A stretch of DNA of 64,000 bases from Escherichia coli (GTDB lineage: Bacteria; Pseudomonadota; Gammaproteobacteria; Enterobacterales; Enterobacteriaceae). Shown here piece by piece: positions 1 through 64,000 of this stretch. Position 1 is the first letter of the stretch, and the number at the start of each line of letters is the position of its first letter. The DNA lies in assembly GCF_009931435.1 (NCBI RefSeq), contig NZ_CP043414.1; one strand, 5' to 3'. The notes below the pieces were generated by a model. That model did not search any database. It was not told the origin of the DNA and saw only the letters and a list, made by a program, of their open reading frames with translations. The position numbers were made by a program, and so were the translations under genes.

Positions 1-730
1 GCGCACGCTCTGTTGATGGTGGGTGAGAGTCAAACATGGACTGGGTACGGCCGCCATCCAGGCTGGCCAATTTTTCAAAGCTGCCAACCAGCCCCTGGGT
101 GCTGATGCCACGTTTCTTCAACAGATCAAAGGAGAAATCATCTGCTTCGGACTCTTTATCGCGGGAGTATTTAGCATTGATCGCGCCTTCTGCGATATCA
201 CCTAATTGTGAGCGAGAAAGCTGGGAAGCCACACCGCTGGTAGCGGAAATCGCATCACGTGCGGCAACGATCGCATAAGAAGCTTTCATTTCAGCCAGCG
301 AGTGACCCAACGCGACGTGGCCCAGTTCATGACCCAGAACGCCTTCAATTTCGTTGTCGTTCATCATGTCCATCAGGCCACTGTAGACACGAACACAGCC
401 GTTCGCCATCGCCCATGCGTTGACGTCGCTGGTCATATAAACCTTATAGTTGACCGGCGTGCCATTAATATTGTTACCCAATGCTTTGGCGATTTTTGCC
501 AGACGTTTACCGTACTTGCTGGATTTACTTGCGACTTGATTGCCGCTGTCCATTTCGGCACAGCCCTGATTGGCAATCGCTTTTGCATCAGCATCGCTTA
601 ACGTTGCTGCTTTATAGGCATTTAAACCTGAGCTGATAGCCATATTGGTATCAATACCGTGGGTATTCTGACACCCTGTCAGTAAAGCTGCAGAGGCCGC
701 AATCGCCAGCAGTAATTTAGTATTCTTCAT
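1..730 (-). CDS. ycaL: M48-family Zn metalloprotease lipoprotein YcaL, partial (N-terminal 243 codons; 3' end outside window)
   Basis: Reverse-complement translation from ATG at 728-730 gives MKNTKLLLAIAASAALLTGC... (lipobox LTGC) and an HExxH motif (GHELGH). The frame stays open to the window edge. Position next to aroA matches K-12 synteny. Confidence 0.8.
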   Translation of the reverse strand, partial: MKNTKLLLAIAASAALLTGCQNTHGIDTNMAISSGLNAYKAATLSDADAKAIANQGCAEMDSGNQVASKSSKYGKRLAKIAKALGNNINGTPVNYKVYMTSDVNAWAMANGCVRVYSGLMDMMNDNEIEGVLGHELGHVALGHSLAEMKASYAIVAARDAISATSGVASQLSRSQLGDIAEGAINAKYSRDKESEADDFSFDLLKKRGISTQGLVGSFEKLASLDGGRTQSMFDSHPPSTERA

Positions 731-823
731 GTGAATCATCCGTTGATTAATCATATATAAATATTATGTATCAATAACTTACATCGACAAACGACGCTAC
801 CATTAATCAAAATGACTCACAAG

Positions 824-858
824 GTCCGAAAAAAAACGCCGGCAATGTGCCGACGTTT
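824..858 (-). terminator. Putative intrinsic terminator downstream of aroA
   Basis: Imperfect GC hairpin (gccggca...tgccgac) followed on the minus strand by a U-run (plus-strand ccgaaaaaaaac). Confidence 0.4.
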
Positions 859-898
859 TGATAAAGAAAGATTTGGCTATTTATTGCACGTTGTTCAT

Positions 899-2182
899 TC
901 AGGCTGCCTGGCTAATCCGCGCCAGCTGCTCGAAATAATCCGGAAATGTTTTGGCCGTGCATTTGGGATCAAGAATCGTCACTGGTGTATCTGACAACGC
1001 CACCAGCGAGAAACACATCGCCATCCGGTGATCATTGTATGTTGCGATCTCGGCAAAGTTCAGTTTTTCCGGTGGAGTGATACGAATGTAATCGTGCCCC
1101 TCTTCTACTTCCGCACCAACTTTACGCAGTTCTGTTGCCATCGCAAACAGGCGATCGGTCTCTTTAACACGCCAGTTATAGATATTGCGCAGCGTGGTGG
1201 TGCCTTTTGCAAATAACGCCGACGTGGCAATGGTCATCGCCGCATCAGGAATATGGTTCATATCCATATCAATAGCGTTCAGTTCACCCCGCGTGCAGGA
1301 AATATAATCATCGCCCCAGCAAATGGTCGCGCCCATTTTTTCCAGCACATCAGCAAAGCGAATATCACCCTGCATACTGTTGCGTCCAATGCCGGTCACT
1401 TTTACAGTGCCGCCTTTGATTGCTGCTGCTGCCAGGAAGTAAGAAGCCGAAGATGCATCGCCTTCGACCAAATAAGTACCCGGAGACTGATAAGACTGCC
1501 CGCCTTTTACGACAAATTGTTGATAGTGCTGATTTTCAATTTCAACACCAAACGTCTTCATCAGATTGAGTGTGATGTCAATGTAAGGTTTAGAAACCAG
1601 ATCACCTTTAATACGAATCACCGTATCTTCCGGCGCAAGAGGCGCAGTCATTAACAGTGCGGTGAGAAACTGACTGGAAACGGAGCCATCAACGTCAACG
1701 TTGCCGCCAGTAAAGCCGCCCTGTAAACGCAATGGTGGATAATTTTCTTGTTCCAGGTAAGTGATCTTCGCCCCGCCCAGGCGCAGCGCATCCACCAGAT
1801 GACCAATGGGGCGTTCTTTCATACGCGGTTCACCGGTCAGCACAATATCATTGCTACCCAGACAAAGAGCTGCCGCCAGCGGACGCATTGCCGTTCCGGC
1901 GTTACCGAGGAACAACTCCAGGGCACTTTTTGCGTGTAATGGACCGCCGTTACCGATGATTTCGCAACGCGTACGATCGGCTGAAAGCGTATAGCTTACC
2001 CCTAACGCTGTTAATGCTTTCAGCATATGGCGCACGTCATCGCTATCCAGCAGATTGGTTAATACTGTTTTGCCGTGTGCTAATGCCGCCAGCAATAAAG
2101 CGCGGTTAGAAACGCTCTTGGAACCGGGCAGATTAATGGTGCCATCGACACGAGCGATGGGTTGTAACGTCAGGGATTCCAT
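899..2182 (-). CDS. aroA: 3-phosphoshikimate 1-carboxyvinyltransferase (EPSP synthase)
   Basis: 427-aa [38 protein letters not shown]... recognised as AroA; sits downstream of serC as in the serC-aroA operon. Confidence 0.97.
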
Positions 2183-2203
2183 GAACTCAACTCTCTACAA
2201 CAG

Positions 2204-2233
2204 AAATAAAAACCCCACAGGCTGGCTGTGGGG
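2204..2233 (-). terminator. Hairpin plus U-run in the serC-aroA intergenic region (attenuator or partial terminator)
   Basis: Inverted repeat ccccacaggctggctgtgggg with an adjacent A/T run. A structure between serC and aroA is consistent with known readthrough regulation of this operon. Confidence 0.4.
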
Positions 2234-2252
2234 ATTAAGCAAAATTTCGGCA

Positions 2253-3341
2253 TTAGCCGTGACGGCGTTCGAACTCAATCATGAAGTCTGTCAGCGCTTT
2301 AACGCCTTCCAGAGGCATTGCGTTATAAATTGACGCACGCATACCGCCGACCACACGATGCCCTTTCAGGGCATGCAGCCCCGCAGCAAAAGACTCTTCA
2401 AGGAACAATTTGTCAAGCGCACTGTCCGCCAACTGGAACGGCACGTTCATCCGCGAACGGTTAGCTTTCGCCACGTCATTGCGGTAGAAATCGCTGTTAT
2501 CAATCACCCCATACAGCAGTTCTGCTTTTTGCTGATTGATTTTATCCATTGCAGCTACACCGCCGTTCGCTTTCAGCCATTTAAAGACCAGACCAGACAG
2601 ATACCAGGCAAATGTCGGCGGCGTGTTAAACATTGAGTCGTTATCGTTAAGGATGGAATAATCCAGAATCGACGGACAAGCGATATTCGCTTTACCCAGT
2701 AAGTCTTCACGAACGATGACGATTGTCAGGCCCGCCGGGCCGATATTTTTCTGTGCGCCAGCATAAATCACACCGTAACGACTGACGTCAATTGGACGGG
2801 AAAGAATCGTTGAAGAGAAGTCGGCTGCAACCACCACTTCTTTACCAAAGTCTGGCGTTTCGTCGATGGCGATACCATCGATGGTCTCATTTGGGCAGTA
2901 ATGCATATAAGCGGCATTATCAGAGAGCTGCCATTCACGCATTGGCTTAACCGCACGAAGACCATCAACAGTCACTTTGGCGTCAAAGACATTTGGCTTG
3001 CAGTATTTTTTCGCTTCTTTAATGGCACTTGCCGCCCAGTAACCGGCATCAACATAATCTGCAGTGGTTTTATCACCAAGAATATTCAGCGGAACAGCAG
3101 CAAACTGACCGCGACCACCGCCGTGGCAGAACAATACTTTATAGTTGGAGGGGATATTAAGAAGATCGCGAAAATCCTTCTCGGCTTCCTCTGCAACCTG
3201 AATGAACTCTTTACCACGGTGGCTCACTTCCATCACCGACGTACCAAGACCGTTCCAGTCGCGCAGTTCCTGTTGAGCCTGTTTAAGCACCTCTGCCGGT
3301 AGCATTGCCGGACCAGAACTAAAATTGAAGATTTGAGCCAT
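2253..3341 (-). CDS. serC: Phosphoserine aminotransferase
   Basis: 362-aa [49 protein letters not shown]... recognised as SerC. Confidence 0.97.
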
Positions 3342-3539
3342 TTCCCCTCACCACGTTGCGTTGCCATTAACCCACGGACAATCGATTGCGACCGCGGGTA
3401 ATACATTATTCCTGTGGCTATCGGTTTTATCATTCAGTGGCGCGCATCGCAATGGGTAAAACAGTCGAGGGCAAAAATGCGGCACGCGTCACACAATAGA
3501 ATCTCTCGGATTATTGTCCAAAAACCGATTTTTTTGCTG

Positions 3540-4232
3540 TCAGGTCACCCGTTTAGCCCGACTTGCCTTCGTCCATTCTGGATTTGCACAGCGCGGACAT
3601 AATTGTTTTTCCCCTGCGTTCATATGAATGATCTCACTGCAACGGATGCAAGCATAGTCCGCCGACTCAGGCACCACTTTGTAACGCTGAGTACAGTCAC
3701 TGGGTAAAATAAGTAATCCCGGTTTCACCTTGTCATCTTCAAAGAAATAGACACTGATTTGCCCGTTGGTTTCGAGAATCGCCAGACGTACCTGCCCCAA
3801 CTGCTCCACTCCACGCAGTCGCAGCTCCATAAAGAACTCAAATTCCGTCATGTTGGAGTTATTAAGTTTCGACCAGGCCAGCTCACCATCCTCAATAATG
3901 ACAACCGGCTTGCCTTCCAGAAGATCCTCCAGTTTTTCACTGTGCGCCATCAACCACATTACCAGACGGTATAACAACGCCAGAGTAATAAAGACGATAA
4001 GCACCGGAACCATCGGCACATCATCATAAAACGCCACATCCCCCGCCGCTGACCCCAGCGTCAGAATGATTAACACTTCAAACAGCGACATCTGCCGCAC
4101 ACCGCGTCTGCCGGTCATTTTGAGGAATAAAAAGACCAGTACAAAGGTATAAAGACTACGTAGTGCAACTTCGCCAAGGAAATCAAAAGGCACTTTATCA
4201 AATGCCATACGGTGGAGATCGAATGCCTTCAT
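3540..4232 (-). CDS. ycaP: Inner-membrane protein YcaP (DUF421 family)
   Basis: 230-aa ORF with hydrophobic segments; matches K-12 YcaP length and position upstream of serC. Confidence 0.85.
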   Translation of the reverse strand: MKAFDLHRMAFDKVPFDFLGEVALRSLYTFVLVFLFLKMTGRRGVRQMSLFEVLIILTLGSAAGDVAFYDDVPMVPVLIVFITLALLYRLVMWLMAHSEKLEDLLEGKPVVIIEDGELAWSKLNNSNMTEFEFFMELRLRGVEQLGQVRLAILETNGQISVYFFEDDKVKPGLLILPSDCTQRYKVVPESADYACIRCSEIIHMNAGEKQLCPRCANPEWTKASRAKRVT

Positions 4233-4361
4233 TTTTATGCTCTTATCGTGGTTTATCCGCTAAAAGCATAGTCAACAGTTCATCTGCCTGGCGGCGGTGA
4301 TAGCGCCTTTGAGATAAAACCCGTATTATTGCGCGCTTTCCGTACGACTAAAGTGATTTTC

Positions 4362-6122
4362 ATGACGCAAACATTTATCCCCGGCAAAGATGCCGCTCTG
4401 GAAGATTCCATCGCTCGCTTCCAACAAAAACTTTCAGACCTCGGTTTTCAGATTGAAGAGGCCTCCTGGCTGAATCCCGTGCCTAACGTCTGGTCTGTGC
4501 ATATTCGCGACAAAGAGTGCGCACTGTGTTTTACCAACGGTAAAGGCGCAACCAAAAAAGCGGCGCTGGCTTCTGCACTCGGTGAATATTTCGAGCGTCT
4601 GTCTACCAACTACTTTTTTGCTGACTTCTGGCTGGGCGAAACCATCGCCAACGGTCCATTCGTGCATTATCCCAACGAAAAATGGTTCCCACTGACCGAA
4701 AACGACGATGTACCAGAAGGGCTGCTCGATGACCGTCTGCGCGCATTTTACGATCCGGAGAATGAACTGACCGGCAGCATGCTGATTGACCTACAATCTG
4801 GTAACGAAGATCGTGGTATTTGCGGTCTGCCGTTTACGCGCCAGTCCGACAATCAGATCGTTTATATTCCGATGAATATCATTGGTAACCTGTACGTTTC
4901 TAACGGTATGTCCGCTGGCAATACCCGCAACGAAGCGCGCGTTCAGGGATTATCTGAAGTTTTCGAACGCTACGTGAAAAACCGCATTATTGCTGAAAGC
5001 ATCAGCCTGCCAGAGATCCCGACAGACGTGCTGGCGCGTTATCCAGCGGTGGTTGAAGCGATCGAAACACTGGAAGCGGAAGGTTTCCCGATCTTCGCTT
5101 ATGATGCCTCGCTTGGCGGTCAATATCCGGTGATCTGCGTGGTACTGTTCAATCCAGCTAACGGTACCTGCTTTGCATCCTTCGGTGCACATCCTGATTT
5201 TGGCGTTGCACTGGAACGTACCGTGACCGAGTTGCTGCAAGGCCGCGGTCTGAAAGATTTGGATGTGTTTACTCCGCCAACCTTCGATGATGAAGAAGTC
5301 GCTGAACATACTAACCTCGAAACGCACTTTATCGATTCCAGCGGTTTAATCTCCTGGGACCTATTCAAGCAGGATGCTGATTATCCGTTTGTGGACTGGA
5401 GCTTCTCAGGCACCACGGAAGAAGAGTTTGCTACGCTGATGGCTATCTTCAACAAAGAAGATAAAGAAGTTTATATTGCCGATTACGAGCATCTGGGCGT
5501 TTATGCTTGCCGCATTATCGTGCCTGGCATGTCCGATATTTATCCGGCAGAAGATCTGTGGCTGGCGAATAACAGCATGGGCAGCCATTTACGTGAAACG
5601 ATTCTTTCACTCCCAGGCAGCGAGTGGGAAAAAGAAGATTACCTGAACCTCATCGAGCAACTGGATGAAGAAGGTTTTGATGACTTTACCCGCGTGCGTG
5701 AGCTATTGGGTCTGGCAACCGGGCCGGATAACGGCTGGTACACTCTGCGTATCGGTGAATTAAAGGCTATGTTGGCGCTGGCTGGTGGCGATCTGGAACA
5801 GGCTCTGGTCTGGACTGAATGGACGATGGAATTTAACTCATCAGTGTTCAGTCCGGAACGCGCCAACTATTATCGCTGTCTGCAAACGTTGTTATTACTG
5901 GCACAGGAAGAAGACCGCCAACCACTGCAATATCTGAATGCCTTCGTTCGTATGTATGGCGCAGATGCCGTAGAAGCCGCCAGTGCGGCAATGAGCGGTG
6001 AATCGGCGTTTTATGGCTTGCAACCCGTAGATAGCGATCTGCACGCGTTTGCTGCACATCAGTCGTTGTTGAAGGCCTACGAAAAGCTGCAGCGCGCCAA
6101 AGCAGCATTCTGGGCAAAATAA
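4362..6122 (+). CDS. ycaO: YcaO-domain protein (ribosomal protein S12 methylthiolation accessory factor)
   Basis: ORF track begins at an upstream alternative start (4329). ATG at 4362 (MTQTFIPGKDAALED...) gives the expected 586 aa. Confidence 0.9.
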   Translation: MTQTFIPGKDAALEDSIARFQQKLSDLGFQIEEASWLNPVPNVWSVHIRDKECALCFTNGKGATKKAALASALGEYFERLSTNYFFADFWLGETIANGPFVHYPNEKWFPLTENDDVPEGLLDDRLRAFYDPENELTGSMLIDLQSGNEDRGICGLPFTRQSDNQIVYIPMNIIGNLYVSNGMSAGNTRNEARVQGLSEVFERYVKNRIIAESISLPEIPTDVLARYPAVVEAIETLEAEGFPIFAYDASLGGQYPVICVVLFNPANGTCFASFGAHPDFGVALERTVTELLQGRGLKDLDVFTPPTFDDEEVAEHTNLETHFIDSSGLISWDLFKQDADYPFVDWSFSGTTEEEFATLMAIFNKEDKEVYIADYEHLGVYACRIIVPGMSDIYPAEDLWLANNSMGSHLRETILSLPGSEWEKEDYLNLIEQLDEEGFDDFTRVRELLGLATGPDNGWYTLRIGELKAMLALAGGDLEQALVWTEWTMEFNSSVFSPERANYYRCLQTLLLLAQEEDRQPLQYLNAFVRMYGADAVEAASAAMSGESAFYGLQPVDSDLHAFAAHQSLLKAYEKLQRAKAAFWAK

Positions 6123-6127
6123 AATCA

Positions 6128-6200
6128 AATAGCCTACGCAATGTAGGCTTAATGATTCGTCTGAGTTATATTACGGGGCGTTTTTTTAATGCCCCGCTTT
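6128..6200. other. Two inverted repeats downstream of ycaO (agcctacgcaatgtaggct; cggggcg-T7-aatgccccg); possible terminator or structured element
   Basis: Palindromes read directly from the sequence; no clean downstream U-run, so the terminator call is weak. Confidence 0.3.
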
Positions 6201-6453
6201 ACATATATTTGCATTAATAAAATAATTGTAATTATAAAGTTAAATATCGATAATTTGTATTTAATAAATACGATCGATATTGTTACTTTATTCGCTTGGT
6301 GCTCCCTTTTAATTAACTGTTTTAGCGGAGGATGCGGAAAAAATTCAACTCATTTGTTAATTTTTAAAATTTATTTTTATTTGGATAATCAAATATTTAC
6401 TCCGTATTTGCATAAAAACCATGCGAGTTACGGGCCTATAAGCCAGGCGAGAT

Positions 6454-6467
6454 ATGATCTATATCAA
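6454..6467 (+). promoter_or_regulatory. FNR-like binding site (ATGATctatATCAA) in the focA-pflB anaerobic promoter region
   Basis: 13 of 14 match to TTGAT-N4-ATCAA, about 60-70 bp upstream of the focA GTG start, with -10-like hexamers (tataat 6477-6482; tagtat 6490-6495) downstream. focA-pflB is a known FNR/ArcA-regulated operon. Confidence 0.45.
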
Positions 6468-6527
6468 TTTCTCATCTATAATGCTTTGTTAGTATCTCGT
6501 CGCCGACTTAATAAAGAGAGAGTTAGT

Positions 6528-7385
6528 GTGAAAGCTGACAACCCTTTTGATCTTTTACTTCCTGCAGCAATGGCCAAAGTGGCCGAAGAGGCAGGTGTCT
6601 ATAAAGCAACGAAACATCCGCTTAAGACTTTCTATCTGGCGATTACCGCCGGTGTTTTCATCTCAATCGCATTCGTCTTCTATATCACAGCAACCACTGG
6701 CACAGGAACAATGCCCTTCGGCATGGCAAAACTGGTTGGCGGCATTTGCTTCTCTCTGGGGCTGATTCTTTGTGTTGTCTGCGGAGCCGATCTCTTTACT
6801 TCCACAGTGTTGATTGTTGTTGCTAAGGCGAGTGGGCGCATCACCTGGGGTCAGTTGGCGAAAAACTGGCTAAATGTCTATTTTGGCAACCTGGTCGGCG
6901 CACTGCTGTTTGTACTTTTAATGTGGCTTTCCGGCGAGTATATGACCGCGAATGGTCAATGGGGACTAAACGTCCTACAAACCGCCGACCACAAAGTGCA
7001 CCATACTTTTATTGAGGCCGTCTGCCTTGGTATCCTGGCAAACCTGATGGTATGTCTGGCAGTATGGATGAGTTATTCTGGCCGCAGCCTGATGGATAAA
7101 GCGTTCATTATGGTGCTGCCGGTCGCGATGTTTGTTGCCAGCGGTTTTGAGCACAGTATCGCAAACATGTTTATGATCCCGATGGGTATTGTAATCCGCG
7201 ACTTCGCATCTCCGGAATTCTGGACCGCTGTCGGTTCTGCACCGGAAAATTTTTCTCACCTGACCGTGATGAACTTCATCACTGATAACCTGATTCCGGT
7301 TACGATCGGTAATATTATCGGCGGTGGTTTGTTGGTTGGGTTGACATACTGGGTCATTTACCTGCGTGAAAACGATCACCATTAA
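6528..7385 (+). CDS. focA: Formate channel FocA (formate/nitrite transporter family)
   Basis: GTG start at 6528 (VKADNPFDLLLPAAMAKVAEEAG...) gives 285 aa. The 398-aa ORF in the track is an artefactual upstream extension through AT-rich leader. Confidence 0.93.
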   Translation: MKADNPFDLLLPAAMAKVAEEAGVYKATKHPLKTFYLAITAGVFISIAFVFYITATTGTGTMPFGMAKLVGGICFSLGLILCVVCGADLFTSTVLIVVAKASGRITWGQLAKNWLNVYFGNLVGALLFVLLMWLSGEYMTANGQWGLNVLQTADHKVHHTFIEAVCLGILANLMVCLAVWMSYSGRSLMDKAFIMVLPVAMFVASGFEHSIANMFMIPMGIVIRDFASPEFWTAVGSAPENFSHLTVMNFITDNLIPVTIGNIIGGGLLVGLTYWVIYLRENDHH

Positions 7386-7439
7386 TGGTTGTCGAAGTAC
7401 GCAGTAAATAAAAAATCCACTTAAGAAGGTAGGTGTTAC

Positions 7440-9722
7440 ATGTCCGAGCTTAATGAAAAGTTAGCCACAGCCTGGGAAGGTTTTACCAAAGGTGACTGGC
7501 AGAATGAAGTAAACGTCCGTGACTTCATTCAGAAAAACTACACTCCGTACGAGGGTGACGAGTCCTTCCTGGCTGGCGCTACTGAAGCGACCACCACCCT
7601 GTGGGACAAAGTAATGGAAGGCGTTAAACTGGAAAACCGCACTCACGCGCCAGTTGACTTTGACACCGCTGTTGCTTCCACCATCACCTCTCACGACGCT
7701 GGCTACATCAACAAAGCGTTGGAAAAAGTTGTTGGTCTGCAGACTGAAGCTCCGCTGAAACGTGCTCTTATCCCGTTCGGTGGTATCAAAATGATCGAAG
7801 GTTCCTGCAAAGCGTACAACCGCGAACTGGACCCGATGATCAAAAAAATCTTCACTGAATACCGTAAAACTCACAACCAGGGCGTGTTCGACGTTTACAC
7901 TCCGGACATCCTGCGTTGCCGTAAATCCGGTGTTCTGACCGGTCTGCCAGATGCTTATGGCCGTGGTCGTATCATCGGTGACTACCGTCGCGTTGCGCTG
8001 TACGGTATCGACTACCTGATGAAAGACAAATACGCTCAGTTCACCTCTCTGCAGGCTGATCTGGAAAACGGCGTAAACCTGGAACAGACTATCCGTCTGC
8101 GCGAAGAAATCGCTGAACAGCACCGCGCTCTGGGTCAGATGAAAGAAATGGCTGCGAAATACGGCTACGACATCTCTGGTCCGGCTACCAACGCTCAGGA
8201 AGCTATCCAGTGGACTTACTTCGGCTACCTGGCTGCTGTTAAGTCTCAGAACGGTGCTGCAATGTCCTTCGGTCGTACCTCCACCTTCCTGGATGTGTAC
8301 ATCGAACGTGACCTGAAAGCTGGCAAGATCACCGAACAAGAAGCGCAGGAAATGGTTGACCACCTGGTCATGAAACTGCGTATGGTTCGCTTCCTGCGTA
8401 CTCCGGAATACGATGAACTGTTCTCTGGCGACCCGATCTGGGCAACCGAATCTATCGGTGGTATGGGCCTCGACGGTCGTACCCTGGTTACCAAAAACAG
8501 CTTCCGTTTCCTGAACACCCTGTACACCATGGGTCCGTCTCCGGAACCGAACATGACCATTCTGTGGTCTGAAAAACTGCCGCTGAACTTCAAGAAATTC
8601 GCCGCTAAAGTGTCCATTGACACCTCTTCTCTGCAGTATGAGAACGATGACCTGATGCGTCCGGACTTCAACAACGATGACTACGCTATCGCTTGCTGCG
8701 TAAGCCCGATGATCGTTGGTAAACAAATGCAGTTCTTCGGTGCGCGTGCAAACCTGGCGAAAACCATGCTGTACGCAATCAACGGCGGCGTTGACGAAAA
8801 ACTGAAAATGCAGGTTGGTCCGAAATCTGAACCGATCAAAGGCGACGTCCTGAACTACGATGAAGTGATGGAGCGCATGGATCACTTCATGGACTGGCTG
8901 GCTAAACAGTACATCACCGCACTGAACATCATCCACTACATGCACGACAAGTACAGCTACGAAGCCTCTCTGATGGCGCTGCACGACCGTGACGTTATCC
9001 GCACCATGGCATGTGGTATTGCTGGTCTGTCCGTTGCTGCTGACTCCCTGTCTGCAATCAAATATGCGAAAGTTAAACCGATTCGTGACGAAGACGGTCT
9101 GGCTATCGACTTCGAAATCGAAGGCGAATACCCGCAGTTTGGTAACAACGACCCGCGTGTAGATGACCTGGCGGTTGACCTGGTAGAACGTTTCATGAAG
9201 AAAATTCAGAAACTGCACACCTACCGTGACGCAATCCCGACTCAGTCTGTTCTGACCATCACTTCTAACGTTGTGTATGGTAAGAAAACTGGTAACACCC
9301 CAGACGGTCGTCGTGCTGGCGCGCCGTTCGGACCGGGTGCTAACCCGATGCACGGTCGTGACCAGAAAGGTGCTGTAGCATCTCTGACTTCCGTTGCTAA
9401 ACTGCCGTTTGCTTACGCTAAAGATGGTATCTCCTACACCTTCTCTATCGTTCCGAACGCACTGGGTAAAGACGACGAAGTTCGTAAGACCAACCTGGCT
9501 GGTCTGATGGATGGTTACTTCCACCACGAAGCATCCATCGAAGGTGGTCAGCACCTGAACGTTAACGTGATGAACCGTGAAATGCTGCTCGACGCGATGG
9601 AAAACCCGGAAAAATATCCGCAGCTGACCATCCGTGTATCTGGCTACGCAGTACGTTTCAACTCGCTGACTAAAGAACAGCAGCAGGACGTTATTACTCG
9701 TACCTTCACTCAATCTATGTAA
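7440..9722 (+). CDS. pflB: Pyruvate formate-lyase (formate C-acetyltransferase 1), glycyl-radical enzyme
   Basis: 760-aa [46 protein letters not shown]... with the C-terminal glycyl-radical region (RVSGYAVRF). Confidence 0.98.
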
Positions 9723-9762
9723 TTAGTTTTGACTGAAATCGTACAGTAAAAAGCGTACAATA

Positions 9763-9791
9763 AAGGCTCCACGAAAGTGGGGCCTTTTTTA
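9763..9791 (+). terminator. Intrinsic terminator of pflB
   Basis: Hairpin ggctccac-gaaa-gtggggcc followed by TTTTTT. Confidence 0.6.
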
Positions 9792-9913
9792 GCACGAGAG
9801 CCTTTTTTGTCAGCTATCTATACTTTAAGGTGACTGCCAAAACAGACTCGACGTAGCCTTCGAGCTGCGCACCAACACGGCCTCAGATGGGCCACATCTG
9901 GAGAAACACCGCA

Positions 9914-10654
9914 ATGTCAGTTATTGGTCGCATTCACTCCTTTGAATCCTGTGGAACCGTAGACGGCCCGGGTATTCGCTTTATCACCTTTTTCCAGGGC
10001 TGCCTGATGCGCTGCCTGTATTGTCATAACCGCGACACCTGGGACACGCATGGCGGTAAAGAAGTTACCGTTGAAGATTTGATGAAGGAAGTGGTGACCT
10101 ATCGCCACTTTATGAACGCTTCCGGCGGCGGCGTTACCGCATCCGGCGGTGAAGCAATCCTGCAAGCTGAGTTTGTTCGTGACTGGTTCCGCGCCTGCAA
10201 AAAAGAAGGCATTCATACCTGTCTGGATACCAACGGTTTTGTTCGTCGTTACGATCCGGTGATTGATGAACTGCTGGAAGTAACCGACCTGGTAATGCTC
10301 GATCTCAAACAGATGAACGACGAGATCCACCAAAATCTGGTTGGAGTTTCCAACCACCGCACGCTGGAGTTTGCTAAATATCTGGCGAATAAAAATGTGA
10401 AGGTGTGGATCCGCTACGTTGTTGTCCCAGGCTGGTCTGACGATGACGATTCAGCGCATCGCCTCGGTGAATTTACCCGTGATATGGGCAACGTTGAGAA
10501 AATCGAGCTTCTCCCCTACCACGAGCTGGGCAAACACAAATGGGTGGCGATGGGTGAAGAATACAAACTTGATGGTGTTAAACCACCGAAGAAAGAGACC
10601 ATGGAACGCGTGAAAGGCATTCTTGAGCAGTACGGTCATAAGGTAATGTTCTAA
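9914..10654 (+). CDS. pflA: Pyruvate formate-lyase activating enzyme (radical SAM)
   Basis: ATG at 9914 ([39 protein letters not shown]...) gives 246 aa with the CxxxCxxC radical-SAM motif. Confidence 0.97.
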
Positions 10655-10663
10655 TTTCCCCGT

Positions 10664-10692
10664 AAAGCGGCAACTTTATTGAGTTGCCGCTT
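10664..10692. terminator. Bidirectional hairpin terminator between convergent pflA and ycaK
   Basis: Inverted repeat agcggcaac-tttattg-agttgccgct flanked by T-rich sequence. Confidence 0.5.
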
Positions 10693-10735
10693 TGTTATTC
10701 CGCGCTTCATTCTGCTACAGCGTTTTTAACACATC

Positions 10736-11326
10736 TTATAGTGCATCTACCATATCCCGTACCTGAGATAATAACGACTGATAATAGCTCGCGTGAAGTT
10801 CTTCTCCATCGAATACCACTGTATTACACAAGAAAGTGACATCGGCATCTTCAATACCAAGATAACTGCACATATTTATCAAATAATCGCTTATATTTTT
10901 TTCCCAGCCCATCTGGACAAATGATTCTTTGTCTCCTCCAACCAGCGCCACCCAACGAACTTTATTGAATGGTAATTTGTGCCCATCTCCATAAGCCAGC
11001 CCATTATTCCATACTCTGTCAATATATCCTTTTATCATTGCTGGGAAGTTGTACCACCAGAGAGGAAAAACCACCACTAACGTGTCATGTTCAAGCAGCT
11101 CTGAATAAAGCTGATGAACATCTGGAGAATAACGTTTATCCATATTCTTCCAGTCTGGTTCATCTTCCGGCGTCATCACCGGGTTGAAATTACGCCGATA
11201 TAAATCGAGTTCCGTCACCTGTATTTTCCGCTCCATTGCCCGCTGATGGATCGCATCAGCAATATGTGCGGTCAATGAATCATGACGAGGATGGGCCCAT
11301 ACCAAATAAATACGTTCAGACTGCAT
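10736..11326 (-). CDS. ycaK: Flavodoxin-like-fold NAD(P)H oxidoreductase family protein YcaK
   Basis: 196-aa ORF MQSERIYLVWAHPRHDSLTAHIADAIHQRAMERK...; length and position match K-12 YcaK. Confidence 0.9.
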   Translation of the reverse strand: MQSERIYLVWAHPRHDSLTAHIADAIHQRAMERKIQVTELDLYRRNFNPVMTPEDEPDWKNMDKRYSPDVHQLYSELLEHDTLVVVFPLWWYNFPAMIKGYIDRVWNNGLAYGDGHKLPFNKVRWVALVGGDKESFVQMGWEKNISDYLINMCSYLGIEDADVTFLCNTVVFDGEELHASYYQSLLSQVRDMVDAL

Positions 11327-11425
11327 AATTTTACCTCCACGTTAAGTTCTGGAGCGCACTTTACGCAGGCGGCATCATCCTGTAAACGTGATGATTCAGG
11401 ATGAGTTAATGAAGGATTTTCACTA

Positions 11426-12334
11426 ATGCGGATGAATATGTCTGACTTTGCCACTTTCTTTGCCGTGGCCCGTAATCAAAGCTTTCGTGCAGCAGGCGAT
11501 GAGTTAGGCTTATCTTCGTCCGCCATTAGCCATAGTATTAAAACACTGGAACAACGTCTTAAAATTCGCTTATTCAATCGGACAACCCGAAGCGTATCGT
11601 TAACGGAAGCGGGTTCTAATCTCTATGAACGATTGCGCCCAGCTTTCGACGAAATTCAGATCATGTTAGATGAGATGAATGATTTTCGTCTGACACCGAC
11701 AGGTACGCTCAAAATCAATGCCGCCCGGGTAGCTGCACGTATATTTTTAATACCTTTACTGGTTGGTTTCACACGTGAATATCCTGATATTAAAGTCGAG
11801 CTCACAACTGACGACTCTCTTGTTGATATCGTCCAGCAGGGCTTTGACGCTGGCGTTCGACTTAGTGGCATCGTCGAAAAAGATATGATCAGCGTGGCGA
11901 TCGGCCCGCCAGTGAAATTATGTGTAGCAGCAACGCCAGAGTACTTTGCAAGATATGGCAACCCCCGCCATCCTCATGATCTGCTTAATCATCAATGTGT
12001 TGTTTTTCGTTATCCCAGCGGCAAACCTTTCCACTGGCAATTTGCAAAAGAGCTGGAAATTGCTGTCGCAGGAAATATCATTCTGGATGATGTTGATGCT
12101 GAACTGGATGCCGTTTTGATGGGTGCTGGTATCGGGTATCTGCTTTATGAACAGATCAAGGAGTACCTTGATACCGGTCGTTTAGAATGTGTACTGGAAG
12201 ACTGGATCACAGAGCGTCCAGGCTTCCAGATCTATTACCCAAACCGCCAGTATATGTCCTGCGGCTTGCGCGCATTTCTCGATTATGTAAAAACGGGTCA
12301 GATCTGCCAGAGTCAGCGTCACCGACCACAATAA
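11426..12334 (+). CDS. ycaN: LysR-family transcriptional regulator YcaN
   Basis: 302-aa ORF with an N-terminal HTH typical of LysR regulators (FRAAGDELGLSSSAISHSIKTLEQRL); divergent from ycaK. Confidence 0.9.
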   Translation: MRMNMSDFATFFAVARNQSFRAAGDELGLSSSAISHSIKTLEQRLKIRLFNRTTRSVSLTEAGSNLYERLRPAFDEIQIMLDEMNDFRLTPTGTLKINAARVAARIFLIPLLVGFTREYPDIKVELTTDDSLVDIVQQGFDAGVRLSGIVEKDMISVAIGPPVKLCVAATPEYFARYGNPRHPHDLLNHQCVVFRYPSGKPFHWQFAKELEIAVAGNIILDDVDAELDAVLMGAGIGYLLYEQIKEYLDTGRLECVLEDWITERPGFQIYYPNRQYMSCGLRAFLDYVKTGQICQSQRHRPQ

Positions 12335-13765
12335 TTATTTGCTATTCGCTTTACGCGCCAGCAGCGGGAATATCAGCCCTAATCCCACCAGCACAAACGG
12401 CGTTGCAACATTCAGCGCCAACTGGAATGTCCACTCTGCGGTGAAGGCTTCCATTTTCGGGAAAATACCAGTCAGGCAGGCAAAAGCGGTAAAGGCAAAA
12501 CACCAAATTCCGACGGTCATTGCCAGCGGCTTATTACGAATAAAGACATATTCCGGCTTATATTTCTGCGCCAGGCGAACAACTGCAATAAATGCAACAA
12601 ATACCCATAAATAACGCAGCGGCATCACTACCGAGTTAAGATTCAACAGCCATTTATAGAGATTGTTCATATCACCAATGCCGAGAGTCGGCAGCATTAT
12701 CAGGATCGCCACCAGCACCAGGGTCAGAAAATAGCCATTAACGGGCGTACCAGAAGCGTTGGTACGACATAAACTGGCTGGAATATATTTGCTGTCAGCA
12801 TCGCCTAATAACACTTTAAGCGGCGCATCAATCGAGAATACCAGCGCAGCTACTTGTCCTAGGGTATTCGCAATGGCATAAATCACCATTAAAGTATTAC
12901 CCATGTTGTAATATTCGCCCAGCTTCTGAAAGGCGTAATACTGACCGTTAGTCATTAAGTCATCCGGGATATTACGCGAGTCAAACATCATCCCCATCGC
13001 CAGTGAGCCCAGAATGGCACAAACCGCAACCATCACCGCCAGGCATAACATCCCTTTTGGAAATTCTTTTCCTGGGTTGCGCGTTTGATTAACGTAAGGA
13101 GAAATCTTCTCTGCTCCGCCAACCGCGAAAACCAGCATTGAAATAGTGGTAATGTAGGTAAAGTCGATATGAGGAATGAACGTTTCCCAGGTAATGTTTG
13201 TGGTCGCAATATGCACTTCAGTAATCGCAGGCGCGGTTACCGCCATCGCCACATACAGGAGCGACATAACAAACATCGCAATCCCTGCCACAGAACCGAC
13301 GATTTTCAGCGATTTCATACCGCGTGAAGCAACCCACATAAAGAAGACAAACAGCACCAGCGTTAACCCCTGTAACGCTACGACGGAATATTCTTTGATT
13401 AACGAACCGTCGCCTTTCATCGCCCAACCGAGCGCAATCAGTATTGCCTGGGGTTTTTGTGCCAGATAGGGAATATGCACTACCCAGTAGGTCCACGCGG
13501 CGAGGTAAGCCAGTCCGGGTCCCATCGTGTGTTTAATCCAGGTACTGACCCCGCCCTTCCCATCTTTGAAGGTCGAGCCTAACTGACCAACAATTAGCGC
13601 ATAAGGTGTGAAATAGAGCGCAAATATAAACACCCATGAAAAAACAACCACCAGCCCCTGGTTGGCGTAGTTATTAACAACGTTGCCAAAACCCCAGACA
13701 GTGATAAAAGACATCAGCGCAATGTTGTACCATCGCAGCTGTTTTTCCTGAACATTCCCAGCCAT
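12335..13765 (-). CDS. ycaM: APC-family amino acid/polyamine transporter YcaM
   Basis: ORF track gives 540 aa from an upstream start. ATG at 13763-13765 (MAGNVQEKQLRWYNIALMSF...) gives the expected 476 aa multi-pass membrane protein. Confidence 0.9.
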   Translation of the reverse strand: MAGNVQEKQLRWYNIALMSFITVWGFGNVVNNYANQGLVVVFSWVFIFALYFTPYALIVGQLGSTFKDGKGGVSTWIKHTMGPGLAYLAAWTYWVVHIPYLAQKPQAILIALGWAMKGDGSLIKEYSVVALQGLTLVLFVFFMWVASRGMKSLKIVGSVAGIAMFVMSLLYVAMAVTAPAITEVHIATTNITWETFIPHIDFTYITTISMLVFAVGGAEKISPYVNQTRNPGKEFPKGMLCLAVMVAVCAILGSLAMGMMFDSRNIPDDLMTNGQYYAFQKLGEYYNMGNTLMVIYAIANTLGQVAALVFSIDAPLKVLLGDADSKYIPASLCRTNASGTPVNGYFLTLVLVAILIMLPTLGIGDMNNLYKWLLNLNSVVMPLRYLWVFVAFIAVVRLAQKYKPEYVFIRNKPLAMTVGIWCFAFTAFACLTGIFPKMEAFTAEWTFQLALNVATPFVLVGLGLIFPLLARKANSK

Positions 13766-13923
13766 AGACAAATCCTTCGCCAAAATTAAAGGGGCATCTG
13801 TAAAACGAGGGATTATGCGCGGCAAATAAGAAGTGCGGAAATAGCGAAATGCAAAATTATAACCTGCTGCACATTTTATTTTGAAACGAATAAAATTTTG
13901 AAAAAAGCAAGTCAGAGAGAAGA

Positions 13924-13964
13924 AACAAAAAAGCAGAGTGTGAAACAGTAAGTTCACACTCTGC
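13924..13964 (-). terminator. Intrinsic terminator of ycaD
   Basis: Strong hairpin gcagagtgtgaa-N-ttcacactctgc followed on the minus strand by a U-run (plus-strand aaacaaaaaa). Confidence 0.6.
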
Positions 13965-13974
13965 GTTAATTCAT

Positions 13975-15123
13975 TTACACGTGAGCAACGGGTTTCGGCG
14001 TATGACCGGCGTTGCGAAGCAGCATCAGCAAATAGATAAACGATACGCTGGCGATCATGATAAACAATAAATTATCGGAGAAATTCTGCATTAGCATAGC
14101 GGTAAATGACGGGCCAAGCAGACTTCCTACGGTATAGCTCAACAGTAAGGCCTGGTTCATCGCCACCAGTTGATGATGTTCAACTTTCTCGCAAGCCCAT
14201 GCCATCGCCACCGGATATAGCGTAAAGCCAGCGGCACCGAGGATGAATAACGCTGGGGCCATCGCCGCCTGGCTAAGCATCGCGATACTGCCGAGAATGA
14301 CGACAAAGACCTGAACACGCAACACCAGCAGTCGACCAAACTTATCCGCCAGACGTCCAATCGGCCATTGTCCAAGGATACCCGCACTGACCAGTACCGC
14401 CATCCAGAAACCAATGCTGGCATTGCTCACCCCTTTGTGATTGAGGTACAGCGGCATCAGGCCATATAGAGATCCCAGAACGATTCCTGAGATAATGCAG
14501 CCATTCACGCCAAGCCGCGCCTGACGGAGTTTTAGCATGGACGTAATTAACGTCGAATCATGGTTTTCAGCCTGCTGATTCAGCACACGCGTAAACAACA
14601 GCGGTAAGATCCCTGCCAACGTCAAACCTGTAACCCACGGCAATACGGACATCAGCTCGGTTGAAACTTTGCTGACCAGTAACTGGCCTAAAAACGTTCC
14701 CACGTAATAAACCATCATATACGCAGCAAGCAAACGCCCACGGTTACGTGACGTCCCACTGCACATCAGCGCGCTCTCAACAACCACCCAAATCATGGCA
14801 CAGCCGACGCCGGCGACAAAACGCCAAGCCAACCAGCTCCAGAATCCAATCATCAGGCCAAGGCCGGCACAGCCAGCGGCAAAAATGAAGGAGGCCAGAT
14901 AATAGCTGCGGTTAAAGCCAATGCGCTTAATGACATACCCTGTCAGCAATGTACCGACCAGGTTGCCGGTAAAATAGGATGAGCTGACAACGCCTACCTG
15001 CCATGTGGACATATGTTCCTGGGCGAGCCAAAGCGGCACGAGTGTATTTAACACTGCGATCGCCAAAGTCAACAAAAGCAGGCCAGACAGCAAAAGCATG
15101 ACAGGCCGGGTATACGTGGACAT
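13975..15123 (-). CDS. ycaD: MFS transporter YcaD
   Basis: 382-aa [40 protein letters not shown]..., a 12-TM-type hydrophobic profile. Confidence 0.93.
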
Positions 15124-15437
15124 GAATTAAAACCGTGAGGAAGTTCAAATTTCATGCGCATCATGCCACCGCCAAAAACATTGTCAATGGGTGAAAATAC
15201 GCGCATATCGCAGCTGAGGTATTATCGATTTATATTACTCATTCATAACGCTAATGCTGGAGAGACGATTAATCTCATCTGATTGTTTTTATTGATCTAA
15301 CACAAATTTCATACGCTTCGTTCAGTCGAAAAATTTCATGGTCACAGCAAACTCATATTTCCCGTCTATGCTTTCAGAGCAATGCATCGCGTCTGACCGA
15401 TTTCAGACGTACCGCTGACTCTCGAAAGGAGAAGAGG

Positions 15438-16064
15438 ATGACCAAACCGTATGTTCGTCTTGATAAAAATGATGCTGCCGTTTTGCTTGTTGATCACCAG
15501 GCTGGTTTACTTTCCCTTGTACGGGATATCGAACCCGATAAGTTTAAAAATAACGTGCTGGCGCTGGGCGACCTAGCTAAGTATTTCAACTTACCTACTA
15601 TTCTTACCACCAGTTTTGAAACCGGTCCTAACGGCCCATTAGTTCCAGAACTGAAAGCACAGTTTCCCGATGCACCTTACATTGCTCGCCCGGGAAATAT
15701 TAACGCCTGGGATAACGAAGATTTTGTAAAAGCTGTCAAAGCGACAGGTAAAAAACAGTTAATTATTGCCGGTGTGGTAACCGAAGTTTGCGTGGCATTC
15801 CCGGCGCTTTCAGCCATTGAAGAAGGGTTTGACGTCTTTGTCGTGACTGACGCGTCAGGGACCTTTAATGAAATTACCCGGCATTCGGCATGGGATCGCA
15901 TGTCGCAAGCTGGTGCGCAATTGATGACATGGTTCGGCGTGGCGTGCGAGCTGCATCGCGACTGGCGTAATGATATTGAAGGACTGGCGACGTTGTTCTC
16001 TAACCATATTCCTGATTATCGTAATTTGATGACCAGTTATGACACGTTAACGAAGCAGAAATAA
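15438..16064 (+). CDS. ycaC: Isochorismatase-family hydrolase YcaC
   Basis: 208-aa ORF MTKPYVRLDKNDAAVLLVDHQAGLLSLVRD... recognised as YcaC. Confidence 0.93.
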   Translation: MTKPYVRLDKNDAAVLLVDHQAGLLSLVRDIEPDKFKNNVLALGDLAKYFNLPTILTTSFETGPNGPLVPELKAQFPDAPYIARPGNINAWDNEDFVKAVKATGKKQLIIAGVVTEVCVAFPALSAIEEGFDVFVVTDASGTFNEITRHSAWDRMSQAGAQLMTWFGVACELHRDWRNDIEGLATLFSNHIPDYRNLMTSYDTLTKQK

Positions 16065-16069
16065 AAGAG

Positions 16070-16091
16070 AACCGGGGCCGAAACCCCGGTT
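16070..16091. terminator. Bidirectional hairpin terminator between convergent ycaC and dmsC
   Basis: Inverted repeat aaccggggcc-gaaa-ccccggtt. Confidence 0.5.
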
Positions 16092-16098
16092 GTTATGA

Positions 16099-16962
16099 TT
16101 AGCTTGCGACGGCCATCCCCACGGTCATATGCAAACCATAGAATACGCCACGACCGATTAATTCCCCTGCCAGAAGCAGAATGAATGATACGGAAAGTAG
16201 CGGAACCGCAGGCTGATAACCTTTTAGCTGTGGTGCAATCCACAAGCACAGGGCAACAGCCAAAAGCACGATCCGCCAGGACATCAGCGCACCATAGTCC
16301 GGCACCAGCGCTGCGGCCTGCTGCACAGAGCTATGAATAGTCGCCAGCTCTGCGCCCTGCATCACTGACACCACGCCACTCACTACCAGGGCCAGTACAG
16401 AAATAGCTGGCAGCAGACGCATCGCCCAGCCATCGACGCCAGCCAGACTCAGCAACAGGTAACCCAGTAACGGGCCGCCCATGAACATCGTCAGGAAGAA
16501 GCCCATCGGTGTCCAGATGCTGTACCAGGTGGGTACGGTATCGATGCTGTTATAGACACGCACCATCATCCAGACAAAGACTACGCCAAGAACCATCGTC
16601 ACCACCAGCCACAGCGTACGCAATGCCGGTGACAGCTTTTTCAGCATTGCCAGTAACCAGCCGATGCCACCAACAGCAAAAAAGATCGAACCGCTGGCGA
16701 TTTCGTTACTGAGTGCTGAAGCCCCTACCCGGTTGAGCGAGTTAAAGGCGCGCATCGGTGAACCAAGATGAAGCATAGAGGCGATAAAGCCAATACCCAT
16801 CAGCACCCATAAGCCAAACATGCAGGCAATAACACGCTGCTGGGCTTCTGCTCGCAGGTCGCCTTTGAGCAGCGCCAAAGCCAGAACGATAAAACCACCC
16901 GCTACACATTGCCCGAAGACCGTGAAGATCATCAGCGGCCATTCATGCCATCCACTTCCCAT
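16099..16962 (-). CDS. dmsC: DMSO reductase membrane anchor subunit
   Basis: ATG at 16960-16962 (MGSGWHEWPLMIFTVFGQCVAGG...) gives 287 aa; the track's 308-aa ORF is extended upstream into dmsB. Confidence 0.95.
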   Translation of the reverse strand: MGSGWHEWPLMIFTVFGQCVAGGFIVLALALLKGDLRAEAQQRVIACMFGLWVLMGIGFIASMLHLGSPMRAFNSLNRVGASALSNEIASGSIFFAVGGIGWLLAMLKKLSPALRTLWLVVTMVLGVVFVWMMVRVYNSIDTVPTWYSIWTPMGFFLTMFMGGPLLGYLLLSLAGVDGWAMRLLPAISVLALVVSGVVSVMQGAELATIHSSVQQAAALVPDYGALMSWRIVLLAVALCLWIAPQLKGYQPAVPLLSVSFILLLAGELIGRGVFYGLHMTVGMAVAS

Positions 16963-16963
16963 C

Positions 16964-17581
16964 TCACACCTCCTTCGGGTTTGCCAGGTAGCCAGTGGTA
17001 TCCCCGGTCGGGCGGCTGTTGGCATTGGGTTTGATCACAATATTCGGTTTGGTAAAGTGAGCTCGCGGCAACGGCGCAACAGCCGCCAAATCGCCATGTT
17101 TTTTACGCAGCTCGTCGATAGGGCCGAAATCCAGCGCCCGCAGCGGGCAGGATTCTACGCAGATCGGTTTTTTCCCCTCCGCAACACGGTCATAACAACC
17201 ATCGCATTTGGTCATATGGCCTTTCGTTTCGTTATATTGCGGTGCGCCGTACGGGCAAGCCATATGGCAGTAACGGCAGCCAATGCATACATCTTCATCG
17301 ACCACAACAAAACCATCTTCACGTTTATGCATCGCACCGCTCGGGCAGACTTTAGTACAAGCCGGATCTTCGCAGTGGTTACATGAAATCGACAGATAGT
17401 AGGCAAACACGTTCTGGTGCCAGACACCGTTATCTTCCTGCCAGTCGCCGCCAGCATATTCATAAATGCGGCGGAAACTGACTTCTGGCGTCAAATCTTT
17501 GTAGTCTTTACAAGCCAGCTCGCAGGTTTTGCAACCGGTGCAACGGCTGGAATCAATAAAAAATCCATACTGGGTTGTCAT
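16964..17581 (-). CDS. dmsB: DMSO reductase iron-sulfur subunit (4x[4Fe-4S])
   Basis: 205-aa ORF MTTQYGFFIDSSRCTGCKTCELACKDYKD... with multiple CxxCxxCxxxC ferredoxin motifs. Confidence 0.97.
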   Translation of the reverse strand: MTTQYGFFIDSSRCTGCKTCELACKDYKDLTPEVSFRRIYEYAGGDWQEDNGVWHQNVFAYYLSISCNHCEDPACTKVCPSGAMHKREDGFVVVDEDVCIGCRYCHMACPYGAPQYNETKGHMTKCDGCYDRVAEGKKPICVESCPLRALDFGPIDELRKKHGDLAAVAPLPRAHFTKPNIVIKPNANSRPTGDTTGYLANPKEV

Positions 17582-17591
17582 CGGTTACTCC

Positions 17592-20036
17592 TTACACCTT
17601 TTCAACCTGAACAAGGTTTGTATGTGACGGATTCCCCTTAGCGAGAGGAGACGGACGTTGAGTGGTCAGTACGTTGATACAACCGCCCTTATCGACACGT
17701 TTTGCATCCGGGTCATACCAGGCACCTTCACCCAGTGCGACCACACCCGGCATCATTCGTGGCGTCACTTTCGCCTCAATATGAACCTCACCACGGTCGT
17801 TAAAGATCCTGACCTTATCGCCGTTGTTGATACCGCGTTTTTGTGCATCAAACGGGTTGATCCACATTTCCTGACGGCAAGCTGCTTTCAGCACATCAAC
17901 GTTGCCGTAAGTTGAGTGAACGCGAGATTTGTAGTGGAAACCCGTAAGCTGCAGCGGATATTGTTTGTTCAGCGGATCCTGATAACTTTCAAAGCCCGGC
18001 GTGTAGATCGGCAGTGGATCGATCACGTCGCCTTCTGGCAATTCCCAGGTCGCGGCAATGTCAGCCAGCGCCTGCGAATAAATCTCAATTTTACCCGATG
18101 GCGTGGTCAGCGGATTTGCCTGCGGATCTTCACGGAAAGCTTTATAAGCAACGTGATGCCCTTGTGGGTCGCGCTTTTTAAAGATCCCCTGCTTGCGGAA
18201 CTCTTCAAACGTTGGCAGTTCAGGAATCGCTTCCCGCGACTGGGCATACAGATGCCGCATCCACTCTTCCTGTGTACGGCCTTCAGTAAACTGTTGCTCA
18301 ACGCCAAGACGTTTTGCCAGTTCGCTGGTCATTTCATAGATGGTCTTACATTCAAAGCGCGGTTTAATCACCTGATCGTTGAAAATCACGTAAGACATAT
18401 TCCCGCAGGATGCATCCAGTGCAAAGTCCATCTGTTCGGAAGCGGTGCAGTCAGGCAGCAGGATGTCAGCATATTTCGCCGATGAAGTCATGTGGCAGTC
18501 GATAACCACAATCAGCTCGCACTTCTTATCATCCTGAAGGATTTCATGGGTACGGTTGATTTCAGAATGCTGGTTAATCAGGCAGTTACCGGCATAGTTC
18601 CAGATCATTTTGATCGGCACATCCAGCTTATCTTTCCCGCGCACACCATCACGCAGCGCTGTCATTTCCGGGCCACGTTCAATGGCATCGGTCCACATAA
18701 ACATCGAAATGCTGGTCTGGATCGGGTTTTCGAGGGTCGGCATACGGACAAAAGGTAAGCTGTATGAACCTTCACGCGCGCCGCTGTTGCCCCCGTTAAT
18801 ACCAACGTTACCGGTCAGAATCGCCAGCATCGAGATAGCACGGGTTGCGATTTCACCGTTAGCGTGACGCTGCGGGCCCCATCCCTGGCTGATAAACGCC
18901 GGTTTGGTACTACCGATTTCACGAGCCAATTTGATGATTTTGTCTGCCGGAACACCGGTGATTTGCGAGGCCCATTCCGGCGTTTTAGCCACGCCATCTG
19001 GCCCTTCACCCAGAATATAAGCTTTATAGTGACCATTTTTCGGCGCACTGGCTGGCAGTGTTTTCTCGTCGTAGCCAACGCAATATTTATCGAGGAATGC
19101 CTGATCAACCAGATTTTCGCTGATCATGACGTACGCCAGACCATTAACCAGTGCGGCATCTGTTCCCGGACGAATGGGGATCCACTCATCTTCACGCCCT
19201 GCACCGGTGTCGGTATAGCGCGGATCGATAATGATCATACGAGCGTTGGATTTCTGACGAGCCTGCTCAAGGTAATAAGTCACCCCACCACCGCTCATTC
19301 GCGTTTCGCCAGGGTTATTACCAAACAGTACCACCAGCTTACTGTTTTCAATATCTGACGGGCTGTTACCATCCGCCCAGCCGCCGTAGGTATAGTTCAA
19401 ACCTTCCGCAATTTGCGCGGAAGAGTAGTCACCGTAATGGTTCAGATAACCGCCGCAGCAGTTCATCAGGCGAGCGACCAGGGTATTTCCCGGCGGCCAG
19501 GAGCGGGTCATGGTGCCGCCCAGCGTACCGGTACCATAGTTCAGATAGATAGACTCGTTGCCGTACTCTTTGATCAGGCGCTGCATATTGGTCGCGATGA
19601 TGTCGTAGGCTTCTTCCCAGCTAATGCGCTCGAATTTGCCTTCACCGCGCGCCCCGACTCGTTTCATCGGATATTTCAGGCGGTCCGGATTGTAGACACG
19701 GCGACGCATGGAACGCCCACGCAGACAGGCGCGCACCTGGTGCAGGCCGTCATAGTTGTCATCGCCGGTATTATCCGTTTCAACATATTTAATTTCACCG
19801 TCCACAACGTGCATACGTAGCGGGCAGCGGCTACCACAGTTAACTGTACAGGCGCTCCAGATTACCTTTTCGTCTGACTTTGCCGGAAGGGCACTATCAA
19901 CAGCGTGCGCAATCCGACTAAAAGGTAATGTTAATGCGCTGCTGGCCATTGCCAGGCCGCCGATCGCTGTCGTTTTTACCAAACCACGGCGACTCACCTC
20001 AGCAGCCAATACCGCATCAGGGATTTTCGTTTTCAT
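17592..20036 (-). CDS. dmsA: DMSO reductase catalytic molybdoenzyme subunit with Tat signal peptide
   Basis: 814-aa ORF with a twin-arginine motif (SRRGLVKTTAIGG) and molybdopterin oxidoreductase sequence. Confidence 0.97.
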   Translation of the reverse strand: MKTKIPDAVLAAEVSRRGLVKTTAIGGLAMASSALTLPFSRIAHAVDSALPAKSDEKVIWSACTVNCGSRCPLRMHVVDGEIKYVETDNTGDDNYDGLHQVRACLRGRSMRRRVYNPDRLKYPMKRVGARGEGKFERISWEEAYDIIATNMQRLIKEYGNESIYLNYGTGTLGGTMTRSWPPGNTLVARLMNCCGGYLNHYGDYSSAQIAEGLNYTYGGWADGNSPSDIENSKLVVLFGNNPGETRMSGGGVTYYLEQARQKSNARMIIIDPRYTDTGAGREDEWIPIRPGTDAALVNGLAYVMISENLVDQAFLDKYCVGYDEKTLPASAPKNGHYKAYILGEGPDGVAKTPEWASQITGVPADKIIKLAREIGSTKPAFISQGWGPQRHANGEIATRAISMLAILTGNVGINGGNSGAREGSYSLPFVRMPTLENPIQTSISMFMWTDAIERGPEMTALRDGVRGKDKLDVPIKMIWNYAGNCLINQHSEINRTHEILQDDKKCELIVVIDCHMTSSAKYADILLPDCTASEQMDFALDASCGNMSYVIFNDQVIKPRFECKTIYEMTSELAKRLGVEQQFTEGRTQEEWMRHLYAQSREAIPELPTFEEFRKQGIFKKRDPQGHHVAYKAFREDPQANPLTTPSGKIEIYSQALADIAATWELPEGDVIDPLPIYTPGFESYQDPLNKQYPLQLTGFHYKSRVHSTYGNVDVLKAACRQEMWINPFDAQKRGINNGDKVRIFNDRGEVHIEAKVTPRMMPGVVALGEGAWYDPDAKRVDKGGCINVLTTQRPSPLAKGNPSHTNLVQVEKV

Positions 20037-20227
20037 AATGGCTCACTCAAGCTTGCTCACGATTGATTCCAGTAACAAACCGTATTGTGTAATTATTTCT
20101 ATAGCAGTTCGCTATATAGGTTTGTATATATCGAATAATTTGAAAATCAAAGAGATAGGTAGATTTTCACTCGAAAGTAGTATTACGTGTAAGTGAGGAG
20201 TAATTATTGTTCGGTATCAAAGGGAGA

Positions 20228-20258
20228 CAAAAAAAGCGCCCGCAGGCGCTTTTTAGAT
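20228..20258. terminator. Hairpin terminator downstream of serS (shared with the dmsA upstream region)
   Basis: Inverted repeat agcgcc-cgca-ggcgct flanked by T/A runs on both strands. Confidence 0.5.
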
Positions 20259-20274
20259 TCAGAAAAATTGGGTA

Positions 20275-21588
<1,314 letters not shown>

Positions 21589-21657
21589 TTAAATGGGAGA
21601 TGTGGCCACAGCCTGCGACCACAGGGATACAGTAACAACATTACCGCAACGATAACA

Positions 21658-23001
21658 TTAACGGTAGCGTTTTATGGGGCTATTTTGATCCTGTTCAGCC
21701 AGCCAGGCGAGCTTTTCGCCAATCTTGCCTTCAAGGCCCCTGTTTGTCGGGAAATAATAGCGTGTTTGTGCTATTTCCGGCGGGAAGTAAACCTCACCGG
21801 CAGCATAAGCGTTTGCTTCATCATGAGCATAACGATATTCCTGACCGTAGCCCATTTCCTTCATTAATTTTGTCGGCGCATTACGCAAATGAACCGGCAC
21901 GTCATAATCCGGACGTTCGCGAGCATCGGCCAGCGCGGCTTTAAATGCGGTATAGACAGCGTTACTTTTTGGCGCGCAGGCCAGGTAAACAATCGCCTGA
22001 GCAATGGCACGTTCACCTTCAGCCGGACCAACGCGAGTAAAGCAATCCCAGGCCGCAATAGCCACCTGCATCGCCCGTGGGTCAGCATTACCCACATCTT
22101 CAGACGCAATCGCCAGGCAGCGACGCGCGACATATAACGGATCTCCACCGGCGGTAATAATTCGCGCATACCAGTACAGCGCCGCATCGGGTGCGCTCCC
22201 ACGCACCGATTTATGCAGTGCAGAGATCAGATCGTAAAAGCGATCGCCTTTGTTATCAAAGCGGGCGCTACGCTCACCGGCGATTTCGGTCAGTAATTCA
22301 GGCTTCAGGACTCGCTTACCGCTATCATCGACTTCAGCCATATCCGCCATCATTTCCAGCGTATTTAACGCGCGGCGCGCGTCGCCATTCACCAGTTCAG
22401 CGATGGCGCGTCTTGTTTCACCCGGCAGAACGATATCCTGACCACCATAACCGCGGGTTTTGTCTTCCATCGCCTGAGTCAGTACCTGTTCGATATCCTC
22501 TGTACTCAGGGATTTCAACAGGTAGACACGGGCACGGGAAAGCAGTGCCGAATTAAGCTCAAACGACGGGTTTTCAGTGGTTGCGCCAATAAAAGTGATG
22601 GTGCCGTCTTCAATATGTGGCAGAAATGCATCCTGCTGGCTTTTGTTGAAACGGTGAACTTCGTCAACAAAAAGAATAGTGCGGCGACCAGCATTGCGGT
22701 TTTGCCGAGCGCGCTCGATCGCCTCGCGAATCTCTTTCACGCCAGAGGTGACGGCAGAAATACGTTCCACATCAGCGTTCGCATAACGGGCTATAACTTC
22801 AGCGAGGGTTGTTTTGCCGGTACCCGGTGGCCCCCAGAGGATCATAGAATGCAAATGCCCAGCTTCGATAGCGCGCGGCAATGGCTTCCCGGCAGCCAGC
22901 AAATGTTGCTGGCCGATATACTGTGCTAAATTTTCTGGCCGCATACGCGCGGCCAGAGGTTGAAAAGTATTATCCGAAAAATCGAGCGACAGATTGCTCA
23001 C
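21658..23001 (-). CDS. rarA: Replication-associated recombination protein A (AAA+ ATPase, MgsA)
   Basis: 447-aa ORF with Walker A (GPPGTGKTT) and the characteristic RarA sequence. Confidence 0.95.
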
Positions 23002-23011
23002 TCAGGTGCCT

Positions 23012-23623
23012 CTACTTACGTTGATCATCTACCGTGACGCCTTGCGGCGGGGTGAAGGTAAATTTCGCTGCATCCACAGCCCCATTTTGCTGGGATTTCA
23101 GTTGATAACTGCTGCGCTGATCGTCCTGCTCCACCGCGCTAAACTGATGGATTGTGCCATCACGCCCCACGTTAATGGTGAACTGCTTCAAATTGCCATT
23201 GCTGGCTTTCGGCGTCAGGACAAAGTCATCGCCATTCTGTTTGATATTGTACTGCTGCCAGTCGCTGGACTGGTTGCGGGCAATCAGCATAAACGGCGTA
23301 TTACCGGTAGCATCTTTCAGCCAGGTTGCCGTAGCTTGCTCAACGAATGGGTTATAGAACCACAGTGTTTTACCGTCAGAAACCAGAATGCTTTCATCAG
23401 GTTGAGTCATATGCCAGTTGAATAAGTTTGGACGTTTCACCCACAGATCGCCCTGACCTTCCTGCACCGCCGCGCCGCTACCGTCAGTCACTTTTTGTGT
23501 GAAACTGGCGTGGAAGCTGCTGACTTTATCCAGGCGGCTTTTAAGATCGCTTGCGGCATCAGCCCAAACGCTGCTTGCTACTAAGCTTGAGAGTAATGCA
23601 CAGGTGATGGCAATTTTTTTCAT
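23012..23623 (-). CDS. lolA: Periplasmic lipoprotein chaperone LolA
   Basis: Tandem ATG codons; the second (23621-23623) gives the 203-aa [21 protein letters not shown]... signal-peptide protein. Confidence 0.95.
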
Positions 23624-23735
23624 CATTATTCCTCAAATTACGTCACTCCCGACCGGGAGTTCCCTCTACTCTCTATTCCAGGCTAATAATCAGCTTGAGG
23701 AAAGAAGAAAATACTGAATTTTCAGTTACCAGATT

Positions 23736-23771
23736 GCCGGATGCGATGCTATCGCATCTTATCCGGCCTAC
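23736..23771. repeat. REP (repetitive extragenic palindromic) element
   Basis: gccggatgcgatgctatcgcatcttatccggcctac matches the canonical REP pattern (GCCGGATG...TTATCCGGCCTAC) between lolA and ftsK. Confidence 0.6.
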
Positions 23772-23781
23772 GATACTCTAA

Positions 23782-26700
23782 TTAGTCAAACGGAGGTGGG
23801 GCCAATACTTCACGATTACCATTGTGCCCCTGTTCGCTGACAATCCCCTGCGCTTCCATCTGTTCGATAATCCGCGCCGCACGGTTATAACCAATGCGGA
23901 ACTGACGCTGTACGCCTGAAATTGACGCTTTGCGTTTTTCAGTGACAAACTGCACTGCCTGATCGAACAACGGATCCAATTCTTCAGCGCCATCGAAACC
24001 ACCCGCACCACCTTCGCTTTCGCTGTCGGAGGTGATGCCGTCAACATACTGTGGGCGACCACGCGCTTTCCAGTCCTGCACCACGGCATGAACTTCCTGA
24101 TCGCGAACAAAAGCACCATGAACACGTACCGGCAACGTGGAGTTCGGCCCAGAGTAAAGCATATCCCCCATACCCAGCAGTGATTCCGCGCCAGCCTGAT
24201 CAAGAATGGTACGTGAGTCAATCTTACTGGATACGGTAAAGGCGATACGGGTCGGAATATTCGCTTTAATCAGACCAGTAATAACATCAACCGATGGACG
24301 CTGAGTTGCCAGTACGAGGTGGATACCTGCAGCACGGGCTTTTTGCGCCAGACGTGCTATCAGCTCTTCCACTTTTTTACCTACCGTCATCATCAGGTCG
24401 GCAAATTCGTCCACCAACACCACAATGTACGGTTCCTTTTTCAGCACCGGATGCTGGGCATCCATACTGTCACCCGGCTTCCAGTACGGGTCTGGAATCG
24501 GACGCATCATGCGATCGGCTTCAGCAATTTTTTCGTTATAACCCGCCAGATTACGCACACCCAGTGCAGACATCAGTTTATAACGACGCTCCATCTCGTT
24601 AACACACCAGCGCAGCGCGTTGGCGGCATCTTTCATATCGGTAACGACTTCCGTTAACAGGTGCGGAATGCCTTCATAAACCGAAAGCTCCAGCATTTTC
24701 GGGTCGATCATGATGAAACGCACATCTTCTGGCTGTGCTTTATAAAGCATGCTCAGGATCATCGCGTTCACACCGACAGATTTACCGGAACCGGTAGTCC
24801 CCGCAACCAACAAGTGCGGCATTTTCGCCAGATCGGCAACCACCGGCTCACCGGCGATATCTTTACCCAGCACCACGGTTAATGGCGACGGATTATCGCG
24901 GAATTTGGCGTTATCCAAAACTTCGCGCAGATAAACGGTTTGTCGTTTTTTATTCGGTAACTCCAGACCTACATAAGGTTTGCCAGGAATAACTTCAACG
25001 ACACGCACCGCCACCGTCGAAAGTGAACGGGCAAGGTCACGTGACAAGTTAGAAATACGCGCCGCTTTTACGCCCGGTGCCAGGTTCAATTCAAAGCGAG
25101 TGATAACCGGCCCCGGAGAATAATTGACGACATCGGCTTTAATACGGAAATCAGCCAGACGCGCTTCCACCAGACGCGCCATTTGTTCAAGCGCAAAGGT
25201 ATCTACCGGCTCCACTTCGCTCGGCGGCGGTGTCAGCAAATCCAGAGAAGGCAGCGGCGTCGTAGGTTTATGCAACGGACGGCTGTCGCCATTACGCATT
25301 AACAGCGGATGAAGCAGGGTATCCTGCGGCTGCGGCGCAACTGGCTGTTGCGGCTGCTGATATTGCTGCTGTGGTGCAACCGGCTGTTGTGGCTGCTGAT
25401 ACTGCGGCTGTGGTGCAACCGGCTGTTGCGGCTGCTGATATTGCGGCTGCTGTGCAACCGGTTGTTGCGGCTGCTGATATTGTTGCTGCGGCGCAACTGG
25501 TTGTTGCGGCTGCTGATATTGTTGCTGCGGTGCTACCGGTTGTTGCGGCTGCTGTACAGGTTCAACAATTGGCGTAAACAGCGGTTCGTGTGGACCATCA
25601 TCCAGCAACGCTTTCATTGGCGAAAATTCAAAATCATCCAGCGAGAACGGATTCGCCCCAGCCGGTTGTTCGCCGGAATAACGTTGTTGTTGAGTTTGAG
25701 CAAACTGACGAGCCAGTTCTGCCTCTGCCGCAGCATCTGCATCTTCTGTGTTCACGGGCACATCATGTTGATACTGTTCGCCATAGCGTTGCTGCTGCGT
25801 TTGGGCGAACTGACGTGCCAGTTCATCCTGCTGCATCGCATCGATTTCATCATCGTTGTACTGATCGCCAGAATCGTACTGATTGCGCTGGGCTTCACGG
25901 GCTTTTTCTTCTGCTGCACGCTGTGAGGGCAGCTTAATGCCATATGACGCCAGTTCACGACGAGTTGGCACGCGGATACGTTTCGGTCGTGGCAACTGCG
26001 GGCCAATCCCCTCTTTGACCTGCGGACGCGGTCCACCGCTATTTGCCAGACTGAAGACTGGTGCGGCAACGGTTGCGGCAGCCCCCGTCGCCAGTGTCGC
26101 TTTTTTCACGCCAGATGCCAGAGGGGAAACAGCGGCAGCGGCTTCCACTGGAGGTACTGCTGCAACAGAAGGTGCTTTAAGCGAAGATTTGATCGGTTCT
26201 GGTTCTTTAACCGGTTCAGGAATCGGTTGATACCAGGCCGCAAGTTGTTCACGTTCACGGGCACGCTTCTCTTCCACTTCTTCAAAATAGTAAAGCGGCG
26301 GACGCGCGGGTTTTGTCTCTTCTACAATGGGTTCAGGCTCCACAACAGGCTGCTGTTCAACGGGTTGCGGCTGTTGGTACAACGGCTCCTGAGCGGCTGG
26401 CTGCTGATAAGTTTGCTCCGTCTGGTATGTAGACTGTGGAGCAAAAGTGGATTGCTGCTCTTCGGCTTGCCAGGCGTTACCTGCCACCGGTTGTTCTGGC
26501 GCAGGGGCGTAATACGGCTGTTGCGCAGACTGTTCCGGCGCAGGAGCGTAGTAAGGTTGTTGCACAGGCTGTTCAGCTGCAGGCGCATAATACGGCTGCT
26601 GTGGCTGTACAGGTTGTTGCAGCGGCTCATTATATTGCACTGCAGGCTGCGCATATTGTGACTGCTGTGGGTAACCTTCCGGTGCAGGTGCAATAACCGG

Positions 26701-27810
26701 TTCTCCCGTTTGCGGCCCCGGTACAGGCTGCCAGGCTACTGTAGGTTGCGTAGGTGGAACATCAACAGAGGCAACTGGCGGCGTCTGAGTCACAGGTTCA
26801 ACCGGTGCAGCCCAGCTTTGTGTCGCCGTGGTAGCAGCAGCTGCTACAGCAACAGGTTCGGTAATTGGCGCACCGTTTAATAATGGATCGTATTCGTCAT
26901 ATTCTGGCTGCGTTGCACGATTGCCCGAAAAGAGGACGTCGTCAGGGTCGGCAGCCACACCGCGTGCAGTGTAGGTAATCTCTTCTTCATCATCCATCCG
27001 CTTACCGGAGAACAACGCAGCATCTGTTTGCCGCCCCATCGGATTAATGAATTTTTCCGCCAGACGTTTACGACGTGCTAGCGCGCCGCGAAGAATACGG
27101 GCACGGCGCGATTCATGCTGTTTGCCGTGATTTTCATCTTCATATTCTTCGTCGTCTTCATACTCATCTTCATCGACCCAGGTATCATCGCGACGGGTAC
27201 GATTACTGGCGAAGGTGAGAATGTTTAAAATCCAGCCGCCGAGTTTTTCAGCAATGGTCACCCATGACCAACCGGTGAACAGCGTCAGGCCCGCTGCCCA
27301 AACGCAGAGCAGCGCAATAGTTCCCCCGCTACTGTGTAGCAGTGGTTGTAGCGTAGTGCTTAGTAAGCTGCCGATGACGCCACCGGAGGCAAAATACCAG
27401 ATATCGTCAGCGTTGATTGCCGCCAGACCACAAGAGGTAAGGATTAGCGCCAAAACGCCAATGATGCGTAGCGAAACGGCAAAATAATCAATGTATTCGT
27501 CACTGGACTGATGACGCCAGGCAAACCAACAACCGCCGACGATAATGACGGGAATGGTGTAAGCCATCACGCCAAAAATAAAGAACAGCGTATCTGCCAG
27601 CCACGCACCGGGCATTCCACCTAAATTATGGATAGGCTCATGCCAGGCCGTTTGCGACCAGCTGGGGTCCGAAGGGTTAAAGCTTAGTAAGGCAGCCATC
27701 AACCAGACGGCAAACAGGACAATAAGGATCAGCAACGCCTCCAGAAGTCGGCGGCCGCTACTTAACTTTGTCAATGTGACTTCTTTGTCTTCAGTGTATT
27801 CCTGGCTCAA
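23782..27810 (-). CDS. ftsK: DNA translocase FtsK (with Pro/Gln-rich repeat linker)
   Basis: 1342-aa ORF: N-terminal membrane domain, long PQ-rich linker, C-terminal motor (Walker A GTTGSGKS) and gamma domain. Longer than the 1329 aa I recall for K-12, consistent with linker-repeat polymorphism. Confidence 0.97.
25321..25560 (-). repeat. In-frame tandem repeats of about 39 bp (about 6 copies) encoding [10 protein letters not shown](Q/P)QY units in the FtsK linker
   Basis: Direct reading of the sequence (ctgttgcggctgctgatattgctgctgtggtgcaaccgg... repeated) and the translated protein. Confidence 0.8.
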
Positions 27811-27888
27811 GAAAGGCTCTCCAGGTTACAGGCTTTTCCTGCCCGATGCTAAAACGGACAACAGTACCAGGTTACCCTAGTACTGTTG

Positions 27889-27904
27889 CTGTATGGATTA
27901 ACAG
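27889..27904. promoter_or_regulatory. LexA (SOS) box CTGT-N8-ACAG upstream of ftsK (dinH promoter)
   Basis: ctgtatggattaacag is a perfect CTGT-N8-ACAG palindrome frame about 80-95 bp upstream of the ftsK start; ftsK is known to have an SOS-inducible promoter. Confidence 0.6.
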
Positions 27905-27944
27905 GAGTGTAATCAAAATACGCCGATTTTGCACCTGTTCCGTG

Positions 27945-28439
27945 TTAGCGCGTCTTAATAACCAGACGATTACTCTGCTTGACTTCTTCCATAACAACGT
28001 ATGTCCGCGTGTCATTGACGCCAGGCAGACGCAGCAGGGTTTCCCCTAGCAACTTACGGTAAGCCGACATATCCGGCACGCGTGTTTTCAACAGGTAGTC
28101 GAAATCACCGGATACTAAATGACACTCCTGAATTTCTTCAAGTTTTTGTACAGCGGTATTGAATTGTTCAAACACATCCGGTGCGCCACGATTCAGAGTA
28201 ATCTCAACGAATACCAGAAGTGATGCATCCAGATAATGGGGGTTCAGCAGCGCTGTATAGCCCTGAATAAACCCTTGTCTTTCCAGCCGACGCACACGCT
28301 CAAGGCACGGCGTTGGGGAAAGTCCCACACGTTTAGAAAGCTCGACGTTAGAAATACGCCCATCCTTTTGCAACTCATTAAGAATGTTACGATCGATACG
28401 GTCGAGATCTTTGCCAGGGCGCTTCTTGCTATCTACCAT
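27945..28439 (-). CDS. lrp: Leucine-responsive regulatory protein
   Basis: ATG at 28437-28439 (MVDSKKRPGKDLDRIDRNILNELQKDGRISNVELSKRVGLSPTPCLERVRRLER...) gives 164 aa; the track ORF carries an 18-codon upstream extension. Confidence 0.97.
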   Translation of the reverse strand: MVDSKKRPGKDLDRIDRNILNELQKDGRISNVELSKRVGLSPTPCLERVRRLERQGFIQGYTALLNPHYLDASLLVFVEITLNRGAPDVFEQFNTAVQKLEEIQECHLVSGDFDYLLKTRVPDMSAYRKLLGETLLRLPGVNDTRTYVVMEEVKQSNRLVIKTR

Positions 28440-28866
28440 TATTATTGTCTCTCTGTATTCCTTCCCTACTCCTGTCTGACCCTGAAACATCACTGTTCAG
28501 AGTCGCTACCCGTCACGATAGACCGAAATCATTAAGATTCACGGCGCGCAATGCCTGGTCTACGGTGAGAAGACCGTTGCCTGGTGGCAGCTATCGACAT
28601 CACGAATGGCGTCTGTCCACGCCATACGTAGATTTCACTAGCACGGTAAACATGGTATTTACATGCATGGTTATGCGCATATAAGAATACTGTTTTTTTT
28701 CTTCCTCGAATGTTTTCGCAAAACACCAGGGGATTGTCAAAGCAAAACATCGATTTTTAGTACAACATGCCAGATATTCATTAACAGGGGCGTTTATTCA
28801 TCATTTAATCGGCTTATAACGCGGGAAATTTAAGTAGCAGAGGTGATAATGCCGGAGGGAGTTTGA

Positions 28867-29949
<1,083 letters not shown>

Positions 29950-29976
29950 TTTTACAAATCAGTAACAAAAGTAAAG

Positions 29977-30016
29977 AAGGCGACACCATGCGACTATGGG
30001 TCGCCTTTATTTTTTC
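29977..30016 (+). terminator. Intrinsic terminator of trxB
   Basis: Hairpin aaggcgac...gtcgcctt followed by TTTATTTTTT. Confidence 0.5.
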
Positions 30017-30071
30017 CTCGTTGTAACATTGCTCTGCAAATAATTCTGATAACTCACCTGCTAAGCGTGCA

Positions 30072-31838
30072 ATGAATAAATCCCGTCAAAAAGAGTTAAC
30101 CCGCTGGTTAAAACAGCAAAGCGTCATCTCCCAACGTTGGCTGAATATTTCTCGTCTGCTGGGCTTTGTGAGCGGCATATTGATCATTGCCCAGGCCTGG
30201 TTCATGGCGCGAATTCTGCAACATATGATTATGGAGAATATTCCCCGTGAAGCCCTGCTGCTTCCCTTTACGTTACTGGTTCTGACCTTTGTACTGCGCG
30301 CATGGGTGGTCTGGTTACGAGAACGGGTGGGTTATCACGCCGGGCAGCATATCCGCTTTGCCATCCGACGTCAGGTTCTCGACCGTCTGCAACAAGCAGG
30401 GCCAGCGTGGATTCAGGGTAAACCGGCGGGGAGCTGGGCGACGCTGGTACTCGAGCAAATTGACGATATGCATGATTACTATGCACGCTACCTGCCGCAA
30501 ATGGCGCTGGCAGTGTCGGTGCCGTTGCTGATTGTGGTGGCGATCTTCCCCTCTAACTGGGCTGCGGCGCTCATTCTGCTGGGCACTGCTCCGTTAATTC
30601 CGTTATTTATGGCGCTGGTTGGAATGGGGGCTGCCGATGCTAACCGACGCAACTTTCTCGCTCTTGCTCGCTTAAGTGGACATTTCCTCGATCGCCTGCG
30701 CGGCATGGAAACATTGCGTATTTTTGGTCGTGGTGAAGCTGAAATTGAAAGTATTCGTTCTGCTTCGGAAGATTTCCGCCAACGGACAATGGAAGTGCTA
30801 CGGCTGGCGTTTTTATCCTCCGGCATTCTCGAATTTTTTACCTCGCTGTCAATTGCTCTGGTCGCGGTCTACTTTGGTTTTTCCTATCTCGGTGAGCTGG
30901 ATTTTGGGCACTACGATACTGGCGTGACGCTGGCTGCGGGGTTTCTGGCCCTGATCCTTGCGCCGGAGTTTTTCCAGCCATTGCGCGATCTGGGTACGTT
31001 TTATCATGCTAAAGCCCAGGCTGTTGGCGCGGCAGACAGTCTGAAAACGTTTATGGAAACCCCGCTCGCCCATCCGCAGCGCGGTGAGGCTGAATTAACG
31101 TCGACCGATCCGGTGACCATTGAGGCCGAGGATCTGTTTATTACATCACCAGAAGGTAAAACGCTGGCCGGACCGCTGAACTTTACTTTGCCAGCAGGCC
31201 AACGTGCAGTGTTGGTTGGTCGCAGCGGTTCAGGTAAAAGCTCACTGCTGAACGCGCTTTCTGGTTTTCTCTCATATCAGGGATCGCTACGAATCAACGG
31301 GATAGAATTACGCGATTTATCACCGGAATCATGGCGTAAACATCTCTCCTGGGTTGGGCAAAACCCACAATTACCAGCAGCAACACTACGAGATAACGTA
31401 CTGCTGGCACGACCTGATGCCAGCGAACAAGAGTTACAAACAGCACTGGATAACGCGTGGGTCAGTGAGTTTCTACCGCTCCTGCCACAAGGAGTTGATA
31501 CGCCTGTTGGCGACCAGGCTGCCCGCCTTTCCGTAGGCCAGGCACAACGTGTGGCGGTGGCGCGTGCATTACTGAATCCCTGTTCGCTATTACTGTTGGA
31601 TGAACCCGCAGCAAGCCTTGATGCTCACAGTGAACAGCGCGTAATGGAGGCGCTGAATGCCGCCTCTCTGCGCCAGACAACGTTAATGGTCACCCACCAG
31701 TTAGAAGATCTTGCTGACTGGGATGTCATTTGGGTAATGCAGGATGGTCAGATTATCGAGCAAGGACGTTACGCGGAATTAAGCGTGGCTAACGGTCCTT
31801 TTGCCACATTGCTGGCCCATCGTCAGGAGGAGATTTAA
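30072..31838 (+). CDS. cydD: Cysteine/glutathione ABC exporter subunit CydD (required for cytochrome bd assembly)
   Basis: 588-aa ORF with an N-terminal TMD and C-terminal ABC ATPase (GRSGSGKSS; LSVGQAQR signature region). Confidence 0.97.
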   Translation: MNKSRQKELTRWLKQQSVISQRWLNISRLLGFVSGILIIAQAWFMARILQHMIMENIPREALLLPFTLLVLTFVLRAWVVWLRERVGYHAGQHIRFAIRRQVLDRLQQAGPAWIQGKPAGSWATLVLEQIDDMHDYYARYLPQMALAVSVPLLIVVAIFPSNWAAALILLGTAPLIPLFMALVGMGAADANRRNFLALARLSGHFLDRLRGMETLRIFGRGEAEIESIRSASEDFRQRTMEVLRLAFLSSGILEFFTSLSIALVAVYFGFSYLGELDFGHYDTGVTLAAGFLALILAPEFFQPLRDLGTFYHAKAQAVGAADSLKTFMETPLAHPQRGEAELTSTDPVTIEAEDLFITSPEGKTLAGPLNFTLPAGQRAVLVGRSGSGKSSLLNALSGFLSYQGSLRINGIELRDLSPESWRKHLSWVGQNPQLPAATLRDNVLLARPDASEQELQTALDNAWVSEFLPLLPQGVDTPVGDQAARLSVGQAQRVAVARALLNPCSLLLLDEPAASLDAHSEQRVMEALNAASLRQTTLMVTHQLEDLADWDVIWVMQDGQIIEQGRYAELSVANGPFATLLAHRQEEI

Positions 31839-33560
31839 ATGCGCGCTTTGCTACCCTATCTGGCTCTGTATAAACGTCATAAATGGATGTTAAGCCTTGG
31901 CATTGTGCTAGCAATTGTCACACTGCTCGCCAGTATCGGTCTGTTGACACTTTCCGGCTGGTTCCTCTCCGCCTCAGCGGTGGCGGGCGTTGCAGGACTG
32001 TATAGCTTCAACTATATGCTACCCGCTGCAGGCGTGCGTGGCGCAGCAATCACCCGTACCGCCGGGCGTTATTTTGAACGTCTGGTGAGCCATGACGCGA
32101 CTTTCCGCGTGTTGCAGCATCTGCGCATTTACACCTTCAGCAAATTGCTCCCCCTCTCCCCTGCCGGACTGGCGCGCTATCGTCAGGGCGAATTGCTCAA
32201 CCGCGTGGTGGCGGATGTTGATACGCTCGATCATCTTTACCTGCGCGTTATCTCGCCGCTGGTGGGCGCTTTTGTGGTGATTATGGTGGTGACAATCGGG
32301 TTAAGTTTCCTTGATTTCACCCTCGCCTTTACGCTGGGCGGCATTATGTTACTGACGCTTTTGCTGATGCCACCGCTGTTTTATCGTGCGGGAAAAAGCA
32401 CCGGGCAAAATCTGACTCATCTTCGCGGGCAGTATCGCCAACAACTGACAGCCTGGCTGCAAGGGCAAGCTGAGCTGACCATTTTTGGTGCCAGCGATCG
32501 TTATCGCACGCAATTAGAGAATACTGAAATTCAGTGGCTGGAAGCGCAACGCCGTCAATCTGAACTGACAGCTTTGTCGCAAGCAATAATGCTGTTAATT
32601 GGCGCGTTAGCGGTGATCCTGATGCTGTGGATGGCGTCTGGCGGCGTTGGTGGCAATACTCAACCAGGCGCGTTAATTGCCCTGTTTGTCTTCTGTGCGT
32701 TAGCCGCGTTTGAAGCACTGGCACCAGTAACGGGTGCATTTCAGCATCTGGGGCAAGTCATTGCCTCTGCCGTACGGATCACCGATTTAACGGATCAAAA
32801 ACCTGAAGTCACCTTCCCTGATACCCAAACCCGTGTTGCCGATTGCGTTTCGCTGACGTTACGGGATGTTCAGTTCACTTATCCGGAGCAATCCCAACAA
32901 GCACTGAAAGGGATTTCTCTTCAAGTAAACGCCGGAGAACATATTGCGATTCTCGGGCGAACCGGATGCGGTAAATCAACATTGTTACAACTGCTGACCC
33001 GCGCATGGGACCCGCAACAGGGCGAGATTTTACTTAACGATAGCCCCATAGCCAGCCTGAACGAAGCAACTCTACGACAGACCATCAGCGTTGTGCCACA
33101 GCGAGTGCATCTGTTTAGCGCCACACTGCGTGATAATCTGTTACTCGCCTCGCCTGGCAGTAGTGATGAAGTTTTGGCGGAGATCTTGCGTCGAGTTGGT
33201 CTGGAGAAGCTGCTCGAGGATGCAGGTCTCAACAGTTGGTTAGGTGAAGGCGGACGCCAGCTCTCCGGTGGTGAACTGCGCCGTCTGGCTATCGCCCGTG
33301 CGCTGTTACATGATGCGCCACTGGTATTGCTGGATGAACCTACCGAAGGCTTAGATGCCACAACTGAAAGTCAGATCCTTGAATTACTTGCAGAAATGAT
33401 GCGTGAGAAAACGGTGTTAATGGTCACCCATCGACTTCGCGGGCTCTCTCGTTTCCAGCAAATAATAGTGATGGACAACGGGCAAATTATTGAGCAAGGT
33501 ACTCACGCAGAACTGCTTGCCCGACAGGGGCGTTATTACCAGTTTAAGCAGGGTTTGTAA
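31839..33560 (+). CDS. cydC: Cysteine/glutathione ABC exporter subunit CydC
   Basis: 573-aa ORF; its start overlaps the cydD stop (TAAATG), which suggests translational coupling. ABC motifs present (GRTGCGKST; LSGGELRR). Confidence 0.97.
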   Translation: MRALLPYLALYKRHKWMLSLGIVLAIVTLLASIGLLTLSGWFLSASAVAGVAGLYSFNYMLPAAGVRGAAITRTAGRYFERLVSHDATFRVLQHLRIYTFSKLLPLSPAGLARYRQGELLNRVVADVDTLDHLYLRVISPLVGAFVVIMVVTIGLSFLDFTLAFTLGGIMLLTLLLMPPLFYRAGKSTGQNLTHLRGQYRQQLTAWLQGQAELTIFGASDRYRTQLENTEIQWLEAQRRQSELTALSQAIMLLIGALAVILMLWMASGGVGGNTQPGALIALFVFCALAAFEALAPVTGAFQHLGQVIASAVRITDLTDQKPEVTFPDTQTRVADCVSLTLRDVQFTYPEQSQQALKGISLQVNAGEHIAILGRTGCGKSTLLQLLTRAWDPQQGEILLNDSPIASLNEATLRQTISVVPQRVHLFSATLRDNLLLASPGSSDEVLAEILRRVGLEKLLEDAGLNSWLGEGGRQLSGGELRRLAIARALLHDAPLVLLDEPTEGLDATTESQILELLAEMMREKTVLMVTHRLRGLSRFQQIIVMDNGQIIEQGTHAELLARQGRYYQFKQGL

Positions 33561-33601
33561 GCTATTATTGAACGATCCGACTTGCGTGGAGTTTTGCGGT
33601 C

Positions 33602-34306
33602 ATGCGCCTGGTTCAGCTTTCTCGCCATTCAATAGCCTTCCCCTCCCCGGAAGGCGCATTACGTGAGCCTAACGGCCTGCTGGCACTGGGGGGCGATCTT
33701 AGCCCTGCGCGCCTGTTAATGGCTTATCAGCGTGGTATTTTTCCGTGGTTTTCTCCAGGCGACCCCATCCTCTGGTGGTCGCCCGATCCTCGCGCGGTAC
33801 TATGGCCTGAATCATTGCATATCAGCCGTAGTATGAAACGATTTCATAAACGCTCGCCCTATCGTGTCACGATGAATTACGCCTTTGGTCAGGTCATTGA
33901 AGGCTGTGCCAGCGATCGCGAAGAAGGAACCTGGATCACGCGTGGCGTGGTCGAAGCCTACCATCGCCTTCACGAACTCGGTCATGCCCACTCCATCGAA
34001 GTCTGGTGTGAAGATGAGCTTGTCGGCGGTATGTACGGCGTGGCCCAGGGAACGCTATTTTGTGGCGAGTCTATGTTCAGCCGGATGGAAAACGCGTCCA
34101 AAACAGCGCTACTGGTCTTCTGTGATGAATTTATCCGTCACGGTGGCAAACTTATCGACTGCCAGGTCCTTAACGATCACACAGCTTCGCTTGGTGCCTG
34201 CGAAATTCCCCGCCGGGATTATCTAAATTATCTCAATCAAATGCGCCTCGGACGATTGCCGAATAATTTCTGGGTACCACGGTGCTTGTTTTCACCACAA
34301 GAATGA
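33602..34306 (+). CDS. aat: Leucyl/phenylalanyl-tRNA--protein transferase
   Basis: 234-aa [53 protein letters not shown]... recognised as Aat. Confidence 0.95.
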
Positions 34307-34587
34307 ATGTTTTCGGCACATTTCTCCCCAGAGTGTTATAATTGCGGTCGCAGAGTTGGTTACGCTCATTACCCCGCTGCCGATAAGGAATTTTTCGCGT
34401 CAGGTAACGCCCATCGTTTATCTCACCGCTCCCTTATACGTTGCGCTTTTGGTGCGGCTTAGCCGTGTGTTTTCGGAGTAATGTGCCGAACCTGTTTGTT
34501 GCGATTTAGCGCGCAAATCTTTACTTATTTACAGAACTTCGGCATTATCTTGCCGGTTCAAATTACGGTAGTGATACCCCAGAGGAT

Positions 34588-34809
<222 letters not shown>

Positions 34810-34850
34810 TTGTTTTACCGCCTGATGGGCGAAGAGAAAGAACGAGTAAA

Positions 34851-34878
34851 AGGTCGGTTTAACCGGCCTTTTTATTTT
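34851..34878 (+). terminator. Intrinsic terminator of infA
   Basis: Hairpin aggtcggtt-taa-aaccggcct followed by TTTTTATTTT. Confidence 0.5.
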
Positions 34879-35067
34879 GTGATATGTATGAAGTACTTTG
34901 GAAGTATAAGTCCATAACATAACTTGTCTCGATGTAGATATACTGCACAACTTGTTTACAGTATGAGCAAACAATAATTATCATTAAAATTCTTCTTGAC
35001 CGTTTTACTCCAACTCCCTATAGTAGCGCCCCGTTGCCCCCCATGAGGTCAGGCAGCAAAACAATTT

Positions 35068-35155
35068 GGTGAGGTGTCCGAGTGGCTGAAGGAGCACGCC
35101 TGGAAAGTGTGTATACGGCAACGTATCGGGGGTTCGAATCCCCCCCTCACCGCCA
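35068..35155 (+). tRNA. serW: tRNA-Ser (GGA anticodon; serW/serX type, long variable arm)
   Basis: ggtgaggtgtccgagtggctgaaggagcacgcctGGAaagtgtgtatacggcaacgtatcgggggttcgaatccccccctcaccgcca: class II tRNA with acceptor-stem complementarity, GGA in the anticodon loop, T-loop GGTTCGAATCC and 3' CCA encoded. Confidence 0.95.
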
Positions 35156-35168
35156 TATTTGAAGAAGA

Positions 35169-35199
35169 GCTCGTACGAAAGTACGGGCTTTTTTTTCGC
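35169..35199 (+). terminator. Intrinsic terminator downstream of the tRNA-Ser gene
   Basis: Hairpin ctcgtac-gaaa-gtacggg (GAAA tetraloop) followed by T8. Confidence 0.6.
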
Positions 35200-35206
35200 A
35201 TTTTAT

Positions 35207-35286
35207 CTGCCTGTACGGCAGTGAACGGTATAAAAATCGAGTTTTTCTTTCGGTTGGCTTTCTAAGCTGCCTGTACGGCAGTGAAC
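35207..35286. repeat. Two copies of a 20-bp direct repeat (ctgcctgtacggcagtgaac) spaced 60 bp apart, each with an internal palindrome
   Basis: Exact duplicate at 35207-35226 and 35267-35286, read directly from the sequence. Confidence 0.55.
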
Positions 35287-35498
35287 TCAAATACTACACG
35301 TTTAGCTCGTTGTTAATAAAGAAAAATCATCTCATTTTCCTGCTGCCACCCTTTTTTATTCTTACCTTCCAGCACCATTAATTATCAACAACTTACCTTC
35401 ACCTCCAAAAATAGGGTTTTCACCATTCCACCCTACAAATAAAAAGTCCGTAACCCCTGACGAGATTACGGACTTCACAAACCTACCTAACAATCAGA

Positions 35499-37775
35499 TT
35501 AATGCGCTGCTTCCGCCTTGTGCTTTTGTGCACTCTGGAATCCGTAAGTCAGCTCATTTTTCTCTTTATCCAGCGCAACCGTCACCTGACCGCCGTCCAC
35601 CAGCGAACCAAACAACAGTTCGTTGGCGAGCGGTTTTTTCAGGTTGTCCTGGATGACACGCGCCATCGGACGTGCGCCCATTGCCCGGTCGTAACCTTTC
35701 TCGGCCAGCCAGTTACGCGCTTCCTGGCTCACTTCCAGAGAAACACCTTTCTGATCCAGCTGAACCTGTAACTCGACGATGAACTTATCCACCACCTGAT
35801 GGATCACGTCGGTTGACAGATGATCAAACCAGATAATGTTGTCGAGACGGTTACGGAATTCCGGTGTAAAGATCTTCTTGATCTCTTCCATCGCATCGGT
35901 GCTGTTATCCTGGTGGATAAGACCAATGGATTTACGCTCAGTTTCCCGTACCCCGGCATTAGTGGTCATCACCAGCACCACGTTACGGAAGTCCGCTTTG
36001 CGTCCGTTGTTATCGGTCAGCGTACCGTTGTCCATCACCTGCAACAGAATATTGAACACGTCCGGGTGCGCTTTCTCGATTTCGTCCAGCAGCAGCACCG
36101 CATGAGGATGCTTGATGACCGCATCAGTCAGCAAACCGCCCTGATCAAAACCAACGTATCCCGGAGGCGCACCAATCAGACGGCTGACGGTATGGCGTTC
36201 CATATACTCGGACATATCAAAGCGCAGAAGCTCAATGCCCAAAGCTTTCGAAAGCTGTACCGTCACCTCTGTTTTCCCGACCCCGGTAGGGCCGGCAAAC
36301 AGGAACGAACCGACTGGTTTATGTTCGTGACCTAAACCTGCACGCGCCATCTTAATGGCTTCAGTCAGCGCCTCAATGGCTTTATCCTGACCGAAGACCA
36401 GCATTTTCAGGCGATCGCTGAGGTTTTTCAGGGTATCGCGGTCACTCTGAGAAACACTCTTCTCTGGAATGCGCGCAATACGGGCCACCACGGACTCAAT
36501 ATCCGCCACATTAACGGTTTTCTTGCGTTTGCTTACCGGCATCAGGCGTGCGCGAGCGCCCGCTTCGTCGATAACGTCAATGGCTTTATCCGGCAGATGA
36601 CGATCGTTAATGTATTTCACCGCCAGCTCTACCGCTGCACGCACCGCTTTTGCGGTATAACGCACGTCATGGTGCGCTTCGTACTTCGGTTTCAGGCCGT
36701 TGATGATCTGTACGGTTTCTTCAATCGACGGTTCAGTAATATCAATTTTCTGGAAGCGACGCGCCAGAGCACGGTCTTTCTCGAAAATGTTGCTGAACTC
36801 CTGATAGGTTGTCGAACCAATTACGCGAATTTTACCGCTTGAGAGCAACGGTTTGATCAGGTTAGCCGCATCAACCTGACCACCAGAGGCTGCACCCGCA
36901 CCGATAATGGTGTGGATCTCATCAATAAACAGGATGCTGTTAGTGTCCTGCTCCAGCTGCTTGAGCAACGCTTTAAAACGTTTTTCAAAGTCGCCGCGAT
37001 ATTTTGTGCCCGCTAACAGAGAACCGATATCGAGAGAGTAAATCGTACAGTCAGCCATCACTTCCGGCACATCGCCCTGAACAATTCGCCAGGCAAGACC
37101 TTCCGCAATCGCGGTTTTGCCGACACCGGATTCCCCCACCAGCAGCGGGTTGTTTTTACGGCGACGGCAGAGAACCTGAATAGCACGCTCCAGCTCCTTC
37201 TCACGACCAATCAGTGGGTCGATTCCGCCCACACGCGCAAGCTGATTCAGGTTCGTCGTGAAATTCTCCATACGTTCCTCCCCACCAGCTTGTTCTTCGC
37301 TGTTTGGCTGGCTGCCAGGATCAGAAGACTGTGTCGGCTCGTCTTTACGCGTGCCATGAGAGATAAAGTTCACCACATCGAGACGGCTGACTTCATGTTT
37401 GCGCAACAGATATGCCGCCTGCGACTCCTGTTCGCTAAAGATAGCGACCAGAACGTTTGCACCGGTAACCTCATTGCGACCGGAGGACTGGACATGGAAG
37501 ACCGCACGTTGCAGTACACGCTGAAAACTCAGCGTTGGCTGTGTGTCGCGCTCCTCTTCACTGGCAGGCAGAACGGGTGTGGTTTGTTCAATAAAGGCTT
37601 CCAGTTCCTGACGGAGCGCAACCAAATCCACAGAACACGCTTCCAGCGCCTCCCGGGCAGATGGGTTACTGAGCAGCGCCAGTAACAAGTGCTCGACGGT
37701 CATAAACTCATGACGGTGCTCGCGCGCTCTGGCGAAAGCCATATTTAAACTGAGTTCCAGTTCTTGATTGAGCAT
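35499..37775 (-). CDS. clpA: ATP-dependent Clp protease ATP-binding subunit ClpA
   Basis: ATG at 37773-37775 ([35 protein letters not shown]...) gives 758 aa with two AAA+ modules (GESGVGKT; GPTGVGKT). Confidence 0.97.
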
Positions 37776-37805
37776 AGGCACCTCCCCCAATTTTTATGCC
37801 TGCAT

Positions 37806-38126
37806 TCAGGCTTTTTCTAGCGTACACAGCAATGGATGCTCATTCTCCCTCGCGTACTTGTTCACCATCGCCACTTTGGTTTCTGCAACCTCGGCGGTAA
37901 AGACTCCGCAAATGGCCTTCCCCTGGTAGTGAACAGCGAGCATCAATTGCGTTGCACGTTCTACATCATAAGAAAAGAATTTTTGTAACACGTCAATAAC
38001 AAACTCCATCGGAGTGTAATCATCATTGACTAATATCACTTTATACATAGATGGCGGTTTTAGCGCGTCGCGAACTTTTTCTTCCGCCAGTTGATCAAAG
38101 TCCAGCCAGTCGTTCGTTTTACCCAT
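37806..38126 (-). CDS. clpS: ClpAP adaptor protein ClpS (N-end rule recognition)
   Basis: 106-aa [50 protein letters not shown]... immediately upstream of clpA. Confidence 0.97.
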
Positions 38127-38448
38127 TGTCAGTTATCATCTTCGGTTACGGTTATCGGCAGAACGCCCTGCCGCTGACAAGAGCTTATTTGCCTGACCAA
38201 TCTACTCCACATGATAGATAACTATCATCTATCGTTGGCATCAGCGACATCTGTCACATTCCTGTCAATAGCGTTAACTGCTTCAAATTTTTGATTCATA
38301 CCTGCCCCCTGGCCCCTGTCAAATGCTTGACGGCTCGCCCTAATTCTCTAAATTGTATTTCTAGAGTTGGCGAGGTTTTGAACAGCCCCCTCTCTGACCC
38401 CGGTTTATTCCATCTTACTTGTATAAGATTTGCGAAGGATGTCGAAGC

Positions 38449-38673
38449 ATGGAAAAGGGTACTGTTAAGTGGTTCAACAATGCCAAAGGGTTTGGTTTCA
38501 TCTGCCCTGAAGGCGGCGGCGAAGATATTTTCGCTCATTATTCCACCATTCAGATGGATGGTTACAGAACGCTAAAAGCTGGACAATCCGTTCAGTTTGA
38601 TGTCCACCAGGGGCCAAAAGGCAATCACGCCAGTGTTATTGTGCCCGTCGAAGTAGAAGCGGCAGTCGCATAG
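38449..38673 (+). CDS. cspD: Cold-shock-domain protein CspD (stationary-phase replication inhibitor)
   Basis: ATG at 38449 (MEKGTVKWFNNAKGFGFICPEGGGEDIFAHYSTIQMDGYRTLKAGQSVQFDVHQGPKGNHASVIVPVEVEAAVA) gives 74 aa with RNP-like motifs. Confidence 0.95.
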   Translation: MEKGTVKWFNNAKGFGFICPEGGGEDIFAHYSTIQMDGYRTLKAGQSVQFDVHQGPKGNHASVIVPVEVEAAVA

Positions 38674-38706
38674 CTCTTCTGTCTCATTGTGTACATCCTA
38701 CAGGCA

Positions 38707-38736
38707 AAATGCCAGCCCGATCGGCTGGCATTTTTA
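38707..38736. terminator. Bidirectional hairpin terminator between convergent cspD and macB
   Basis: Inverted repeat gccagcc-gatc-ggctggc flanked by A- and T-runs. Confidence 0.5.
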
Positions 38737-38745
38737 TCTCAAAAA

Positions 38746-40692
38746 TTACTCTCGTGCCAAAGCATCTACTGGATCCAGTCGTGCCGCATTTCGTGCGGGT
38801 AACCAGCCAAATAAAATCCCGGTGACCGTCGAGCAGAGAAACGCCAGCAGCAGTGCCAACGGTGAAAAACCGATCTCCCAACCGGGTAAGAAAAGCTGCA
38901 AGGTGAAAGCAATTAACAGTGACAGTGTTATTCCCAACGCACCGCCGACCAGACAAACCAGCACGGCTTCGATCAGAAACTGTTGCAAAACATCGCTTGC
39001 TCGCGCACCTACAGCCATGCGAATGCCAATTTCCCGCGTCCGCTCGGTCACTGACACCAGCATAATATTCATTACACCAATACCGCCCACCACCAGCGAA
39101 ATCACCGCCACCAGCGTCAGAAACAGTTGTAAAGTACGTGTGGTCTTTTCAACGGTTTTCAAGACGCCGTCCATGTTCCAGGTAAAGAAATCCTTCTTAC
39201 CGTGGCGCAGTGAAAGTAAACGCGTGAGTTGCTGTTCCGCCTCGGCGCTGTCAAAGCCCTCTTTCACCCTGACAGTAATAGAGTTCAGCCACGACTGGCC
39301 CATAACTCTCCCGGACATCGTGCTGTAAGGTAACCACACGCGCAGCACTTTACTACTGCCAAACATCGACTGTTTTTCCTCTGCCACGCCGATGACTCTC
39401 GCTGGCATATTACCAACCAAGATAACCTCGCCAACCACATTTGCTTTATGGGGGAAAAGCTGACGGCGAGTATTACTGTCGAGAACCACGACTTGCGCAC
39501 GGCCATTCAGCTGTTCCTGATTAAAGGTGTTCCCTTCACTGAAGGTCATGCCATAGACATTAAAATAATCGCCGCTCACGCCATTGGCACTGGCAGCCAC
39601 ATCGACATTGTTATAACGCAGGCGCAGGTTTTGCGAGACGGCAGGTGTGGCTGAGGCGACCCACGGTTGTTTTTGGATGGCGATTAAGTCGTCGTACTTC
39701 AGCGCCTGCTGATATTGCGGATCGTCATCGCCAAAATCTTTCCCGGGATAGACATCAATAGTATTCGTACCAATAGAACGAATATCCGCCAGCACCATTT
39801 GTTTGGCGGCGTCGCCGACCACGACAATGGAAACCACCGACGCAATACCGATAATAATCCCCAGCATGGTCAGTAAAGTACGCATTTTATTCGCTGCCAG
39901 CGCCCGCCACGCCATCGTCAGCGCCTCGTTAAAACCGCTGACAAACTGCCGCCAGCCAGACGCCGTGTTGATAACAGGCTCCGTCCCGCCAGCAACATTC
40001 ACTTTTTCAATGGCGGGAGGATTGCGCACAATTTCGCCGTCGCGAATTTCGATCACCCGCTCGGCCTGAGCAGCGACCTGCGGATCGTGGGTAACGATAA
40101 TCACCGTATGCCCGCGATCGCGCAGCTGATGCAGGATCGCCATTACCTCCTCACCGGAATGGCTGTCCAGTGCGCCTGTCGGTTCATCGGCAAGAATTAC
40201 CTGACCGCCGTTCATCAATGCCCGCGCGATGCTGACGCGCTGTTGCTGACCACCCGAAAGCTGTGCCGGATAATACTCTGTACGGTCTTCAAGCCCCAGT
40301 CGTTGCAATAACTTCTGGGCACGAAGCAGTCGCTGTTTCCGCTCAAGACCCGCATAGACGGCGGGTACTTCAACATTCTGCTCGGCGGTTAAATGTGAAA
40401 GCAAATGGTAACGCTGGAAAATAAAGCCGAAGTGTTCGCGACGCAGTTGCGCCAGCGCATCGGCGTCCAGCATGGCAACATCCTGACCGGCGACGCGATA
40501 GGTGCCGCTGGTGGCCTTATCCAGGCAGCCGAGAATATTCATCAGGGTCGATTTACCGGAACCCGAAGCGCCGACAATCGCCACCATCTCACCAGCATAA
40601 ATATCGAGGGTGATGCCCTTCAGCACCTCAACCTGCTCATCACCGGCAGGATAGCTGCGACGAATATCCTTTAATTCGAGCAAGGGCGTCAT
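38746..40692 (-). CDS. macB: Macrolide ABC exporter ATPase/permease fusion protein MacB
   Basis: 648-aa ORF with an N-terminal ABC ATPase (GASGSGKST; [15 protein letters not shown]) and C-terminal FtsX-like permease. Confidence 0.97.
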
Positions 40693-41804
40693 TGTGCAGC
40701 TCCTGGTTTGGCCTCACCAATCACCACTTCATCGCCCGCTTCCAGCCCTTTGACAATCTCAACATCGGTGTCGTTACGTGCACCAATCGTCACTTCACGC
40801 TCGCGTGTTTCACCATTACGCAACAATTTGACTTTATAACGATTATCGCCAACCGGATCGCCTAACGCCGACAGAGGGATCGTCAGCACATTTTTCACAT
40901 CGGTGAGCTGAATATGCACTTGCGCGGTCATATCCAGCCGCAGCAAACCATTGGGGTTGGGTACTTCAAAACGGGCGTAATAGAAAATAGCGTCGTTAAC
41001 CTTTTCCGGCGTCGGTAGCACATCCTTGATTTGCCCCTCATAGCGCGTCAGCGGATCGCCAAGCACCGTAAACCAGGCTTTTTGCCCCGGCTTCAGGTGG
41101 ATTACATCCGCTTCAGAAACCTGCGCTTTTACCAGCATGGTGCTCATATCTGCCAGCGTCAGAATGTTCGGTGCTTGTTGTGCGGCAATCACCGTCTGGC
41201 CTTGCAGAGTGGTGATTTGCGTGACTTCCCCGGCCATCGGGGCAACGATGCGGGTGTAATCGAGATTGGTTTTAGCCGTATCGAGTGAGGCCTGATTACG
41301 CTTGATTTGCGCGTCAATGGTGCCAATTTGCGCCTGTTTCACAGCCATCTCCGTCGCGGCGGTATCGAGATCCTGCTGTGAAACCGCCTGCGTTTGTGCA
41401 AGACGTTGCTGACGGGAATACGTCACCCGCGCCAGTTTCAGCTCCGCTTCCGCCTGCTGCCGCTGCGCGCGTAGCTCCATCAGCGTTGCTTCCACCTCCT
41501 TGATCTGGTTTTCAGCTTGTTCAGGATCAATAACCCCTAAAAGCTGGTCTTTTTTTACTTTATCGCCAATCGCCACCGACAGCGTTTTCAACTGACCGCT
41601 GACCTGCGCGCCCACATCAACCTTACGCAGCGCGTCCAGCTTTCCGGTCGCCAGCACGCTTTGCTGTAAATCACCGGGGCGCACAATCAGCGTCTGATAA
41701 GTCGGCACGGGTGCGTTAAGAATTCTCCATAACGTAATCAGCCCGGCAATGACTATCACCAGCGCAATAACGTAACGCTTCTTCACGGTTTTCCGCTTTT
41801 TCAT
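40689..41804 (-). CDS. macA: Macrolide efflux periplasmic adaptor (membrane fusion protein) MacA
   Basis: ATG at 41802-41804 ([21 protein letters not shown]...) gives 371 aa; the stop overlaps the macB start by 4 nt. Confidence 0.95.
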
Positions 41805-41918
41805 AAATATTCTGAATACTCCATATGCCAATCCGGGTCATTAACTTCAACGAAATATCAACAAAACCCTAAAATTTACGTTAGTAATCACACTATTGAT
41901 GTTTGGTTAAGATACGCC

Positions 41919-42911
41919 ATGGTGAAATCGACGTTATGTACAACCATTGATTTCATGAATATGTCGCAGCTAACTGAACGGACCTTTACGCCATCTGAAT
42001 CTCTCAGCAGCCTGTCACTTTTTCTTAGTCTGGCACGTGGACAGTGTCGGCCGGGTAAATTTTGGCATCGCCGTAGTTTTCGCCAGAAATTTTTGCTGCG
42101 CTCGTTGATTATGCCGCGTTTAAGCGTTGAGTGGATGAACGAACTTTCCCACTGGCCGAATCTCCATGTGTTGTTAACGCGCCAGCCGCGACTGCCTGTG
42201 CGTCTGCATCGCCCTTACCTTGCGGCGAATCTTAGCCGCAAGCAATTGCTGGAGGCGTTACGTTACCATTATGCATTGCTTCGTGCCTGCATGTCGGCAG
42301 AAGAATTCAGCTTATATTTGAATACTCCCGGGCTGCAACTGGCGAAGCTGGAAGGCAAAAACGGCGAGCAGTTCACACTTGAGCTGACCATGATGATCTC
42401 AATGGATAAAGAAGGTGACAGCACAATCCTGTTCCGCAACAGCGAAGGTATTCCTCTGGCAGAGATCACCTTTACTCTGTGTGAATACCAGGGGAAAAGA
42501 ACAATGTTTATTGGCGGGCTGCAAGGTGCGAAATGGGAAATTCCACATCAGGAAATCCAGAATGCGACGAAAGCCTGCCACGGGCTATTTCCCAAACGTC
42601 TCGTGATGGAAGCGGCCTGTCTGTTTGCCCAACGTTTGCAGGTAGAGCAGATCATTGCCGTCAGCAATGAAACACATATTTACCGCAGCCTGCGTTATCG
42701 CGATAAAGAAGGCAAGATCCATGCTGATTACAACGCGTTCTGGGAGTCGGTTGGCGGCGTATGTGATGCTGAACGCCATTACCGCCTTCCGGCACAGATA
42801 GCACGAAAAGAGATTGCCGAAATCGCCAGTAAAAAACGGGCTGAATACCGTCGGCGCTATGAGATGCTCGACGCTATTCAGCCACAAATGGCCACGATGT
42901 TTCGCGGTTAA
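41919..42911 (+). CDS. ybjX: VirK/DUF535-family protein YbjX
   Basis: 330-aa ORF; position and length match K-12 YbjX. Confidence 0.85.
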   Translation: MVKSTLCTTIDFMNMSQLTERTFTPSESLSSLSLFLSLARGQCRPGKFWHRRSFRQKFLLRSLIMPRLSVEWMNELSHWPNLHVLLTRQPRLPVRLHRPYLAANLSRKQLLEALRYHYALLRACMSAEEFSLYLNTPGLQLAKLEGKNGEQFTLELTMMISMDKEGDSTILFRNSEGIPLAEITFTLCEYQGKRTMFIGGLQGAKWEIPHQEIQNATKACHGLFPKRLVMEAACLFAQRLQVEQIIAVSNETHIYRSLRYRDKEGKIHADYNAFWESVGGVCDAERHYRLPAQIARKEIAEIASKKRAEYRRRYEMLDAIQPQMATMFRG

Positions 42912-44566
42912 TCCGCGCGACCGCGCGCCAGCCACAGCACGCGTGAGAACATTTTTTTCAGCAGCGTCGGTACGGAGTCCACACCACGACGGCCGGCCTC
43001 CATTGCCACTTCAATGGCAAGATCGGGTTTGGAAGAGCGATGGATCGCTTTCGAGATAATTTTACGCAGATTCATCGGCACATTTTCCGGGATCTGCGCC
43101 ACGCGGTGGAACACATCGGAAAATCCCTGGCGATACATAAAATGTTCCATATCCAGCGCCGGTAACGCCGTTAAATGTTCTCGTTCGGCTTCCCGATCGT
43201 TATTCAACAGGCTGCGTACCGTAGCGGCATACTTCTTCCCGGCTTCATCGCCATCGACCAGCACATGCCATTCAATCCCCATTCGACGGGCGAATTTAAC
43301 CAGTGGCTTTAGCCCGGACTGGGCAAACTCAATGACCTTGATCCCTTCGGCATCAAAATGATGTCCACACTGACGCGCCAGTTCATTGATAACCCAGGTT
43401 TCCGTTTCGCCTTCCACCAGCAGCCAGCAGCGAGCAAACAGCGATGACGGACGGTTAAAACGAATGTGGAAAGAGATACGTCGGCTATCTTCGGTACTCA
43501 AGCCACTCGGCCCCAGACGCCAGGCGGCAACGCGAGAGGACTCACGTACCAGTCGGCAAACATGCTCTACCGGCGTTAACGAAAGCAGCTCGCCAGAGTT
43601 GGTGGTGGCAATGCGCTGCAATGGCAGAAGATTCAACAGATGCCAGGCAACTGAAAGCATAATGGGGTGTAAACGCGTTTCTGGATCTTCAATCAGCAAT
43701 AATGGACGTGCGTCTTTATCCAGCCGCAATGTGCCTTTTGCCTGCAATAAAGTAGCAAACAGGCCGAGCAAAATAACCCGATACGAGCGCCCTCCAGGCC
43801 GGTCAATCATCCGGTTGATGATATCCAGATAGCGCCAGCTTCGTTGCTCATTACTGGCCCGCCGCCGCATTAAACGATATCGCGCTTGTCCGGCCCCCTG
43901 CTCAGAGAAATAATGCTCAAGCAGCTGCACCATTGCGGAAAGTCCCTGACGAATCTGTCCATCAGAGAGATTTTGCGGATGTGAGGATAATTCACGGGCG
44001 AGGAAATCGAGTTGGCGCGCGGTGACTTCCACATTAGGGACATTTGGCACCGTGCCGTTACGAATACGGCGCATAAAACGGGCATCACGCAAGCGCAGCA
44101 CCGGCATTAAACGCACCAGATGGCGTGCCTGATCGTTAATATCCTCGACATCAATCGGATGTCCGTCTTTATCGAGAAAACTGCGGAGTGTCATCACACT
44201 GCCATCTTCCGCACTCTCCCCTTCCAGGCGATAAAAAATTCGATGATAACCATCGGTGCATGGCGTCCAGCATGCTTCCAACGGTCGATAGCGGCGTACC
44301 CGATGACGGCCTGGCAGCGATTCGCGGAAGGTCAAAATAATATGCAGATGATGTTCCCGCCCGTTGATATCTCCCGGCGGAAACCAGAAATCGTCGCGCT
44401 CAAAATGGTAGAGATCTGATTCTGGCGATAGCAGCAGGGTTAAGGCGTCCAGCAAGCTGGATTTACCCCACGCGTTCTCCCCAATCAGGACGTTGTTTTG
44501 TTCCAGCATCAACGATAAACGGTTGATACCGCGAAAACCCACAATTTCAACGCGCTCAAGAATCAT
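42908..44566 (-). CDS. ybjD: OLD-family ATPase/Toprim nuclease YbjD
   Basis: 552-aa ORF with an N-terminal P-loop (GENAWGKSSLLDAL) and C-terminal Toprim-like region; the 3' end overlaps the ybjX stop by 4 nt (convergent). Confidence 0.9.
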   Translation of the reverse strand: MILERVEIVGFRGINRLSLMLEQNNVLIGENAWGKSSLLDALTLLLSPESDLYHFERDDFWFPPGDINGREHHLHIILTFRESLPGRHRVRRYRPLEACWTPCTDGYHRIFYRLEGESAEDGSVMTLRSFLDKDGHPIDVEDINDQARHLVRLMPVLRLRDARFMRRIRNGTVPNVPNVEVTARQLDFLARELSSHPQNLSDGQIRQGLSAMVQLLEHYFSEQGAGQARYRLMRRRASNEQRSWRYLDIINRMIDRPGGRSYRVILLGLFATLLQAKGTLRLDKDARPLLLIEDPETRLHPIMLSVAWHLLNLLPLQRIATTNSGELLSLTPVEHVCRLVRESSRVAAWRLGPSGLSTEDSRRISFHIRFNRPSSLFARCWLLVEGETETWVINELARQCGHHFDAEGIKVIEFAQSGLKPLVKFARRMGIEWHVLVDGDEAGKKYAATVRSLLNNDREAEREHLTALPALDMEHFMYRQGFSDVFHRVAQIPENVPMNLRKIISKAIHRSSKPDLAIEVAMEAGRRGVDSVPTLLKKMFSRVLWLARGRAD

Positions 44567-44991
44567 ATCCCCTCCAGAAATATGTGACTTATCCTTTACG
44601 CTGGCAGTATAACGGGAAAGGCCGTGCTAATACGTGATGACATCACATTTAAGCATGGCAAATGTCTGAAAAATGAGCGAATAATCGCGTTATACTCCCT
44701 CTTGCTGATAAGTCTGCAAAAACAACAAAATCAAATAATTAGCATGATAAATTATTTTTTATTACGCCTAAAGGATTAAATCTTTTGCTTGCACTACACT
44801 GTCAATCAGACAAATGACTATATGGGGCAACCCGCTGTTGCCCTAAATCAAATTTACTGGATTTATTTATCTGGTGAATGACTCGCCTTCGTTTTTAAAA
44901 TAGCCGCGCATTATTTCCGTCGTCACTTTTTTACGACGACCCTATAAAACGACCATATTTTTCACAGGGTCAATTTTTAATTGAGGTGGAT

Positions 44992-45687
44992 ATGTTCAGA
45001 AAATTAGCAGCTGAATGTTTTGGTACTTTCTGGCTTGTTTTTGGTGGCTGTGGTAGTGCCGTACTGGCCGCAGGCTTCCCGGAATTAGGCATTGGTTTTG
45101 CCGGCGTGGCGCTGGCATTCGGTTTAACCGTTCTGACGATGGCCTTCGCTGTTGGTCATATTTCTGGTGGTCATTTTAACCCGGCGGTCACTATTGGCTT
45201 ATGGGCTGGCGGACGTTTTCCGGCAAAAGAAGTCGTTGGCTACGTAATTGCCCAGGTTGTCGGCGGTATTGTTGCAGCGGCGCTGCTGTATTTAATTGCC
45301 AGTGGTAAAACGGGATTTGACGCGGCAGCCAGCGGTTTTGCTTCTAACGGTTATGGCGAGCATTCACCAGGCGGTTATTCCATGCTTTCCGCGCTGGTAG
45401 TTGAACTGGTATTGAGTGCAGGTTTCTTGCTGGTGATCCACGGCGCAACCGACAAATTCGCTCCGGCGGGTTTTGCGCCAATTGCCATTGGTCTGGCATT
45501 AACGCTGATTCACTTAATCAGTATTCCGGTGACTAACACTTCCGTTAACCCGGCGCGCAGTACTGCGGTTGCCATCTTCCAGGGCGGCTGGGCGTTAGAA
45601 CAACTGTGGTTCTTCTGGGTGGTGCCAATTGTCGGCGGCATTATCGGTGGTCTGATTTACCGGACTCTGCTGGAAAAGCGTAATTAA
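44992..45687 (+). CDS. aqpZ: Aquaporin Z
   Basis: ATG at 44992 ([29 protein letters not shown]...) gives 231 aa with two NPA motifs (HFNPAVT; SVNPARS). Confidence 0.97.
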
Positions 45688-45696
45688 TTAACGCAG

Positions 45697-45726
45697 AAGG
45701 CCTGGCGCAATGTCAGGCCTTTTTTA
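45697..45726 (+). terminator. Intrinsic terminator of aqpZ
   Basis: Hairpin aggcctg-gcgcaatgtc-aggcct followed by TTTTTT. Confidence 0.6.
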
Positions 45727-45784
45727 AATATATTGATTCATCTTCCTGTTGCGCTCCTTGATGTGTTAAGCCACATATAGTCAC

Positions 45785-46005
45785 TGGCGCAGGGGGCGGC
45801 CAATCGCCGCCGCCCCCTGCACCCCCGGGCTCTGGCGAACAAAATCGCCGCTGCGCGGTGCCCTCGACTTATCCCTTGCGGCTACCGGGTCGGGCGCGAG
45901 GTAACATCCCGGTAAAACGCGCCCTCAGCCCACATCCATGTGGGCTGCCCCGGCCTTCAGGGAACACCTCGGCGATTTTGACGCCACCAACACCGGTGCG
46001 GTTTG
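45785..46005. repeat. GC-rich intergenic element with two near-perfect palindromes (gcagggggcggc-caatc-gccgccccctgc; gcccacat-cc-atgtgggc); unclassified
   Basis: About 220 bp of GC-rich sequence with no ORF of 60 aa or more in the track, embedded in AT-rich intergenic DNA between aqpZ and ybjE. Confidence 0.4.
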
Positions 46006-46160
46006 TAATTAAAGCGCAAGAATATCTTTAAATGAAAATGAATACCCTACCGATCCTTATGCATAACATTTCCTTTTAATTGCAACTTTACTCGTCCTTC
46101 CGCTTTCAGTAGTGTGTCATCGCGCATTTCGACTTCTTTCTTTGCAAGGACTGGTTTTTC

Positions 46161-47060
46161 ATGTTTTCTGGGCTGTTAATCATTCTGGTTCCCCTGATTG
46201 TGGGTTACCTCATTCCGCTTCGCCAAAAAGCTGCATTAAAAGTTATTAATCAGCTATTAAGTTGGATGGTTTACCTCATTCTCTTTTTTATGGGTATCAG
46301 TCTGGCGTTTCTCGATAACCTCGCCAGTAACCTGTTGGCGATTCTGCATTATTCCGCCGTCAGTATTACCGTTATTTTACTGTGTAATATTGCCGCCCTG
46401 ATGTGGCTGGAGCGAGGCCTACCGTGGCGCAACCACCATCAGCAAGAAAAACTCCCGTCACGTATTGCGATGGCGCTGGAGTCCCTCAAGCTCTGCGGTG
46501 TGGTGGTGATTGGCTTTGCTATTGGCCTTAGCGGATTAGGTTTCTTACAACACGCTACGGAAGCCAGCGAATACACGTTAATTCTGCTACTTTTCCTCGT
46601 CGGTATTCAGTTGCGCAATAATGGCATGACCTTAAAGCAGATTGTCCTTAATCGCCGGGGAATGATTGTCGCTGTGGTGGTGGTGGCCAGTTCTTTAATT
46701 GGTGGTTTAATTAACGCCTTTATTCTTGATCTTCCCATCAATACCGCGCTGGCAATGGCTTCCGGTTTCGGCTGGTATTCTCTTTCCGGTATTTTATTGA
46801 CCGAATCTTTTGGTCCGGTAATCGGGAGCGCGGCGTTTTTTAATGATCTGGCCCGTGAGCTGCTTGCTATTATGTTGATCCCTGGGCTGATTCGCCGTAG
46901 CCGCTCTACTGCACTGGGCTTATGCGGTGCGACGTCGATGGATTTCACACTGCCCGTTCTTCAACGTACTGGCGGACTGGATATGGTCCCGGCGGCGATT
47001 GTTCACGGTTTTATTCTTAGCCTGTTAGTGCCGATCCTCATCGCCTTTTTCTCTGCATAA
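46161..47060 (+). CDS. lysO: Lysine exporter LysO (YbjE)
   Basis: 299-aa multi-pass membrane ORF MFSGLLIILVPLIVGYLIPLRQKAALKVINQLLSW... Confidence 0.93.
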   Translation: MFSGLLIILVPLIVGYLIPLRQKAALKVINQLLSWMVYLILFFMGISLAFLDNLASNLLAILHYSAVSITVILLCNIAALMWLERGLPWRNHHQQEKLPSRIAMALESLKLCGVVVIGFAIGLSGLGFLQHATEASEYTLILLLFLVGIQLRNNGMTLKQIVLNRRGMIVAVVVVASSLIGGLINAFILDLPINTALAMASGFGWYSLSGILLTESFGPVIGSAAFFNDLARELLAIMLIPGLIRRSRSTALGLCGATSMDFTLPVLQRTGGLDMVPAAIVHGFILSLLVPILIAFFSA

Positions 47061-47093
47061 TACCTCTCTGGCGGTAGATCCCTGCCGCCAAAA

Positions 47094-47107
47094 TTGCGCT
47101 AAATCAA
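47094..47107 (+). promoter_or_regulatory. FNR-like site (TTGCGctaaATCAA) upstream of hcp
   Basis: Matches TTGAT-N4-ATCAA at 12 of 14 positions, about 100 bp upstream of the hcp start; hcp is a known anaerobically induced gene. Confidence 0.4.
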
Positions 47108-47165
47108 TCTCCCTTAAAGTTGCATGAAAAATCCCTTTTATCCCCGCGTTAAGCGTCTTAACCTT

Positions 47166-64000: not shown

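Follow-up and report, generated by a model that had tools for sequence, protein, structure and literature searches.

The window analysed here, a 64,000-nt stretch of Escherichia coli DNA, holds the divergently transcribed genes ybjD (minus strand, 42908-44566, with its start codon ending at 44566) and aqpZ (plus strand, ATG at 44992, stop at 45687), and positions 44567-44991 are exactly the intergenic spacer between them, about 425 nt long with 37% GC. The corresponding spacer of K-12 carries no annotated feature; K-12 coordinates equal 961039 minus the window position in NC_000913.3 and 960262 minus the window position in U00096.2. The regulation and the role of AqpZ have long been debated, with osmotic set against growth-phase control and no clear phenotype. 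An initial annotation of the spacer had pointed out two hairpin-forming inverted repeats (hereafter IR1 and IR2) in the long 5' region of aqpZ and proposed that they might be operator sites or RNA structures affecting aqpZ expression.

Promoters and transcription starts in the spacer

The aqpZ entries in Table S1 of Kim et al. 2012 (PMC3415461) place a transcription start at NC_000913.2 915454(-), with a value of 23 and a distance of 184, and the upstream 51-mer given for it ends in ...CACTACACTGTCAATCA. This start corresponds to A44808 on the plus strand of the window and to a 184-nt 5' UTR; a second, weaker plus-strand start in the same entries falls at 44619. Seven nucleotides upstream of A44808 lies the -10 element of the aqpZ promoter P1, C-TACACT-G (CTACACTG, 44794-44801, plus strand), which is of the sigmaS type, with a CTAYRCTT -10, a C at -13 and the correct spacing before the mapped start. 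Its columns are C31 T34 A33 Y R C31 T30 T22 among 36 aligned Enterobacteriaceae (consensus CTAYRCTT). A CFT073 probe described as lying upstream of aqpZ was transcribed preferentially by E-sigmaS in vitro (Maciag et al. 2011), and the same authors cite aqpZ as sigmaS-dependent. The growth-phase regulation of aqpZ mentioned in the initial annotation fits this conserved element and the cited dependence, and the sigmaS-type -10 explains it without recourse to the hairpins.

Two further promoters read the minus strand. The -10 of ybjD, TATACT at 44606-44611, is invariant in 36/36 species (as AGTATA on the plus strand) and precedes a start that a Cappable-seq entry places at U00096.2 915663(+), which is 44599(-) in the window. 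A second Cappable-seq entry, U00096.2 915453(+), corresponds to an antisense start at 44809(-), for which the hexamer TATAGT at 44817-44822 (minus strand), read from the sequence, would serve as -10; this antisense promoter stands back-to-back with aqpZ P1 and abuts IR1. At the other end of the leader, the aqpZ Shine-Dalgarno sequence GAGGUGG (44983-44989, plus strand) precedes the ATG at 44992-44994, and GAGGT is invariant in the alignment.

The alignment derives from a scan of species-representative genomes with AqpZ, which returned 80 loci. In 42 of these, all Enterobacteriaceae, ybjD is divergent from aqpZ; the spacers of these syntenic loci measure 276-817 nt, and 36 of the 42 were aligned. 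Besides the two promoters and the Shine-Dalgarno sequence, the conserved blocks in the 36 species are ATTGCCYTAAATCAAAT, an AT-rich stretch, CTGGYGAAGGGATG and TTTTTAAAATA. The AT-rich block (AATTTACTGGATTTATTTATC, 44852-44871) gave no signal in the covariation scan. GGA motifs of the CsrA type (AAGGAAU, GAAGGGAUG) are conserved in other genera and absent in E. coli.

Two inverted repeats in the aqpZ leader

IR1 consists of GGGCAAC (44825-44831), the loop CCGCT and GTTGCCC (44837-44843), on the plus strand at leader positions +18 to +36; as RNA it extends to 9 bp through the added pairs G44824.U44844 and U44823.A44845. IR2 (44918-44940, plus strand, leader +111 to +133) has a 6-bp stem in two registers and a U-rich loop: register 1 pairs GTCGTC (44919-24) with GACGAC (44935-40), and an overlapping register pairs CGTCGT (44918-23) with ACGACG (44933-38). 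Both repeats were thus real, the range first given for IR1 (44824-44845) being accurate within 1-2 nt and the 7-nt right arm first given for IR2 (cgacgac) being one base too long, since each register comprises 6 bp. As both lie downstream of A44808, both are transcribed within the 184-nt leader, so that the published 5' end map bears out their placement in a long aqpZ 5' region; the sigmaS-type -10 itself sits upstream of both.

The predicted folding energies are -13.7 kcal/mol for IR1 (z -3.6) and -7.7 kcal/mol for IR2 (z -4.0). Chance expectation was estimated from 2000 dinucleotide shuffles of the 37% GC spacer, taken as 426 nt. A perfect 7-bp repeat containing 5 or more G/C around a loop of 3-10 nt appeared in 0.6% of the 2000 shuffles, and any 6-bp repeat with at least 4 G/C in 5%; the two sites together supply four such GC-rich 6-mers, a number that 0/2000 shuffles reached. 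Within the 64-kb window IR1 and IR2 are single-copy with up to 3 mismatches allowed, and the aqpZ leader occurs once per E. coli genome. Repetitive extragenic palindromes, MITEs and mobile elements were ruled out by this lack of dispersed copies. Intrinsic terminators were also rejected, as neither repeat is followed by a U-run (TAAATCAAA follows IR1 and CCTATAAAA follows IR2) and the terminator scan returned neither.

IR1 overlaps an FNR site occupied in vivo

Conservation across Enterobacteriaceae, which the initial annotation had proposed as a check together with covariation, holds for IR1 only in its right arm. The left arm GGGCAAC becomes AAGGAAT(G/C)AC in other genera, and in the E. coli register 54% of cells pair over 30 species across genera. 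In a bulged register (AAGG-AAU with AUU-G-CCUU) the paired fraction is 85% of cells, yet the two arms hardly vary in sequence, and RNA pairing is here indistinguishable from conservation of the DNA. The perfect palindrome is limited to Escherichia, and E. albertii and the E69 lineage carry a weaker bulged form. Among 5418 E. coli genomes the IR1 45-mer is identical in 4666 (86%), and two variants, C44843T (Nissle 1917, sampled from the one-mismatch class) and C44828T, each replace a G-C pair by G.U.

The right arm of IR1 is included in an FNR site, TTGCCCTAAATCAA (44838-44851, either strand), centred at +37.5 from P1. The site reads TTGCC-CTAA-ATCAA; its spacer has the 4 bp of the consensus TTGAT-N4-ATCAA, and 8/10 half-site positions agree. 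On the opposite strand it corresponds to TTGATTTAGGGCAA at U00096.2 915411, to which Myers et al. 2013 (PMC3688515, Table S6) assign a PatSer score of 13.95 with the FNR matrix and a place at an FNR ChIP-seq peak; the peak is given at 915496 (Table S5), and the site is flagged as overlapping IHF ChIP-chip enrichment (Tables S5 and S6). No match to the IHF consensus WATCAANNNNTTR was found by eye. The FNR motif, in the pattern TTG[CT][CT]-N4-[AG]TCAA, is present in 38/42 syntenic loci, with the half-sites TTG and TCAA nearly invariant across species and the 4-bp spacer variable, and was not found upstream of aqpZ in Serratia, Hafnia, Erwinia, Xenorhabdus or more distant taxa. The AT-rich conserved block adjoins it.

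An FNR site acting at the DNA level explains the conservation of the right arm of IR1. IR1 is therefore a strong but Escherichia-specific hairpin; its conserved arm supplies the weaker half-site to an FNR operator bound in vivo. Bound at +31 to +44, FNR would presumably impede P1 transcription under anaerobic conditions, in the manner of a roadblock. According to Myers et al. 2013 (PMC3688515), expression of aqpZ and ybjD shows no FNR-dependent change in the wild type (Table S9), more sigma70 is bound in aerobic cells (Table S2), and aqpZ responds to O2 in the hns/stpA mutant only (Table S11). The transcription start, the sigmaS promoter type and the FNR site have all been published before.

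Pairing at IR2 appears conserved across Enterobacteriaceae

The segment between the TAAAAT motif at 44896-44901 and the Shine-Dalgarno sequence can form two tandem hairpins in nearly every species. The first, HP2, is IR2 itself; the second, HP3, pairs GACCCU with AGGGUC (44938-44943/44966-44971, plus strand) around a 22-nt loop and was not among the repeats first reported. HP3 has a folding energy of -8.1 kcal/mol and is followed on its 3' side by AA and then U5 (44974-44978); a hairpin occupies the same place in nearly all species, with sequence conservation absent. Compared with shuffles, the whole segment folds with z < -2 in 26/36 species (mean z -2.4).

The stem of HP2 differs between genera and remains a stem: GUCGUC/GACGAC in E. 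coli, GUCGCC/GGCGAC in E. albertii, UCAUCGU/GCGAUGA in Citrobacter, GUCGUCAU/AUGGCGAU in Enterobacter, CCUGCC/GGCAGG in Kluyvera and UCGUCAU/AUGACGG in Cedecea, around a loop that is mostly CCCUUU. In MAFFT alignments made with no structural information, 79-80% of the cells pair, against 21-40% when the partners are slid by 1-2 columns and 53-64% when they are slid by 3 columns, the last value reflecting the period-3 pattern of GTCGTC. Both sides have changed at 4/8 pairs, and the covariation score of 0.261 (shuffles, 0.197 +/- 0.024) was reached by 3/500 shuffles. Within the species, the IR2 47-mer is altered in about 15% of E. coli genomes; the variant sampled, A44939C, loses one register-1 pair.

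Since the stem sequence of IR2 drifts while its pairing stays, a sequence-specific operator is argued against. The best-supported reading, drawn from comparison of the sequences, is that IR2 represents, in E. coli, a hairpin of the leader RNA whose pairing selection would have preserved in those Enterobacteriaceae in which ybjD and aqpZ are syntenic. The proposal of RNA structures thus finds support at IR2, where pairing appears to be kept through compensatory changes; at IR1 the left arm is confined to Escherichia. Far from lying upstream of the start and being unconserved, which would have spoken against the proposal, both repeats are transcribed and the pairing of IR2 appears conserved.

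A second helix predicted to compete with HP2

The conserved block CTGGYGAAGGGATG contains a strand (strand A, GGUGAAUGAC, 44873-44882, plus strand, with invariant T44872 and G44874 at its 5' edge) that is complementary to the 5' strand and loop of HP2 (strand B, 44919-27). The two strands change together: AAGGGAUG with CAUCCCUU in Enterobacter, AAGGGAAG with CUUCCCUU in RIT691, AGGGG with CCCCU in Leclercia, GGGUGGCG with CGUCACCC in Citrobacter R56 and GGAGUGACGAA with UUCGUCAUUCC in Buttiauxella, and in Trabulsiella the helix reaches 10 contiguous pairs. Taken as a 14-pair helix, A:B is 71.5% paired in alignment A2, with both sides changed at 12/14 pairs, and its covariation score was reached by 0/500 shuffles, making the covariation stronger than that of HP2.

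A duplex test, with little dependence on the alignment, compared the energies of own-species and other-species segments in 18 genus-level representatives. It gave P < 2.5e-6 for A:B, 4e-5 for HP2 and about 4e-5 for HP3, the permutation and shuffle controls removing phylogenetic relatedness only in part; a weak helix enclosing HP2 and HP3 gave P 1e-4, and for three control segment pairs P was 0.5-0.9. A scan of 351 window pairs put A:B, HP2 and HP3 at the top.

In 11/20 species the two helices have 3 or more nucleotides of strand B in common, so that A:B and HP2 would compete. In predicted ensembles A:B dominates in 8/20 species, HP2 in 10/20 and neither in 2/20. When one partner strand was blocked in turn, A:B was favoured over HP2 by 3.9 kcal/mol on average, and the two states lay within 0.4 kcal/mol of each other in E. 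coli. The HP2 loop of E. coli has no CCC and its strand A no GGG, and the homologous A:B register is weak; a shifted register joins 44873-82 with 44919-27 at -9.5 kcal/mol. In the predicted E. coli ensemble A:B is absent, and strand A has in 44911-18 another possible partner, whose pairing leaves HP2 formed.

Searches for consensus structure and for an output

A cmscan of 44300-46200 against Rfam 15, on both strands at E <= 10, returned chance-level matches only, none of them on the plus strand in the leader. RNAalifold predicted zero consensus pairs on four MAFFT alignments (whole leader, A-to-C, A-to-B and HP2 alone), and the structural claims accordingly rest on pair counts for pre-specified structures and on the duplex tests. 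Folding energies of the plus and minus strands are not separated (p = 0.09), with the minus strand folding better in E. coli, and counts of G.U versus A.C (34 vs 22) lean mildly to the plus strand; as thermodynamics and these counts are indecisive, the strand was assigned from the transcription start data.

Sequestration or exposure of the Shine-Dalgarno sequence, as in an RNA thermometer or in an rpoS-like leader, was rejected as the output mechanism, its unpaired probability being 0.20 in the real leaders and 0.22 in shuffled ones (20 species, p = 0.26). A conserved leader peptide or uORF was also rejected, because not all genera keep the E. coli ATG at 44822 (some have ATC, ATA or TTG) and, where other genera have the aligned ATG, it opens a different reading frame. 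As for a 5'-terminal stabiliser of the ompA type, IR1 begins about 16-17 nt from the mapped 5' end, and HP2 would qualify only if a hypothetical internal promoter, P2, were in use. In the supplement text of Term-seq (3'-end mapping), ROSE and Shigella TSS studies aqpZ does not appear, and searches of the literature on aqpZ with sRNA or Hfq, UTR and anaerobic conditions found no discussion of the leader.

Alternative explanations of the repeats and helices

The two helices could belong to two mRNAs, which we regard as possible but improbable. P2 would consist of TGGTGA (44872-77) and, 18 bp downstream, the -10-like TAAAAT (TAnnAT; 44896-44901, plus strand, inside UUUUUAAAAUA), with a start near 44908 and a short leader devoid of strand A. 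HP2 would then form some 10 nt into that leader and play the part of an ompA-type stabiliser, in the P1 transcript A would capture B, and each helix would serve its own mRNA isoform with no switch within a single RNA. Such isoforms would explain the covariation of both helices, and they would also account for features that neither helix explains: the TAnnAT columns (A34, A35, T32 of 36), the unvarying T44872 and G44874, and a constant spacing of 18 bp to TGG all resemble -10 and -35 elements, and the AT-rich block just upstream occupies the position of an UP element. Against P2, its -35 matches at 3/6 positions, a simple promoter scan was negative, the FNR site would centre near -63.5, off the usual class I phase, and the aqpZ entries in the Kim et al. 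2012 table are 44808 and 44619, with no start near 44908. The portion of the Cappable-seq table that was covered likewise gives no start in the aqpZ sense at this place.

Alternatively, IR1 could be a neutral by-product, and so perhaps could IR2 as it stands in E. coli: short GC-rich stems in an AT-rich spacer with no function of their own, IR1 having arisen by chance beside the conserved FNR half-site. Consistent with this are the restriction of the perfect IR1 to Escherichia and its breakdown already in E. albertii and the E69 lineage, the sequence conservation of both bulged arms in other genera, where pairing and DNA conservation are inseparable, and the tolerance by one strain of a 113-bp insertion inside IR1 and the FNR site. 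The rarity of such repeats in the dinucleotide shuffles, the identity of the IR1 45-mer in 86% of 5418 E. coli genomes with both polymorphisms keeping G.U pairing, and the cross-genus covariation of IR2 speak against it. We think a neutral origin unlikely overall, and less likely than a structured leader; the same comparison holds for the two readings that follow.

That the repeats are DNA palindromes bound by dimeric regulators, the other option of the initial annotation, seems very unlikely. The spacer is a divergent regulatory region with several promoters, and IR1 overlaps the FNR-bound site and an IHF-enriched region, but the FNR dyad is TTGCC-N4-ATCAA and not IR1, with a different symmetry axis and only one arm of IR1 covered, and the left arm is AAGGAAT in other genera. 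The IR2 stem, for its part, varies with complementarity kept (GTCGCC/GGCGAC, TCATCG/CGATGA, CCTGCC/GGCAGG) and no ChIP data point to it, so that neither repeat is itself an operator dyad.

An attenuator, in which HP3 and its U-tract would act as a leaky intrinsic terminator before the Shine-Dalgarno sequence and the A:B/HP2 alternatives would decide on its formation, can draw on the AA(C)UUUU(U) that follows the hairpin 8-20 nt before the Shine-Dalgarno sequence in most species and on the three-strand logic of the alternative pairing, but is hardly credible given that the U-tract is short and offset by at least 2-3 nt from the stem, that the terminator scan returned neither HP3 nor IR1 nor IR2, that the 3' strand of HP2 (strand C) and HP3 do not overlap in most genera, so that HP2 cannot anti-terminate, that there is no conserved leader ORF, and that the Term-seq supplement text holds no aqpZ 3' end.

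A proposed structured aqpZ leader

The explanation that we place first, at about even confidence, is a cis-acting aqpZ leader RNA with alternative pairings, apparently undescribed and overlaid on the sigmaS and FNR transcriptional signals. The aqpZ mRNA starts at A44808 from the sigmaS-type promoter, with a 184-nt leader containing both repeats; according to this explanation, strand B would pair either within HP2 or with the upstream strand A, giving two competing conformations. HP3 (44938-71) and the U-rich tract would then lead into the ribosome-binding site. We infer that the balance between A:B and HP2 may set the stability or the translation of aqpZ mRNA, and a factor occupying strand A or the invariant single-stranded motifs (UGG, UUUUUAAAAUA) could shift it.

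A stronger form of the proposal is that the leader is an RNA switch in which A:B and HP2 are mutually exclusive, each maintained by compensatory evolution, and toggle on a water-balance signal, with osmolarity, temperature, a small ligand, an sRNA or an RNA-binding protein as candidates. We put this forward tentatively, and think it on the whole rather doubtful. If true, a water channel under sigmaS and FNR control would be regulated post-transcriptionally as well; if the leader is not a switch, the finding shrinks to ordinary leader hairpins beside known promoter elements. The spacer of about 425 bp is now a testable map with a sigmaS promoter, a conserved FNR site bound in vivo and covarying leader helices, and the covarying leader architecture appears not to have been described so far.

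Comparison with known regulatory systems

The CTACACTG of aqpZ is like the extended -10 of sigmaS-dependent promoters (KCTAYRCTT, with C at -13) and stands before a mapped start. The FNR site shares the 4-bp spacer and 8/10 consensus positions with the operators of the E. coli FNR regulon and differs by one base from the nearby hcp FNR site, TTGATTTAGCGCAA; it lies, however, downstream of the start, centred at +37.5, and not at -41.5 or -61.5.

The leader has features in common with leader-peptide attenuators and riboswitch platforms, namely three consecutive strands (A, B and C) that offer rival helices, with a hairpin and a U-tract downstream. It departs from them in that no leader ORF is conserved, HP2 and HP3 do not overlap in most genera, the U-tract is weak, and neither an Rfam match nor a recognisable aptamer is present.

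Structured 5' UTRs with alternative pairings or stabilising elements are known from the inhibitory stem of the rpoS leader and the 5' hairpins of ompA. In the aqpZ leader the Shine-Dalgarno sequence is not the sequestered strand and no sRNA or protein partner is known, and IR1 begins at about +17 and is not 5'-terminal. By analogy with these systems, aqpZ has a long enterobacterial leader in which stem-loops that appear conserved precede the Shine-Dalgarno sequence, and it would offer one strand to two mutually exclusive partners.

Transcription starts around aqpZ and ybjD

The -10 hexamer of the ybjD promoter, TATACT at 44611>44606 on the minus strand, does not vary among the 36 aligned species; the ybjD start itself maps to 44599(-) by Cappable-seq. 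Because a weak plus-strand start at 44619 (Kim 2012, PMC3415461) abuts this same hexamer, initiation there is suggested to be bidirectional. A further antisense start reported by Cappable-seq, 44809(-), lies back-to-back with the start of aqpZ promoter P1 at 44808(+). Its -10 element, as read from the sequence, is TATAGT (minus strand, 44822>44817), a hexamer not kept outside Escherichia among the aligned species, and the RNA originating at 44809(-) would be a second ybjD mRNA with a 243-nt leader.

Sequence pattern and conservation point to a possible second aqpZ promoter, P2 (TGGTGA-N18-TAAAAT, plus strand, 44872-44901): T44872 and G44874 are invariant across the aligned species, the candidate -10 fits the TAnnAT pattern, and the spacing of the elements is constant between genera. 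No start for this candidate was seen in the portion of the published start-site data examined.

The aqpZ leader and the region 3' of the gene

In many genera other than Escherichia (loci L006, L007, L014, L025, L033 and L034) the leader begins with CCUC(C), located within the first 5-10 nt past the P1 -10 (columns 3-10 of A2, the alignment of Enterobacteriaceae leaders with ybjD-aqpZ synteny); this start is absent from E. coli. The motif resembles an anti-Shine-Dalgarno sequence, and in the non-Escherichia leaders RNAfold pairs it with the aqpZ Shine-Dalgarno or with the conserved AAGGA. The Shine-Dalgarno itself, GAGGTGG (44983-44989), is invariant in the window and in every other aligned Escherichia or Enterobacteriaceae sequence, the exception being K-12 MG1655 (locus L081, about 4056), which carries GTGGTGG and so differs at 44984. 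Judged from this substitution, aqpZ translation may be weaker in this laboratory strain, a difference that bears on earlier conflicting reports of aqpZ phenotypes.

A simple terminator scan marks GGTGAATGACTCGCC followed by TTCGTTTTTA within the leader (44873-44896). This hairpin, which is not kept in other genera, forms when strand A, the segment complementary to the 5' strand of IR2, folds back onto its own sequence; a U-run comes directly after it. Downstream of aqpZ lies a canonical terminator, AGGCCTGGCGCAATGTCAGGCC then TTTTTT (45695-45727), and past it a long, very GC-rich inverted repeat of REP/BIME-like appearance (CAGGGGGCGGC...GCCGCCGCCCCCTG, 45780-45830); Rfam matches in the 45695-45830 region were weak and at chance level only.

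A MITE-like element in the FNR site of one strain

In strain 24AR0357, and in this one strain, a 113-bp element (L087:110-235) inserted at 44843/44844 with an apparent CTAA duplication interrupts both the hairpin repeat IR1 and the FNR site. Its inverted ends, GGAAGGTGCGAATAAGT, are IS5-like. Of 5426 E. coli genomes, 32 carry the element, and the copy number reaches 31 in a single genome; its behaviour is thus that of an active MITE.

The FNR site of aqpZ/ybjD (TTGATTTAGGGCAA, 44838-44851) is one base apart from that of the nearby hcp operon (TTGATTTAGCGCAA, K-12 U00096.2 913134), both sites being listed in one published table (Myers 2013, PMC3688515).
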